Origin: an uncultured delta proteobacterium
GTDB taxonomy: Bacteria; Desulfobacterota; Desulfomonilia; UBA1062
Direction: 5' to 3'
DNA length: 64,000 bases
Assembly: GCA_963785235.1 (NCBI GenBank)
Contig: CAWAUM010000005.1
Coordinates: 512,001-576,000, forward strand
Below the pieces are notes generated by a model. It saw only the letters and a program-made list of their open reading frames with translations, had not been told where the DNA came from and did not search any database. The translations under genes and the position numbers were made by a program. This document shows, piece after piece, positions 1-64,000 of this stretch; within the stretch, counting starts at the first letter, position 1, and every line of letters begins with the position of its first letter.

Positions 1-2
1 GC

Positions 3-1196
<1,194 letters not shown>

Positions 1197-1225
1197 TAAG
1201 AAGTAAATAAAAAAGAAACTCTAGG

Positions 1226-1265
1226 CGCCACCCCATCACAATTGATGGGGTGGCGTTTTATTTTC
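1226..1265 (+). terminator. Rho-independent terminator
   Basis: CGCCACCCCATCA-caat-TGATGGGGTGGCG followed by a T-rich tract. Confidence 0.85.
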
Positions 1266-1351
1266 ATAATTTCTATTTTTTCCCCCTTTTCAAAATATGT
1301 TGTTGCCATTATAGGTGTCTAGACTGAATCATAAAGATGTAAGGGAATATT

Positions 1352-3196
1352 ATGAGGAAGTGGAAAGAAAAAGTTGTTACCCCATCTGATGTCATGGAAA
1401 AGATCGAACCCGGCATGAAGATCTTTCTTGGCACAGGGGCTGCTGAACCCAGGACCCTTGTCAAACACCTCATGAACTCTGATCTGTCAAACTTACAAGA
1501 CCTTGAGCTGATCCAACTCGTGTGCCTTGGTGATCTCATTACCATGAAGGAGTTGCAGACCCAGAAGTTCAGACTGAAGACCTTTTTCTCCGGATGGGCA
1601 GCGAGCGGTGCCATAACTGAGGGGCATGTTGACCTAATCCCAAGCCGGTTTACCCGTATTCCAGCGCTTATCGAATCAGGCCAACTCCCTATTAATGCCG
1701 TTTTTATCCAAGTGACACCACCTAATGAGGCCGGATATGTCAGTCTCGGCGTATCAGTTGATGTGGCAAGACAGGCCATTGAACGCGCAGAACTGGTGGT
1801 TGGAGAGATCAATACCAAAGTTCCCTATACCTTTGGTGATACATTTATCTCTGTGAGTGAATTTGATTTTCTCATAAACTCAGAGGATGACCCCCTGTAT
1901 TTTGCCAGATGGCCTGTTGATGATATATTTGATCAGGTAGCCTTAAATATAGCCTCAGTTGTTGAAGACGGCAGCTGCATTTCATTTTCCATTGGTCCTA
2001 TTTATGAGGCCTTGGGCAAGCATCTTGTGCATAAAAAGAACTTGGGAATCCATTCCCCTTTCATTACAGATGCCCTTATGGAACTGATAGACAGCGGAGC
2101 AGTGACAAACAGAAACAAAGGTATCTATAGGGGAAAATCCCTTGTCTCATATGCCTTTGGCACAAAAAATCTCATGCACTGGCTTGACAAGAACCCACTG
2201 GTTGAATTCCAGGGTATAGATCTCGTCTTCAATCCGGTCCAGATAGGCCAGAATCCGCGTTTTATGTCCATAATACCGGCCCGGAAAGTTGATATTTCCG
2301 GGCGTATTGCACTTCATACCGGAAAGGGTGCTGTTGCCACCACCCCGGGTGAGGCCATGGATTTTATCAATGGAGCAGAGCTTTCCAAGGGAGGCTGTGT
2401 AATCTTTGCCCTTCCTAGCAGGAATCTCAAGGGTAGTCCTAATATTCTCCTCTCCGTTGAAGAACTCCCCAACCTTCTCGGATTCAGAGAATCCGTGGAC
2501 ATGGTGATTACTGAATACGGAGTAGCCAACCTGAGGGGGAGAACCGTTCGCGAGCGGGCCCAGGCCCTCATTGATGTGGCACACCCGGACGACAGGGAAC
2601 GCCTTGTAGAGGAAGGGAAGAATAAAAATATTCTCTACCCCGACCAGATCTTCCTACCTCAATGCACAACCTTGTACCCTGCCGATATAACAGCAAGACA
2701 TAAATTCAAAGGTGGTATAGAAATAAGATTCCGCCACATCAAACCTTCTGATGAAGAAGAGATGCGCCGCCTCTTCTATCGTTTTTCCGATCAGACTGTT
2801 TATTATCGCTACTTCAGTCCCATAAAAACCATGCCCCATGCAAAGATGCAGCAGTACGTAAATGTTGACTGTAACCGCATATTGTCTATCGTAGCCCTGA
2901 TAGGCCCTCTGGATCAGGAGCACATTATTGCAGAGGCACGTTTTGTCAAAGACAGAAACCGGCCTTATGGTGATGTCGCCTTTGTCGTGGATGAAGAGTA
3001 TCAAGGCCTTGGGATTGCATCATATCTGTTTGAAATGCTCATACGGCTTGCCAAGGAACGTGGACTTCAGGGATTTATAGCTGACGTGCTAGCCTCGAAC
3101 AAGTCCATGTTAAAGGTCTTCGAAAAATCAGGCCTCCCGGTGAAGTCAAGTCTGTCAAGCGGGGCATATGAGATCACCATGCCTTTTAATGAATAG
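1352..3196 (+). CDS. Acetyl-CoA hydrolase/transferase-family domain fused to a C-terminal GNAT acetyltransferase
   Basis: N-terminal 4-hydroxybutyrate CoA-transferase-like region (VITEYGVANLRG, ALIDVAHPD); C-terminal GNAT (VAFVVDEEYQGLGIAS, N..ML.VFEK). Confidence 0.9.
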   Translation: MRKWKEKVVTPSDVMEKIEPGMKIFLGTGAAEPRTLVKHLMNSDLSNLQDLELIQLVCLGDLITMKELQTQKFRLKTFFSGWAASGAITEGHVDLIPSRFTRIPALIESGQLPINAVFIQVTPPNEAGYVSLGVSVDVARQAIERAELVVGEINTKVPYTFGDTFISVSEFDFLINSEDDPLYFARWPVDDIFDQVALNIASVVEDGSCISFSIGPIYEALGKHLVHKKNLGIHSPFITDALMELIDSGAVTNRNKGIYRGKSLVSYAFGTKNLMHWLDKNPLVEFQGIDLVFNPVQIGQNPRFMSIIPARKVDISGRIALHTGKGAVATTPGEAMDFINGAELSKGGCVIFALPSRNLKGSPNILLSVEELPNLLGFRESVDMVITEYGVANLRGRTVRERAQALIDVAHPDDRERLVEEGKNKNILYPDQIFLPQCTTLYPADITARHKFKGGIEIRFRHIKPSDEEEMRRLFYRFSDQTVYYRYFSPIKTMPHAKMQQYVNVDCNRILSIVALIGPLDQEHIIAEARFVKDRNRPYGDVAFVVDEEYQGLGIASYLFEMLIRLAKERGLQGFIADVLASNKSMLKVFEKSGLPVKSSLSSGAYEITMPFNE

Positions 3197-3256
3197 TGGT
3201 GAGTTGGGCGAGAAGATAAGATCTATTACTCAAACTCACTCTACCAACCTTCACTT

Positions 3257-5116
3257 TCATTCACCTGCCTGTGCAAGTCTCTCCTCAAATTCCGCCTGGT
3301 GCTTCTCAAATAGGGGTTGCATTTTCTCAAGCTCGGCAAAGTTTGCCTCAATAGCCTGTTCACTTTCAAGAATGGCATGGGAGATCTCAAATATCTTTTT
3401 CCCATCCTTACTCATGGTTGCGTTCTGTATCTGCACATGAAGTTCTTTAAGGATATTCTCATGCCGGTCAATTTCGCCTTCAGCCTTGGCTATCCTTTTT
3501 TCAATAGGGCTCAATACCTTGGAACGTTCAGTGATGATCTCAGAACGTTTCTTTCTCAACTCCTTCTTATTTGTTTTACCTTCTCCGGGATCTGAGAGTC
3601 CTTCTCTTTTCGCTATTGGCTGGATTACCTCTTCGTCTTCCCAGCCACCCTTATCGAGAAATCGCTGATAACCGCCTTCAAAGATCTCTATAGAATCATG
3701 GTAGAATATTATGAGTCTTTCGGCCAGTGCGTGGAGGAACATTTCGTTATGGGTAACCATGACAACTGCCCCGTCAAAGCTATCAAGGGCTGCTAGCAGG
3801 GCATCGCTTGTCTCCATATCGAGATGGTTTGTAGGTTCGTCAAGCAGCAGGAGATTGACCGGTGTCACCAAAAGTTTGCCCAGCATCACCCTGCTCTTCT
3901 CGCCTCCTGAGAGTACCTCGATCTTTTTTAGAGCAGAATCACCCTCGAACATTATGGCGCCGCAAATGTTGCGTACCGACTGCCTGTCAAGATCACCACC
4001 TGCATAAAATATTTCATCCTCAACAGTTCGTGAGTCAACAAGGGTCTTCATGTTTGTTTGCTCATAAACACCCTTTATAGTTTTAGGATTATTGATGATC
4101 TCTCCATTATTGGGCTTCAGTTGGCCTGCAAGCAATCTAAGCAGGGTTGTTTTCCCTTTCCCGTTTGGTCCTATGATGCAAACCTTTTCTCCTGGACGTA
4201 TAACAATGTTGAAGTCCTTTATGAGTTCGATTTCCGGGTTGTAGGAGAAAGATAGGTCATTGGCCTGTTGTGCATATTTTGCATAGAAGGGTGTACCCCG
4301 GAAAGAGAACTCCAATGTCTTGATTTTTTCCAGTTTCTCTTTCCTATCCATCTTGCCGAGAAGTTTAATCCTTGATTGAACAAGCCCGACGAGCCGGGCC
4401 TTGGCCCTGAAATGGGCTATGAACTCTTCAACCTCCTTGCGTTTGCGATCATCATTGACACGCGTCTTTTCATATATCTCTTCTTCCTGGGCAATCTGAT
4501 TATAGAACTTCTCGGTGCCTCCCTCTATCTTGCGCATCTTTCTTCGGTGTATACCCATGGTGTGTGTGACTATCCTATCCATAAAGGTCCGATCATGGGT
4601 GATAAGGATCAGCTCTCGCGGCCAGGTATTGAGGAAGCGCTCTATCCAGCGGATAGAGGTAATGTCCAGGTAGTTGGTAGGCTCGTCCAAAAGAAGAAGG
4701 TCCGGATCTGATACAAGGACCTTTGCCAGATTGAGCCTCACCTGAAAGCCTCCGGAAAACTCGCTTGGGTGACGGTCCATGTCATGTGTGGAGAAGCCAA
4801 GACCGGCCAGGACCTTTTCCACCTTCCAGTGCTGCTCTTTTTGGGTCGCAGGAAGACCTTTCATCCCCTCTTTGAGTACAGACTCCTGGGTGAATCCAAG
4901 CTGCTGAGTAACATAGCCGATCCGGTAGTTTTTGGGTATCACAATGGACCCGGCATCAGGCTCATCTTCACCGGTGATAAGACGCAGTAACGTTGTCTTC
5001 CCATGGCCATTGCGGCCCACGAGTCCAACACGTTCTTTAGGATTTATCTTGAAGCTGATCCCTTCGAAGAGCACCTGGGGTCCATAGCTCTTCCAGAGAT
5101 TATCAATGCTGATCAT
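3257..5116 (-). CDS. ABC-F family ATP-binding protein
   Basis: Two ABC cassettes (GRNGHGKT/FSGG/LLLDEPTN and GPNGKGKT/LSGGEK/LLLDEPTNHLD), no TM segments, C-terminal coiled coil. Confidence 0.95.
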   Translation of the reverse strand: MISIDNLWKSYGPQVLFEGISFKINPKERVGLVGRNGHGKTTLLRLITGEDEPDAGSIVIPKNYRIGYVTQQLGFTQESVLKEGMKGLPATQKEQHWKVEKVLAGLGFSTHDMDRHPSEFSGGFQVRLNLAKVLVSDPDLLLLDEPTNYLDITSIRWIERFLNTWPRELILITHDRTFMDRIVTHTMGIHRRKMRKIEGGTEKFYNQIAQEEEIYEKTRVNDDRKRKEVEEFIAHFRAKARLVGLVQSRIKLLGKMDRKEKLEKIKTLEFSFRGTPFYAKYAQQANDLSFSYNPEIELIKDFNIVIRPGEKVCIIGPNGKGKTTLLRLLAGQLKPNNGEIINNPKTIKGVYEQTNMKTLVDSRTVEDEIFYAGGDLDRQSVRNICGAIMFEGDSALKKIEVLSGGEKSRVMLGKLLVTPVNLLLLDEPTNHLDMETSDALLAALDSFDGAVVMVTHNEMFLHALAERLIIFYHDSIEIFEGGYQRFLDKGGWEDEEVIQPIAKREGLSDPGEGKTNKKELRKKRSEIITERSKVLSPIEKRIAKAEGEIDRHENILKELHVQIQNATMSKDGKKIFEISHAILESEQAIEANFAELEKMQPLFEKHQAEFEERLAQAGE

Positions 5117-5177
5117 GCGCCTAGATTATATAAACATCGCCTTGCGTCAAGCGCGATCTGCACCCTATGGTAAAATG

Positions 5178-5810
5178 CTATTTACAAGAATATCCGACCA
5201 GTACTTGTGTGCCATCCGGGCCTACAATGACACCCCTTCCACTGAAGTAAATAAGGACCCCGGCCCCCCATTGCATTTCCAACGGGTACTCCGGATCATC
5301 ACATGCAGCCTTATAACCTCTGCCAATATCACTTGGGGGAATGCCAATATAGGTCTTATCTAAAAACCAGCTCGAATGACGCCTAGGATCGGAAGGTTGC
5401 CCTTTTACCAACCATGATGGAAAGACCTTTACAAAACCGGTATCTTGGCATCGGATAGCTTTTAATTTAGCCCTGATATCGGCTGTGTGAGTTCCATGAC
5501 TATTCTTGGCTAAATAGTTCGAATAGCCAATAACCGTTCCATCTTCCTTTGCCTTTTCGTAGAAAAATGTTTCCAGTTTTATTTGGGCCTGCTCAGAGAA
5601 GGGGCTATTTGGATGTTTCTGCAAATACTTTTGATATGCTTTTATTGTATCAATATTGCGGGCCTCTTCCCAGTCAACTTTGGTTGTCGAACAGCCCATG
5701 GATATAAAAAGAATAAGCACGATTAGATTCCATCTTAGAATTGACAACCTATCTACCCTCCATGCTGAATAATTCCTTATGCATCTATTCGGTGAAAAAA
5801 ACAATCCCAT
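5178..5810 (-). CDS. Hypothetical lipoprotein with helical Y..YL..P repeats
   Basis: Hydrophobic stretch ending in lipobox-like ISMGC; repeats AYQKYLQKHPNS and GYSNYLAKNSHG; start codon uncertain. Confidence 0.6.
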   Translation of the reverse strand: MGLFFSPNRCIRNYSAWRVDRLSILRWNLIVLILFISMGCSTTKVDWEEARNIDTIKAYQKYLQKHPNSPFSEQAQIKLETFFYEKAKEDGTVIGYSNYLAKNSHGTHTADIRAKLKAIRCQDTGFVKVFPSWLVKGQPSDPRRHSSWFLDKTYIGIPPSDIGRGYKAACDDPEYPLEMQWGAGVLIYFSGRGVIVGPDGTQVLVGYSCK

Positions 5811-5920
5811 GAGAATGGTATTCTATAAAAATATGATCCGATGACGAATGAGCACTTGAAAAAATACTGCGTCGACCTCACATATAGAGCAGCAACAGAC
5901 TATATCAGAATCTCCTCTTC

Positions 5921-5949
5921 GGGGGGCTGCAAGGGCTCCCCATTTTTTT
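5921..5949 (+). terminator. Plus-strand terminator with no plus-strand CDS upstream (possible sRNA 3' end)
   Basis: GGGGGGCT-gcaag-GGCTCCCC then A and T7; the G-U pairs only form on the + strand. Confidence 0.55.
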
Positions 5950-5992
5950 ATCACAATGCCTGGTTCAGTTCATCTCCTCAGGCCAAAGACAG

Positions 5993-7117
5993 TTATCTCA
6001 ATGCAATCTGCAAAATGGGCCATTTCCTGTCCATATCTTCCGGGCTGGTGATGCATCGAAAGATCCGAGTCCTGAGACTGGAAAAAATGAGGTTATGCAG
6101 CCTTAATGAACGAACGTGTGGGCTGGATTTTATAGTTTTCTCGAATTTCTTTCTACTATCTTGTGTCCACCCACCTGAGCGCATAACGTCGGCAGCAAGC
6201 AAACCTGCTGTATAGCCGATAAGAAAAGATGTCTTTATGCCACTACCGCCTCTTGCCTGGACATGGCCCCGTGCATCTCCTGCCATAACAAGCCCCTGTC
6301 GTGGAGAGAAGGGATAGAGAATCCCACCCATAGGGAGGCAGGTCTCAAGTTCATAGAAGGTCTGGGTTCCTTCCAGCAGCTTCCCAAATTCAGGATGAAA
6401 ATAACTGAATTCATCAAAGGCAGGTTGAACGCGGTTTCCCATCGAGGTGTCAAGCAATATGAATTCAGCCTCCCCTCCTCCCCGCGGGAACATAGTCCCG
6501 ACCACAATACCTTCGGGCTTGATATGGAAATGATACTCAAGCTGTCTTTCCTGGCCTGTATATCCTCTTACGAGACGCTTTATTACAGGCCTATCCATAC
6601 CGCTACGATCCTGTCTTATGTGATGCGAAGCAGGATCATTGCAGCCTCCACATGAAAAAACAACGTCTGCCAGGAACTCTTGCGGCACACCGTCCTTAGA
6701 TGCCATTACTCCACCTACAATCCCCGAGTGTTCAAGGAGGGCGTCAACATGGAGGCCTGTAAGGAATCTTACCCCTGAGTTTTCTGCCAGGCCGGCAATC
6801 TCATTGATAAGGTCAGGCCAAGAAAAAATGATATTGGGGTTTTTGATCGCACGCTCAATTTGGCATTTGCCTGTATGGGAGAAGTATCGGCGCTGGTGTA
6901 CCTTTCTGATAGCTATACGTTCGAAGAAACCATGACCGAGTATCTCTTCCATATGCATATCTGCACGAATGGTCTCTCCTCTACGGACCAAGCCTAATTT
7001 TTCCTGCTGCTCAATAACTGTCACGGCAATTCCCTTGCGTGCGAGGCCTAGGGAAGCACCCAGGCCGGCAGGTCCGGCACCGATAATAACAGCCTTTAAG
7101 TATGATCTGGCGTTCAT
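5993..7117 (-). CDS. FAD-dependent oxidoreductase, geranylgeranyl reductase-like
   Basis: IIGAGPAG Rossmann motif; LVMAGDARGHV..RGGSGI C-terminal FAD motif. Confidence 0.85.
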   Translation of the reverse strand: MNARSYLKAVIIGAGPAGLGASLGLARKGIAVTVIEQQEKLGLVRRGETIRADMHMEEILGHGFFERIAIRKVHQRRYFSHTGKCQIERAIKNPNIIFSWPDLINEIAGLAENSGVRFLTGLHVDALLEHSGIVGGVMASKDGVPQEFLADVVFSCGGCNDPASHHIRQDRSGMDRPVIKRLVRGYTGQERQLEYHFHIKPEGIVVGTMFPRGGGEAEFILLDTSMGNRVQPAFDEFSYFHPEFGKLLEGTQTFYELETCLPMGGILYPFSPRQGLVMAGDARGHVQARGGSGIKTSFLIGYTAGLLAADVMRSGGWTQDSRKKFEKTIKSSPHVRSLRLHNLIFSSLRTRIFRCITSPEDMDRKWPILQIALR

Positions 7118-7121
7118 CTTC

Positions 7122-8207
7122 TCATAATCCTCTCATATGATTTGCGAGCCAACTCTCAGAGTTCTCAGCCTTCTTCAAGAGGGTCTTGAAATGATCAAGA
7201 CAGTTCTTTCGAATAAACTCATCCAGATCTTTGTACTCGGTTGGAATTGGCAATACGGAAGCTGTTAATTCCAATTTATTAATAAGGCTTATTGCAGCAC
7301 GCGTAGCATCAATTTGTTGTTCACTGCTGCCCAGAGCCAGTATGAAATGCCTTGTCCCGAGAAAGGCGGCTGTCTGAATCTGTCCGGCTTTCACCCCGGC
7401 GTTTCCAATACCGATGACAGGCTTCAATCTGGCCTGGTCCAGGAGCAGGGCATCAAAGAATCCTTCTACTACAATGATCTCTTCCTGGCCGCGTGACCGG
7501 TACATGAGAAACGGGATATCATTCAGGCATGAGAAGTCGGTCAGTAAACTGTAGGAGGCAGAACCATCGGTCCTGACATCCTTGTGTATAATTCCCATGA
7601 GCCGCCCCGATGCATCTCGGTATGGTATAGCAAGCCCCGGTGAATCAGGACCGGCTTTCCATAGCCGGGAAAGGGTGCTCTCAAGATGACCCTGGTTGAA
7701 ACCCTGGTTGAGAAGACCTTGCATTGTCTTGGAAAAACCGGGGTAATAACCAAGAGACATACCCTCTACTTCAGACATAGAGTACCCTCGGTTATAGAGA
7801 TAGTGAAGGACTTCCTCTCCCGGCTTTGACCATAGTTGCGTAATGTATAGATCCATGGCAGACTCGAGTATCTTGGTCCGGAACAGTTCAGTCTCCCACT
7901 GTTCCTCACTATAATCCCTGATCGATATGTCACAAGCGCGTTCAAGGGTTTTTAAGGCATCATGAAAAGATAGACCTTCCTTTTGCTTGAGGTATTTGAT
8001 CCAATCTCCCCGGTTACTACACGCAAAGCAGAAACATTCGGGTCTGTCGCCATAAATAAGCAATGTGGGCAACGGATCTTTATGGAAGGGACAGCATGAA
8101 ATAAAGCCGGTACCTTTTCGCTGGAACAACCCAAGCCCGCCGAAGAGCGTCTGCTGATATTCTCTATTAATCAGGGTTGCATACACCTTCTCTATTGAGG
8201 ACAGCAT
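7122..8207 (-). CDS. DnaG-like CHC2 zinc finger/TOPRIM protein, degenerate primase paralogue
   Basis: CPFH...CFAC zinc finger, VVEGFFD, KDLDEF; DxD position reads GSS; no helicase-binding C-terminus. Confidence 0.8.
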   Translation of the reverse strand: MLSSIEKVYATLINREYQQTLFGGLGLFQRKGTGFISCCPFHKDPLPTLLIYGDRPECFCFACSNRGDWIKYLKQKEGLSFHDALKTLERACDISIRDYSEEQWETELFRTKILESAMDLYITQLWSKPGEEVLHYLYNRGYSMSEVEGMSLGYYPGFSKTMQGLLNQGFNQGHLESTLSRLWKAGPDSPGLAIPYRDASGRLMGIIHKDVRTDGSASYSLLTDFSCLNDIPFLMYRSRGQEEIIVVEGFFDALLLDQARLKPVIGIGNAGVKAGQIQTAAFLGTRHFILALGSSEQQIDATRAAISLINKLELTASVLPIPTEYKDLDEFIRKNCLDHFKTLLKKAENSESWLANHMRGL

Positions 8208-8277
8208 GGTAATCCTTTTCTAAGGGTTCTAAATAATATCATTTTCAATAAAAGGGTTTTAGAGAAAAAGCAAGACT

Positions 8278-11200
8278 TCAGCCATCCAATACTTTTCGAA
8301 GCTTATCGGTGAGAATGTTGACGGAAAAGGGTTTCTGTATGAAATCCACCCCTTGTTCAAGAATGCCATGATGGGCAATCACATCGTCGGTATATCCCGA
8401 CATATAGATTACCTTCAATACCGGGTATGAGCCCTTGAGCCTTTCATAGAGCTCCGGTCCGTTAAGCCCCGGCATGATGACATCGGTAAGCAGAAGGTCG
8501 ATGGAGCCATCATACTCTTGGATTGATTGTAAAAGCTCATCGGTGTTGCTTGCGGTTAACACATTATATCCGCTCATTGTGAGAATATCGAAGGCGAGTT
8601 CTCTTACCCCTTCGTTATCTTCTGCAATTACAACTGTTTCTGTACCTTCTTTGATCTTTGTTATTACTTTTGATGTGACGAGATTTTCAGGAATACCCTC
8701 CACCCGAGGCAGATAGATCTTGAAGGTCGTACCTATGCCTATCTCACTATAGACGACTATATGACCGCCATGCTGCTTGACTATGCCATAAACGGTTGCC
8801 AGGCCAAGGCCTGTTCCCTTTCCTCTTTCTTTGGTCGTAAAGAATGGCTCAAAGATGTTTTCCATGATCTTCACGTTCATGCCCGAACCGGTATCGGAAA
8901 ATGTCATGGTCACATATTCTCCGGGCAGCATATCCTGACTGGGTAATGTGTGGGTCCCATCAACAATTACATCATTAATTTCAATAATTATTGTCCCACC
9001 TTGGGACATGGCATCCTGGGCATTCACAGCAAGATTCATCAGGATCTGGCCCATCTGACCCACATCCACGCGCACAGCACCTTTACTGACGTTCTGTCTT
9101 ATCTGGATTGCTATATCCTCGCGGATTGTCCTGCGGAGCATCTTGCCATAACTTGCCACAACTTCTGCAAGATCCACTACCTTCATCTCAAGGACTTGCT
9201 TGCGGCTGAATGCAAGGAGTTCCTGGGTAAGGGTTCGTGCATTTTCTGCAGCCTTCTTGATCTGGGATAAATTGTCAAATAATGGATTATTCTCATGCAT
9301 ACCCGCCAGGATGATCTCAGCATAGCCCAGAATAGGGGAAAGCATGTTATTGAGGTCGTGAGCTATACCGCCTGCGAGCCTTCCCACAACCTCCATCTTC
9401 TGGGCCTGGAGGAGTTGGTTCTCCATCTTCAACTCTTCGGTGATGTCCCGTGCGATACCGATCACAGCCACAGGATCACCTTTCTTATTCTTCAACATGA
9501 ATGCAGACATCAGGGTAGGAAAAATCGTACCATCTTTCTTTACATGCCATAGATTGTCCCTGTGGCTGCCCTTTTCTAAAGATTTATTATTGAAAGGAAT
9601 AACCCAATTTTCCAACTGCTCTTGGGTGTGAAAGATATTGATGTGCATACCTATGACTTCGTCAGCCGTATAGCCATGCATCATTGCCCATGCACGGTTT
9701 ATATAGAGAATTTTACCCTCAAGGTCTGCCATTACAATACCATCAAGAGACTGCTCTATGGTTTCGCTATGCCGCTGGAGTATCTCTTCGGCCTTTTTCC
9801 GCTCGGTGATGTCTCTGATACTCTCTATTGCACCGGTAACATTTCCATTGCTGTCATACAGGGGCGCTGCTACTACCCAGATATATGCCCCCTTGCCTCC
9901 GTACAGATAAGGGGCAAAGGTCTCGCTGATAAGCTTATCACTGTCCTTAACGACGTAATCATATTTTTTCTCAATCTCTTTATTATCTTCTAAAATCAGA
10001 TCTGCAAGCGCAGGTCGTGCCTGGCCATAAAAAGGTATGGCATATTCATACCGGCCCTGGCTCATGATATCAATCTTGGATACGCCCGACATATCCTCCA
10101 TGGCTCGATTCCAGGCAATGATCCTGCCCTGGCGATCTATGGCAAAGGTCGCATCAGGAAGAAAATCAATGATGTCAGAGAGCCTGCGTTCCGATTCCCT
10201 CAATGCGTCCTCGGCAATCTTTGTCCCGGTGATGTCAACCGACACACTGAGTACTGCAGGGGTAGATTCATCCCAGGAGAGCAATGGGATCTTATTGGTC
10301 TGGACAAAGCGTGTATGTCCATGTGCATCCATGATCTCTTCTATGCCGATGTTCCGGGGTTGTCCGCTGTCCAAAACAGCAAGATCCTTTTCGTGCATTG
10401 TCCGGATCTCATCTGGTGAACGGACAAACGCGACATCGTTCCTTCCTATGAGCGCTTTAATTGTAGTGTCGAAAAATCCAGCCACTGCCTTGTTTACCAG
10501 GATGAATCTGCCTTCTTTATCCCTGGCATAGATATAGTGGGGTACCAGGTCAATGATCTGCCTCAGGCGCTTTTCCCCGAATTCCAGGCTCCTTTGCCGC
10601 TCATGCAGCCTTTCGATCAAAACGCTGAATTCACGCGCAAGTGTTCCGATTTCATCACTGCGCTTAGTATCAAAACCAATGGCGCCCTCTTTTGAGCCCA
10701 CGGTAAGGACGTTGTCCGTCAACTTTGACAGAGGCTTCAGGATTATGAAACTCATGAGGACGGAAACGGAAATGAGTATGATGAAACCTACACCTATAAT
10801 AAAGGCCATTCCAAGGTTATAGGCCCACCTGCCCTCTATCATGATTTCCCGGGGCATGGATGCCTTCAGGATTGATATGGATTTTCCTTCAATATCCCGC
10901 AAAAGGCTGTATGCATGCATCTCATCAGGTGTAGCCTCAATAAGCTTAACCGGCGTCCCCTTGTTCAGTGCCTTAACGATTGTCCCTAACCCTTTCGGGA
11001 GATTCGGGTCCCCTAATGACCAGGCATCGAGTTTTACACTGACCTGTTCCGAAAGGATGGACCGCATTTCCTGATTGAATAATCTTCCCATAACATAGGC
11101 GCCATGGCTTGGCCCTTTATTATTTGAGTCCAGTATGGGGTTTGAAGAGATAAAAAGAATCCCGTAACGGGTCAATATAAAACCACTGATGGACTTATCA

Positions 11201-11646
11201 GGGTTCTTCTGATTGACAATAGTATGAAATACATTCGAGCCCAGTTCGACTGAAAGATCCAGGGGTATCTCTTTACCTGTTTGAAGATCATAGGTCTTGC
11301 CCCATACCAGGCGGCCATGAGAGTCGTAAACATGCATCAGGTTCAGCTTCTGATTCTTGAATGTCTCTGCTATAAGGTTTGCTGTGATATAGGCCTTGTT
11401 TCCATCAAGGGCGAACTGGTAGGAGTCATCCCAGTTTGACCAGTCGCTGTTGAATGATTCCAGGTGCTTCACCTCCCTGTCTAATGCCGCCACGCAACGG
11501 TCCATGTTGCGCATGGCGATGCGTTGGTCGAGATTAGAAAAGCTCTTCAGTATTATAAGCCGGAATACACCGTAATATGCGATTGTCAGGATGACCATGA
11601 TTGCTACAAGAACAATCACCATCTTGCTCTTTAACTTCATCGACAA
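8278..11646 (-). CDS. Hybrid sensor histidine kinase (CHASE4-HAMP-3xPAS-HisKA-HATPase-REC)
   Basis: DWSNWDDSY (CHASE4), DEIGTLA (HAMP), three PAS/PAC units, [34 protein letters not shown] receiver. Confidence 0.95.
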
Positions 11647-11762
11647 AACTCCTGGTGTCCATCTTCATGAGTATTGTTTCGAAGATGAATAAAAGCTTCT
11701 TGTGCTCCATAGATATCATTCGGTACCTGACATGATTTACTTCAGTGAAAATGTTTTAAATA

Positions 11763-11849
11763 GGTCTGTTCAAAATCTCAATCTCGCAGCTTTAGACCGA
11801 CAAATTAAGCATGCTGCAAATACTGCGAGATTTAGGTTTTGAATAGATC
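11763..11849. repeat. 87-bp MITE-like element with 27-bp imperfect terminal inverted repeats
   Basis: GGTCTGTTCAAAATCTCAATCTCGCAG (11763-89) versus CTGCGAGATTTAGGTTTTGAATAGATC (11823-49): 23/27 complementary. Confidence 0.6.
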
Positions 11850-11884
11850 AGTTTTTTTCCTCTTCTTATACGCAATATCCGGCT

Positions 11885-12875
11885 TTATGCCCTGGTCATT
11901 ACCGGACAGGCAACCTTGTGGTCATTGCCGACATCCACAAGATAAGGCCCTTCAATACCACAGGATGCCTCGGCATAAGTGCACCTGGGGTGAAAACTGC
12001 ATCCGGCAGGCGGATTGATGGGGCTCGGGATCTCGCCTTTGGGCATGGCATGGGTCCTGCGGAATCTGGGGTCGGGTACCGGGACTGCATCCAACAGCGT
12101 TGCCGTATAGGGGTGAACCGGATTTGCAAAAACCTCCTGAAGGGGTCCTATCTCCACGATCTTGCCCAGGTACATGATGGCGATATGATCGCAGATGTAC
12201 TTGCAGGTCGCAAGATCATGGGTGATAAAGAGGTAGGTAAGGTCGAACATCTCCTTGCATCTGACCATGAGCTCCAGGATCATGGCGCGGACCGATACAT
12301 CTGCCATGGCAATGGGCTCGTCCGCCACGACAAAGTCCGGGTTTGTAACAAGGGCCCTGGCTATCACCACCCTCTGGCGCTGCCCGCCCGAAGCTGGTGA
12401 GGGTATTTCCGGTAAAGGAATGACGCAGGGGAGAGCCCCACCTTCTCCATCATGTCCAGGGTTATTTCCCGGGCTTCGGAACCGTTCGCTATCCATGAAT
12501 GTGCAATGGATGTGAAATGGCCTTGCCCACGGACATCCGCGGGCTCAGCGACGCGTACGGGTCCTGAAAGATCACCTGCATCTTTTCCCTTAAGCACTCC
12601 ATCTCTTCTTTGAGTAGCCGGTGATGGCTTCGCCTTTGTAGAAAACCTTGCCGGAGGTCGCATCCAGGAGCTGCAGGATCATCCTGCCGGTGGTGGTCTT
12701 GCCCGAGCCGCTCTCGCCCACGAGCCCCAGGACCTCGCCCTTTTTGATTATGAACGAGACGCCGTCCACGGCCCTTACAAACCGTTTTTCCTTTGCAAAG
12801 AGATTTACCAAGCAATCCCTTCTGGAGAGGAAAGTGCATGATGAGGTTTTCAACCTTGATAAGTTCTTCAGCCAT
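11885..12875 (-). pseudogene. Dipeptide/oligopeptide ABC ATPase (DppF/OppF-like), frameshifted in this assembly
   Basis: Fragments in different frames: [49 protein letters not shown]. Confidence 0.85.
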
Positions 12876-12880
12876 ATCTT

Positions 12881-13849
12881 TTACCTGTAGAGCCAGCAGC
12901 TCACCTGATGACCGTCCCGGGCAAAGATTGCGCGGTCTGTTTTTGCGTGCAGATATCCATGACATGGGGGCACCGCGGATGAAATACACATCCTGAAGGC
13001 GGATCCACAAGGTCGGGTGGGCTGCCGGGCATGGTTACAAGCTTGGGTTGATCGAGCTTGATGTTGGGAATTGAAGCCAGCAGGCCCTGGGTATACGGAT
13101 GCATGGGTTCATCGAAGAGGGCCTGGGCAGGTGCCGACCTCTGCGATGGTACCGCCATACATCACCGTGATGCGGTCTGCCAGCTGGGCGACATTACCCA
13201 GGTTATGGGTGATGAGGATGATGGTGAGGTTGAACTGGTTTTTCAAATCATTCAGCAGATCCAGGAACTGGGCCTCCACGATCACATCCAGGGCGGTTGT
13301 GGGTTCGTCGGCAATGAGAAGATCAGGGTTCATGATAAGGGCAAGTCCGATCATGATGCGCTGACGCATGCCGCCCGACATCTGGTGCGGGTACTCATGC
13401 AGCCGTTCCCTGGCGATACCAAGGCTTTCAAGCATGGACTCCGCCTTGTGCAGGGCATCTTTTCTGTTTATGCCTTTTTCATGTGTCTTGAGTGTTTCAA
13501 TAAAATGCTCACCGATAGAAAACAGTGGGTTGAGCGAGGTGAGCGGGTCCTGGAAGATCATGGCGATCTTGGAGCCTCGCAGAGAAAGAAGTTCGTGCTT
13601 TTCCATGCATACGATGTCCCTGTCCACGGTAGATGATCTTGCCGGCTGCAATCCGTCCCGGCGGCCTGAGGAGCCGCAGGATGGAAAAACCCAGCGTGGA
13701 CTTGCCGCACCCGGACTCGCCCACCAGGCCCATGACCTCGCCATGCTTCAATTCCAGGCTCACCCCATTTACCGCCCGGACCGTGCCGATGTTGATGGGG
13801 AATTCCACCTTGAGGTCTTGGATATCAAGCAAGGTTCACCGATGTTCAT
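12881..13849 (-). pseudogene. Dipeptide/oligopeptide ABC ATPase (DppD/OppD-like), frameshifted in this assembly
   Basis: [43 protein letters not shown] and HPYTQGLL split over several frames. Confidence 0.85.
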
Positions 13850-13854
13850 CAGGC

Positions 13855-14738
13855 TTATCGCTCCAGCAGCCGTGGGTTCAGGATCTCGGCAAGGCCTTCA
13901 CCCAGCATGGTAAAGCCGAGGGCCAGCACGGAGATCATCATACCGGGAAAGGTGATGAGCCACCAATGCCCGAAGGCAGGTACTTCTTACCCATGGCCAG
14001 GTCCATGCCCCAGTCCACAATGGAAGGCGGTAAAGCCCAGGCCGAGGTAGGTGAGCGCTGCCTCGATCATGATGGCGTCCGCAACATTCAGGGTGAACAC
14101 CACCACGGTGGTGGCGATCACATTGGGAAAGATATATTTCATCAGGATGGTGATACCGGAGGCGCCGATGGCACGGGCAGCCTCGACATAGAGCTCCTGT
14201 TTGATGGCAAGGGTCTGCCCCCGAACCAGGCGGAAATAAGTGGGTATATAAATGACGGCAACGGCAAAGGTGATGTTGATCACCCCGGGGCCGAACATGG
14301 CTGCCAGGGCAATGGCGAGAATGAGGCCGGGAAATACATAAACCGCATCCATGACCAGCGACAGGGCCCTGTCGATGGTCCCGCCTGCATAACCCGAGAG
14401 CAGGCCGAAAAAGATGCCCATAAAGGAAGAGATGATTGCTGCCAGCACCGAGACCATGAGGATGGTCTGGGACCCATACACAATGCGGGACCACACATCC
14501 CTCTGCAGGTTGTCCGTGCCCATGAGATGCTCGCCGCCCGGGGTGGCGAGCTGCGGGCCGGTATTCTGGTCGTATGGATTGAATGGGTAAAGGTCTGCGG
14601 GAACATCGCCATGTAGATGATGGCCAGGATGATAACGGCCCCTGCCACGAGGATCCACCACTCCAACCCATATTTTTTACCCATCCTGGCAAAGGCATTG
14701 AATGGCCTTCCCAGCCCTTGTGCCATTGAATATTTCAT
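13855..14738 (-). pseudogene. ABC permease (DppC-like), frameshifted in this assembly
   Basis: HLMGTDNLQRDVWSRIVYG and EAA motif YVEAARAIGAS; N- and C-termini lie in other frames. Confidence 0.85.
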
Positions 14739-14772
14739 GATGCTCTATTCCTGACCATGCCCTTTTGGCACA

Positions 14773-14835
14773 ATCGCGGCTAAAGCCGCTCCTACAATTG
14801 CCTCTTATCGGGCAGGCACAAGGCCTGCCGTCCAC
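14773..14835 (-). repeat. Two tandem GTAG/GTGG-family REP-like palindromes
   Basis: Minus strand: GTAGGAGCGGCTTTAGCCGCGAT (14773-95) and GTGGACGGCAGGCCTTGTGCCTGCCC (14810-35). Confidence 0.7.
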
Positions 14836-14836
14836 G

Positions 14837-15853
14837 TTAATACCTTATTCTCGGGTCCACGATTGCATAGATGATGTCCACCAGCAGCGAGATAAATGCC
14901 ACCATGAGGGCGAACACGATGATGACCCCTGGATCATCGGATAGTCCCGCAAGTAGATCCGCTCAAGAAGGAGCCTGCCCATGCCGGGCCACGAAAATGT
15001 TGTTTCCGTAAGGATAGCGCCTGCCATGAGCAGGGCCACCTGAAGACCCATCATGGTAAGGATGGGTATGAATGCATTTTTCAGTGCATGCCTGTACACG
15101 ACCTTGCTGTGTTTTATACCGCGGGATTCTGCTGCAAGGATGTAGTCAGCCTTGAGAACGTCGAGCATATTGGCCCTTGTAAGCCGTACGAAGATGCCGG
15201 AAAGGGTGAGCCCGAGCGTTAAGGAAGGCAAAACAAGGTGGATGGAGACGTCGCCTGAAGGCCTCCCAATCCATTGTGAGCAGGGTGTCAAGAATATAGA
15301 AACCTGAATATTCAAAGTCGGATGAAAAAATACGCGCCCCTGTCCTTCCCGCGATGGGTAGCCAGTCAAGCCAGATGCCGAAGATGAGCTGGAGCATAAG
15401 CCCGAGCCAGTAGACCGGTATGCAGTAGACCACGATGCCGTAGAGACGAATGGCTGAGTCACGCATGGTCCGCCTTTTATCTGCAGCATAGGCTCCAAGG
15501 AAGATCCCAAGGATGAGCGTGATGAGCATGCCGAAGAAGGTGAGCTCGATGGTTGCGGGCAGCTTCTCTGCAATAGCAGTCGTAACCTTCTGTTGCAGGA
15601 CCATGGAGTCGCCCAGATCGAGGTGGCAGATCTTCCAGAGATAGTCTGCATATTGGGCTGTCATAGGCTTGTTCAGCCCGAGTTCTTCGCGTTTCTGTTC
15701 AATCACCTTTTCCGGGGCATGGCCGCCGAGCATGGCTGATACGGGATCCCCCGGCATGAGTCTGAGCACGACGAAGATAATAGTAAGAAGGATGAAGACC
15801 ATGGGGATGGTCATGAGAGTACGGGTAATGATGTAACGCAATAGGTTTCTCAT
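14837..15853 (-). pseudogene. ABC permease (DppB-like), frameshifted in this assembly
   Basis: RLMPGDPV, LGLNKP, PATIEL, HLVLPSLTL, RHALKNAFIP, ETTFSWPGMG, RDYP split over frames. Confidence 0.85.
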
Positions 15854-15893
15854 GCCGCTGTTCTCTTCTAAGGTTTTGTCCTAGAGCATATAT

Positions 15894-15928
15894 AAAAAGA
15901 GCCGGGCTTGATGGCCCGGCTCTTTTTT
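15894..15928. terminator. Bidirectional terminator / mRNA-stabilising hairpin after the binding-protein gene
   Basis: AAAAAGAGCCGGGC-ttgatg-GCCCGGCTCTTTTT. Confidence 0.8.
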
Positions 15929-15941
15929 AGCATAGTCTCAG

Positions 15942-17498
15942 TTATTTTGCACGATAGATGGGGCCATAGTTGAACTGGAGCGTCGGGGAAAGAACAATGC
16001 CCTTGATACCTTTTTGTGCAATGACATAGAGGTTACCCTGGAAGATCGGCGCAGTGGGTACTTCATCAGTCCACATCTTCTGGACCTTTTTGTACAGGGC
16101 AACCCTCTTGCTTCATTTGTCTCCATCTGGCCCTGTTTGAACAATTCGTCCCATTTGGGATCGGAGAAGAAAATACCATTTCCCTTGGAGCCTTCCGTGC
16201 CCGCAAATGCCGCGGTATAGTTATCCGGGTCGAGGTAATCGGGATACCAGCCGAGCAGGTATGCAGTCATAACCTTGTTGGCATAGTTATCCCGGTAGGT
16301 GGCCCATTCCGCCGACTTGACATCCACCTTCATCATGCCGGTAGCTTCCAGCTGCTGTTTCATGACAGCCGCAAGGTCAACCTCAGAGTCGCCGTAGTGG
16401 GAAGGTGTGTACCATAGCTCGAAGGAAAGCTTGTTTGTCTCGCTGTATCCTTTTGATTTCAGCAGCTTCTTGGCCAGGGCAATATTGCCGTCCAAGGCCT
16501 TGAAATCATCCGTATGAGACATCATGCCCATAGGCACCATGGAGTACAGGGGTGAATTCTGGCCCAGATATACCTTGTCAATGATGGGTTTGCGGCTGAT
16601 GGCCGCGGACACTGCCTTCCTCAACACCTTATCATCAAAGGGCTTGCCCTGGCAGCGGAAGCAGAGATAACGGATGAAGGGACCCTGTCCTGTGACTACT
16701 TCGTACTTATTTGATTTCTGCAGGTCCTTGATGTCGGATGGGTTGAGTGTCTTGAAGGCGAAGTCGATCTCGCCCTTTTCGAGTGCCAGTCTCATTGTCG
16801 TGGCATCGGCAAAGTAGCGGATCACAACCCTGCTGTTCTTTGCCTTTGGCCCGTAGAACATCTTGTTGGCTTCCAGCACCACTTCCTGGTCACGCTTGAA
16901 TGATACTACTTTGTACGGTCCGATACCCACAAGATTGCCGCCCTTGAGCTCGGAAGGATCGCGAACAAGCTTGTCCTTGGGATAGACATTCGGATTCAGC
17001 GGGTAATAAGGCGGCGAGGCTACCAGTGATGGGAAGTAGGATACCGGGTTCTTGAGAACGAACTTCACATGTAAGGGATCCACCACATCTACGCGCTCTA
17101 CGAAATCGGTCACCAGCCATGAAGGGTCACTCTTCAGCGCCATGACACGGTCTATTGACCATTTCACCACGCCTGCATCAAAGGCGGTGCCATCGGTAAA
17201 TTTTAGGCCTTTTTTAAGTTTAAAGGTGTATTCTTTTCCATCTTTGCTGACAGTAGAACGATTCAGCTAGGCCAGGGACAATATTTGTTTTACCGGCCGG
17301 ATAGCTGAGAAGTCCCTGGTAGACGTTGTAGAAGATCTCCCAGGTGTGGAAGTCATAGGCCTTGGCCGTATCCATGTCGCTGACCTTCTCGGTCGTGCCG
17401 TAGACAATGGTGTCCTTGCTTGCTGCTGAGCCGGCAGTAGGAATGAATGCCAGACAAAATACCACCATGCTGAGTACGATCAATTTCCAAACCCTCAT
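15942..17498 (-). pseudogene. Family 5 ABC solute-binding protein (DppA/OppA-like), two frameshifts (~17257, ~16105)
   Basis: Signal peptide, PGLAES..SKDGKEYTFKLKKGLKFTDGTAFDA, GIGPYK, GWYPDYLDPDNY. Confidence 0.85.
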
Positions 17499-17765
17499 AG
17501 TATTCTCCTCCCTCTTTTTATTGATACTGACATCCTGCCCCTTCCCTTTCGTTCTGATAGCCTGACTTAGATGGAATAGCCGGTGCTGAAAAAATGTTCT
17601 TCTCTCGTGATGGAATGCAGGTCTTCAGGAACAAAGATGTCATACCCATGGCATTGATCATATTCTGCGGTATTAATCTCCCCATACTGATCAGGCGCAT
17701 CTCGTCTTTCAGCACCTCAGTGAAACCATGGAACGGTGGAGTTAATGGTAAGTGCAGCCCGGCTG

Positions 17766-20700
17766 TCAGTCAAGCTTTATCTTTAACTTATCCATTCTCA
17801 CCACAATTGTCCTCATGTCAGGGTTCGCTACTGTGTGATTAACATCAAGGAGGTCAGCATACTTATCAGGCATTACAAGCCCGGGCTTGATGTCGCTCAG
17901 CTGCTCTACCAAAAGACTGATCCGGTCCTTAGGGTTGGACTTTTGATCGGGTAGAATTATTTTCGTTGATAGTGTCACTATGCTGGAACCCGGTAATTGA
18001 AACTCTTTCGTCTCGGGGGGACTCAGTTCGATAGCCTTTGCACCTTCGGGCAAAAGGACCTCGATCTTTGTATACTGTTTTAAGAAGGAGTCCCGGTACA
18101 AAGGATTTGACCTCTCGTCACTGGTAACACCCGCTATGGCCCTGAGTGAGGCCGGGAATCTCAAGGAAAAGGAGTTCACCCTGGCGGACTGCATAACCGG
18201 GCACGGATACGATGAATTCTTCTGTGGCAGGGTACGTTGTGTAGGATACATTATAGGGGCTCATGGCTATGGCTGACCTGCTCACTGAAGACATGATATC
18301 CTGGAATCGCCGCCTGCGTTCCTCAGGTGACATCTCAAGGTAATCCCTGCAAAACATGGCATGAGCGGTTCCATAATAGTTTCTTTGATAGGTGATGATG
18401 GCGTCACCCGAAGGACTCAGGTCTAATTTGATGCCTGTCTCGGTCTTATCCTCAAAAATTTTACCTGATGCCCGGATTGTCTCGAACTCACCTGATGACA
18501 CATTCAGGGCATACTTGCCGAAAGAGGATACAGTGCCAAGTGTTGCATACTGGTCTGTATCGCCTAATGTGATCTGTCCTTGAGGTAACTCTACTTTGAC
18601 CAAGACTGAGGTGAACCATGCGGCTGCAATATGTTTTAAAAGAGGCCCCTGCAATGATTGAAGTGGTGATGCAGATGATGTCAGGATAAATTGGGGTTTG
18701 AAGCCGATAGCCTTGAGCATGGAAGCAATAAGCACTGCACGGTCACTGCTGTTGCCGTACCCTGCAGCCAGGGTAACATCTGCAGGGCTGATCCGGCTTA
18801 AGGGAAGTTGTGAGAATGGAATATCCACTACCTTGATATTTTTTGCAACGTAATCCCTTATTGCAGTGACCTTCCCTTCACTTGAAGAAATATCTTTTGT
18901 TAAGGCAAACGCCTTGTTCACTGTTTCCTTCTGAAGAGATGATGACTTTTCAAGTACATCAAGGACCTCCGTGGCATACTCTTTCACCTGTGCGGTTGAG
19001 GCAAAAACCGAGGGCACATAACTATATCCGGGTGGCAGGAAATCCTCATGTTTTATGGGTGGCACGTGATTTACGCTATATTCAAAAACAGTCTTGCCAC
19101 CTTGAAGTTTTTTTGTCTCTTTAATAAATTCCTTTGGAAAAGGTCTCCATCCTTCATCAGGATAGAATCCGTTGTCCGCCTTGGAAATGGTCAGCTCCAT
19201 GCCGGCTGGAGCACTTATGTGCAGCTGTTTATTCTCGATGGGGTACTCAGCCTGGAATTGACTTTGTATAAGGAATGGCCATGCATCTTTCTTGCTGTGG
19301 ACATACTCGTATTCGATAATGCTTCCTTCCTGCAGCCCGGGCAGACTCACAACCTTTACCTTTCCTGCCGGATACCGTGGTGCCTTGCCGACCCATTCCT
19401 GGTCCATCACATTGACTTCATTCGGGTTAATCTGTTTTGAACGGCCATCAGGCAGGGTCACAGTGGCCTTTTTTATCTGGATATCCTCCCACACAGGGTT
19501 GAAGGAAAAATACAGTTCGGAGTTATCCTTTTTGCCTGCATAGGTAAGGACCTTGATCTTTTTTCGTATTGTCTGAATAACGGTGGACTTATCAATGATA
19601 TCCATAGAAATATCTTCATCAAGCACCACGGCATCAGGATTATATACAGTGTACCAGGGCTTGCCTGATACAGTTGCCGAGAAATGGCCCGGTGCAAAAA
19701 CCGGCATAAAGCGATTTGCCTTTTCAACCTTCTTGAGAATATCCTGAAGACGTTTATATTGTTCAGGGGAATACTCGGTGAGCTTCATCATGAATAGGTT
19801 CCTTCCTTTCATGACCCCATCCCCTACTTCAAGGGATCTGTTCCATGTTGCCCCTTCATCAACGGCTGTTTCATTAACCGGATGGCTCAGTGGTTTGCCG
19901 AGTGAGTGATCGATGTCGATGTTTATGGTCTCATCAATACCGCAGGCAATATCGGTCATGAAGGTATACTTCCTTTCTTTAAGGCCCATTCCACCTATAA
20001 GGCGATTTACAACCCCTACGCTGTCACCAAACCTGAAAACCGGCAGCATGGTTACATCAGCGCCATGTACAGGATAATCTTTTGCAGAATAAGTTAAGCT
20101 CGCCTGCAAAGGTTGCGAGGTATCCATCATATTCTCAGGTCTTATTATGAGTTCATCAAGAATGGCAGCCGGTAACACCTTCATGAGCATCCTCTCGAAA
20201 TATTGCCTTCGCTCATCTTCTGCGATACTGGAAAAGTATCCACGATAGGAATTGTCATTGATGCCATCGAAGGTGAATGTAGTCTTACCACTTAATGTAC
20301 CGGCTGAATTGAGTTTACCTGATGTAACTATGTGAACCATATTCTTCGCTGCAGGTGTTATGGCGCTTGTCCTGAGCGAATCACCTTTTGGCGTGGCCAC
20401 AAGGTAGCTTTGATTGTTGAGGTATGCCGGGAAGAGCTCTTTGGTGTTCTCGTTAGTGGGGTCCATGAGCAGATAAGAACCATCCTTGTTCTTTACGCTT
20501 ACAATTGCATGGTTGAAGAATGGCTGAGGGACCTCGGGGTCCTTCTTGGGTCCGTTCATGATAAGCACCGGATAGGCCTTGAACCCTGCAATCCTCAACA
20601 TGGCAACAAGCAGCGCTGCCTTATCGCGACATACACCTGCCCTGCGTTCAAAGGTCATGGACACGGGATGAGGTTCATAGCCCGGCGCCTCTGTTTCAGC

Positions 20701-21690
20701 AGTAATGCCCAGATAGCGAACCTTTTGAGAGACCCAGAAGAAGATTGTCTCTATCTTCTGCTGCTGTCCTTTTTTTCCCTTGATCAGGCTTTTTACCATC
20801 TTACGCATCTCAGGGGTTGTATTGTCAATATGTGGTTTTGAGAGGTTCCAATACCACCTGGATATGGTATTCCAATCGGGGATTGTGCTTACCAGCAGCC
20901 GTTGGGCCTGGGTGTACAACGGTGGCATCTCCGGTTCCACAAAGGCCTTGGGTATGTCTTTGGCAACCCACTGGTAAATGATATCACTTCCTTCGGATGT
21001 CTTCAGGAATGTCACCCTACCGGGGATCTCATTCTTGAGCGCCATGCTTTTCAAAGGCTTGGTTTGAGGGGCAATAATCGTAAGCCGGGCACATATGATG
21101 GGGTCGGTTTCTTCAAAGGTAATAAAGTCGCTCCATTCATTAGCCATGCGTGTCTTGAAAAAATCATCAAAGGTAATAAAATGAACAGTGTCGCCGATGT
21201 TCAACTCCGGGATGCTCACCTGGAGCATCTTGTCATTTGGGTCATAGATATTCGAGGCCATCTGCGATGAATCAACCATGACCCGGCTGTTTTTCTCCAC
21301 ATCCACCTTCCGCGAAGTACCGTCAGGGGAAATGACCTCTACCAGGGTGAATTTCGTGTTATTGTAGGGTACGGAAAAGGATGAGGTGAGCGTACGATAG
21401 CGGCGTTTACCCTTTTCAGTGAGCACCTTTATATATTGTTCGAACCATTCAACATAGGTGCCATCAACGCGATATTTCACCCATGAATGCTGATCCACCA
21501 CCGCCACTTCGGCATCAGGATATTTATCAGTTTTTACCATGGAGGCTTGAGCAATGACCGAATCCTTGTCAAGGGTTGCCCACTCAAGGGCACAGAGGTT
21601 GTTGATTTGGGCAAAGATGAATATCAGTATCCACGCTGTCAGGATCTTGAAATATGATCGTATGAGCATCTTCGAGATGACCCCTTTCAT
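17766..21690 (-). CDS. Secreted DUF3857/transglutaminase-like protein with tandem duplicated modules; frameshift near 18140
   Basis: GVCRDKAALL..FNHAI..MDPT triad in module 1; module 2 has GNSSDRAVL; C-terminus continues in the 17766-18251 frame. Confidence 0.85.
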
Positions 21691-21874
21691 AAGGTATTCT
21701 TATGCTTTACTTTTTCAGTCATGGCAGTTTGATGGCTTTGAACAGCACAAGAGAAGATCATAAAATACCGTTCCTGTAAATACATAATAGACCCTTGATT
21801 GGTTTCATTAGGGAAAATCTAACATGAAAACAAGTGCCCTTGACTTAGCAAATACCAACGCTATTAATAACTTC

Positions 21875-22075
21875 ATGTCAATGGATAGAACATTATGTGC
21901 AATCTGTGCCTGGAGAGGCGACTGCAACAAGAAGTTCATGCAGGGCAACGGAGTCCACTGTCCTGACTACACGAAAGACCTTACCATCCGGGCCGTGACA
22001 GATGAGGTAAACGAGAATAAGCAGCTTACAGACAAAAAGGGTAAGAAAAAAACAAGAGAGATACGCTTTCTGTAA
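21875..22075 (+). CDS. Small Cys-rich (putative metal-binding) protein
   Basis: CAICAWRGDCNKKF...HCPDYTKD; start codon uncertain (ORF open from 21824). Confidence 0.6.
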   Translation: MSMDRTLCAICAWRGDCNKKFMQGNGVHCPDYTKDLTIRAVTDEVNENKQLTDKKGKKKTREIRFL

Positions 22076-22325
22076 AACTCAAATCTGCGTTCTCTTGTCC
22101 TTTTAGGTCTATGCTTATTCCTTTTGATCTCACATCAGGAGAGTAATCTCTTTATAATCGTCTGTTTTCAATTCCAAGAATAGCCAAGGTCTTCTTTTTG
22201 TTAAATATAAATATGATCACATGAACCGTGTAAACTATTCGTTTGCAGGGATCGTCTATAGCAGAAAATAGATGAATACATGTGAAAGACAGAAACAATC
22301 GCGCGTTCAAAAAGGAGAAAGAGTA

Positions 22326-23040
22326 ATGAGAGCGAAAAATATTGGATTCTTGTTGAAGGGCATTCTCTCCATAATGTCCGGTTTCTTTGTGTTCTTGATA
22401 GCCGCTTCTACACCGTCCTTTGCAGCTACCCAGTGGAACGTGGGGGTTTCCGGAGGAGATGAAGGCATTCGTTCCTTCCGACTTTCCATTGGTGAATATT
22501 ATCATGTCCCGGAAAGAGAGGTTGTTGTTGTTCATAAACGGGGAATTCATGAAGAAGAGCTGCCGGTGATTTTCTTTATTGCAAAAAGGGCCCATGTATC
22601 GCCCGAGGCCGTTGTCAGGCTCCGCCTGAGAGGCATGAACTGGATGGACATAACCTTTCACTACGGCTTGAGCCCTGAAATATACTATGTCCCTCTCAGG
22701 CAGGGTCATCCCTATGGGAATGCCTATGGTCATTACAAAAGACATCCGAGGGGTGGATGGCACAGAGGCGACCTCAGGGATGCGGATATCGTGAATCAGG
22801 TAAACCTTAAGTTCATATCAGAGCATCACAGATATGCCCCTGAACAGGTCATGAAATACCGGTCTGAGGGAAAAAGCTTTATCGACTATTGACCGTGATG
22901 TTAGACAAGGAAAACAGGGAAAGACCCGTGGCCAGGGCCGGCAAGCGGACAAGCCCGGTGATTACTGGCAAAATGATAACAACCAAAACGACAACAAGAA
23001 TCAAGGGAAAGGCCATGGCAAGGGTAATGGGAATACGTGA
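22326..23040 (+). CDS. Secreted hypothetical protein with Gly/Lys/His-rich tail; frameshift near 22885
   Basis: Signal peptide (PSFA), GHPYGNAYGHYK motif; shifted frame continues IDRDVRQGKQGK...KGHGKGNGNT to TGA at 23040. Confidence 0.7.
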
Positions 23041-23146
23041 GATAATAACTGATTATACCTGTGGTTCCCTGTATCAATAGGTACAGATTTAATTTTGTTT
23101 GCTTCTCCTCTCCTGATACCTTAGGGTTAACCTCAGGAGGAAGAAC

Positions 23147-23428
23147 ATGGTTACAGCTATCATCATTTTGAAGGTTGCCCGAGAACGCATCAATGGTACG
23201 GCACAGGAACTCTCAGACATTGAGGGCATTTCGGAGGTATTTTCCGTGAGCGGCCGTTATGATCTGATAGCCATTGCCAGGGTAAAGGACAATGATGAGC
23301 TCTCAGAACTCGTAACAGTAAAGATGCGCAAGGTTGAGGGGATAACCGAGTCCGAAACCATGCTTGCCTTCCGGGCATATTCAAGGCATGACCTCGAAGG
23401 CATGTTTTCTGTGGGTTTCGAGGAGTAA
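23147..23428 (+). CDS. Stand-alone Lrp/AsnC ligand-binding (RAM) domain protein
   Basis: VFSVSGRYDLIA, GITESET; AGGAGG RBS. Confidence 0.9.
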   Translation: MVTAIIILKVARERINGTAQELSDIEGISEVFSVSGRYDLIAIARVKDNDELSELVTVKMRKVEGITESETMLAFRAYSRHDLEGMFSVGFEE

Positions 23429-23615
23429 CAAAACCCTATCGATAATCAAGGGTATCACTCTGATACCCTGACGCTATTCTTTCGCTGCATATTAAGGCCG
23501 CTGTGTGTTCTCTCCGGATAGGTCCATGGCAAACCATCATCTGTCAATCTATCCTCTTCTGATCATTCCTGTCAGGACGACCTGTTAAGCTTTTTGCATA
23601 TCACCCGAAAAATAT

Positions 23616-24557
23616 ATGAATAGTATGGATAACAAATCAGACATAACCTATCCATCCAGGGTGATCTTCCGGGCCTTCCTGATCCTTCTCACATGCATAT
23701 TTATTGAGTGCGTCAGCTCAGGCCAGTCACTTGCGGGGGATAAGATATTGAGATACCGCATCGACTCTGTTGACACACGTTTCACTCTAAGCCGTAAGGA
23801 AATCTCGGACGCAGTTCATCAGGCGGTTTTCTTATGGGAAAAGGCTGTCGGTCATACTATCTTCAAGGAAGACCCCCAGGGCGATATCAGAATAGACTTT
23901 GTATATGATAAGCGGCAGGCAGTCACGGATAGTTTAAAAATAATAAGCGAGGACATTGATGATGCAAAGTCGTCATATAATAAACTCATGTCCCGGTATG
24001 ATGATATATTAGTTGTGGTTGAGAAAAAAAAAGGTGCCTATATATCAGACAATAATTCATACCTGACAGCTCTCAATGATTACCAGACCGAGATTGATGC
24101 TGCCAATAATAAGGCCTTTGTTTCCAGGGATGAATTCCAGCGGTTTCAGAAGAAAAAACATTGCCTCGACGTTCAGCTTGTTGCGCTCCAGGTGAAGCGC
24201 TCCGACCTGCAGAGAACAGTGGATGAACTCAACGATATGGTGGCTGTTATCGGCAAAATAGCCTCCAATCACAATTCACAGGTAATAAACTATAAAAATA
24301 CGCGCAAGGACCTCAGTGGTGAATTCGATGCGGGTCGATATGAAATGAATATCTACGGTGAAAAAAGCATCACGATATTCCATGTCAAGGACCGTGAAAA
24401 GCTGGTGAGGGCTTTGGCACATGAACTCGGACATGCCCAGGGGCTTAAGCACAGTAAAAACCCTGACTCTATCATGTACTATCTGAATCGTTCCGATTCC
24501 ATAAGACTGTTGCCCGAAGATATCCTTGCCATGCAGGCGCGGTGCAGCAGCAACTGA
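23616..24557 (+). CDS. Matrixin (M10)-family zinc metalloprotease with coiled-coil insert
   Basis: HELGHAQGLKH zinc motif and Met-turn SIMY. Confidence 0.88.
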   Translation: MNSMDNKSDITYPSRVIFRAFLILLTCIFIECVSSGQSLAGDKILRYRIDSVDTRFTLSRKEISDAVHQAVFLWEKAVGHTIFKEDPQGDIRIDFVYDKRQAVTDSLKIISEDIDDAKSSYNKLMSRYDDILVVVEKKKGAYISDNNSYLTALNDYQTEIDAANNKAFVSRDEFQRFQKKKHCLDVQLVALQVKRSDLQRTVDELNDMVAVIGKIASNHNSQVINYKNTRKDLSGEFDAGRYEMNIYGEKSITIFHVKDREKLVRALAHELGHAQGLKHSKNPDSIMYYLNRSDSIRLLPEDILAMQARCSSN

Positions 24558-24799
24558 GACAGGTACCTATTCTTTGGTATAATCCATCAGGAAGTATCTA
24601 TACATTTTCATGTTAAGGGTTGTGCATAAGCCTAAATAATAATACCTCCATTCAAACGTTTCATTCAACACCTTAAACATTCCATCGAATGAATCATGGT
24701 TTTTCTCTGTTCCTATCGGGTCCACAGGTGAACTGCAATTCAGTTAATAGTCTATATTAACAATATGATGAAGGTTAATATGTGCTCGTGCTGCAGAAT

Positions 24800-24814
24800 T
24801 GGCACGATGGTTGC
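24800..24814 (+). promoter_or_regulatory. Sigma-54 -24/-12 promoter
   Basis: TGGCAC-GATGG-TTGC, consensus match, 43 bp before the ATG at 24858. Confidence 0.85.
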
Positions 24815-24857
24815 GTTATAGATAAGCATACAGAAAATCAAAGAGGAGGTCAGACAA

Positions 24858-25132
24858 TGAAAAAGACAATCCAGACAATAATCGTTGCAATGTTCGTGGT
24901 AATGATCACCGGTACCTTTGCCTTTGCAGCAGCAGCAACCTCCGGCGGAAACAGCTTCCCCTACTTCCACCTTGGATGCCTGATCATGGGCGGACTCACC
25001 ATCATCTCCATGAAGTACCGCTATGAGAAGATATACCTCAGCGAGGCAGTGGGATCTTTCGCTCTGTATGCAGTGTTGGTAGCTCTGTTCACCGCACCGG
25101 TCATCGAAGCAGTTAAAGGCATGATCAGCTGA
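24858..25132 (+). CDS. Small membrane protein (signal-like N-terminus plus 2 TM), paralogue of 25997-26173
   Basis: RBS GAGGAGG; MKKTIQ..TFAFA; motif EAxxxFxLxxxLVxxxTxPxxE. Confidence 0.8.
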
Positions 25133-25164
25133 GAAGATTATCAATAAAAAAAGGAGGAGAGGCC

Positions 25165-25428
25165 ATGAAAAGGGTACGAAGAAACAGACTCCAGACCAAG
25201 ACGCTGAATCAGATCATCATGCTGAGCGCATGGAGCTTCACCCTGGTTATCTCCTCGTTCCTGTTCCTGTTCGCAGGCCGGTGGATCGATGTGAAGTTCA
25301 ATACGGAACCGACCTTCATGCTTGGACTGTTTGTGCTGGGCATGGGATTGTGCTTTGCACGGATGTTCACGGACTACACAAAGGCCAAAGATGAGTTGAA
25401 CAACCGCAGGGTCAGATACCAGTCCTAG
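25165..25428 (+). CDS. AtpZ/AtpI-like (ATPase_gene1) two-TM protein
   Basis: GRWIDVKFNTEPTFMLGLFVLG fits G..(L/I)D...T.P.F...G; RBS AGGAGG. Confidence 0.75.
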   Translation: MKRVRRNRLQTKTLNQIIMLSAWSFTLVISSFLFLFAGRWIDVKFNTEPTFMLGLFVLGMGLCFARMFTDYTKAKDELNNRRVRYQS

Positions 25429-25529
25429 TCGATACTCAAGAAAGCCGGGTTACAATCCGGCAGCCTACATCACGAATGCGGGTCGCCCTCAAGGCGGCCC
25501 GTTGCTTCTCGCAGGATAATCAGTTGAAT

Positions 25530-25557
25530 AAAAAAACACGACCCTTTCGGGGCCGTG
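25530..25557 (-). terminator. Terminator of the minus-strand operon
   Basis: Minus strand CACGGCCC-cgaaa-GGGTCGTG then T7; further hairpins at 25444-25461 and 25479-25501. Confidence 0.7.
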
Positions 25558-25609
25558 GTGTGTGATATGGATCGTTCCCGGGGAGGAAGTTCGCTGGAGG
25601 CCTGTTCGA

Positions 25610-25714
25610 TTACCGGATCTGCGCTGCCCTGGCAGCATGCCCTGCGCGTTTCACGAACCGTGCAGTCAGGGCCAGGAATGCTGTGAAGCCGATAGTTACA
25701 AAGATGACTGTCAT
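25610..25714 (-). CDS. 34-aa single-TM small protein (not in ORF track)
   Basis: MTVIFVTIGFTAFLALTARFVKRAGHAARAAQIR; ATG 2 nt after the upstream stop, hydrophobic then basic. Confidence 0.5.
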   Translation of the reverse strand: MTVIFVTIGFTAFLALTARFVKRAGHAARAAQIR

Positions 25715-25716
25715 GG

Positions 25717-25956
25717 CTATGCCCTCTTTACCTTTCTCTCTATCACGACCTCTTCGATGAACCCCTTGAAGCCCAGTGCTATGCCGGCCACCAGTCCTAC
25801 CATCGTGAAGTTGGGTGCCATGCCGAGAACCCTGTCCAGATACATGCCGCCGTAGAGTCCGAGGAAGGTCATCATAACGAGCACCAGGCTGTATGCGCTT
25901 ATCCTGCTGAGCCTGTTGGCCAGTGCCTTTTCGATCTTTTCTTTCTTTGTCTTCAT
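25717..25956 (-). CDS. AtpZ/AtpI-like (ATPase_gene1) two-TM protein
   Basis: GMYLDRVLGMAPNFTMVGLVAGI; RBS AAGGAGG. Confidence 0.78.
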   Translation of the reverse strand: MKTKKEKIEKALANRLSRISAYSLVLVMMTFLGLYGGMYLDRVLGMAPNFTMVGLVAGIALGFKGFIEEVVIERKVKRA

Positions 25957-25996
25957 GGCCTTCCTCCTTATCCTTTTTATCTCTATGAGTCCTGCC

Positions 25997-26173
25997 TTAG
26001 AACAGGCTCATGAGGATCTCGCGTGCCGGGCCGGTGTTGATGGTTACCAGGGCGACCACCAGGACGAATACCGCGCTTGCTTCTACCGGGGTGAGTCCCA
26101 ATACCTTGTAGGTGAACCTGATCCCTATGCCGGTCATGAACAGTGCGCCGATTACGATCCATAATGTCATCAT
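25997..26173 (-). CDS. 58-aa two-TM membrane protein (not in ORF track), paralogue of 24858-25132
   Basis: MMTLWIVIGALFMTGIGIRFTYKVLGLTPVEASAVFVLVVALVTINTGPAREILMSLF; RBS AGGAGG; sigma-54 promoter upstream. Confidence 0.75.
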   Translation of the reverse strand: MMTLWIVIGALFMTGIGIRFTYKVLGLTPVEASAVFVLVVALVTINTGPAREILMSLF

Positions 26174-26220
26174 TGTCTTGCCCTCCTGGGGTTTGTTTTT
26201 TTCTTTCTAGCTTATATAAG

Positions 26221-26235
26221 GCAAGGGGCGTGCCA
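26221..26235 (-). promoter_or_regulatory. Sigma-54 -24/-12 promoter
   Basis: Minus strand TGGCAC-GCCCC-TTGC, consensus match. Confidence 0.85.
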
Positions 26236-26298
26236 GGTTCTGATAATTTATAACTTAATGATATTATTTATTTATTAAATTATGACCTTTCCTTAGAT

Positions 26299-26394
26299 TG
26301 CCATTTTGGCATAAAAGTCTTCTGTCAGAACATGTGCAGGTACAAAATGACAAAATAACCTCAGGGACACCCCTAAATTTGCCAGAATGGCAAA
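26299..26394. promoter_or_regulatory. Putative enhancer sites TGCCA-N3-TGGCA (two copies)
   Basis: TGCCA-ttt-TGGCA (26299-311) and TTTGCCA-gaa-TGGCAAA (26378-94) upstream of the sigma-54 promoter. Confidence 0.6.
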
Positions 26395-26675
26395 GTTGAG
26401 GGTGACTCTCTGCGACGATGAGAGACAGACAAACTGACCTTTCCTTCCCAGTATTAATAAGCACCTGAAGTGAGCTTCTAAACTCATTTTGAAATGGATC
26501 ATACGGAAAAGAGAAAGGTTATTGGTATTGTCTGTAGTCTGAACACCCTGGATCTTGACTTAATCAAATTTAGCCCTAGTATAGTAGGACTATGCTAATC
26601 CTTATTGAAAGGCTGATCCCTTTAGGTTTGGATCGGCCTTTCTCCATTAATTGCCCTAAAATCTTCTCCCTCGTT

Positions 26676-26761
26676 AAAAAAAGACCGGACCGTATTGACA
26701 CAGTCCGGCGTAAAGGAGGTCAGAATCCCTACGCGGCAAGGATGCCGAGTAGGGCTGAACT
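26676..26761 (-). ncRNA. Candidate anti-SD small RNA, copy 1
   Basis: TTGCAT-16-TATAAT promoter, hairpin with UCCU loop, UUCUGACCUCCUUUAC linker, terminator plus T7; second copy at 52825-52910. Confidence 0.75.
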
Positions 26762-27083
26762 TAGTTTATTATAAAGGCAGCCAGGAGTAATGCAACCACC
26801 TTCGGCTAGATATTATTTCAAGTGAAGATTTATCGCTGGTATATTTAGTCAGTACCAACGCCCAATTCTCATCTAAGCCTATTGATTCCAGTCCTTGCTA
26901 TTTTTATACTATAATTATTAATTTTGTTGATTCATTGCTTCCGGAATTACCACTTTTCCTCATCATTTGTTACGCATTGAAAATGTGATTGTGGTGACGT
27001 ATAAAAAACTCTCTGAGAACATGTCACTAGAAAGACATCTTAGAGGATGATCATTTTATCCTGCGAAAGAAGGATTGAGTAGA

Positions 27084-29156
27084 ATGCCCAGTGCGCACGA
27101 ATTCCTCACTACGCTAGCCATGGTCCTCTGTGTGGCTGCTGTGACCACAGTGGTTTTCCAGCGCTTGCGCCAGCCTGTGGTACTCGGCTACATACTCGCA
27201 GGGCTCATTGTCGGCCCGAATGTGCCAAGTCCACTCGTCGCCGATAGCGCTATTATCCGGATCCTTTCTGAGACCGGCGTTATACTGCTTATGTTTTCAT
27301 TGGGACTTGAGTTCAGCCTGCGCAAGCTTGTACAGGTCGGCCCCTCGACTATTCTCACGGCGGTTATAGAAACGAGCATCATGGTCTGGCTCGGTTATAT
27401 CGCCGGTCAGGCCTTCGGCTGGACCCAGAATGAGAGTGTCTTTGCCGGATTCATAGTCGCTATATCCAGCACAACGATCATTGCAAAGGCTTTCGAAGAA
27501 CAGAACATCAAGGGGAGACTGCATGAGTTTGTAGTCGGAATCCTCATCGTCGAGGACCTGATTGCCATACTCTTGATGGCTATTCTCACAGCGCTTTCAA
27601 CGGGCGATGGCCTGTCGTCGGCCACTATTGTCCATTCGGGCGGCAGACTCGTAGCCTTCCTGGTCGGCCTGGTCGTGGTCGGATTGCTTATAATCCCCCG
27701 TCTTGTCCGTACTATCATTCGTTTACAGCGTGCGGAGACAACCTTGGTAGCCAGCATCGGAATCTGCTTCGCGATTGCCCTTATCGCGCGCGAGTTCGGC
27801 TACTCGACAGCTCTCGGAGCCTTCATTGCAGGCTCCCTTGTCGCCGAGTCCGGAGAGGGAAAGCACGTCGAGCATCTTGTCCTCCCGGTTCGCGATATGT
27901 TTGTCGCCATCTTCTTTGTGTCGGTGGGTATGCTCATCGACCCATCTATCATCTTGCAGCGCTGGCCCGAGGTTGCCGTCTTCACTGTGGTTGTGATCCT
28001 GGGTAAGGTAAGCGGGGTAACGTTGGGGGCCTTCTTCACCGGAAATGGAATACGGACTTCGGTACGGACAGGCATGAGCCTCGCTCAGATCGGCGAGTTC
28101 TCGTTCATCATTGCCGGGCTGGGGATCTCGTTGAAGGCCACGGGGGACTTCCTCTACACGATTGCGGTCGCCGTGTCTGCGCTCACAACGCTCACAACGC
28201 CATGGCTCATTCGAGCAGGTGATCCCGCAGCCCGTTTCATCGACCGCAAGCTGCCTCGACCTTTCCAGACCTTTGCGGCACTTTACGGGAGTTGGATCGA
28301 GAACATGTGGACATCGCCTCAGGACAGGACCAAAGGAAGGGTAGTAAGAAGGCTGGTGAAGTTGCTGATGCTCGACAGCGTGCTGCTCTCTGTGCTTGTA
28401 ATCGGGGCAGCGGTTTCCATGGACACCATTGCAAATGTCGCTGTCATCAGGTTGGGCCTCTCGGATGTGGTCGTCCGGCTGATGTTCGTATTGATAGTGC
28501 TGGGACTCGCTCTCCCTTTTATCATCGGTGTTATCAGAATCGCTCGAGGTCTTGGCCTCTCATTGGCGTTATTAGCTCTACCCGAGGCCGGCGAGGGTAA
28601 AGTCGATCTGGCTGATGCCCCACGGCGGGCATTTGTGGTCATGCTGCAACTGGCAATCGTACTGGTTGTAGGGCTTCCGCTGCTTGCCTTGACCCAGCCA
28701 TTCCTTCCGCGATGGATCCCTGCCTCGACGATTGGCGTGCTCATTATCTTCCTGGGTGTGATGCTCTGGCGTAATGCCACGAACCTTCAAGGACACATCC
28801 ATGCTGGAGCGGAGCTTGTTGTTGAGGCCCTGGCAAAACAAGCGCACAAGAAGTCTTCCGTATCAGGCCAGAAATCGCTCATGGAGATCAAGCATCTTCT
28901 TCCCGGTCTGGGTGAACCTGTTTCCCTTCGGCTCAATGAACGCAGTTTTGCTGTTGGCAAGACCCTGGCCCAGCTTAATGTTCGCGGTTTGACCGGGGCG
29001 TCCGTACTGGCAATAGTACGTGGAGAGGAGAATGTCATAATGCCGAGTGCTACTGAGCATCTCCGCGTGGGTGACATGTTGGCTCTTGTAGGTACGCGCG
29101 AGGCGGTCAACGCCGCAACCGTTCTCCTGAATAAAGGTCAACAGGAGATTTCATAG
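27084..29156 (+). CDS. CPA2 cation:proton antiporter with C-terminal RCK_C/TrkA-C domain
   Basis: LGYILAG, FSLGLEF, ILIVED, LAQIGEFSFII; GKTLAQLNVRGLTGASVLAI. Confidence 0.93.
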   Translation: MPSAHEFLTTLAMVLCVAAVTTVVFQRLRQPVVLGYILAGLIVGPNVPSPLVADSAIIRILSETGVILLMFSLGLEFSLRKLVQVGPSTILTAVIETSIMVWLGYIAGQAFGWTQNESVFAGFIVAISSTTIIAKAFEEQNIKGRLHEFVVGILIVEDLIAILLMAILTALSTGDGLSSATIVHSGGRLVAFLVGLVVVGLLIIPRLVRTIIRLQRAETTLVASIGICFAIALIAREFGYSTALGAFIAGSLVAESGEGKHVEHLVLPVRDMFVAIFFVSVGMLIDPSIILQRWPEVAVFTVVVILGKVSGVTLGAFFTGNGIRTSVRTGMSLAQIGEFSFIIAGLGISLKATGDFLYTIAVAVSALTTLTTPWLIRAGDPAARFIDRKLPRPFQTFAALYGSWIENMWTSPQDRTKGRVVRRLVKLLMLDSVLLSVLVIGAAVSMDTIANVAVIRLGLSDVVVRLMFVLIVLGLALPFIIGVIRIARGLGLSLALLALPEAGEGKVDLADAPRRAFVVMLQLAIVLVVGLPLLALTQPFLPRWIPASTIGVLIIFLGVMLWRNATNLQGHIHAGAELVVEALAKQAHKKSSVSGQKSLMEIKHLLPGLGEPVSLRLNERSFAVGKTLAQLNVRGLTGASVLAIVRGEENVIMPSATEHLRVGDMLALVGTREAVNAATVLLNKGQQEIS

Positions 29157-29342
29157 CAGGGTTGATACATCCGCTGTTTCATTTGCTATGACAAGTGAAG
29201 ATAACATTTGTCACGCTCAGGTATGAAACAACCTTGCATCATAGGCTTCAAACAAAGATCATCAGCTTTTAGGCATCTTTAAACCGAGGATAAATCACAG
29301 AAATAGTTGCTTCTTTAGCAAACAAAAAAACAGTCCTAAAAG

Positions 29343-29849
29343 TTACTTCGTATGTAAAAGTACCTGACCTGGACATATAAAAGACACCCCTTGACCTGAT
29401 CTAAGGCCAAGCATGACCCCCTCGATAATAGGTTGATTGACCAATTTGTTGGATTTCCATTTGACTAAGAAATTGGCGCCTGGTCCACCCCGATTGTCGT
29501 ACTCCTTAATATCGACAAATGTTGCTGCAAGGGGTTTAAGCTTTATCGGACTTTTAATATAGCTCTCAATCTTCTTACCCTCGGTGTCATAGTAGTCGGC
29601 AGTATCAATTGTAATCTCATTTTTCGGGTCGGTATTTCTAATACTAACCATAGCTGAGAGGAGAAAGGGTGAGCCTTTGGGTCCTGCATGAACATTTGAA
29701 TAGATAGAAACATACACTGTCTCACCTTGTGAAAGAGTCTTATTCATATCCGTTTGGGCATGGGAAGGGAGGGGAAAGTGTACAAGTATTACTGAAAGAA
29801 CTATCATCTTAATAATGTTAATAATGGGCCTGACTTTAACCATGGGCAT
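29343..29849 (-). CDS. DUF3124-like secreted protein
   Basis: VYVSIYS, SIRNTD, YYDTEG, GGPGANFLVKW; RBS GGAGGAG before ATG 29849. Confidence 0.8.
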   Translation of the reverse strand: MPMVKVRPIINIIKMIVLSVILVHFPLPSHAQTDMNKTLSQGETVYVSIYSNVHAGPKGSPFLLSAMVSIRNTDPKNEITIDTADYYDTEGKKIESYIKSPIKLKPLAATFVDIKEYDNRGGPGANFLVKWKSNKLVNQPIIEGVMLGLRSGQGVSFICPGQVLLHTK

Positions 29850-30199
29850 TGATCTCCTCCTCGATTTTTCAAGTGGTAATATACTGCTGTTTCCTGTGTC
29901 AGGGCAAAGTGAATATAACTTACCAAGGCCAATGCTTCTTCCAACGTATAGATTAAATTCCATAATCATCGAAAAAAGGGGCATGGAAAAGTGAAAATAT
30001 CATGAGTAGGACTTATAAGAAGCTATAATATTTGACTAGTAACAATTCAAGCTGTGGAAGCTTCCTACCCCCTAGCTTTTAGAAAAATTTAAGTAATCTT
30101 AAAACCGATTCAGATGCTCTTTTACATCTAAATCACCATAGAAATATCCCGTATAGAATATATCAGCTGGTCTGAAGGCAGGCTAACCTATTAAATTTA

Positions 30200-30245
30200 T
30201 GGAGCCAGCGCGGGGGGTCGAACCCCGGACCTGCTGATTACGAAT
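30200..30245 (-). tRNA. 3' half of tRNA-Thr(CGT); probable att-site duplication, not a full tRNA
   Basis: Minus strand ATTCGTAATCAGCAGGTCCGGGGTTCGACCCCCCGCGCTGGCTCCA gives anticodon loop, T-arm, acceptor strand and CCA; D-arm and 5' half absent. Confidence 0.88.
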
Positions 30246-30370
30246 ACTGTCTGCGAGGCTTATCTTATTGATTTTACTGTAATGTCTCTTGTGCCTGTTG
30301 GCTCAAAGTCGGTCAAAAGAGTCTAGTTTTTTTCAAAGTCCCAATAAAAGTCCCATATAGGAGGTGGACT

Positions 30371-31162
30371 ATGAACTATCGCGAGACACTTCAAGTAATA
30401 GATACAGCAAGGGCTTTAGAGTGCCTAGGAATTAATGCACGTGTTCCACAGGGAGCATACATTAAGTTCCCATGTCCTTCTGACAATTGTGATGAACTGG
30501 CACTAATTAAAACCCACGGCAACAAGAAGAACCTGTTTTATTGCCCTCGTTGCAAACTTTCAGGGCATATTATCTCATTGGTGATGAAAATTATGAACAT
30601 CAATTGGCAGGAAGCCTGCGAGTGGCTAAAGAAAGCCCGGGCAACGCCGCATGTTATTACTGACCAGCTACAGCTCAAATATGAACTGGAGTACCACAAG
30701 TTCCTGGAAGATAAAGGCATCAGCAAAGAAATCTGCGAAATGTTCCAGATAGGCGTTCCTAAAGGAAAGACTATGCTGGCTGGGTGTGTGGCTTTCACTG
30801 TCTTCAATGATGATGGAGAGCGCATCGCCTACTATGGCATCAACATGAAAACTGGAAAGCCAGTGTTTCATAAGTCATTCAACCCTGAGTTATATCTCTA
30901 TGGACAAAGTTTCTACTTAGGTCATAAAGATTATCATTTTGTCGATGAAGTGTATTTCACCACAGACATATTCCAATGCATTAAGATATATGCTGAAGAT
31001 GAGTTTGCTGTATGTAACTTCGGGCTTCCCTACATCTCAAATGAGCAAATGGACAAGCTGGACCATCTTGCTTTTGTAAAATTCCGAATCCCTCAAGAGC
31101 TTGTGAGGGATTTCGCCATCAGAATGGCCGAACACAAAGCAGGTTTTCACCTCTTCGGTTAA
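30371..31162 (+). CDS. Primase-like zinc-finger protein at the island boundary
   Basis: CPSDNC...FYCPRC..GHIISLVM...WQEA resembles a DnaG zinc-binding domain; TOPRIM-like part lacks acidic motifs. Confidence 0.65.
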   Translation: MNYRETLQVIDTARALECLGINARVPQGAYIKFPCPSDNCDELALIKTHGNKKNLFYCPRCKLSGHIISLVMKIMNINWQEACEWLKKARATPHVITDQLQLKYELEYHKFLEDKGISKEICEMFQIGVPKGKTMLAGCVAFTVFNDDGERIAYYGINMKTGKPVFHKSFNPELYLYGQSFYLGHKDYHFVDEVYFTTDIFQCIKIYAEDEFAVCNFGLPYISNEQMDKLDHLAFVKFRIPQELVRDFAIRMAEHKAGFHLFG

Positions 31163-31193
31163 ACTAAATAAAAGGTGGCGAAAGCAATAAGAA

Positions 31194-31227
31194 AAAGGGA
31201 GAGTATCACAATGTGATTCTCTCCCTT
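31194..31227. terminator. Terminator hairpin
   Basis: AAAGGGAGAGTATCAC-aat-GTGATTCTCTCCCTTT. Confidence 0.7.
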
Positions 31228-31481
31228 TAAATTTGTTCTGAAATTTTTAGAGTTATACATGCCATATATTCCACGTGGAACAATATGAGGAAACCTGTTG
31301 ATGCAACAGTTATAGGAGTTTTCCACAAAACCATCAATTTAGGCAACTCGTTGGTTATGGAACATAATCTCTGTCTGCGTGTGTGGAGATGAAACCGATG
31401 ATTTTATTGCATTATCTACACTAAAGCTAATATGAAGAGTACTGTTCATAATCTACGGTGTCCAGGCATATTAAAACTGAC

Positions 31482-32266
31482 GCCGATCGGATGGACCGTT
31501 CATCGTGGTGGACTGCACGACTATTCCGGAGAACCTTGTGGAGAGTGAGCTGTTCGGTTATGAGAAGGGTGCCTTCACCGGGGCTGACAGGCAGAAGCTC
31601 GGGCGTGTCGAGCTGGCGCATGAAGGGACTCTTTTCCTCGATGAGATCGTGGAGCTTCATCTCAATCTCCAGACAAAGCTCCTCAAGACCCTGGAGGAGA
31701 AGACCTTTGTCAGGATAGGCGGGGGACTTACCATCAGATCTGATTTCCGTCTCCTCGCAGCCACAAACCGGAACCTGAGGGACGAGGTGGCTTCAGGCCG
31801 TTTCCGGGAAGACCTCTACTACCGTCTCAATGTCTTCCCCCTATCCATGCCGCCGCTGAGGGAACGTGAAGATGACATCCTTGAGCTGGCGAGGTATTTT
31901 GTTGAGCTCTATGCAAGGAAGTATGGCAGGACCGGTCTTGAACTTTCCCGGAAAGACCAGCGCATACTGATGAGCTATGCCTGGCCCGGCAATGTTAGGG
32001 AGCTGCAGAATGTCATCGAACGGGCGGTCATCCTATCGAGAGGTCCTGAACTCCAGATACCACTGTTCCCCTCGGAACCCCAGGCAGTCGCTAAAGGGAC
32101 CTTTGATGACCTGCCCACGCTTGATGAACTGCAGCATCGATATATCAGGCACGTCTTCGAATATACAAAGGGCAGGGTCAGCGGACCGGGCGGCGCAGCC
32201 GACATCCTTGGAATGAAGCGCACGAGCCTTTATTCCCGCATGAGGGCGCTGGGCATGAAAAAATAG
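31482..32266 (+). pseudogene. N-terminally truncated sigma-54 enhancer-binding protein
   Basis: Homology begins at [12 protein letters not shown]; has [23 protein letters not shown] and HTH but no Walker A or sensor domain. Confidence 0.85.
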
Positions 32267-32270
32267 GTTT

Positions 32271-32810
32271 TCATGTCTTGTGAATCTTATTTAATGTATC
32301 CTCGTCTTCAATGGGAACCCGGGTGGACTCGAGGAATCTGCTCACCATGTTGAAGTAGCTTATGCACAGGATGAGTTCTGTCGATTCCCGTACGCCGTAC
32401 CGGTTGAGGACCTGCTCCAGAGTCTCGTCGCTGAGCCTTACGTTCCGGCTTATCTCGTCCGCTACTGTGCAAATCAGATTGTCTTCATCGCCAAGGGAAG
32501 TCACCGGGTCTTCAGCCTCGATCTTTCCAATCTGCTCCTCAGTAACGCCGCATTGTTTCGCCATGGCAACGTGGTGAGTCCACTCGTATTTAGCGTTGGT
32601 AACCCGTGCGACCCTGAGTACAGCTATTTCACGTTTCCGAGGATTAAACCGGCTCTCGAAAAGAATGGAGCGGGCAAAGGCGGCAAAGGTCATAAAACTG
32701 GCCGGGGCGTTCGCTGCCATGCGGAAGACATTGAGCGGTATCGATTCGACCGCTTCCTTTATCCCGGGCGGTAGACTTCCAATCTCGGGGAGCGGTATAG
32801 AAACACTCAT
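32271..32810 (-). CDS. Carboxymuconolactone decarboxylase/AhpD-like protein
   Basis: REIAVLRVA...YEWTHH. Confidence 0.85.
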   Translation of the reverse strand: MSVSIPLPEIGSLPPGIKEAVESIPLNVFRMAANAPASFMTFAAFARSILFESRFNPRKREIAVLRVARVTNAKYEWTHHVAMAKQCGVTEEQIGKIEAEDPVTSLGDEDNLICTVADEISRNVRLSDETLEQVLNRYGVRESTELILCISYFNMVSRFLESTRVPIEDEDTLNKIHKT

Positions 32811-32849
32811 ATAGAGTTCTCCTTTCCTGTGTGATGATGGCTTCGTGTC

Positions 32850-33686
32850 TTAAATATGTTTGCCGAATATTCCTGCCAGCTGTTTGGCCTGATATATGGA
32901 AAAGGTACGGCTTAACCTGTGCGTGAGGTCGCCCATGTAGGTTTCGGGACAGACCAGGAGCACTGCTGTATTCTTTTTCACTGCCGTCACCACCTTCTTC
33001 GCCACCCTGTCCGGCGTGTAGTTGCGCTTGGCGTAGAAGGTGTCGAGCTTCTTGGTGAAGTCTTCCCCGTCAGAGGAAGCCGAGTAAACCTTTATGCCGG
33101 ATACCGTGATGTTCGTTTTCACGACCCCAGGGCACACGGCCGTGACCCCGATGCCATGGAGAGCCGCTTCTGCCCGGAGTGTCTCGGAGAACCCCTCCAC
33201 TGCGAACTTGGTGCAGCAGTAGGCGGTCATGAGTGGAAGCGGCGCAAGGCCGGCTCCGGATGCCGTGTTCACGATGTGTCCGCCTCCGCCCTGAGCAATC
33301 ATGCGGGGATAGAAGTAGTGGCAGCCGTAGATGACACTCCACAGATTGACTCCCATGATCTTCTCCCAGGAATCCATGGGCAACTTCTCGAACTTTCCCG
33401 CTGTTGCTATTCCGGCATTGTTGCATAGGACATCGACCCTGCTCATCTTCTCATACACCTTGTCGCAGAGATCTTTCACCTGCTCTTTCTTCGACACATC
33501 CACCACCTGGGTATATACTGTCCTGCCTGTCCCTTCAAGTTCCTTCCTGACTTTTTCGAGACCCTGTGCGTTTATGTCTGCCAGGGCGAGTTTTGAACCC
33601 TCGGCTGCGAATGCACGTGCCATCTCGAGCCCGATACCACTTGCAGCTCCCGTGATCACCACTACCTTGCCGTTGAGATTCTTCAT
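32850..33686 (-). CDS. SDR oxidoreductase
   Basis: TGAASGIG, NNAG, YCCTK. Confidence 0.95.
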   Translation of the reverse strand: MKNLNGKVVVITGAASGIGLEMARAFAAEGSKLALADINAQGLEKVRKELEGTGRTVYTQVVDVSKKEQVKDLCDKVYEKMSRVDVLCNNAGIATAGKFEKLPMDSWEKIMGVNLWSVIYGCHYFYPRMIAQGGGGHIVNTASGAGLAPLPLMTAYCCTKFAVEGFSETLRAEAALHGIGVTAVCPGVVKTNITVSGIKVYSASSDGEDFTKKLDTFYAKRNYTPDRVAKKVVTAVKKNTAVLLVCPETYMGDLTHRLSRTFSIYQAKQLAGIFGKHI

Positions 33687-33708
33687 ATGAATATTCCTCC
33701 TTGCACTT

Positions 33709-34359
33709 TTATGAGTTTCTACGCTCGGCCCTGAACCAGCCCGCGCCCAGAAAGATCACCAGCAGCAGCCCCCCGACCACGATGCGGAAATCAGGAAAAA
33801 CCAGCTCACTAGAGGTCGGTAGGAGGTTCAGTTCAGAGGCCATTAACTTGTAGGGCATGTACGGGACATACTTGGGGTCGGCCAGCAGGTCCAGGAAGGC
33901 TCGGCGGTCCCGATACCGCACCACGATCACCTCGTCCCAGTCATTCAGAGCGGGCTTGTATCCGAACAGGTTCTTGCCCTGGGGCTTCCCGAGATACACA
34001 GGATAGCTGCCCCGCTTGAACAGGAGGGGGATGGCGACATTTTCATAGATCTTGTTCGATTGTGCAGGGGTACCTTTGAAATCCGGCGTGCCGGGATAAT
34101 GCTGCACCTCGGGGAAGTTCCGCATGAGGTTGAGCATGAACACTGGCCTGCCGTCATCGCCCTCGGCCCAGGCCCTCAGGCGTTTGAGCGACTCAGCCTT
34201 TTCCGCCGGGGGGAAGGCGCTCTTTTCGAGGATCCCCATGTAGCGGCCGATCTCCTCCTGGCTGAGCTTCCCGGTGATGGGCGAATGCCAGAGCCAGAAG
34301 AAAATGAAGAAAAATATGAAAACTATCCCGAGCGCTGCTTCAAAACGATGCCTTTTCAT
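33709..34359 (-). CDS. Membrane-anchored DUF1330-like protein
   Basis: N- and C-terminal TM segments; VFMLNLMR and WDEVIVVRY..R.AF. Confidence 0.6.
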   Translation of the reverse strand: MKRHRFEAALGIVFIFFFIFFWLWHSPITGKLSQEEIGRYMGILEKSAFPPAEKAESLKRLRAWAEGDDGRPVFMLNLMRNFPEVQHYPGTPDFKGTPAQSNKIYENVAIPLLFKRGSYPVYLGKPQGKNLFGYKPALNDWDEVIVVRYRDRRAFLDLLADPKYVPYMPYKLMASELNLLPTSSELVFPDFRIVVGGLLLVIFLGAGWFRAERRNS

Positions 34360-34389
34360 AGAGCCTCCTCTGGAAATGAATTTCGGCCA

Positions 34390-35229
34390 TCACAGTCGGT
34401 CGAGCACGAGCTTAATGGTCTTCTGGGTCACAAACGAATGGAGTGCACGGCTCACCCGATGCATATTGTCGTTGAAGAACTCGTCCGGGCCGATACGAAG
34501 GACCGCAGTGTTCTTCTTCACGGCCTTCACGATCTTCTCCGCCACGTAGTCGGGCTTCATGGCCGCCTTGATGTAGAATTGATCCAGCTTCTTTATGAGC
34601 TGGTCGGCCGAGGTGTGGGCAGTGCCCGAGAACACCTTGCCCGTCACCGTGATGTTCGTCTTGACGATGCCCGGGCACACGCACGTGACGTCGATGCCGT
34701 TCAGCGCGGCCTCGGCCCGGAGCGTCTCGGTGAATCCCACCACCCCGTGCTTCGTGGCGCAGTATGCCGACAGGAGCGGAGCAGGGTGAAGCCCCGCGCC
34801 CGAGGCTGTGTTCACGATGTGCCCGCCCCCGCCCTGCGCGATCATGCGAGGATAAAAGTAGTGGCAGCCGTAGATGACACTCCACAGGTTGATCGCCACG
34901 ATCTGCTCCCAGGATTCCAGGGTCCAGTCTTCGAATTTTCCCGCCCAGCCCACGCCGGCGTTGTTGCACAGGACATCGACCCGGCCCGCGGTCTCGTATA
35001 CATGATCGCAGAAGTCCTTTATCTGCTCCTTCTTCGTTACATCCAGAACATGGGTAGATACGGTGGAGCGAAGTGCCTCGAAATCCTGCCTCACGCCTTC
35101 CAGGGCGGCTGCATTGATATCAGCGAGCACGAGCTTCGCGCCTTCGCGTCCGAACGCCCGGGCCATCTCCAGCCCGATGCCGCTTGCCGCACCTGTGATC
35201 ACCACCACCTTGTCCTTCAGATCCTTCAT
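34390..35229 (-). CDS. SDR oxidoreductase (paralogue of 32850-33686)
   Basis: TGAASGIG, NNAG, YCATK. Confidence 0.95.
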   Translation of the reverse strand: MKDLKDKVVVITGAASGIGLEMARAFGREGAKLVLADINAAALEGVRQDFEALRSTVSTHVLDVTKKEQIKDFCDHVYETAGRVDVLCNNAGVGWAGKFEDWTLESWEQIVAINLWSVIYGCHYFYPRMIAQGGGGHIVNTASGAGLHPAPLLSAYCATKHGVVGFTETLRAEAALNGIDVTCVCPGIVKTNITVTGKVFSGTAHTSADQLIKKLDQFYIKAAMKPDYVAEKIVKAVKKNTAVLRIGPDEFFNDNMHRVSRALHSFVTQKTIKLVLDRL

Positions 35230-35272
35230 GACATTGTCTCCTTTCCTTGTCGTACTTCGGTTTTCGCCCGCG

Positions 35273-36097
35273 TCATAGGGAATTACCTAGATAGCCGACG
35301 AGCAGGGCGTTCAGGCGATCGGGCTGGTCCACCTGAATCCAGTGGGTCGAGTTGTCGATGCGCTCATATCTCCAGGGCGCGTCCACGTAGAGGGTGCTCA
35401 GTTTCATCTGATTCTCGGTTAGGAAATAATCGCCGTCGCTCCAGATGCCGAGCACCGGCACCTTCGCATGGCCGGTTTTTCCGAACAGCATGTGCACCAT
35501 GTTTGCACGGTACCAGTTGATGCCTGCACTGAGCCTGCCGGGCCGCCCCTTGTCATCCTTCCAGTTGACGAGTTCCGGATGGTTCTGCGAGAGCAGCTTC
35601 GCGAACGCCCAGTCGAAGGCCTTCGTGACGACATCCGGGATAACTGGGATCTGGAACGCAAAGGCATACCAGGAGCGGACCTTCTGCTCGAACCCACCTT
35701 TCCTGTAGGAAGTCGGGTGGCCCACAGACATGGCCACGTAGCGGTCTACGCGCTCGGGGTGCGCGAGAGCTACGTGCCAGCCCAGGATGGCTCCCCAGTC
35801 GTGACCGACGAGCCTTGCCTTTCCGATGCCCAAGCCGTCCATCAGGCCGATGACGTCATTTATAAGGATAGCCAGCTTGTAGTTGGCCCTGCCGGTGGGG
35901 GCTTCCGATTCGCCGCTTCCCCTCAGGTCGGGAACAATGACCCGGTACCCTGCCTGCACGAGCGCCGGGATCTGGTTGCGCCAGATGAGCGAGCTGTCCG
36001 GGAACCCGTGCAGTAGAATCACGTCAGGGCCTGCGCCCTCGACGATTACATTGAACCTGACGCCGTTGGCGACGATATTTCGTTCCATGAATCTCAT
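35273..36097 (-). CDS. Alpha/beta hydrolase, epoxide hydrolase-like
   Basis: LLHGFPD, GHDWGA (Asp nucleophile), HW..DQP. Confidence 0.92.
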   Translation of the reverse strand: MRFMERNIVANGVRFNVIVEGAGPDVILLHGFPDSSLIWRNQIPALVQAGYRVIVPDLRGSGESEAPTGRANYKLAILINDVIGLMDGLGIGKARLVGHDWGAILGWHVALAHPERVDRYVAMSVGHPTSYRKGGFEQKVRSWYAFAFQIPVIPDVVTKAFDWAFAKLLSQNHPELVNWKDDKGRPGRLSAGINWYRANMVHMLFGKTGHAKVPVLGIWSDGDYFLTENQMKLSTLYVDAPWRYERIDNSTHWIQVDQPDRLNALLVGYLGNSL

Positions 36098-36179
36098 ATC
36101 AATCCCCCATGCTCATGCAGGTGGTACTGAGAGGCCCAGGCCCGGGGAGGCTGTCGCCAGACCCGAAGCCCCTCCTGGT

Positions 36180-37496
36180 TTACTGCCGCGCCTCAACCCT
36201 TTTCTTGTTCGCTTCCATCATTTCGACAAACCCGTCGATCCTCGTGGTAATGGGACCTTCGGCGTATGCCCTGGGATCGCAGTGGTCCGTGTTCAGTATC
36301 AGCACAGGTATGCCATGCTTCTTGACGATGGCATCGCGCAGGTCCTGGAGGCCCGTGCTCTGGGGCCTGCAGCTCTGGTTGGCGTGCAGGATGACGCCGT
36401 CGAGATCGAAGTCCACGATCATCTTGTCGAAGTACTCGATCCTGTCATCCAGGTTCATGGTGTACGGGACATGCATAAGCTCCCTGGCTATCTGGCGTAG
36501 GGTCTCCTTGACCGTGGCGGCAGCGGGCTTCTTGCGCAAGGCGAAGGATATGGTGTACGAATCGGCCACGACGTATGCGCCCCTCTCCGCCAGCGTCTTC
36601 CGGTAAAGTTCCACCTTGTGCCAGATGACGATGCCGTCCCAGGCGATCCGGAATTTCTCCCTGCCCGACTCGATGACCTGTTTGTCGCTGTAGCGCTCGT
36701 GCGCCATCTTGAGATGCTTGCGGTAAAACTTCAGCGCGTCGGCCTCGTTCCACTGGCACACGAGCGGCAGCATGAAAAGCTTGACCCACTCGAAGTAGCG
36801 GTTTGCCGGGAAGCGCTTGCGGTAGTCGTAAATCTCCGAGAACAGACGGCCCATCTCGTAGGACCTGTCGATGGTCCTCAGGAACTTCTGCTCATTGAAC
36901 TTCTTTCCCGTGTGCTGTTCGAGGAACCGGATGAGGTCCCACAGCTGCTCCTCCACGTAGTCGACGTACTCCTCTATCCGCTCCGGGGTCACACCGGCCA
37001 CGTTGCTCGGGACGTCCAGCCCGAAATGGGGCTTGCCGAATAACTTGGCCTCGCTCTCGAGCCACTTCATGTGGGTGTCGCACACTGGATTGGCAGAGAG
37101 GTACATGTCTGCCGGCTCGTAGCCGCCGAAGTCTTCAGGCCAGCCGAGGCGAGAGGCACCTACGCTTGTCTTCATGTAAGAGCACAGGTCCTTGCTCAAG
37201 CCCAGGCTCTCGGCGTGCTCGATGGAAGGGAGGGTGCACTCGGCCGCTCCGGTCAGGGCTGCGTACGCCTCCGGGTAGTAGGGAAACAGACCAAAGGCCC
37301 GGCCGAACTCCACCGGGAACCCGGCCGTATACGCCCCGGTCTTGACCCAGGGGAAGAGCTTCATGAGCTTGGTCCGGTTGATGTACTGCAGGATGATCTG
37401 GAACATGCGCGGGGTCAGGGGCTGCTTCAGGTACCCCTTTATGCCCTCGACGAGCATCTTCGGATGTTTCATTATGAATTGGGTTATTCTGATCAT
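36180..37496 (-). CDS. 2-hydroxyacyl-CoA dehydratase subunit (HgdA/FldB-like)
   Basis: DLCSYMK, NPVCD, HANQSC, TRIDGFVE; start MIRIT after AGGAGG (shorter than the ORF track). Confidence 0.9.
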   Translation of the reverse strand: MIRITQFIMKHPKMLVEGIKGYLKQPLTPRMFQIILQYINRTKLMKLFPWVKTGAYTAGFPVEFGRAFGLFPYYPEAYAALTGAAECTLPSIEHAESLGLSKDLCSYMKTSVGASRLGWPEDFGGYEPADMYLSANPVCDTHMKWLESEAKLFGKPHFGLDVPSNVAGVTPERIEEYVDYVEEQLWDLIRFLEQHTGKKFNEQKFLRTIDRSYEMGRLFSEIYDYRKRFPANRYFEWVKLFMLPLVCQWNEADALKFYRKHLKMAHERYSDKQVIESGREKFRIAWDGIVIWHKVELYRKTLAERGAYVVADSYTISFALRKKPAAATVKETLRQIARELMHVPYTMNLDDRIEYFDKMIVDFDLDGVILHANQSCRPQSTGLQDLRDAIVKKHGIPVLILNTDHCDPRAYAEGPITTRIDGFVEMMEANKKRVEARQ

Positions 37497-37510
37497 GGTA
37501 ATCCTCCTGA

Positions 37511-38566
37511 TTATATGATCTCTCGAAAGGTCTCGAGACGGCTGACGACCTGCTGATCGATGACAGGGGTATACTCCCGCTCTATGGTGATGACCTTGTA
37601 CCCGGCCTTCTTCACCTGGTCCGTCATGTACGGCAGATCGAGGAGGTGGGGCTCGCAGAACTTGAGGTTCTGGAATACCACGCCTTTGACTGGGGTCTCC
37701 CTGAGGCATGCGAGCAGGTAGTCGAGACGCGCCTCGAACGGAAGCCTCGTGGGCGGCTGGGGGATCTTGGAGTTGTACTCTACGAGCGCCTCCACGGGAT
37801 CGCCGGTCTCGGGGATCGACTGGGCATAGTATCGCTCCCCCAGGGACATGTCGTCGCGAACGCACCGCAACCCTGCGCTCTCGAGCACTTCCATCCATTC
37901 CGGATAGCTGATATCCGAGCCGGTCACCAGCACGGGCACCATGCCCGAAGGGAATTCCGGCCGCGCCTCCCAGTCCTTCAAGGTCGATTCCAGCTCCCTG
38001 ATGAGTTCGGGCTTCGGTGTCTGGATGCTCTTGCGCATGATCTGCTGATACTCGGGGTTCGGGATGTCCTTTTTCGAGCGGAGGGCCCCAAGCCCCCTCA
38101 GGAGGGCCTTTATCCTGTTCGACGTTCTGATGGCTTCGCCCAGCTTCTTATTTGAGATATCAATGTTGAAGGCCTTCTCGAGGTGGTCGATGAACCGCTT
38201 CAACTCGCGCACGTGGAACTTTCTCGCTGGCCCGTTATTGTTGGCCGGGGTGTTGATCCAGTACAGGAAGGGGGTCTCGACGTGGTATTTCCAGATGTCG
38301 AACTGGTTGTTCGTGGTGTCGCAGCCGTGGCAGAAGGCGATACCCGCCCACTCATTCGACTTCAGCATCCCTTCCGTCAGGGCGCTTCGCGAGAACGGGC
38401 AGATGTAGTTGTGCACGTACCGGTCAGCCAGGTCGGTTGACTCATGGACATCTCCCAGTATCTTGTAGGGAGTGAACCCTGCGGCCATGACGATCTCTTC
38501 CGGGAACTCATGCCCTGTGTCGTAGTAGGCGAATTTCCTCAGCTCATCATTTTTTTTCGAACCCAT
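37511..38566 (-). CDS. 2-hydroxyacyl-CoA dehydratase subunit (HgdB/FldC-like)
   Basis: PEEIVMAAG, YICPFSRS, HGCD, LKFCEPH, RLETFRE. Confidence 0.9.
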   Translation of the reverse strand: MGSKKNDELRKFAYYDTGHEFPEEIVMAAGFTPYKILGDVHESTDLADRYVHNYICPFSRSALTEGMLKSNEWAGIAFCHGCDTTNNQFDIWKYHVETPFLYWINTPANNNGPARKFHVRELKRFIDHLEKAFNIDISNKKLGEAIRTSNRIKALLRGLGALRSKKDIPNPEYQQIMRKSIQTPKPELIRELESTLKDWEARPEFPSGMVPVLVTGSDISYPEWMEVLESAGLRCVRDDMSLGERYYAQSIPETGDPVEALVEYNSKIPQPPTRLPFEARLDYLLACLRETPVKGVVFQNLKFCEPHLLDLPYMTDQVKKAGYKVITIEREYTPVIDQQVVSRLETFREII

Positions 38567-38583
38567 AGTAACCCTCCCTTGTG

Positions 38584-39861
38584 TTAGAACTTGTAGCCGA
38601 TAGTAGCGGCTATCAGGTGAGCCGGCACATCGAACTTGCCCGTTACTCTTCCTGCCGCCCCGTAATCTCCTGTCCCGTTGTCGTAGTCCCGCTCATCGGT
38701 CCAGAAGAGATAGTTGTACCCGAGGTCCAGCGAAATATTACCTGCCTTGTACCCACCGCCCAGGGCTACACGCCAGCGGTCGTTGGTGGGGGTGGTGGGC
38801 TCGAGGGTGTCGCTTGGTATCGGGTTTTCTGAATATTCGATCCCTGTCCTGAGAGAAAAGACATCGGTGAGTTTGTACGACGCCCCCAATCGGTAGGTCA
38901 GGGTATTGTCCCAGTTTTTCGGGGTCACGGATGTGGGCAGGTTGTCGAAATCAACTTTCATCTCGTCGATGTGCGACCACTGCACCCAGAGCACGTCAAA
39001 GTCCACAGCCAGCGGTCCCTTGACATAGGCAACGCCCGTATACAGCAGGGCGGGAAGCGTTATGACCAGACTGGCATCATCCTTAACGTTGCCTGCGCCT
39101 CCTGGAGTGCCCTTTATCGAGATATCACCGTCCAGTTCATGTCTCATGGCACTGCGATAGGACATGCCGAATTTCACATTGTCGTTCAGCCAGGCAAGGA
39201 CGCCAAGGTTGTATCCGTAGCTCACCTGATCATCGGCAGTGAGTTTCATATTGGCGTCAGGGTACACCGTTTCACCCACTACGACAGGCACCTTGCTCTC
39301 TAACTTAGCATCGGCCTTCTGAAGAACGAGCCCGCCGGAGAAGCTGATCTTCTGGTTGACGCGGTACGCCATCACCGGATTAAAAGAGACCGTGTTGATC
39401 TCTGCCATCGTACCACCGGATATGTATCGGCCCTCCCACCCGTCGGGCCAGTTCGTGGAAAGCCCGAAGTTGGCGAAGATCCCGAGCCCAAGGCTCAGCG
39501 AGTCGTTCAGCTTGTGCGTGGCAAACAGGCTGGGAATGTAAGCCTGGGTCGGCCGTGCAACGGTCTCCTGGCCGTCCGCTCCGAAGGCCGAGGTCCCGTT
39601 GCTCGTGAAGCTCGCATCAGAAATGTTCACGAAGGTGAGGCCCTGTGAGAGCTGGGTGCCATCGAGCTGCACGATGCCTGCCGGATTGTAGTAGACTGCC
39701 GAAGGGTTATCTGCCATGGCGGTGAACGCGTCGGCCATACCCGTTGCCTTGCCGTCCATGTGGTCTATGAAATACGCATTGCTGAAACCTTTCGACGGCA
39801 GCAGCAGCACCATGAAGATGAATCCACCTATGACCCATCCCCATTTCGTGATGTTTTTCAT
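38584..39861 (-). CDS. FadL/OmpP1/TodX outer-membrane transporter
   Basis: Signal peptide, ADNPSAVYYNPAG, C-terminal GYKF; start MKNITKW. Confidence 0.92.
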   Translation of the reverse strand: MKNITKWGWVIGGFIFMVLLLPSKGFSNAYFIDHMDGKATGMADAFTAMADNPSAVYYNPAGIVQLDGTQLSQGLTFVNISDASFTSNGTSAFGADGQETVARPTQAYIPSLFATHKLNDSLSLGLGIFANFGLSTNWPDGWEGRYISGGTMAEINTVSFNPVMAYRVNQKISFSGGLVLQKADAKLESKVPVVVGETVYPDANMKLTADDQVSYGYNLGVLAWLNDNVKFGMSYRSAMRHELDGDISIKGTPGGAGNVKDDASLVITLPALLYTGVAYVKGPLAVDFDVLWVQWSHIDEMKVDFDNLPTSVTPKNWDNTLTYRLGASYKLTDVFSLRTGIEYSENPIPSDTLEPTTPTNDRWRVALGGGYKAGNISLDLGYNYLFWTDERDYDNGTGDYGAAGRVTGKFDVPAHLIAATIGYKF

Positions 39862-39898
39862 GCCCCTTTCCTCCTTCCAACTGTCTGATTTCAATCCC

Positions 39899-40666
39899 TT
39901 ATTCCCTGCCAGCCATGATGGCCGCCCCGATGGCACCGTTGACCTGGGCTGTCTCGGGCACGTCGAGCTTTATGCCAAGTTTTTTTTCCAGGGCGTTCCT
40001 GATGCCGATATTCTTTGCTACCCCACCTGTCATCACCACCGGTTTTACCACTCCTGTCCGGCCCATCATTGAGACCATGCGTGATGCTATGGAATCGTGG
40101 ATGCCCGCAATGATGTTCTCACGGGATTCGCCATTACTGATGAGCGAGATCACCTCGGACTCGGCGAAGACCGTGCACATGCTGCTGATCCGTACCGTGT
40201 TCTTTGCCTTGTTGGACATGGCCCCGAAATCATCCAGCGGAACCTCAAGGGCGCGGGCCATCACCTCGAGGAAACGCCCTGTCCCTGCGGAGCACTTGTC
40301 GTTCATGACAAAATCTACTATCGCTCCGCCTTCGTCCATGCGGATGAACTTGCTGTCCTGGCCCCCGATGTCGATGACCGATCGCACCTTTGGCAGGAAA
40401 TGTTTGGCGCCCTCTGCGTGACAGAGGATCTCGGTGATCTTCTTATGGGCGATGCTCACGTTGTTTCGGCCGTAGCCTGTAGATACAATGCGGTCCACGG
40501 ATGACTCCTTGAGCCCTAGCCCGCTCAGGGTCCGCTCGAGGATATCCCTCCATGCCTTCTCCGGATTGTATCCGGTAAAAGAAATGTCCGTACACAGGAT
40601 CCTTCCGCTCTCCATTACAGCCACCTTTGTTGTTATGGACCCTATATCAAGTCCCACAGTCAGCAT
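39899..40666 (-). CDS. Acyl-CoA dehydratase activase (HgdC/BadF-like)
   Basis: GLDIGS, TGYGR, IDIGGQDSK, MNDKCSAGTG, SSMCTVFAESE. Confidence 0.95.
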   Translation of the reverse strand: MLTVGLDIGSITTKVAVMESGRILCTDISFTGYNPEKAWRDILERTLSGLGLKESSVDRIVSTGYGRNNVSIAHKKITEILCHAEGAKHFLPKVRSVIDIGGQDSKFIRMDEGGAIVDFVMNDKCSAGTGRFLEVMARALEVPLDDFGAMSNKAKNTVRISSMCTVFAESEVISLISNGESRENIIAGIHDSIASRMVSMMGRTGVVKPVVMTGGVAKNIGIRNALEKKLGIKLDVPETAQVNGAIGAAIMAGRE

Positions 40667-40706
40667 GTCCGGACACTCCTTTAACCTTTAATCAAAAATA
40701 CATTAC

Positions 40707-40826
40707 TCAAGGTTCATGCCATGGCATTGATGATAGTATAATCAATATGTTGCATAATCTGGTTGTCATGTTCGCCATATATGGTAATTAAAATAAGTTA
40801 TATATTGCTTATTTCACCATATATGG
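40707..40826 (-). promoter_or_regulatory. Sigma-54 promoter with IHF site and two palindromic enhancer sites
   Basis: Minus TGGCAT-GAACC-TTGA (40707-21); AATCAATATGTTG matches IHF consensus WATCAANNNNTTR (40740-52); CCATATATGG at 40775 and 40817. Confidence 0.75.
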
Positions 40827-40852
40827 CGTAATGATGATTTAATTTTGGGAGG

Positions 40853-42373
40853 TTGTTTATGGCACTGCTGGAAAAGGAAGCGATCGAGATATTCAGCCAT
40901 AGTGTCTTCAACAGCCACGATCTAGAGCTCTCTATCAATGAGGTCTATAAATTCTTCAAAAGATATTTTCCCCTGGATTTCATGAACTTGCCCATCTACG
41001 ATGCCCAGCTCGGCACCTTGCGATATCGGGCGTTCGTTACAGACGAGGGGGTCATCCTTGCGGACGAGACCGTCAGGTTGTCCAAGGCCGCTCAGAAAGA
41101 AGCCCTAAAAGTCATTTCCCAGAAGGTCATTTCCTTTGGAGACTTTCAACGCCATTCCATCACCAGGGAAGTCGCAGCCCATCTGGGGATCGACGACAAC
41201 GGAGGGGCCAGCATCGCCCTTGTCATTGAGCTGGGACCGTCCCGCTATGGGGTGCTCGGCCTCGCCGCCTGGGGGGAAGATCCCTATAAGGGAATGCACC
41301 TCAAGCTTCTGGAAGAGCTTTACGAGCCCATTGCAAGTACCGTGCGGCACATCCTGTCCCAGCTCGAGATCATAAGTCTGAAACAGCGCCTCATCAGAGA
41401 AAACCAGGATATCAGGAAGCGCCTGATGGGACAGCGCTTTATCGGTGCTGTAACTGGTCTCAAAGAGGTCATGTCTCTGGTCGAGCAGTCCGCCCCTCTG
41501 GATGTCCCTGTGCTCATCATGGGAGAAACCGGGGTGGGCAAAGAGGTGGTTGCCAATGCCATCCATCATCTCTCGAAACGTTCCGACGGGCCCATGGTAA
41601 GCATCAACTGCGGCGCCATCCCCGACAATCTGCTCGACAGCGAGCTTTTCGGCCACGAGAAAGGGGCGTTTACCGGTGCCGACTCCTTGAAGCAGGGGTA
41701 TTTTGAGCAGGCCGATCGGGGCACTATCTTCATGGACGAGATTGGCGAGCTTACCTTGCAGGCCCAAGTAAAGCTGCTCAGGGTGCTGCAGGACATGACT
41801 TTCCATCGTGTAGGTGGAAAGAGGCCCATTTCGGTGGATGTACGGGTGGTCGCTGCCACAAACCGTGACCTCACGAACCTCATTACGAACCTGCAGTTCC
41901 GAAAGGACCTGTGGTTCAGGCTCAATGTCTTTCCCATCCATATCCCGCCCTTAAGGGAGCGCAAAATAGATATACCGGCCCTGGCTGAATACTTTATCAG
42001 GCGCCAGACCATCGAAATGAACCTTCCGTACAAGTCCCAATTCACTCCGGGTGCAATAGAACAACTGCAGGATTATGATTGGCCAGGGAATGTCAGGGAG
42101 TTGCAGAACATCATCGAGCGTGCGTTGATTATTAGCCGTGGAGAACCATTGTCGTTCCCGAGCCTTGTCGGTGTTCCCCGTGAAGAATATACCGTTGCTA
42201 TTCCTCAGGACCCAGTCCGCTACCTGACCTTGGATGAGATAATAGACAAATACATCAGGCAGACCCTTGTTTTAACAAAGGGCCGCATCTCGGGCAAGAG
42301 AGGTGCTGCAAATCTCCTAGGGATAAACCCGTCCACACTGAGAGCGCGAATGAAAAAACTTGGCATCCTATAA
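40853..42373 (+). CDS. Sigma-54-dependent Fis-family enhancer-binding protein (GAF-like N-terminus)
   Basis: [33 protein letters not shown]-terminal HTH. Confidence 0.95.
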   Translation: MFMALLEKEAIEIFSHSVFNSHDLELSINEVYKFFKRYFPLDFMNLPIYDAQLGTLRYRAFVTDEGVILADETVRLSKAAQKEALKVISQKVISFGDFQRHSITREVAAHLGIDDNGGASIALVIELGPSRYGVLGLAAWGEDPYKGMHLKLLEELYEPIASTVRHILSQLEIISLKQRLIRENQDIRKRLMGQRFIGAVTGLKEVMSLVEQSAPLDVPVLIMGETGVGKEVVANAIHHLSKRSDGPMVSINCGAIPDNLLDSELFGHEKGAFTGADSLKQGYFEQADRGTIFMDEIGELTLQAQVKLLRVLQDMTFHRVGGKRPISVDVRVVAATNRDLTNLITNLQFRKDLWFRLNVFPIHIPPLRERKIDIPALAEYFIRRQTIEMNLPYKSQFTPGAIEQLQDYDWPGNVRELQNIIERALIISRGEPLSFPSLVGVPREEYTVAIPQDPVRYLTLDEIIDKYIRQTLVLTKGRISGKRGAANLLGINPSTLRARMKKLGIL

Positions 42374-42899
42374 AACGCTTACTCAAAAATGATCTGCTAA
42401 CCCCAAAATCAAATCATGAACCATAGATTATTCAACAGCATCAGCAGTTCTACCAGACCTGAGAAACTGATGAGTACATGCCATCAGGTTCGCTCTAGAT
42501 TGAACTGTCTGTTTGTGTAGGTAATATTTGCAAATCACCGGTTCTGGGACATTCTGAAACCACCCATCTTATTGCATAATCATAGCTTTAGCCAATACGA
42601 ATAGTTTTGATCAAATCAGTGGCATACAATGATACACGGTTGTACTTATATGGCTAATAATTACTGTCTCAACCTTCATCCGTTCGAGTAAAAGAGTTAC
42701 TGTGTATTTCCCTTAAGTCCTGGCCATTTGATTCTGTACGTCCTTACAGCTTAAAAAGAGTACAACATGTAATCTGTCAGAATTGTATAGGACCTGCTGT
42801 CAATAGGTTATGATCCGGATGTTAGCCTTCACATCATTTTAAAAACCTTACATGGCATCAAATGTGGTTGTCTCAAAAATATTATACATTATATTAATC

Positions 42900-43193
42900 A
42901 TCATCATCAGGACCATCGTCCCGATCATCAAGGCAGAATCTCCAGTTCCCGGAGGAGAAGACGAAAGCGGGCTGGGCGATATCCAGCAGAGCTTCTTCAT
43001 TTCGCCCGTGAAACCGGTGAACGGATGGAGCATGGAGTTTGGTCCTGTTTTCCTCTATCCATCGGCGAGAAATGATGCCTTGGGAACCGAGAAGTGGTGC
43101 GCTGGACCGACTGGTGATGTGCTGAGGCAGGAAAGCGGGTTCACCTACGGCCTGCTGGCCAATCATCTCTGGTCATTTGCCGGCACCGTATGA
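42900..43193 (+). pseudogene. Fragment of an outer-membrane beta-barrel transporter (MetA-pathway-like)
   Basis: RTIVP...GLGDI..SFF.SP...GP....P.A....LGTEKW.AGP...G.LANHLWSFAG; both ends missing. Confidence 0.6.
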
Positions 43194-43218
43194 AACTAAC
43201 AAAAAAAAGGAGAAAGTT

Positions 43219-43901
43219 ATGAAGAAATCAATAAAAATGGCAGTTGTAACAATGATCTGTTTCGCTTTCGCAGTGTCGGTCACTTCCTGCGCATAGGTTC
43301 AGAAGAACTCGGGTTTCCTGGGTGATAATTAGGTGATAATTACAAGAAGTTGGAACCGGGACCAGAAGGCTCTCTTAAAATGCGATGGATCAAGCCAGGA
43401 TATGATTTTACAAAATACAACAAGGTGATGCTGGACAGTGTTGTGTTCTACTTTGCCCCTGATTCAGAGGATAAGGGCATCGACGCTAATGTGATGAAAG
43501 AGCTGACAGACTCCTTCAACACTGAGCTGGTGAATGCCTTGAAAGACAAGTACACTATCGTTAATGAGCCGGGCCCTGATGTCATTCGCTGGAGGATTGC
43601 GTTGACAGGCATCAAGCAGAGCAGGCTTATCATTAGTTGTTTCTCCTCAGTCATGCCCCCCGCGCTGGCAGCCAATCCCGTAACCAAAGTCACCACAGGG
43701 GCATGGATCGGCTCAGGCGCAACAGGTGCGGAGTCGATGGTGCTCGACAGCATGACCAATGAGGTTATCGGCCTTGGCCAGGATGAACAGATTGCAGGGT
43801 TCACGGAAAGGTTCAGCACGTACGGGTCGGCTAATGAGGCCTTCAAGTTCTGGGCAACCAGAATGAGGGCTATAATGGACGTAGTTCAGACTAAGAAGTA
43901 G
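43219..43901 (+). pseudogene. DUF3313-like lipoprotein, disrupted
   Basis: Lipobox VTSC then TAG (43294); SGFLGD followed by tandem duplication GGTGATAATTA x2 (43321-42); remainder in 43350-43901. Confidence 0.75.
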
Positions 43902-43988
43902 TACGACGAGTGGTTTTACTAAAGATACGGGTTGAAAAGGTGGTGGCTGGTAGTTTAATATATTCAACAATGGGGAAAGGAGTGTGCA

Positions 43989-45833
43989 ATGGAGACCATG
44001 CTGCAGCGCTTGATGCGCGCCATAGTTAGGAAACCAGTAAACCTGAGTCGGTTGCTGAGAACACTGGGTATCATCGGCATGGTCGCCGTGCTCGCCGCGC
44101 CTGTTATCGCCTCCGCTGCAGATGCATCCCGACGGCCGAACATTGTCATCATCTTGGGCGATGACATGGGGTACTCAGACATGGGCTCGTTCGGCAGCGA
44201 AATCAAAACACCGAACCTCGACTCGCTGGCGAGCGACGGTGTGCGCTTTACAAACTTCTACACGCACGCCACCTGCTCGCCAACTCGGTCCATGCTGCTG
44301 AGCGGCGTCGATACCCACCTGAACGGCCTGGGCAACATGGATGAGTGGACCGCGCCCAACCAGTGGGGCGTTGACGGCTACGAGGGCAATCTCAACGACA
44401 AGGTGGTCACGCTGCCGCAGCTGCTCAAGGATGCCGGCTATCACACCTATATGGTGGGCAAGTGGCACTTGGGTAAAAAACCCGAACAGATCCCGGCAGC
44501 GCGCGGGTTCGAGCGCGACTTTTCGCTGCTCGACGGTGCGGGCAGCTACTGGGACATGACGAATTTCACCGCCGCGGCGCCGCAGTCGGTCTACACCGAA
44601 GACGGGCGCTATCTGACGAAGCTTCCCGAGGACTACTACGCGACAAAGACCTACACGGATAAGCTGATCGGATACATCGACGCCAACCATAGCGATGGCA
44701 AACCCTTCTTCGCCTATGTCTCCCACCAGGCGCCGCACGATCCGCTGCACATGCCGCAGGAGTGGCGCACCCGCCACATCGGCGAGTATGACAAGGGCTG
44801 GGACGCGGTGAGGGAGGAGCGGCTGAAGAAAGAGATAGAGCTCGGCATCATCCCCAAAGGCACGCAGCTCTCCGAGCGGATGTGGTTCCTGCCCGATCCC
44901 ATCGTGCTCGCCCCGGGGCCCAGGGCGGTCCTCGGAAAGAAGATGGAGCTCTACGCCGGCATGATGGAGAACCTCGACTTCCACGTGGGCCGGCTCATCG
45001 ACCATCTCAAGAAGATCGGCGAGTACGAGAACACAATCTTCATCATCTTCGGCGACAACGGCGCCGAAGGCACGGACCTCTTCAAAATGATCGCGGGTTC
45101 GCCCGGCACGCGCGACTTCCTCTTCGCAGCCATGAAGTGGTCGCAGACCCATCCTAACGCGTGGGGCGATCACGACACGTACGTTGGCTATGGCCCGATG
45201 TGGGCGCAGGTGTCCATGACGCCCTTCAGCCAGTACAAGGGGTGGATGGGTGAAGGCGGCATCAGGAACGCGCTCATCGTCAGCGGTCCGGCAGTCAACC
45301 GGACCAAAGGGAGCATCAACCACGGGCTCATGCACGTGGGCGACATCATGCCCACGCTGCTCGAGATCGCCGGCGCCAGCTACCCGAAAACCCGCGACGG
45401 GCACGAGCTTCCCAGCCTCTACGGCAAATCCTGGGTTCCCATGCTCTCGGGCAAGGCGGATTCGCCACGGACGGCGCAGGACTACCTGGCCTGGGAAATC
45501 TTCGGAAACCGTGCAGTCATCCAGGGAGGGTGGAAGATCCGCTGCGAGTATAAGCCGTTCGGCAAGGGGGTATGGGAGCTGTACAACATAGCGGCCGATC
45601 CCTCCGAGAAAAAGGACCTTGCCGCCGAGCAGCCCGAAAAGGTGAAGGAGATGATCAAGCTCTGGGACCGCTACGTCCAGGCGAACAACGTGATCCTGCC
45701 GAGCCGCTCCATGTTCGAAACCCTGGAAGACGCTCTTCCGCCGCGCGTCCCGGTCGAGCCCGGCTACCCGCCGCTACTCTACAAGAAGCAGTTCGTGCCG
45801 CCCGAGAACATGATGGCTGATCCCAAACCTTGA
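43989..45833 (+). CDS. Arylsulfatase (Cys-type, AtsA-like)
   Basis: PNIVIILGDDMGYSD, CSPTRSMLLSG, GKWHLG, DNGAE. Confidence 0.95.
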   Translation: METMLQRLMRAIVRKPVNLSRLLRTLGIIGMVAVLAAPVIASAADASRRPNIVIILGDDMGYSDMGSFGSEIKTPNLDSLASDGVRFTNFYTHATCSPTRSMLLSGVDTHLNGLGNMDEWTAPNQWGVDGYEGNLNDKVVTLPQLLKDAGYHTYMVGKWHLGKKPEQIPAARGFERDFSLLDGAGSYWDMTNFTAAAPQSVYTEDGRYLTKLPEDYYATKTYTDKLIGYIDANHSDGKPFFAYVSHQAPHDPLHMPQEWRTRHIGEYDKGWDAVREERLKKEIELGIIPKGTQLSERMWFLPDPIVLAPGPRAVLGKKMELYAGMMENLDFHVGRLIDHLKKIGEYENTIFIIFGDNGAEGTDLFKMIAGSPGTRDFLFAAMKWSQTHPNAWGDHDTYVGYGPMWAQVSMTPFSQYKGWMGEGGIRNALIVSGPAVNRTKGSINHGLMHVGDIMPTLLEIAGASYPKTRDGHELPSLYGKSWVPMLSGKADSPRTAQDYLAWEIFGNRAVIQGGWKIRCEYKPFGKGVWELYNIAADPSEKKDLAAEQPEKVKEMIKLWDRYVQANNVILPSRSMFETLEDALPPRVPVEPGYPPLLYKKQFVPPENMMADPKP

Positions 45834-45877
45834 GCGTTATGACGATCCGAGAATTAATCTGGAAGGATGGAGATCTC

Positions 45878-46876
45878 ATGAAAGACAACGGAGGTCGGAT
45901 GAAATCGGTTGCTTGGTTGCAGATGGTCGCCTTAACGATGTTCGCCACGGGCTTGCTCTGCCCTCCACAGGCTCTGGCCCAGCTGCCGGCGCGCTTCTAC
46001 TGGAAGACTCTTACGTATGCGAAGGCGGCGCCTCTCGTCTACGAGTCGTTGAGCGGCAACACGAACCCTTTCGATCCCGCCCATACCATTACGCCGGATG
46101 CGAATTTTGACGCAACCATGGCCATGGCGTGTTTTGCGCAGACCTTCTCCCTGTTCGATCGCGCGGCCATGGGTGTGCTCATCATGCCCATGGGGCGTAT
46201 TTCGGGCGAGGTCACCGTGGCCGGCCAGACGGCAAAACAATCGACCAGGGGGTTCGGCGACCCGATGCTCGAGTTCGACATCAATGTCCTCGGCCCTCAG
46301 GCACAGAAAGGCATCCCCGATGTCGTGCGCTATGAACCGGGATTGTCCGTCGACCTGCTCGTTGACCTGGCGCTGCCGATCGGAGAGTACGACAACGACC
46401 AGCCCCTGAATATCGGGCAGCACAGATGGTATGGACGCCTGGGCTTGCCCATCGTCTTGCAGCTCGGCCCATGGGTGCCGGGCCGGCGAACGACCCTGGA
46501 ATTCCTGCCTGCCGTATGGTTATTCGGAAACAATAACGACTATGTCGGGCAGACCATGGAGACCGATCCGATGTTCCAACTGGACGCTCACTTGTCACGC
46601 GACTTCACCGAAAGTTTCTGGGGAGCGATCGACGCCACCTGGTACACCGGCGGCAAAGCGACCATCGCCGGTGTCGAGGGGGATAAGGTCAACAACATCG
46701 GCCTGGGGCTCACGCTCGGGTACAACATCAACGACAACCTGAACCTCACCTTCGGCTACATGTCGACCATTAACGACAACTCTCCCACGGACCTTCGCAT
46801 GGACAAGTTCATGATCACGTTCGTGTACGGGTGGCACCCAATTATTGAAGGCATGCGACGCCTGAAGAGCGAGTAG
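45878..46876 (+). CDS. Outer-membrane beta-barrel transporter (MetA-pathway-of-phenol-degradation-like)
   Basis: Signal peptide, GFGDP, PIGEYD...LNIG.HRW; start codon uncertain. Confidence 0.75.
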   Translation: MKDNGGRMKSVAWLQMVALTMFATGLLCPPQALAQLPARFYWKTLTYAKAAPLVYESLSGNTNPFDPAHTITPDANFDATMAMACFAQTFSLFDRAAMGVLIMPMGRISGEVTVAGQTAKQSTRGFGDPMLEFDINVLGPQAQKGIPDVVRYEPGLSVDLLVDLALPIGEYDNDQPLNIGQHRWYGRLGLPIVLQLGPWVPGRRTTLEFLPAVWLFGNNNDYVGQTMETDPMFQLDAHLSRDFTESFWGAIDATWYTGGKATIAGVEGDKVNNIGLGLTLGYNINDNLNLTFGYMSTINDNSPTDLRMDKFMITFVYGWHPIIEGMRRLKSE

Positions 46877-46964
46877 CATTCATTACTAGCTCAGGCACAA
46901 TGGTCGAAGAGGTTCAAGGGCTAACCTTGGTATTTCTGCAACGGCTTCGTGAAGGTGTTGGTAA

Positions 46965-49343
46965 ATGAAAAGGCTTTCCCTGTTTCTCGGTGTTGTCCTG
47001 CTTGTCAGCTTGATTCTGGTAAATGGCCTTCCCGGCCAGAGCCCCATCGCCCAGAACCTCTCAGGTGGGACGAAGATGCCCAATCAATCCGACTATGCCG
47101 GCTCTGCAAGCTGCATCAAGTGCCACGAGAAGTTCTACAAGCTCTGGTCCACCTCCTTTCACGGCCTGGCCATGCAGCCCTACTCGGCAACGCTCGCCAA
47201 GGAAAATCTCACCCCCCAGGCAAAGGACATCGTTATCGGCAAGTACCGCTACCGCATGGATGTCTCGCCCGAGGGCGGGTTCATGACGGAGAGGGGCCCG
47301 AAAGGGACAAGGACCTACACAATAGAGCATGTGATGGGTGGAAAGAACGTCTTCTACTTTCTCACAACCCTCGGGAAGGGGCGGCTGCAGACTCTGCCTG
47401 TGGCTTACGACACGAACCGCAAGGAGTGGCTCGACACTGCTGCAAGCAGCCTCCGCCACATCCCGGATCAGAGGGCAGAAGCGCCCTTTCACTGGAAAGA
47501 TCCCGAATACACGTTCAACTCCCAATGCTACAGCTGCCACGTGAGCCAGCTTTCGACCAACTACGACCCGAAAACGGACGTTTATCGGACCGTCTGGCGC
47601 GAGCCTGGGATCAACTGCGAGGCCTGCCATGGGCCCAGTGAAGAGCACAATCGGGTCAGCGCTGAAGCCCCGAAGGGGACGGTCCCGGCGGATCTCAAGA
47701 TCATCAGCTGGAAAAAATTCACGCCGGCCCAGAAAAACGACTCCTGCGCCCCCTGTCACGCCAAGATGGTTCCAATTACGAATATCTTCATGCCGGGAGA
47801 CAGGTTCTCCGATCATCACGATCTCATAGCCCTGGAGAACCTTGACTACTACCCCGATGGCCGGGACCTGGGGGAGAATTTCACCTATACGACATGGCTC
47901 ATGAGCCCCTGTGTGAAGTCCGGCAAGCTCGATTGTCTCCACTGCCACACGTCGAGCGGGCGCTACCGTTTCAAGGCAAAGGAAAAACTCAATAACGACT
48001 GTTTACCATGCCATGAGTCCCGCGTGAAGAACTCCCCAGCACACACGAATCACCCACAGGAATCCCCGGGGAACCGCTGTGTATCGTGCCACATGCCAAT
48101 GACAGAGTTTGCGAGGATGAAGCGGAGCGACCACTCTCTGTTGCCGCCGGTGCCGGCATCCACGATTGCTTTCAAGTCCCCCAATGCCTGCAATAACTGC
48201 CACACCGATAAGGACGCCAAGTGGGCCGATGAAAACGTCCGCAAGTGGCGAACACGCGATTACCAGGCCCCTTTTCTGCACCGAGCAGGGCTTGTGGATG
48301 CGGCGAGGAAACGAGACTGGTCGAAACTGTCCGACATAGATACCTTTCTCAAAAGCAAAGACCGTGACGAGATCTTCGCAGCATCGCTCATCCGGCTCTT
48401 GCATCCCTGCCCGCGCCAGGAAAAATGGCCGATAATCCTTGAGGCCATGAACGATCCATCTCCTCTGGTCCGTTCAGCGGCCGCAGAAGCACTATCGGAA
48501 TACCTGTCAGGCAAGGCATATCAGGCTCTGGTCAAAGCCACGGGGGACGAGTACCGGATCGTCCGTATCCGGGCAGCGGCGGCTTTGGCAGGCTTTCCCA
48601 AGGCTGAGATCGGGGAAGCGGACCGAAAGAACGTGGATAGAGCGCTGCAAGAATATATAAATTCACTTATGATCCGGTCGGACCACTGGAGCTCCTACTA
48701 CAACATGGGGAACTACTTACTTAGAGCCGGATACCCACAGCAGGCCCTGGCATCATACGGCGTAGCAACGCAGCGCGACCCGCGCACGCCCGTTCCCCTG
48801 GTCAACATGTCAATGGCCTACGCCCAACTGGCAGATGAGCAAAACGCCGAAAAATCTCTCCGCAAAGCGCTGAAGCTCGATCACCGCAATGCAGCGGCAC
48901 ACTTGAACCTGGGACTACTGTTGGCGCAGCAGAAGAAGATCAAGGAGGCGGAGGAACACCTCCGCCTCGCATGTAAATATGATCCCCAGATGGCAGAGGC
49001 GTCATATAATCTTGGTGTCCTCCTTGGGAAGGATCACCCATTGGAATCGTTGAAAATGCTCCGGAAGGCCTACGAGATCAGCCCAAATCCAAAATACGGC
49101 TATACGCTTGCTTATTTCGAGAGCCATGTGGGAAACTCAGCGGAGGCAGTCTTCATCCTCCGGAAGGTCATCACGACAAAACCTGCCATGGCCGATCCTT
49201 ATCTCTTGCTGGGCAAAATATACGAGTCGGACGGCAAGCGGATCGATGCTGCCCGGGTTTACGAGGAGGCTGCAGATAACGAAAACCTTGCTAGGAATGA
49301 ACGCAGCTTATTCGGGCGGAAAAGCAAACTGATGAAGCAGTAA
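46965..49343 (+). CDS. Octaheme cytochrome c with HEAT and TPR repeats
   Basis: Eight CxxCH motifs; DPSPLVRSAAAEAL HEAT repeat; TPRs (AHLNLGLLL, ASYNLGVLL). Confidence 0.9.
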   Translation: MKRLSLFLGVVLLVSLILVNGLPGQSPIAQNLSGGTKMPNQSDYAGSASCIKCHEKFYKLWSTSFHGLAMQPYSATLAKENLTPQAKDIVIGKYRYRMDVSPEGGFMTERGPKGTRTYTIEHVMGGKNVFYFLTTLGKGRLQTLPVAYDTNRKEWLDTAASSLRHIPDQRAEAPFHWKDPEYTFNSQCYSCHVSQLSTNYDPKTDVYRTVWREPGINCEACHGPSEEHNRVSAEAPKGTVPADLKIISWKKFTPAQKNDSCAPCHAKMVPITNIFMPGDRFSDHHDLIALENLDYYPDGRDLGENFTYTTWLMSPCVKSGKLDCLHCHTSSGRYRFKAKEKLNNDCLPCHESRVKNSPAHTNHPQESPGNRCVSCHMPMTEFARMKRSDHSLLPPVPASTIAFKSPNACNNCHTDKDAKWADENVRKWRTRDYQAPFLHRAGLVDAARKRDWSKLSDIDTFLKSKDRDEIFAASLIRLLHPCPRQEKWPIILEAMNDPSPLVRSAAAEALSEYLSGKAYQALVKATGDEYRIVRIRAAAALAGFPKAEIGEADRKNVDRALQEYINSLMIRSDHWSSYYNMGNYLLRAGYPQQALASYGVATQRDPRTPVPLVNMSMAYAQLADEQNAEKSLRKALKLDHRNAAAHLNLGLLLAQQKKIKEAEEHLRLACKYDPQMAEASYNLGVLLGKDHPLESLKMLRKAYEISPNPKYGYTLAYFESHVGNSAEAVFILRKVITTKPAMADPYLLLGKIYESDGKRIDAARVYEEAADNENLARNERSLFGRKSKLMKQ

Positions 49344-49731
49344 GAGCCCGTGTGATACTTTGTCCCAAGATGACCCAGTCCCAAATAGAAGTGGCCAAGA
49401 AACTGGCAAATAAGTGGAACCTCAATAATGAGACATAGCTGGCTGGCGCCATGAATATTCCAGAACAGTCATACGGAATAGAGTATATCCATGAAATAAG
49501 GCTAACCCTCCAAAAGTTGGACCCTCCTGCATATTCATCGGGAAAGATAATGTGTCAGAGACAACGAACTGAGTTGATATTTCAAAACCATAGAGTACAT
49601 GCCAGGGATGACGCTTTGGTATGAAGCGACAAGTTTCATATGTTTCAACACAAGATCATCAGTATCTAAAGATTTTAAAACCAAGATTAATTTGAATAAT
49701 CTTAGATAATTGCAAACTGTTGATCGTGGCA

Positions 49732-51592
49732 GAGACCGTTGAAAAAGCTGTTTTTGAAACGAAAGATTTCCCGGTACTTTGGTTAGTTGGTTAGTGTACT
49801 ACCGATAGTCGCAGATTTTGGGTTTTATCGGACCATTCTTTGGTTTCTTATCTCAACCTTCATATCTTTCTCTTCATGCAAAGCCATAATTAGCTATCTT
49901 TCCGATGTTGTGTACCATGCAGTACAGCAACCACTGGATATTCACCTTGATCTTGCCCCTTACTGTGAACCGATCAAGCCGTTTGTGGGTGCGGATATTT
50001 GCGAACACCGGCTCTACTATGGCCATCCTCTGTGGGTAGATCCTGCGTCCCTTCTCACTCTCGATCTTCTCTATCATAAGCTTGGTGAGGTTAATACCAT
50101 CCGAGCCGATGGGAATGTTCAAGGTCTTTGGTCCACGGCCATTGCCATATATGCACTTACCTCTTAACATACAACCGCTGCAGTCCTGTTCTTGTGCACC
50201 ATATATTCGATAGAGCGTACCAGTACAGCGATGGCTCTTTACCTTAAGACCTAGTTTTTTGCCGTTGGGGCATTCGTACTGATCGCTCTCCTCATCATAG
50301 TGGAAATCCTCCAATGCATAATGGGTCCTGATCGAGCGCCCCTTCCTTCCCTTAAACCGAGGATCTCTTGTACGGAATCTCTTATCAGGTATGTAGGCAT
50401 CCATCCCTTCATCCATACACTTCTGGATATTCGCTTTGCTGTGATAGCCGCTGTCAGCAGCGAACATCGCCCCATTGAAGTAATCCCCGGGAAGACCTAT
50501 CTCCTCCACGTTTTCCTTGGCCCCATCCACCATCGGAGGAACAAGGTCATTATCATGGCCAGTACCGAATGCCTCCGCATGTACGATCACCTGTGTCTTG
50601 GAGTCCACTAGCGCTTGACCGTTATATCCCTGGATTGTCCCATTGGATGTCACCATTTTCGAAGACTCGTTGTCTGTGATATTGCTCTTGATCTCCTTTC
50701 CATTCACCCCGAGACGCTCCCCGTTCTCCTTAAGCCATGCCTCGATACGATCAGCCTGCTTCTTCAGTTTTTCGATCTGTCTGCATCGGTAGGAACGATT
50801 ATCAGGGGGAGTTGAATCATCATCTTCCTTCCGGTCTTCCTCTTCCTGTTCTGTCAGCAGTTCATTCACCTTCTCTTCGAGCTTCTGACGCTTCGCCCGT
50901 AACTCAGAAACCGTCCTGCTCCACTGCGGAGATGCATTGCATGATAGCTTGCACCCGTCCAATGCGAAGAACGTTCCCCCGAGTAGCTTCATCTCTTCGC
51001 AAACAAGCAGTACATCCCGAAACAGCGGCAGAATCTCATCCTTCATGGAACTCACGAATGTGGAGATCGTGCTGTGGTCAGGGTACTGCCCGCAAGAAAG
51101 CGCCATGAATACTACATTCTCATGGCAGGCCTGTTCGATCTTCCTCGATGATGTCAGACCCCGTGAATACCCCAGCAATATCACCTTAAGCAGTATCCGT
51201 GGATCGTATGCACGCCGTCCTGTCTCATCATTCCTGTATTTTTCATCGAACAGGCTCATGTCCATACGCTCATCCACAAGCGTGTAAATCGCATACTCCA
51301 GACTCCCGGGCATGATCTGTTCCTTCAACCCTACCGGTATCAGCATGTCCTGTGCGTATGTGTAAGGTTTATACTTTGCCATGGTACCCTCTCGCTTCAG
51401 GAATAGGGAGATTCAGAAAGAAATCTTTCCCGTTAAGACAATAACCTTATATCACATAATATATTGATAATAAAGATCTAATTTACTTTTTTATGAAATA
51501 ATTGATCTGTTTAGGTCTTCTGAACTCGGATTCTTTTTTAAATAAATGATCTGCTTCTATCCTTTGCGTTAGGAGGCTTTTTCAACAGTTTC
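49732..51592 (-). mobile_element. IS1182-family insertion sequence
   Basis: IRs GAGACCGTTGAAAAAGC / GCTTTTTCAACAGTTTC (15/17); flanking GCA direct repeat. Confidence 0.88.
49874..51382 (-). CDS. IS1182-family transposase
   Basis: YDPRILLKVILLGY..SSRKIE, PDHSTISTF, LDG, GYN.Q, ADSGY, VEPVFANI. Confidence 0.93.
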   Translation of the reverse strand: MAKYKPYTYAQDMLIPVGLKEQIMPGSLEYAIYTLVDERMDMSLFDEKYRNDETGRRAYDPRILLKVILLGYSRGLTSSRKIEQACHENVVFMALSCGQYPDHSTISTFVSSMKDEILPLFRDVLLVCEEMKLLGGTFFALDGCKLSCNASPQWSRTVSELRAKRQKLEEKVNELLTEQEEEDRKEDDDSTPPDNRSYRCRQIEKLKKQADRIEAWLKENGERLGVNGKEIKSNITDNESSKMVTSNGTIQGYNGQALVDSKTQVIVHAEAFGTGHDNDLVPPMVDGAKENVEEIGLPGDYFNGAMFAADSGYHSKANIQKCMDEGMDAYIPDKRFRTRDPRFKGRKGRSIRTHYALEDFHYDEESDQYECPNGKKLGLKVKSHRCTGTLYRIYGAQEQDCSGCMLRGKCIYGNGRGPKTLNIPIGSDGINLTKLMIEKIESEKGRRIYPQRMAIVEPVFANIRTHKRLDRFTVRGKIKVNIQWLLYCMVHNIGKIANYGFA

Positions 51593-51779
51593 GCACGTAA
51601 TCTCCAGTTTCTCAGGGCTTAAGGGACCGATGATTCTATTTCAGAATCAACCCTGTAATTCCTTTTTTTTATGACTTGACAGGGGAGAGGACCATTATTA
51701 ATGGTAAACCATATTGTGCATATTGTGGGGGATGGGAAAATACCCCTGCGTCCTTTTTGTGCAATATTGGAGGGTTCCT

Positions 51780-52688
51780 ATGACAGACAATGGAAATCTC
51801 CTGCCGGCATGCGCTGGCGGTCACATACCCACGGATCCGGATCTACTGGTTATTCGCTGGTTGGGAACAGCCAATATTGAACTCTCGTATCAGGGGCAGA
51901 TCATTCTTGTGAATGCCTTTATCGATCGCGGTCCCCGGCACTTTTCCATCGGTATCCTATCAGAGCAAATCCAGCAACTAGATGCCATTGTCATCGGTCA
52001 TGGACATTACGATCACATATCCGATGCCGCCGCTGTCACCATGAAAACCGGGGCAAGCGTTTTTGCGCCGCCATTTGCCCGGGAAAAAATCCTCTCCCAG
52101 GGAGTATCACCGGATCAAATCAACCTGGTCACGGACGGCGGTATTTACTCATTCAACGGTTTCAAGGTCCAGGCCGTCCTTGCCCAACATTGCGAATTCC
52201 CATCCTACATAGGTAAAATATGTGACGCCTATAATGAAGCTATTCCGCCAACCGCCGAGGTCGCGGCCCTGGAAGAAACGATCATGTTAAAGGGGGCATG
52301 GGACCCGGATATTATCACCCAGGGGACCTTTGCGTATCTTTTCACCTTCGACAGCGGCTACCGCGTCATTATTCGCGATAGCGCCGGTCCTATCACCAAT
52401 TCCGAACGGGCACTCATGGAGCAGATCAAGGGAACTGACATCGCAATGGTCGCCTATCAAGCACAGGTCTTTGCCCAGAAACAGATTCCGGAAACACTCC
52501 CCCTAGTGAAGCTGTACAATCCAAAGACATACATCCCAATCCATCATGACGCGCTGGTACCATGGGCCCTTGATATGGGGGTGGGTTCATTGTTCATGGC
52601 CATACGGGATGAATTGCCCGCAACGAAATCGCTCTTTCCATTATATCTTGAACCCATCAGCTTCAACATACTAACCAATGGCATTTGA
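51780..52688 (+). CDS. MBL-fold metallo-hydrolase
   Basis: RWLGTA, GHGHYDH (HxHxDH), IPIHHD. Confidence 0.88.
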   Translation: MTDNGNLLPACAGGHIPTDPDLLVIRWLGTANIELSYQGQIILVNAFIDRGPRHFSIGILSEQIQQLDAIVIGHGHYDHISDAAAVTMKTGASVFAPPFAREKILSQGVSPDQINLVTDGGIYSFNGFKVQAVLAQHCEFPSYIGKICDAYNEAIPPTAEVAALEETIMLKGAWDPDIITQGTFAYLFTFDSGYRVIIRDSAGPITNSERALMEQIKGTDIAMVAYQAQVFAQKQIPETLPLVKLYNPKTYIPIHHDALVPWALDMGVGSLFMAIRDELPATKSLFPLYLEPISFNILTNGI

Positions 52689-52824
52689 ATTTGAAGGCTG
52701 ATGTTTAAAAAATCCTAAGAAACTGATGAGTTCGCGTTAGAGACAATAATCGGAGTTTGGACTTTGAAACCATATCTGGCCGAAGGTGGTTGCATTCCTC
52801 CTTGTTGACCTGTATATCAATATC

Positions 52825-52910
52825 AGTTCAAGCCCCGCTCGGCATCCTTGCCGAGTGGTGTTCTGACCTCCTTTACGCCGGGTTGCGCCAATGCTTCCCG
52901 GTCTTTTTTT
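52825..52910 (+). ncRNA. Candidate anti-SD small RNA, copy 2
   Basis: Same hairpin/linker/terminator layout as 26676-26761 with compensatory substitutions. Confidence 0.7.
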
Positions 52911-52969
52911 ATGACATACGTTTAAACGTATATCTTGATTTGAGTGTAAATGTGTGCAAGTATGTGTGT

Positions 52970-53128
52970 ATGACAGATACAAAAAGAATCCCGTTCACTA
53001 CTACGTTAAACAAAGACCTTATCAAGAAATTGAAGTTGTTAGCAGTAGAGAGGGAAACTGCTGTCAACGTGCTTATCGAAGAGGCTGTGAATCAATACCT
53101 TGAGAAGCCTACCAAGAAGCCTAAATAG
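52970..53128 (+). CDS. Ribbon-helix-helix DNA-binding protein
   Basis: RIPFTTTLNKDLIKKLKLLAVERETAVNVLIEEAVNQYL. Confidence 0.75.
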   Translation: MTDTKRIPFTTTLNKDLIKKLKLLAVERETAVNVLIEEAVNQYLEKPTKKPK

Positions 53129-53171
53129 ACCGTATAAAATCGCTGTAGGTACATAGTAATAGGAGAGCTTC

Positions 53172-53324
53172 ATGACGGTTAAAATATTTCATTCCAATCT
53201 TGATAACTTAGAATCAGATGCTCAGGAATGGCTTTGTGCAAACCCAAACATAAAAATCCATTTCATAACTCAATCGCAATCTGATTCTGGTAGAATGGTT
53301 CTTACAATTTTCTACACGAATTGA
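53172..53324 (+). CDS. 50-aa hypothetical protein (not in ORF track)
   Basis: RBS AGGAGA; MTVKIFHSNLDNLESDAQEWL...VLTIFYTN; hairpin immediately after the stop. Confidence 0.6.
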   Translation: MTVKIFHSNLDNLESDAQEWLCANPNIKIHFITQSQSDSGRMVLTIFYTN

Positions 53325-53385
53325 GGGGGACAGTCATAAAGGCTGCCCCTCTTCATGCAAATGTATTAGAGATTTCTGCGATAAC

Positions 53386-54060
53386 GTGCGCCACGAAGGC
53401 GCGAAGAGGTAGCCTAAAGGGCTACATTGGAGCAGCCATGCTGCATGGAAGATGAGGGGAGGCCCCTCGGGATCGGGTTACAGGATCAGATCTCAAACCG
53501 CCTGGCGCTGCGTGGGGATAAGATCCCAGGTGGTGAGCGGTCCAGGAAAAGGCGAGGCAAGACCTTGTCAGGTGAGGACCAGGAAGGCGAACGAGAGTGA
53601 ACCACTGATGAGCTGTCGAAAAGATACAGACGTCATCGAAACCGGGCTTTGTTATCGGGTCCGGGACAGAGTCTGGGGGGAACCTGTTTACTGCCCAGAT
53701 GGTGGCCGGCAGAAAGGTGGCGCGAGCCTGGTACAGGCTTTCATGCGGAACGTGGGAACCTGGCGCTCTGATGCTAAGGGAGAAGTCGAAGTGGAGGCCC
53801 CATGAAGACGAGAGTACCGATGCAGAGCGCAGGGGCGGATCAGCCCGTAGTAGTGAAGAAACTTCTGTAATGGAAGTGGAGCGAAGGGGCTGAGCTGTCC
53901 AACCTTATTTATGAGTCAACCAGCAATGGGAGGAGCTTATGGATAAGGCAAAGTCGTTTGGTATAATACCTGCGACTGGACAGTAGGAGCCGGATGAGGT
54001 GAGAGTCTCACGTCCGGTTCTGTGAGGGCGTGGGGGTGCGATTCCCCTGCGCTACTCGAC
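53386..54060 (+). mobile_element. ORF-less group II intron (IIB, probably bacterial class D)
   Basis: 5' GTGCG; domain V GAGCCGGATGAGGTGAGAGTCTCACGTCCGGTTC (53987-54020); domain VI ending CTACTCGAC; EBS1 GTTATCG pairs with 5' exon CGATAAC. Confidence 0.92.
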
Positions 54061-54169
54061 TTTCTCGTTTCGAAATACCTTAAAACCGAAGATACGTGGA
54101 TTTAATCTATGTTCCTTATTCCGACCCATACTTACGTACAGCGACCTCAGGGCTGGTCATTAGCCTGTA

Positions 54170-54358
54170 CTAAGTTATTATATCTACCTTGTCACTCTTT
54201 ACTGCCTCTGCTGTTTTATCAGTGGGTTTTTCTAGACTTTTCTGCATGAGGATTACCATTAATTCGGCACTTGTTGGCAAAGCTCTGATTTTCTCCCCAG
54301 CAGACGGCAGAGTGTTACTTCTTATATTCAGGTTCGCAGTTATATCATTTATGTTCAT
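54170..54358 (-). CDS. Small hypothetical protein (weakly YjfB-like)
   Basis: RBS AGGAGA; LMQKSLE...KVDIIT. Confidence 0.45.
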   Translation of the reverse strand: MNINDITANLNIRSNTLPSAGEKIRALPTSAELMVILMQKSLEKPTDKTAEAVKSDKVDIIT

Positions 54359-54583
54359 AGCGGCTCTCCTTGGCCTCATGTTCTTTAAATGATAACAACT
54401 AAATGTCTTATCGGATGTTTGTCAATTATAATAATACATTAATTAATAATTTATAATGCTCAATAAAGAGGAACTATCTCACACTAAAATCGATAAATTA
54501 TCAATTGTTGAGGTTTTAAGTTATAGAACTGATTTTCCGATAGTATTTTACATAAGATCAATTGAATTATTTTAGGGGGGCAT

Positions 54584-54889
54584 ATGCAATTGAAGTCAAA
54601 GAAAAGAGGAGATACTCTTTTTATTAAAATCATCGGTGCCATTGATACCCTTGCAGCAGAAAACCTGAGATTTGAACTTAGGGAGATCCTACTACAAAAC
54701 CCTCAAAAAGTAGTATTGGATCTCAAGAAGGTTCCAACTATGGGATCATTAGGCATCGGCAAGATACTCATGTTCTTTAAAAGTCTTGATAGCTCTAAGG
54801 CAAGTTTCGAGATTAAAGGAATCCATGAAAATCTTTATCCATTTTTCAAATCAGTTAAACTTGACAAGCTTTTCCCCATTTCTCAATAA
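54584..54889 (+). CDS. STAS-domain anti-sigma-factor antagonist
   Basis: IIGAID, VVLDLKKVPTMGSLGIG, KLDKLF. Confidence 0.88.
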   Translation: MQLKSKKRGDTLFIKIIGAIDTLAAENLRFELREILLQNPQKVVLDLKKVPTMGSLGIGKILMFFKSLDSSKASFEIKGIHENLYPFFKSVKLDKLFPISQ

Positions 54890-55020
54890 GGAGCAAGCAG
54901 CAAAGGGGAATATACATACCCGAAGTGTAAATTTCGTGTCAGATGTCATGGCATAAGTTGCAATTTTAGGTACGCAAATCTCATCAAGAGATATCACGTT
55001 CGACAGGTCAATAATAATTG

Positions 55021-56199
55021 CTATGCAGATATCAACCTGTTCAGTTTATCTGATTCTGCATGAGAAAATTCCATAGCCACTCCAATGCCAGAGGATCTAA
55101 CAACACGTCCTTGCACCCACACTGGTCTCTCTGATTTACTGATATCCAAATTTGCATTCACATAGGTTCCTTCATCGAGGGCCAAATTCGTATCTACATA
55201 TATTCCACCCAGACTAATATTTACTGCATGCCCTAATTCATAATATTGTGCATTCCTGCTACAAGGAATGTTCACCGCAACACCCATAGCAGCTTCTGCT
55301 CGCTTGTGTACCCTTCGAGTTTCCTGTTTGACCGGAAACCATTTTTCTTTGTATTCTGACATAACCTTTTTCACTCTATCAGAGGTCCTGATATTCCGGA
55401 TAGTTGGTGGGTTTGGTCGCTGAGGCATTGTTATCAAAACCTGATTCAGCCAATCCGAACTGTACTCGGCTATTTCATTCCAACCCGGTTCACCAATAAC
55501 CCAGTGGGTGTGATTTGAAAATTCTTTAAAAGTGGTAACTGCGTTATACTTATCTGCAACTCTTCGGACAACTGATGAAGGAGTGAGTTTATCTTGCCCT
55601 CCTGAGATAACGAGTGTAGGGCACGTGATCTTTGCCGAATCAACACTGGAAACACTTTTTCGATCCAAAAGCCAATAACCGATTTCGAATGCAGCCCTGC
55701 CGGATTCAGGTACCAATTTTTCATAAATCTCTTTCCGCTCCTCAACAGGAATTAATTGCATCGTGGCATACACTGCTTCATTAAATGTCGGCAGTATTGG
55801 CTTCCGCCAGAATCCCGGTCTCGTCATTGAACTCCAGAAGCTTTTTATTACAGATGCTCTCAAGGCAATTATCCCTTTTGGTGAAGCTGGTGTAAGAAGC
55901 ACTAGCGCTTTTGCTAAACCCCTGCTTCCAAGCATTTGCGCAAGAAGACCCCCCATGGAATGCCCCATGAGAATAGGTTTTTGATCAAGCTTATAGATTT
56001 CCTTTTCAAGGTCCTCTACATAATCGAACAGACTCGTTGTACCTACTTGATTGTTAGGGTCATCCTTGTATTTTTTATTGTGATATCTGAGGTTAGGAGT
56101 AATGCAGTGATACCCTTTTGATTCAAAGAACCTCTTATAATTGTCCCATACCCAATCTCCACACCACATTCCATGGATCATCATTATATGCTCGCTCAT
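55021..56199 (-). CDS. Alpha/beta hydrolase fused to a C-terminal PilZ domain
   Basis: IHGMW, GHSMGG; RRVHKR and NISLGG PilZ motifs, GRVVR..GVAMEF. Confidence 0.85.
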   Translation of the reverse strand: MSEHIMMIHGMWCGDWVWDNYKRFFESKGYHCITPNLRYHNKKYKDDPNNQVGTTSLFDYVEDLEKEIYKLDQKPILMGHSMGGLLAQMLGSRGLAKALVLLTPASPKGIIALRASVIKSFWSSMTRPGFWRKPILPTFNEAVYATMQLIPVEERKEIYEKLVPESGRAAFEIGYWLLDRKSVSSVDSAKITCPTLVISGGQDKLTPSSVVRRVADKYNAVTTFKEFSNHTHWVIGEPGWNEIAEYSSDWLNQVLITMPQRPNPPTIRNIRTSDRVKKVMSEYKEKWFPVKQETRRVHKRAEAAMGVAVNIPCSRNAQYYELGHAVNISLGGIYVDTNLALDEGTYVNANLDISKSERPVWVQGRVVRSSGIGVAMEFSHAESDKLNRLISA

Positions 56200-56446
56200 T
56201 ATGAACCTCCATATTGATGATTCAAATAATAGTGTTGTTTCACAAATTATCAATAGGTTAATTATAAGTATCTTATGGAAGACTCGTGACAGGCGATCCT
56301 ATAATGAAAAAGATGACATTGTGCTATTGTTATATTATAGAGATGCTAATGCTCAAACCCAGTAAGAGCCATTCTTCATGAACTTAGCTTATTAATAAGG
56401 GACTGAGCATGATAATACGTGGTTTGGTAAATACGAGGAGGGAATC

Positions 56447-56722
56447 ATGACAAAATCGGAGTTGGTTGATGTAGTTGCTAATAAGGCGGGACTACCAAAA
56501 GCAAAGGTCTTAAATGCAATCGATGCACTTACAGATGCGATCCAAGGCGCACTCAAGAAAGGTGATAAGGTTACTCTGATAGGCTTCGGTACCTTCGATG
56601 TGGCTAAAAGAGCTGCACGTACAGGTATGAATCCCCGTACAAAAGAGAAGATAAAGATCAAGGCCAGTAAGGCTCCTCGTTTCAAGGCAGGACAAGCATT
56701 CAAAGCTGTGGTGAATAAGTAG
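56447..56722 (+). CDS. hup: HU family DNA-binding protein
   Basis: MTKSELV, LIGFGTF, ARTGMNPRT, PRFKAG. Confidence 0.95.
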   Translation: MTKSELVDVVANKAGLPKAKVLNAIDALTDAIQGALKKGDKVTLIGFGTFDVAKRAARTGMNPRTKEKIKIKASKAPRFKAGQAFKAVVNK

Positions 56723-56760
56723 GAGCAATTTTTGGGACATGTTTACATAAGGGGAAGATC

Positions 56761-57150
56761 ATGGAATTAAATAAAGCAAAAGATTTCTGCAATCGATGGT
56801 TACCTGCTTGGACAGGCAACCGACCTGAATTTCTTATCTCATTCTACGCTGATGATGCCTTTTATTCAGATCCGTTCATTCCTAAAGGAGTTAAAGGTAA
56901 AGAGCAGATCTTAGCTTATTTTAGAAACTTCGTAAGCTTTTATCCCAGCTGGGAGTATGAGTACGTTGAGATATTTCCCACAGAAAATGGATTCACATTA
57001 AAATGGAAAGTGTCTCTTCCTTTTGAAAACGGCACTGTTGTTGATTATGGTTTAGATATTGTTGAAGTATCGAATGATAAGATAATACGTAATGAAGTAT
57101 ATTTTGATACTGCTCGTCTTCTGAAAGCTATAAAGAAGAACCAATCTTAA
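56761..57150 (+). CDS. SnoaL/NTF2-like protein
   Basis: WLPAWTGN, FYADDAFYSDP, RNEVYFD. Confidence 0.82.
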   Translation: MELNKAKDFCNRWLPAWTGNRPEFLISFYADDAFYSDPFIPKGVKGKEQILAYFRNFVSFYPSWEYEYVEIFPTENGFTLKWKVSLPFENGTVVDYGLDIVEVSNDKIIRNEVYFDTARLLKAIKKNQS

Positions 57151-57155
57151 ATGAG

Positions 57156-57482
57156 ATGAAGCATCATAGCACTATTTTTGCAGGAGCTGATCTTGGGAAC
57201 CGATACAAGTGTTTTAAGTGTGGCACCAAGTTTTATGACCTAAGCAGACCAGAACCCCTCTGCCCTTCCTGTGCAGTCAATCAAAACGATGATGAGGCAA
57301 AGGTTTTGCACAAACGGAAGAAAAGACGTAAGTCCTCTTCTTTCGTAAGTACAGATCATGCCATCACTGCTCCAGAAGATAGTGATGATGTGATCGAAGT
57401 TGTTAGTGAAGTTGATGCTGAATATGCTGTGGATGCTGATGACAATGACCTTGATGAGCAAACAGATACAGATGATGAATAG
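57156..57482 (+). CDS. FYDLN-acid domain protein
   Basis: LGNRYKCFKCGTKFYDL....LCPSC plus acidic tail. Confidence 0.85.
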   Translation: MKHHSTIFAGADLGNRYKCFKCGTKFYDLSRPEPLCPSCAVNQNDDEAKVLHKRKKRRKSSSFVSTDHAITAPEDSDDVIEVVSEVDAEYAVDADDNDLDEQTDTDDE

Positions 57483-57561
57483 TGATTAAGTAATATAGTA
57501 TAAAAAAGAGTTATATTTTTGGGGTAGGCTGTTGAGGACGGACGATAAAGAAACAAAAAAA

Positions 57562-57783
57562 ATGTACCTTACGATGGCTGATTTAAGCACCATTGGAATC
57601 TCTGTGATTCTGTCCCTTGTCGTGTGTCTGGGCTTTGGCATCTATCTGGACAGTCACTTTGGTACCTACCCTATCTTCACCGTTATTCTCATGTTACTGG
57701 GTATCCTTTCAGGATTCTGGATCATGTACAAGAATTACATGAAATTCTTCGACAAAAGCAAATCCGATGGTTCCAAGAAGTGA
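57562..57783 (+). CDS. AtpZ/AtpI-like (ATPase_gene1) protein
   Basis: LSTIGIS....GIYLDSHFGTYPIFTVILMLLGILSGF. Confidence 0.85.
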   Translation: MYLTMADLSTIGISVILSLVVCLGFGIYLDSHFGTYPIFTVILMLLGILSGFWIMYKNYMKFFDKSKSDGSKK

Positions 57784-57864
57784 AGTATAGAACTGAGTTG
57801 GAATTTTCAAAACCATAGATAAGATGCCATTCTCAAAAGTTTCTTTCTACAGAATCGGTTGAAT

Positions 57865-58719
57865 CTACATGCTCACTTGTTCATGGCTTTTATCATTTTC
57901 CTGATCCGCTTTCATCCGCCTTTTCACCTTTTCGGTATTTGTTTTCGTCAACCCTACTAGCCGCGCAGTCGCATCAAACAGTCGTGGGAACAAGACGTTA
58001 ACCAACATGAACGGCTTGTACGGAATGCTGCTGACAATAACTCGACTTTTGTATTTCAAGGTACATTTAATAACCTTGTCAGCAACATTCCTGCTTGTAC
58101 AAGACCCAATAATAGCGGGATATTTTACACCCATATTATAAATCATACCGGTATCGCTCACTGCCCCTGGACTAACCGAAGAGACTTTAACGCCTGTTTT
58201 GTGCAACTCCTGGCGCAGCGCATCAGTCCATGAATCAATTCCGCCTTTAGATGCATCATAAATACTGTTGTAAATCTCAGGTGCTCTGCCATCCGGTGAG
58301 CTGATATTGATGATGTGCCCCTTTTCCCTTTTGAGCATGCCAGGGAGTAGCAATCGGGTCAGTTCCATGGGCGCAATCAGATTCACTGAAAGAATGGATG
58401 TAAAGTCCTCCCGTTGATACTTTGTAAAGAAGCAATATTTTTCCAAACCCGCATTATTCACTAAAACATCTACATGGGGTGCCAGCTTATAGATCTTTTC
58501 AGCCAAGTCTTCTATTTCCACAGTCTTTGCAAGATCAAACGGTATGGCATGTACTTTGCCACCTAGAGTTTCAACCTGCTCACATGTTTTTTTAAGCCCA
58601 TCTGCCGATCGTGCGATCAGAATTAGATTTGCATTTTTCTTGGCAAATTCTTCGGCAATGGCAACCCCAATACCTCTGCTTGCACCTGTAATGACGACCC
58701 ATGAATTATTTAAATTCAT
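57865..58719 (-). CDS. SDR oxidoreductase
   Basis: TGASRGIG, NNAG, YDASK. Confidence 0.93.
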   Translation of the reverse strand: MNLNNSWVVITGASRGIGVAIAEEFAKKNANLILIARSADGLKKTCEQVETLGGKVHAIPFDLAKTVEIEDLAEKIYKLAPHVDVLVNNAGLEKYCFFTKYQREDFTSILSVNLIAPMELTRLLLPGMLKREKGHIINISSPDGRAPEIYNSIYDASKGGIDSWTDALRQELHKTGVKVSSVSPGAVSDTGMIYNMGVKYPAIIGSCTSRNVADKVIKCTLKYKSRVIVSSIPYKPFMLVNVLFPRLFDATARLVGLTKTNTEKVKRRMKADQENDKSHEQVSM

Positions 58720-59201
58720 TTCATCCTCCTCATCAGGCTTTAAAATGAATACTAAGTCTTAATAGATGAAATAAGATTCCACGGGAATATCATCAGTTTA
58801 TGATCTTCATAAAGATAATCAAACAATAATTGATAATAGATCATTAAATAGTATTTATTGAATAACAAAATGACTATTGTCTTTGCCTTATGATAATGCT
58901 TCAGACTTGATAGAAGTCAATAGGTGTTGATAATAATTTCCGTATACATAGACTGAAGCTTTCGTTATGCGTGGTCAGTAATGAACCGGATCTAGGCATA
59001 GATAACATCAGCAGATCATCATTTTTAGGGCATTTACAAAACGCCCATCTATCGCAGTACTCATCGGTTCGAGTAAAGCGGTGATTTTGAGTTATAATCT
59101 TTGGTGGACATCACGAATGGTAACAGCGTGATGTATGGCACCCATGTTTTAAAAATCGTAACATCTTACACAAAATTTCCGATGAATCTGATCCTGATGA
59201 G

Positions 59202-59658
59202 TGTCGAGATGTTTTACAATCACTGGATAAAATAGATCATGAGGAACTCAAAGATATTATTAATCTCATCTGACTCATCTGAGTTCTAAACTGTCGGTCA
59301 ATTTTACAAATTATCCAGCACATCCTCCCAAAATATTGCCAGATGTTAATAAAATAAGACAGTTACATTGGTTGGAATAATACATGCCAGAATTTCATTC
59401 AAGAAACAACAAGCCTATGAGGATGAGCCAATGAAAGAAAGGAACCATAGAGGTCAGTTCCTGATAGTAAATAAAGTCTCAAACTGTCGATAAATTTTAC
59501 AGCGCACACCATAAGAAATCATTAGTAAAATAAGCATAATATACTGAGTCATAAATTTGAGCTGTCGGTTTGCTTAACATTTCGTCAACATCATTTTGCC
59601 CACTTATGATAAATAACCTTTAAATTATAAAGGTTATTGAATGTGGCATGATTTATGA
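59202..59658 (+). promoter_or_regulatory. Four TGTCG-N9-ACA enhancer-like boxes plus a degenerate sigma-54 site
   Basis: 17-mers at 59202, 59292, 59485 (all ending TTTTACA) and 59563; TGGCAT-GATTT-ATGA at 59644. Confidence 0.65.
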
Positions 59659-59885
59659 ATAAAAATATTTTCTATGAATTGTATCGAGATACATCAGAAC
59701 TGCTTTTTCGTGGCAAATCAATCACGAGTATCTCTTTTAAAAAATGTAGAGATGAGGCCAGTGATGAGGTATCCGCTGAAATTAAGCCAGGTTCACTCCC
59801 GGTAGGTAGAATGTTACGATCATACCGGGAGTTCAATCTTCTGTAAATCAATGAAGATCACTATTAATATAAGGAGGTTCGATAC

Positions 59886-60569
59886 ATGAAAAAAATGTTA
59901 GAGGTTTTTCTGATAATCTTTCTTGTCGTGGGTGTTGCAATGCCTGCATCTGCCAACCTCATACAGAATGCAAGCTTTGAGAATTGGAATAGCAGTAGTG
60001 ATTTCACAAACTGGAATGAATACGGGGGTGTTGGAGTAGATTCGGGGGGTCTTGCCCGTACTGGCAGCTACGCAGCATATCTTTTGGATCCTGATGAGAT
60101 TTCTGATAACAGCGGCGTTGTTTCCGACAAATTCAACATCACTGAAATGGGCACATACCAGTATGGTGCATGGTTTCGTTATTTAACCCTAGATGATCCT
60201 ACAGTCGAGTACAACAACGACAGAACTGGGGTTACAACCAATATCTACTTTTCTGCTGGTGGTGCTACGTATCCAAATTTAATCTACGATATCTCAGGTG
60301 CTCCAGGGATGTCCTGGACAGACATAGGTTGGGGATATTTAAGTAATTGGATTTTCATGGGGGGAACTTTTGAAGTCTCTCAGGCGATCCTCAATGGAGA
60401 GCTGAATATCTACCTGCAGAACTGGGATCCTTTACTTTCTGTTGTCATTGTTGATGATGCCATAGTTGAAAGAATTCCTGATGCACCAGTTCCTGAACCA
60501 GCCACAATGCTTCTGCTGGGTACAGGAATCATTGGGATTGCAGGGTTCAGAAGGAGGTTTAGGAAGTAG
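59886..60569 (+). CDS. PEP-CTERM sorting domain protein
   Basis: Signal peptide (PASA), NLIQNASFE, VPEPATMLLLGTGIIGIAGFRRR. Confidence 0.93.
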   Translation: MKKMLEVFLIIFLVVGVAMPASANLIQNASFENWNSSSDFTNWNEYGGVGVDSGGLARTGSYAAYLLDPDEISDNSGVVSDKFNITEMGTYQYGAWFRYLTLDDPTVEYNNDRTGVTTNIYFSAGGATYPNLIYDISGAPGMSWTDIGWGYLSNWIFMGGTFEVSQAILNGELNIYLQNWDPLLSVVIVDDAIVERIPDAPVPEPATMLLLGTGIIGIAGFRRRFRK

Positions 60570-60590
60570 AGTTCACCTAAATGATGTGAG

Positions 60591-60626
60591 AAAGGCAGGG
60601 TCAGTCAAAGCCCTGCCTTTTTATTT
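60591..60626 (+). terminator. Rho-independent terminator
   Basis: AAAGGCAGGG..CCCTGCCTTT followed by TTATTT. Confidence 0.75.
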
Positions 60627-60904
60627 CATACCCAGGAAATTCAATAGTGTTGATTCCTGCGAAACAATCTTGACACCACCAAAACCAAAGATTATGTCTC
60701 GAAAGCTATGAAGATATTGATTGCCGATAAAGTGTAACTTTCGTGCCACAGGACACGGTCTGATATGAAGGGCCTTGCAGCATATGTTCCGAACCAAGAT
60801 CATCGGTTTTTGGCCATTGCGAAAGCACCAACTTATCACAGGGATCTATGGTTCAGAATCTGATATTTGGACCAACAATTATTTGGAGATCATAGCTATG
60901 GAGT

Positions 60905-61162
60905 CTATCGTTGTTTTTGCCTCCAATAGCTGTTGTAATGCGTAGGGCAACTGCATACTTTACTGAAGCCAATACTTGCTCGATACGGACATTCTTCATT
61001 TATTTTAGATTTCAAGAATAAGACATAAGGTCCATTAGCATAGCTAACTTCACACATCTCACGTTCGCCACACTTGCCAGATTCAAGGCAGGAGAATTCG
61101 TGTTGACACTTCGTTGTTAGGGTTAAGATCTCTTTAGGGACATAGATAGACATATTTACCAT
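60905..61162 (-). CDS. Small Cys-rich hypothetical protein
   Basis: Seven Cys (C...FSCL...C...C...CPY...CSCP); AAGGGG RBS. Confidence 0.65.
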   Translation of the reverse strand: MVNMSIYVPKEILTLTTKCQHEFSCLESGKCGEREMCEVSYANGPYVLFLKSKINEECPYRASIGFSKVCSCPTHYNSYWRQKQR

Positions 61163-61616
61163 CCCCCTTTTCTTACTTTTCTCTGTTAAGTATTATCTTT
61201 AAAACACCAGGTAAAACCAATCCGGCAAATTTGCCTCCCTTCATTTATAATTTTGACATAAACCTTCTGAATCTAGGGGTTCATAGTGGTGTAATGAAAA
61301 CAAAAAGGCATACAAGGAATCATTCAAAAGAGACACTCAATAGCATCAACAAAGAATCTATATGCAAATAATTAGACTTCTTAAAAATACTCGGTCACCA
61401 TGAAAATCAATAGCAAGGGTTGAAATAAAATACGAAAGTATAGCCATAGGGAGAACCATAGATTTCGCGCCAGGATCGGTACTTTATCCTCTAGCCTGAA
61501 AGGCATAGATCTCGTTACAGATCCAATACACACTCATTAGAAGCGCTCTAGCCAAAAAAACTAAGTTCTTTTAGATTGTGAACCGCATTTCCTCAAATTC
61601 CATCTATTAAGTAAGC

Positions 61617-61958
61617 ATGAGGAAAATACTGTTAGTAAGTGATGATAAACGCACCCAGCTACTTCTCAATGAAGAGTTTGAAGATGGGTATCAAGTATTG
61701 ACTGTGTCTAATAGGAAAGAAGCGCTTTCCCTATTAGCAAAAAATTCTAAAAAGCCAGACCTCGTTATCCTTGATCTCAGCGTACCTGAAAAAAGTAGGA
61801 TTGATACTCTTGGCCATATATTAAAGCAAAAGTTTAAATTACCCGTGATTATATTTCCAGCTTATAGCATCTTTAGGAAAGACACATTGAGAACAGAAAT
61901 TGATACATACAGGGTTAGATCTTCAGATATTTCGGCGCTAAGAAAAAAAGGTCCATGA
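61617..61958 (+). CDS. Single-domain response regulator, degenerate
   Basis: KILLVSDD, PDLVILD; switch Thr and conserved Lys positions read P and R. Confidence 0.7.
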   Translation: MRKILLVSDDKRTQLLLNEEFEDGYQVLTVSNRKEALSLLAKNSKKPDLVILDLSVPEKSRIDTLGHILKQKFKLPVIIFPAYSIFRKDTLRTEIDTYRVRSSDISALRKKGP

Positions 61959-62584
61959 CCTGATATAGAGCTGAAGTGTAGATCATGTGTCATACCTGAC
62001 ACTCATATCTGGCCTGATTTCATTATAGATTATATTTTGAGATTATCTGTTTTCAGTCCTTACAAAAGTGTCCGTCTATCGCAGGGATCAACGCTATAGG
62101 CAAACCGATGATTATGGTTAAAAGCATTCAGTAATCAGAAACCACTGTTCATGGCAGAGACTGTTGCCCATTAAAAGGTTCTGTCAATGAGAAAATAGTT
62201 CTCCCATTACAAGAGCCGTTATCTCTTGCAGAGTTTACCATTGCGCCAGCACGGACGATTCTCCTTCTCTCCGATCTCGCATCAGTTATTTCTTTTTCTT
62301 GGTTACGATTCATTTATCCTGAACCGCACCAGTCACCCATCGGGATCAAGGTTGCCAGGTATGGCTGTTGCGAAGCGGAGAGACATAAGGAATCTCGGAG
62401 CGAAGAAACAGCCATACCTGCGTAACCCCTGGCCTGATATCCAGGCCCCAGAAAATCGTCTGTTCCCTGGTATGTCCAACTTATTTCTCAAAACCCTTGG
62501 CTCTATGTCCAAACTCGTATGGTTCATATCAGAGGCGGATCAGAAAGTGATTATCCTTCCCTGCTGAATAATCTTAAATTTAGA

Positions 62585-62657
62585 GGCATAGGGTGGTGGA
62601 TCAATCAAAAAACAGTGGTTGTCGGCCAACAGTCTCCCCGAACTCACCACCCCAGCC
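62585..62657 (-). ncRNA. Predicted bridge/seekRNA target-binding loop
   Basis: Stem GGGTGGTG/CACCACCC enclosing GAGACTGTTG and GTTTTTTGAT, matching the left and right insertion junctions. Confidence 0.75.
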
Positions 62658-62660
62658 ATT

Positions 62661-63686
62661 CTATGAGAACAAGGCCTCCTCCTTGAAAGGAACCTGATCT
62701 CTCATGATGTAATAGCAAGCACGGGAAAGCTTGTTTGCCAGTGCCTTCCTCGCAATAATAGGATTCGTTTCCCGTGACTTGCGCTGATAGTACGCATTTG
62801 CCCGTTCACTGTAGATTCTGGAAAAATTACTAGCTTCCATAAATGCCCAGGCCAGATACTTGTTCCCGTTCTTTTTGTTGCCAACCCCTTTCTTCTTTCC
62901 ATTGCTGGTGTGCACACTGGAGACACACCTGCAGTACGAGGAAAAATTGCCAACACTAGGGAATCGGGATATATTCCCTACCTCCAGCATGATGGTCATC
63001 GCCAGGATATCTCCGATACCGATGACAGTAAGCAGATTCTCAAACCCAGAGCGTATCTTTAAAACCTTCCGCACTGCCTTTTCTATGCTCGTTATGTGGT
63101 GGCCCAGGAAATCAACGATGTTCGTACTCACCTTCCCAGAGAACAACAGATGTTCGTCGGTGAAGATCTTCTTCAAATCATCAGGGCACAGCTTCTTGAT
63201 CCCTGCTCCATTTATTCGCATCCCCGTGTTCCGTTCAATCATTGATTGGCATGAGAGGAGATTGGCTGTCCTGTGCCGCATCAAAAACGCTCTCTTCCTC
63301 AGCAGATCTCTTACCGGTCTGTCTTCCTTGGGGTAGATGTACCCTTCTGGTAGAATACCAAGGATCAGAAGTTGAGCTAGCCAGAATGCATCATGACGGT
63401 CGTCTTTATACTTGATCCCTTCATATTGTTTGATCGCTGACGGATTCGCTAAATGTAAGCAACCATATCCCGCTTCCATCAACCCGTCGACCAGCCAGTA
63501 CCAGTTGTATGTGCTCTCAACAACGATCCCCTTCACCTCATCATGGTAAGGCTCCAACGCCTGTAGTATCTCACCAAGGTCATTATTGTGCCTATTCTGG
63601 TAAACCCTTCTTTTCGATTCACCTTCCATGATTCCCATGTATGTGTTCCTTGAATGCAGATCCAACCCAACATACAGCTCTCCCAT
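62661..63686 (-). CDS. IS110-family DEDD recombinase/transposase
   Basis: VGLDLH, VVEST, KDDRHDA, IGIG, SRFPS, TSNGK, GNKYL. Confidence 0.95.
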   Translation of the reverse strand: MGELYVGLDLHSRNTYMGIMEGESKRRVYQNRHNNDLGEILQALEPYHDEVKGIVVESTYNWYWLVDGLMEAGYGCLHLANPSAIKQYEGIKYKDDRHDAFWLAQLLILGILPEGYIYPKEDRPVRDLLRKRAFLMRHRTANLLSCQSMIERNTGMRINGAGIKKLCPDDLKKIFTDEHLLFSGKVSTNIVDFLGHHITSIEKAVRKVLKIRSGFENLLTVIGIGDILAMTIMLEVGNISRFPSVGNFSSYCRCVSSVHTSNGKKKGVGNKKNGNKYLAWAFMEASNFSRIYSERANAYYQRKSRETNPIIARKALANKLSRACYYIMRDQVPFKEEALFS

Positions 63687-64000
63687 AAGATGCCTCCTCT
63701 TTCTTTTTATCCGTTAACGGCTCTTATGATTTGTAGAGTGAACCTTTTAGATGGCTATCAAAAAACCTTCACAGGATGGAACGTGATAAAAATCGACATC
63801 ATAGAATGCTCTACGATGGAAGATCTTTTATCGGGGCTTGTGTTTTGATGGTTTAAATTTGGTGGTTTTTGAGATCGCCGGACTTTTTCAACAGACTCGC
63901 ATGTAACATATATTCATACTGTAAATTATCTATACTAATACCCATTGTGTTTATGAGTATGTCTTGAGTATTCCATTAAAGCAGCATGAAAGGGCTCATG

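What the first reader, a model, noticed from the sequence alone, without database searches (positions are those of the whole stretch)
62157..63898. RNA-guided IS1111-type element whose guide appears to target the inverted repeat of IS1182-family elements
Seen: the element splits an IS1182-type IR (GAGACTGTTG at 62157-66; ATCAAAAAAC at 63757-66). Just after the transposase stop, the minus-strand RNA forms a stem (62591-98 with 62645-52) enclosing GAGACUGUUG (62627-36, identical to the left junction, 10/10) and GUUUUUUGAU (62604-13, reverse complement of the right junction, 10/10). An outward TTGACA lies about 17 nt from the predicted circle junction. Known: IS110/IS1111 recombinases use bridge/seekRNAs with left and right target guides, and IS4321/IS5075 target Tn21-family IRs. 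Inference: this element is programmed against GAGACTGT-T(G/C)-AAAAA, the end of another IS family, so it parasitises IS1182 ends; the intact IS1182 at 49732 carries near-matching sites.
Basis: partly seen in the sequence, partly recalled or inferred. Interest (0 to 1): 0.9.

Follow-up and report, generated by a model that had tools for sequence, protein, structure and literature searches.

The report
RNA-guided IS aimed at IS1182-type ends
This is an intact jumping gene of the RNA-guided IS1111 type whose own guide RNA spells out the terminal repeat of a different jumping-gene family (IS1182 and its miniature derivatives), and it sits exactly inside such a repeat: a new target for a known mechanism.

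Summary
The element is an intact IS1111-type (IS110-family) insertion sequence.

A structured RNA lies directly after the transposase stop. Its scaffold recurs in 142 of 161 related loci. Its two loop strands covary with the right and left flanks (0 of 2000 shuffles each).

In the window the guides read GAGACUGU(UG) and GUUUUU(UGAU). Together they specify GAGACTGTTG|AAAAAC, the outer 16 bp of the IS1182-type terminal repeat on a ~150-bp MITE.

The only other full copy (86% nt identity, same genus) sits at the same position and in the same orientation of another MITE's repeat.

I also found a second conserved loop (62329-62341). It matches the element's right end plus two target bases.

Mobility, RNA expression and more insertion sites could not be tested.

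This is a new member of a known kind, with one odd detail: the target core is CA instead of the family's TG.

The parts
62167..63760 (-). Whole IS1111-type insertion sequence, 1594 bp. It starts TGATAGCC... (left end at 63760) and ends ...TTTTAATGGG (right end at 62167).
   Evidence: Alignment with the 86%-identical copy L014 stops within about 10 nt outside these limits. Intact MITE repeats lack ATC and have five A. TGAT is the family-wide left terminus.
62661..63686 (-). Transposase gene, 341 aa (DEDD/RuvC-like domain plus the IS110 C-terminal domain).
   Evidence: PF01548 and PF02371. NF033542, 162 bits against a cut-off of 140. A family profile hits IS621 transposase 8wt6 at E=6e-16. D9, E57, D96, D99 and S261 are invariant in the 22-sequence alignment; four of them can be read as aligned to identical IS621 residues in the printed alignment (D9, E57 and D99 to D, S261 to S). 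The IS621 residue numbers and the D96 match are my own working and recall. dN/dS is 0.079 against L014.
62585..62659 (-). Target-binding RNA module (seekRNA / target-binding loop): an outer stem enclosing an internal loop that carries both guides and a small GG/CC hairpin.
   Evidence: Fold z-score -3.5. On 46 family members, 13 of 15 consensus pairs show compensatory changes; 91.7% of cells are paired against 74.2% in shuffles and 31-50% when slid.
62627..62636 (-). Top-strand guide GAGACUGU-UG. It is complementary to the right flank CA-ACAGTCTC (the outer 10 bp of the split repeat, 62157-62166).
   Evidence: 10 of 10 match. Across the family, this loop strand against right flank +3..+10 averages 5.39 of 8, versus 2.89 for mismatched pairs; 0 of 2000 shuffles reach this.
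62604..62613 (-). Bottom-strand guide GUUUUU-UG-AU. GUUUUU equals the left flank (63761-63766). UGAU equals the first four bases of the element and is constant in the family.
   Evidence: Across the family, this guide against left flank -7..-1 averages 4.22 of 7 versus 2.08; 0 of 2000 shuffles reach this.
62329..62341 (-). Second conserved loop motif GAUGGG-UG-AC-UGG (donor-binding-like). AUGGG equals the last 5 nt of the right end, UG is the core, and AC equals target bases +3,+4.
   Evidence: The motif was found in 127 of 142 loci. The dinucleotide equals flank +3,+4 in 91 of 101 loci, and in 28 of 32 where it is not AC; 0 of 5000 shuffles reach this.
63740..63753 (-). Left subterminal inverted repeat CATCTAAAAGGTTC, preceded by the terminal extension TGATAGC.
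   Evidence: Read. It pairs with 62169-62181.
62169..62181 (-). Right subterminal inverted repeat GAACCTTTTAATG, followed by a 2-nt extension.
   Evidence: Read.
62182..62187 (-). Outward-facing TTGACA (-35-like), 15 nt from the right end.
   Evidence: TTGAC at this spacing was part of the pattern that located right ends in 100 loci. After end-joining, the family left end would supply GATAAT at 16-nt spacing; the window has GATAGC.
62157..62166 (+). Outer 10 bp of the MITE's interrupted IS1182-type terminal repeat.
63761..63898 (+). Rest of the MITE. It starts with the inner part of the split repeat (AAAAACC...) and ends with the intact opposite repeat (63883-63898). It is flanked by a GCA duplication (62154-56 and 63899-901).
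   Evidence: Other MITE copies lie at G000 C12:208-355, C2:265295-265441 and C1:402387-402533.
49732..51592 (-). Intact IS1182-family element whose terminal repeats are one mismatch from the guide-specified site.
   Evidence: The repeats were read.

Best explanation
The feature is an intact IS1111-type (IS110-family) insertion sequence, 62167-63760 on the minus strand. It encodes a DEDD/serine recombinase and, in its 494-nt 3' non-coding region, a guide RNA.

The first RNA module lies right after the stop codon. It is a stem enclosing an internal loop. The 5' strand of the loop (GAGACUGU, then UG) pairs with the top strand to the right of the insertion point. The 3' strand (GUUUUU, then the constant UGAU) pairs with the bottom strand to the left of it. 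Together they specify GAGACTGTTG|AAAAAC, the outermost 16 bp of the terminal inverted repeat shared by IS1182-family elements and their MITEs in this genus. The element inserts in one orientation between bases 10 and 11 of that repeat, without duplication, and thereby splits that end.

A second conserved loop about 320 nt downstream reads the element's own right end (AUGGG), the core (UG) and the first two target bases beyond the core (AC). This mirrors the way UGAU in the first loop reads the element's left end. The layout resembles the two-loop, 'handshake' logic of bridge RNAs.

Shown here: the anatomy, the family-wide covariation of guides with flanks, and two independent insertions at the same site type.

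Inferred: that the RNA is made and bound, that a circular intermediate forms, and that the element is still mobile.
For: Protein:
- PF01548 and PF02371; NF033542 above its cut-off.
- A family profile hits IS621 transposase at E=6e-16. D9, E57, D96, D99 and S261 are invariant in 22 of 22 aligned relatives.
- dN/dS is 0.079 against the L014 copy.

Architecture:
- The non-coding region is 74 nt upstream and 494 nt downstream.
- There are subterminal repeats with asymmetric terminal extensions, and the transposase is 341 aa. These are the IS1111 features listed in PMC11187229 (sections read).

RNA module:
- It recurs in 142 of 161 loci.
- The consensus structure has 13 of 15 pairs with compensatory changes; 91.7% of cells are paired against 74.2% in shuffles.

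Guides:
- At a fixed register the two loop strands covary with the flanks. Top-strand guide: 5.39 of 8 versus 2.89. Bottom-strand guide: 4.22 of 7 versus 2.08. In each case 0 of 2000 shuffles reach the observed value.
- The top-strand match lies 5' of the bottom-strand match, the order reported for IS1111 seekRNAs.

Window:
- 10 of 10 and 6 of 6 (+4 constant) matches to its own flanks.

Second copy:
- L014 / G104 (same genus; 86% nt and 89% aa identity) is at the same position and in the same orientation of a different MITE's repeat, with one guide-target mismatch.
- A Logan contig in run X3 starts matching exactly at 62157 and carries 194 unlike letters before that point (record 13).

Second loop:
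- The dinucleotide equals target +3,+4 in 91 of 101 loci; 0 of 5000 shuffles reach this.

Target abundance:
- The repeat motif occurs 5, 14 and 18 times in G000, G104 and G106, the three genomes of the genus with this IS lineage. It occurs 0 to 2 times in the other 12 genomes of the genus.
Against: - Only two full copies of this lineage could be examined.
- The element is single-copy in a 13-contig genome, although a perfect unoccupied site exists at C12:341-355. Five unoccupied sites that match the 15-base search pattern exactly exist in G104.
- The -10 that end-joining would create is poor in this lineage: GATAGC, against GATAAT in relatives.
- The target's core dinucleotide is CA. In 95 of 105 relatives it is TG, and it is CA only in the window and L014. 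All guide positions of this element still encode UG.
- A 265-nt 5' fragment, 90% identical, in G106 has an unrelated left flank. Its RNA region is lost, so it cannot be scored.
- An unrestricted search with the top-strand guide showed no enrichment: 16 of 99 own scores of at least 10 of 13, against 103 of 990 permuted. The signal appears only at the fixed register next to the right end.
- No top-strand-type donor guide was identified in the second loop.
- Relatives are not independent, so shuffle counts overstate significance.
Confidence: 0.85

Rival explanations
1. The element is a fossil. It once used these guides, but this copy no longer moves. It would then be a static scar in one MITE, not an active parasite of IS1182 ends.
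For: It is single-copy in G000 despite a perfect free site and several one-mismatch sites. G104 has one copy and 14 repeat motifs. The junction -10 is weak, GATAGC. No contig bridges an empty site and none shows a circle junction.
Against: The ORF is intact with all catalytic residues. dN/dS of 0.079 over dS of 0.79 shows long-term purifying selection. Both guides are identical in the two copies, while 6 other positions of the roughly 72-nt module differ. The two copies sit in different MITEs, so the lineage moved after they diverged.
Confidence: 0.25
2. The natural target is the MITE family (or any site containing CTGTTGAAAAA) and not IS1182 elements as such. The resemblance to IS1182 ends would matter only because the MITEs borrowed those ends.
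For: Both full insertions are in MITEs of about 150-190 bp. MITE repeats (..AAAAAC) fit position 16 of the guide, while the intact IS1182 repeats read ..AAAAAG and have one further mismatch. Paired motifs at MITE-like spacing far outnumber the IS1182 copies found in this genome.
Against: Across the family the bottom-strand guide usually reads only 5 flank bases, so position 16 may not count. L014's real site has one mismatch, the same distance as both IS1182 repeats. A 1.9-kb spacing of two perfect motifs in G121 (C2:1384-3268), the size of the window's IS1182, may be a full-length element with perfect sites; I did not check it for a transposase gene.
Confidence: 0.3
3. Target choice is made by the protein, for example by recognising the repeat as DNA, and the loop matches are coincidental or passively copied from flanks.
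For: No RNA or binding data exist for this element, and no RNA run holds the stretch. The A-rich 10-mer alone is not very improbable: 4 of 100 shuffles give two copies.
Against: Both loop strands covary with the flanks family-wide at a fixed register, and the handshake dinucleotide does too. The RNA scaffold is conserved with compensatory changes. A seekRNA requirement and reprogramming have been shown experimentally for IS1111 relatives (PMC11187229, sections read).
Confidence: 0.03

Closest known systems
IS1111-family seekRNA elements ISEc11, ISKpn4/ISPst6 and ISPa11 (Siddiquee et al. 2024, PMC11187229; abstract and sections 4, 6, 9, 10 and 13 read)
   Same: A DEDD transposase of 330-350 aa, a long non-coding region downstream of the gene, subterminal repeats with asymmetric extensions, and a short structured RNA with a top-strand match 5' of a bottom-strand match. 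Insertion is in one orientation without duplication. Natural retargeting happens by replacing the loop segments, as with ISEc11 and ISXne4.
   Different: The target is the terminal repeat of a DDE-type IS family and its MITEs. The targets named in the parts of that paper I read are a linear site, attC sites and REP sequences. The protein is distant: phmmer finds no solved relative, and the best named hits are 'ISGsu4 family' at 44.5% identity. The residue after the conserved serine is Asn in the family consensus, not the Gly of the SG motif.
IS4321 / IS5075 (Partridge & Hall 2003; only the title was seen, in a reference list; the paper is not held; details are recalled)
   Same: IS1111-family elements that insert at one position and in one orientation inside the terminal inverted repeat of another mobile element, splitting it.
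   Different: Their host repeat is the 38-bp repeat of Tn21-family (Tn3-type) transposons. Here it is the roughly 16-bp repeat of IS1182-type elements and MITEs in an uncultured Desulfomonilia lineage.
IS621 bridge RNA (Durrant et al. 2024, PMC11208160, passages read; the handshake guides of Hiraizumi et al. 2024 are recalled, with only the abstract seen in a listing)
   Same: Two loops. One reads the target and one reads the element's ends. Each carries extra bases that match the other partner: here UGAU in the first loop and the covarying dinucleotide in the second. A shared core dinucleotide is also present.
   Different: The RNA is 3' of the gene. The strand order of the guides is reversed. 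The two loops are about 250 nt apart. I found only one donor-reading strand. The window's target core (CA) does not equal the donor core (TG).
REP-targeting IS110/IS1111 elements (ISPa11, ISPpu9; PMC12288879 abstract seen in a listing)
   Same: Most relatives of the window's element carry guides for ..AGAyC|TG|ACCCC... In L088 and L172 this is the inverted terminal sequence flanking an open frame with a YHV..RG motif; the L088 frame was confirmed as a Y1 (IS200-like) transposase. This is a REP/RAYT-like situation.
   Different: The window's lineage has exchanged both guides and now reads a DDE-transposon end.

Membership tests
IS110 family, IS1111 group | DEDD (RuvC-like) N-terminal domain plus the IS110-type C-terminal domain | tested here: met
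   PF01548 (E=1.8e-9) and PF02371 (E=7.2e-14). NF033542, 162 bits against a cut-off of 140.
IS110 family, IS1111 group | Catalytic D-E-D-D and the C-terminal serine | tested here: met
   D9, E57, D96, D99 and S261 are invariant in 22 of 22 aligned relatives. In the printed IS621 (8wt6) alignment, D9, E57 and D99 align to D and S261 to S. The IS621 numbering and the D96 match are recalled or worked out by me, not printed.
IS110 family, IS1111 group | Conserved GL-P----S(T)G motif around the serine (PMC11187229, section read) | tested here: inconclusive
   Only the serine is kept. The window reads C-R-C-V-S-S-V-H-T-S-N-G, and the family consensus reads LSNGK. The paper describes this as a conserved motif, not as a defining one.
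IS110 family, IS1111 group | The longer non-coding region lies downstream of the transposase gene | tested here: met
   494 nt downstream (62167-62660) against 74 nt upstream (63687-63760).
IS110 family, IS1111 group | Subterminal inverted repeats of about 11-13 bp with asymmetric terminal extensions (7 or 6 left, 3 right) | tested here: met
   CATCTAAAAGGTTC pairs with GAACCTTTTAATG, with one indel. The extensions are 7 nt on the left and 2 nt on the right as I draw them, or 6 and 1 if CCAT is counted. The asymmetry is met; the exact right-hand length depends on how the imperfect repeat is drawn.
IS110 family, IS1111 group | Site- and orientation-specific insertion without target duplication | tested here: met
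   2 of 2 full copies lie between bases 10 and 11 of the repeat, in the same orientation, with no duplication. The sample is small.
IS110 family, IS1111 group | seekRNA with the top-strand match 5' of the bottom-strand match | tested here: met
   The order is as described in PMC11187229 section 9.
IS110 family, IS1111 group | A circular intermediate with abutted ends that creates a promoter; the RNA co-purifies with the transposase | not testable with these tools
   A -35 TTGACA lies 15 nt from the right end. No RNA run holds the stretch, and no contig shows a junction.
Bridge RNA (IS621 type) | Two internal loops, each with two guide strands (target and donor) plus handshake bases | tested here: inconclusive
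   The target loop with two covarying strands is met. The second loop has one strand matching the right end, the core and a covarying dinucleotide. No second donor strand was identified.
Any Rfam family | A match to a curated covariance model | tested here: not met
   0 matches at E up to 1 in 61500-64000.
IS1182 family (the target's owner) | An IS1182-type DDE transposase bounded by the repeat in question | tested here: met
   NF033551, 312 bits against a cut-off of 270. DUF772 and DDE_Tnp_1_6 are present. The repeats at 49732 and 51592 match the MITE repeats at 13-15 of 16 positions and carry the same GCA duplication.

The most novel reading that the evidence does not exclude
This lineage may have been retargeted from REP/RAYT-type repeats to the ends of a DDE insertion-sequence family by choosing a site whose core (CA) is the reverse complement of the family's TG core.

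All four constant guide bases (UGAU) can still pair with the uninterrupted repeat (CAAC on top, GTTG below) through rU-dG and rG-dT wobble. The 5' guide's constant UG pairs with CA by Watson-Crick.

If this reading is right, IS1111-type recombination tolerates any Y-R core and does not need donor and target cores to be identical. The observed cores are TG 95, CG 6, TA 2 and CA 2 of 105. The junctions would then keep TG on the left and CA on the right, as seen in both copies.
Probability: 0.3. Interest if true: 0.65.

Novelty: new member of a known kind. Interest (0 to 1): 0.5.

Why it matters
It adds a target class to RNA-guided IS1111/IS110 elements: the terminal repeat of another insertion-sequence family and its MITEs. 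One mobile element would disable the ends of another by base pairing.

It comes with a large natural series. About 140 related loci share one RNA scaffold but carry many different guide pairs. This series defines which positions are programmable (8 nt plus 5 nt), which are constant, and where a handshake dinucleotide lies in a second loop.

The CA-for-TG core offers a concrete test of how strict core identity is. That question matters for the design rules of bridge/seekRNA recombinases as genome-editing tools.

No paper held in the library mentions IS1182 together with IS1111 in this sense: 6 papers hold both terms and none is on targeting, judged from titles and abstract openings only. Supplementary tables of the two 2024 papers, which list targets of ISfinder entries, could not be seen and might already include such a case.

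Tried and rejected
- Rfam search of 61500-64000 at E up to 1: no match.
- phmmer of the single protein against solved structures: no hit at 0.01. A family profile was needed.
- My first automatic end-finders misplaced many right ends, and one script ended in an error after printing. I replaced them with a pattern that requires TTGAC plus TAATGGG with at most one mismatch. This dropped 42 of 142 loci from the right-flank test and makes the 'last 5 nt' count near-constant by construction.
- Some left ends called by the TGATAATCAT pattern are spurious (for example L062-L064, L102, L104, L106, L116 and L122). I left them in the counts, which lowers the observed mean.
- The unrestricted search of 850 nt downstream with a 13-nt top-strand probe showed no enrichment: 16 of 99 against 103 of 990. 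In that run the hairpin anchor was also set wrongly for part of the loci.
- I looked for a second (top-strand type) donor guide beside the second loop. I found only a same-sense resemblance in the window that does not covary in L014, and rejected it.
- The long hairpin at about 62345-62425 as a donor guide: rejected for the same reason.
- No RNA holder was listed for the stretch.
- Logan contigs of four runs were short. None bridged an empty site or showed abutted ends, and the three listed joints lie in conserved coding parts and probably come from other organisms.
- The metagenome scan gave no relative above 66% aa identity.
- The phylum sample of 401 genomes gave no further copy.
- A script to parse the second IS lineage printed nothing because its filter was too strict. 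I read the loci directly instead.
- The Partridge & Hall 2003 paper is not held. What I say about IS4321/IS5075 beyond the title is recalled.
- Supplements of papers were not opened.
Full report
**What is in the sequence.**
- The minus strand of 62661-63686 encodes a 341-aa protein with the two Pfam domains of IS110-family transposases (PF01548 and PF02371).
- It scores above NCBI's cut-off for 'IS110 family RNA-guided transposase'.
- The single sequence finds no solved structure. A profile of 22 relatives hits the IS621 transposase (8wt6, E=6e-16) and ISCro4.
- D9, E57, D96, D99 and S261 are invariant in all 22. In the printed alignment, D9, E57 and D99 align to D and S261 to S of IS621. The IS621 residue numbers and the D96 match are my own working and recall.
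- The residue after the serine is Asn in the family consensus, not the Gly of the SG motif.

**Where the element ends.**
- Uninterrupted copies of the host repeat in the same genome read GAGnnTGTTGAAAAA(C/G), with five A and no ATC. These are MITEs at C12:208-355, C2:265295-265441 and C1:402387-402533, the other end of this MITE at 63883-63898, and both ends of the IS1182 at 49732-51592.
- In relatives the left end begins TGAT, mostly TGATAATCAT.
- The element is therefore 62167-63760 (1594 bp: TGATAGCC...TTTTAATGGG). It is inserted between bases 10 and 11 of the repeat, with no duplication.
- It has subterminal inverted repeats (CATCTAAAAGGTTC and GAACCTTTTAATG) with a long left and a short right terminal extension. 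It has 74 nt of non-coding DNA upstream of the gene and 494 nt downstream.
- These are the features that separate the IS1111 group from the IS110 group (PMC11187229, sections read; PMC11208160, passages).

**The host of the insertion.**
- The split repeat belongs to a MITE of about 150 bp (62157-62166 plus 63761-63898), flanked by a GCA duplication.
- The window's intact IS1182-family element has the same duplication and near-identical repeats (NF033551, 312 bits against 270).
- The genome holds one intact and two decayed IS1182 copies. It has 32 matches to the repeat pattern with up to one mismatch, against 5 for the reversed control.

**The RNA, studied through relatives.**
- I collected 160 related loci (80 from genomes; 80 from metagenomes) and added the window.
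- In 142 of 161 (141 in a first pass) the stop codon is followed by the same module. It consists of an outer stem, a short closing helix, an internal loop whose two strands are variable, and a tiny invariant GG/CC hairpin between them. The 3' strand ends in a constant UGAUUGG.
- On 46 non-redundant members, RNAalifold gives 15 pairs, 13 of them with compensatory changes.
- 91.7% of cells pair, against 74.2% in shuffles and 31-50% when the partners are slid.
- The window and L014 even carry a compensated C-G to U-A change in the closing helix.

**Do the loop strands read the flanks?**
- An unrestricted search with the 5' strand showed nothing: 16 of 99 against 103 of 990.
- I then located ends with conserved end motifs. 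This dropped 42 of 142 loci on the right side and 28 on the left. A fixed register then emerged.
- The reverse complement of the 5' strand matches right-flank positions +3 to +10. The mean is 5.39 of 8 in 97 distinct pairs, against 2.89 when guides and flanks of different loci are combined. 0 of 2000 shuffles reach the observed mean.
- The 3' strand is identical to left-flank positions -5 to -1, followed by UGAU, which equals the first four bases of the element. The mean is 4.22 of 7 against 2.08 in 110 distinct pairs, again with 0 of 2000 shuffles.
- Relatives are not independent, so these counts overstate significance. However, many separate guide/flank classes agree (ACCCC..., CCAATAGC, ACTTTTCC/GCTTTTCC, CAAATATC, CCACGAGC).
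- A top-strand match 5' of a bottom-strand match is the order reported for IS1111 seekRNAs.

**The window's guides.**
- At these positions the window carries GAGACUGU(UG) and GUUUUU(UGAU).
- Its right flank, in element orientation, is CAACAGTCTC: 10 of 10, with 8 of 8 in the variable part.
- Its left flank is GGTTTTT: 6 of 6.
- Together the guides specify, on the + strand, GAGACTGTTG|AAAAAC, which is the outer 16 bp of the IS1182-type repeat.
The other four are constant across the family and match the element's own end.

**A second, independent insertion.**
- The only other full copy of this lineage is in a genome of the same genus (L014 = G104; 86% nt and 89% aa identity).
- It lies in a different, much more diverged MITE, in an unrelated neighbourhood. 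It is at the same position and in the same orientation of that MITE's repeat (GAGGCTGTTG|AAAAACTC).
- Both guides are unchanged, so there is one guide-target mismatch at a real site.
- dN/dS between the two transposase genes is 0.079 at dS of 0.79, so the lineage has been under selection while moving.
- In run X3 a short Logan contig begins to match exactly at 62157 and has 194 unlike letters before it. This looks like a third site with the same outer half-repeat, but it is a single contig at depth 3 and I could not read it.
- A 265-nt 5' fragment (90% identity) in G106 has an unrelated left flank. Its RNA region is gone, so it neither supports nor refutes the reading.

**Distribution.**
- Within the class (122 genomes), full copies occur only in G000 and G104. 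None was found in a further sample of 401 genomes of the phylum.
- The exact repeat motif occurs 5, 14 and 18 times in G000, G104 and G106, and 0 to 2 times in the other 12 genomes of the genus. So the IS lineage is found where its target is common. The numbers are small and the genomes are related.
- Free sites remain: a perfect one at G000 C12:341-355, five in G104 that match the 15-base pattern exactly, and both IS1182 repeats at one mismatch.

**A second loop.**
- About 250-330 nt after the stop, 127 of 142 loci carry CCUUGAUCC(C/U)GAUGGG-UG-NN-UGGUGC. In the window this is at 62329-62341.
- AUGGG equals the last five bases of the right end, UG is the core, and NN equals the target bases +3,+4 in 91 of 101 loci.
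- NN equals those bases in 28 of 32 loci where NN is not AC. 0 of 5000 shuffles reach this.
- In the window NN is AC, and the target reads CA-AC.
- This mirrors UGAU in the first loop, which is the left flank followed by the core and the first two bases of the element. It resembles the target loop / donor loop / handshake logic of IS621 bridge RNAs. That logic is partly recalled and partly.
- I did not find the second donor-reading strand.

**An oddity.**
- The first two bases of the right flank are TG in 95, CG in 6, TA in 2 and CA in 2 of 105 loci. The two CA cases are the window and L014.
- TG also starts the element, so relatives have a shared core, as IS621 does. Here the target core is the reverse complement of the donor core.
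- All observed cores are Y-R.
- The constant UG of the 5' guide pairs with CA by Watson-Crick.
- The constant UGAU of the 3' guide can pair with the uninterrupted repeat's bottom strand (complement of CAAC) through U-G, G-T, A-T and U-G.
- This is my inference and is untested. It predicts heteroduplex G-T cores and the TG...CA junction pattern seen in both copies.

**Promoter.**
- TTGACA faces outward 15 nt from the right end.
- In relatives, end-joining would place GATAAT 16 nt downstream. In the window and L014 the corresponding hexamers are GATAGC and GATACC.
- That is a weak -10 and one reason to keep 'fossil' as a live rival.

**Context of the family.**
- Most relatives carry guides for ...AGAyC|TG|ACCCC...
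- In 5 of 56 loci with 200 nt or more on both sides, an inverted copy of the joined target lies nearby, against 0 for the reversed control. One of the five is L014; the window itself misses the threshold by one mismatch.
- In L088 and L172 the two copies bracket an open frame with a YHV..RG motif. The L088 frame is a Y1 (IS200-like) transposase (PF01797). This is a REP/RAYT-like situation, a known target class for IS110/IS1111 elements.
- The window's lineage has replaced both guides, which is natural retargeting of the kind described for ISEc11 and ISXne4.

**Comparison and verdict.**
- The element works like, and meets the tested defining features of, an IS1111-group element with a seekRNA.
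- Inserting into another element's terminal repeat has a precedent in IS4321/IS5075 and Tn21-family transposons (title seen, details recalled).
- What is new is the target: the ends of the IS1182 family and its MITEs. The CA core and the clear two-loop anatomy in this subfamily are also new as far as I could check.
- I found no paper linking IS1182 ends to IS1111 targeting (6 papers hold both words, none on this, judged from titles and abstract openings).
- Expression, circle formation and mobility remain untested.

Noticed in passing
G000 C12:145384-146235 (locus L002); also L192 (G105) and L193 (G106): A second IS1111-type lineage of the same subfamily is present in this genus, about 60% aa identity in L192 and L193. 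The G000 copy matches in two overlapping pieces at 43% aa identity, so it is probably frameshifted. Its guides differ and its second-loop dinucleotide is CC. The flanks read ..TCG|TGAT... and ...ATGGG|TGCCA.., and in L192 they are partly palindromic.
   Followed up: partly
L088:1320-2291 (-) and L172, upstream of their IS copies: The commonest target of the subfamily (..AAGryy|TGACCCC..) is the inverted terminal sequence bracketing an open frame with a YHV..RG motif. The L088 frame is a Y1/IS200-like transposase (PF01797, E=9e-13); L172's was not scanned. So most relatives appear to aim at REP/RAYT-type repeats.
   Followed up: partly
window 62154-62156 and 63899-63901; 49729-49731 and 51593-51595: The MITE and the intact IS1182 are both flanked by a 3-bp GCA duplication in a similar context (..TGGCA|...|GCAYGTAA). 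This suggests a shared transposase and a preferred site.
   Followed up: partly
L190 = G106:C23:48848-49111: A 265-nt 5' fragment of this IS lineage (90% identity) breaks off inside the transposase gene. Its left flank (..CATCTACCC) is unrelated to the IS1182 repeat.
   Followed up: partly
L064 (downstream of its IS), L068 and L125 (right ends): Some relatives carry tandem duplications of the right terminus (..TTTTAATGGG|TGCCTTTTAATGGG|TG..). In L064, a second partial non-coding region with its own right end lies directly after the first. These may be products of aberrant or repeated recombination at the ends.
   Followed up: no
window 62345-62425 (-): A long, nearly perfect hairpin (about 14-bp stem, GGUAUGGCUGUU...AACAGCCAUACC) lies between the two guide loops. 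It is conserved in position but not in sequence in L014. Its function is unknown.
   Followed up: no
G121:C2:1384-3268 and several pairs spaced about 108 bp (G104, G106) or about 133-148 bp (G000, G107, G121): The repeat motif occurs as pairs at two MITE sizes and at 1.9 kb, the size of the window's IS1182. So the target family may have at least two MITE derivatives in this clade. I did not check the 1.9-kb pair for a transposase gene.
   Followed up: no
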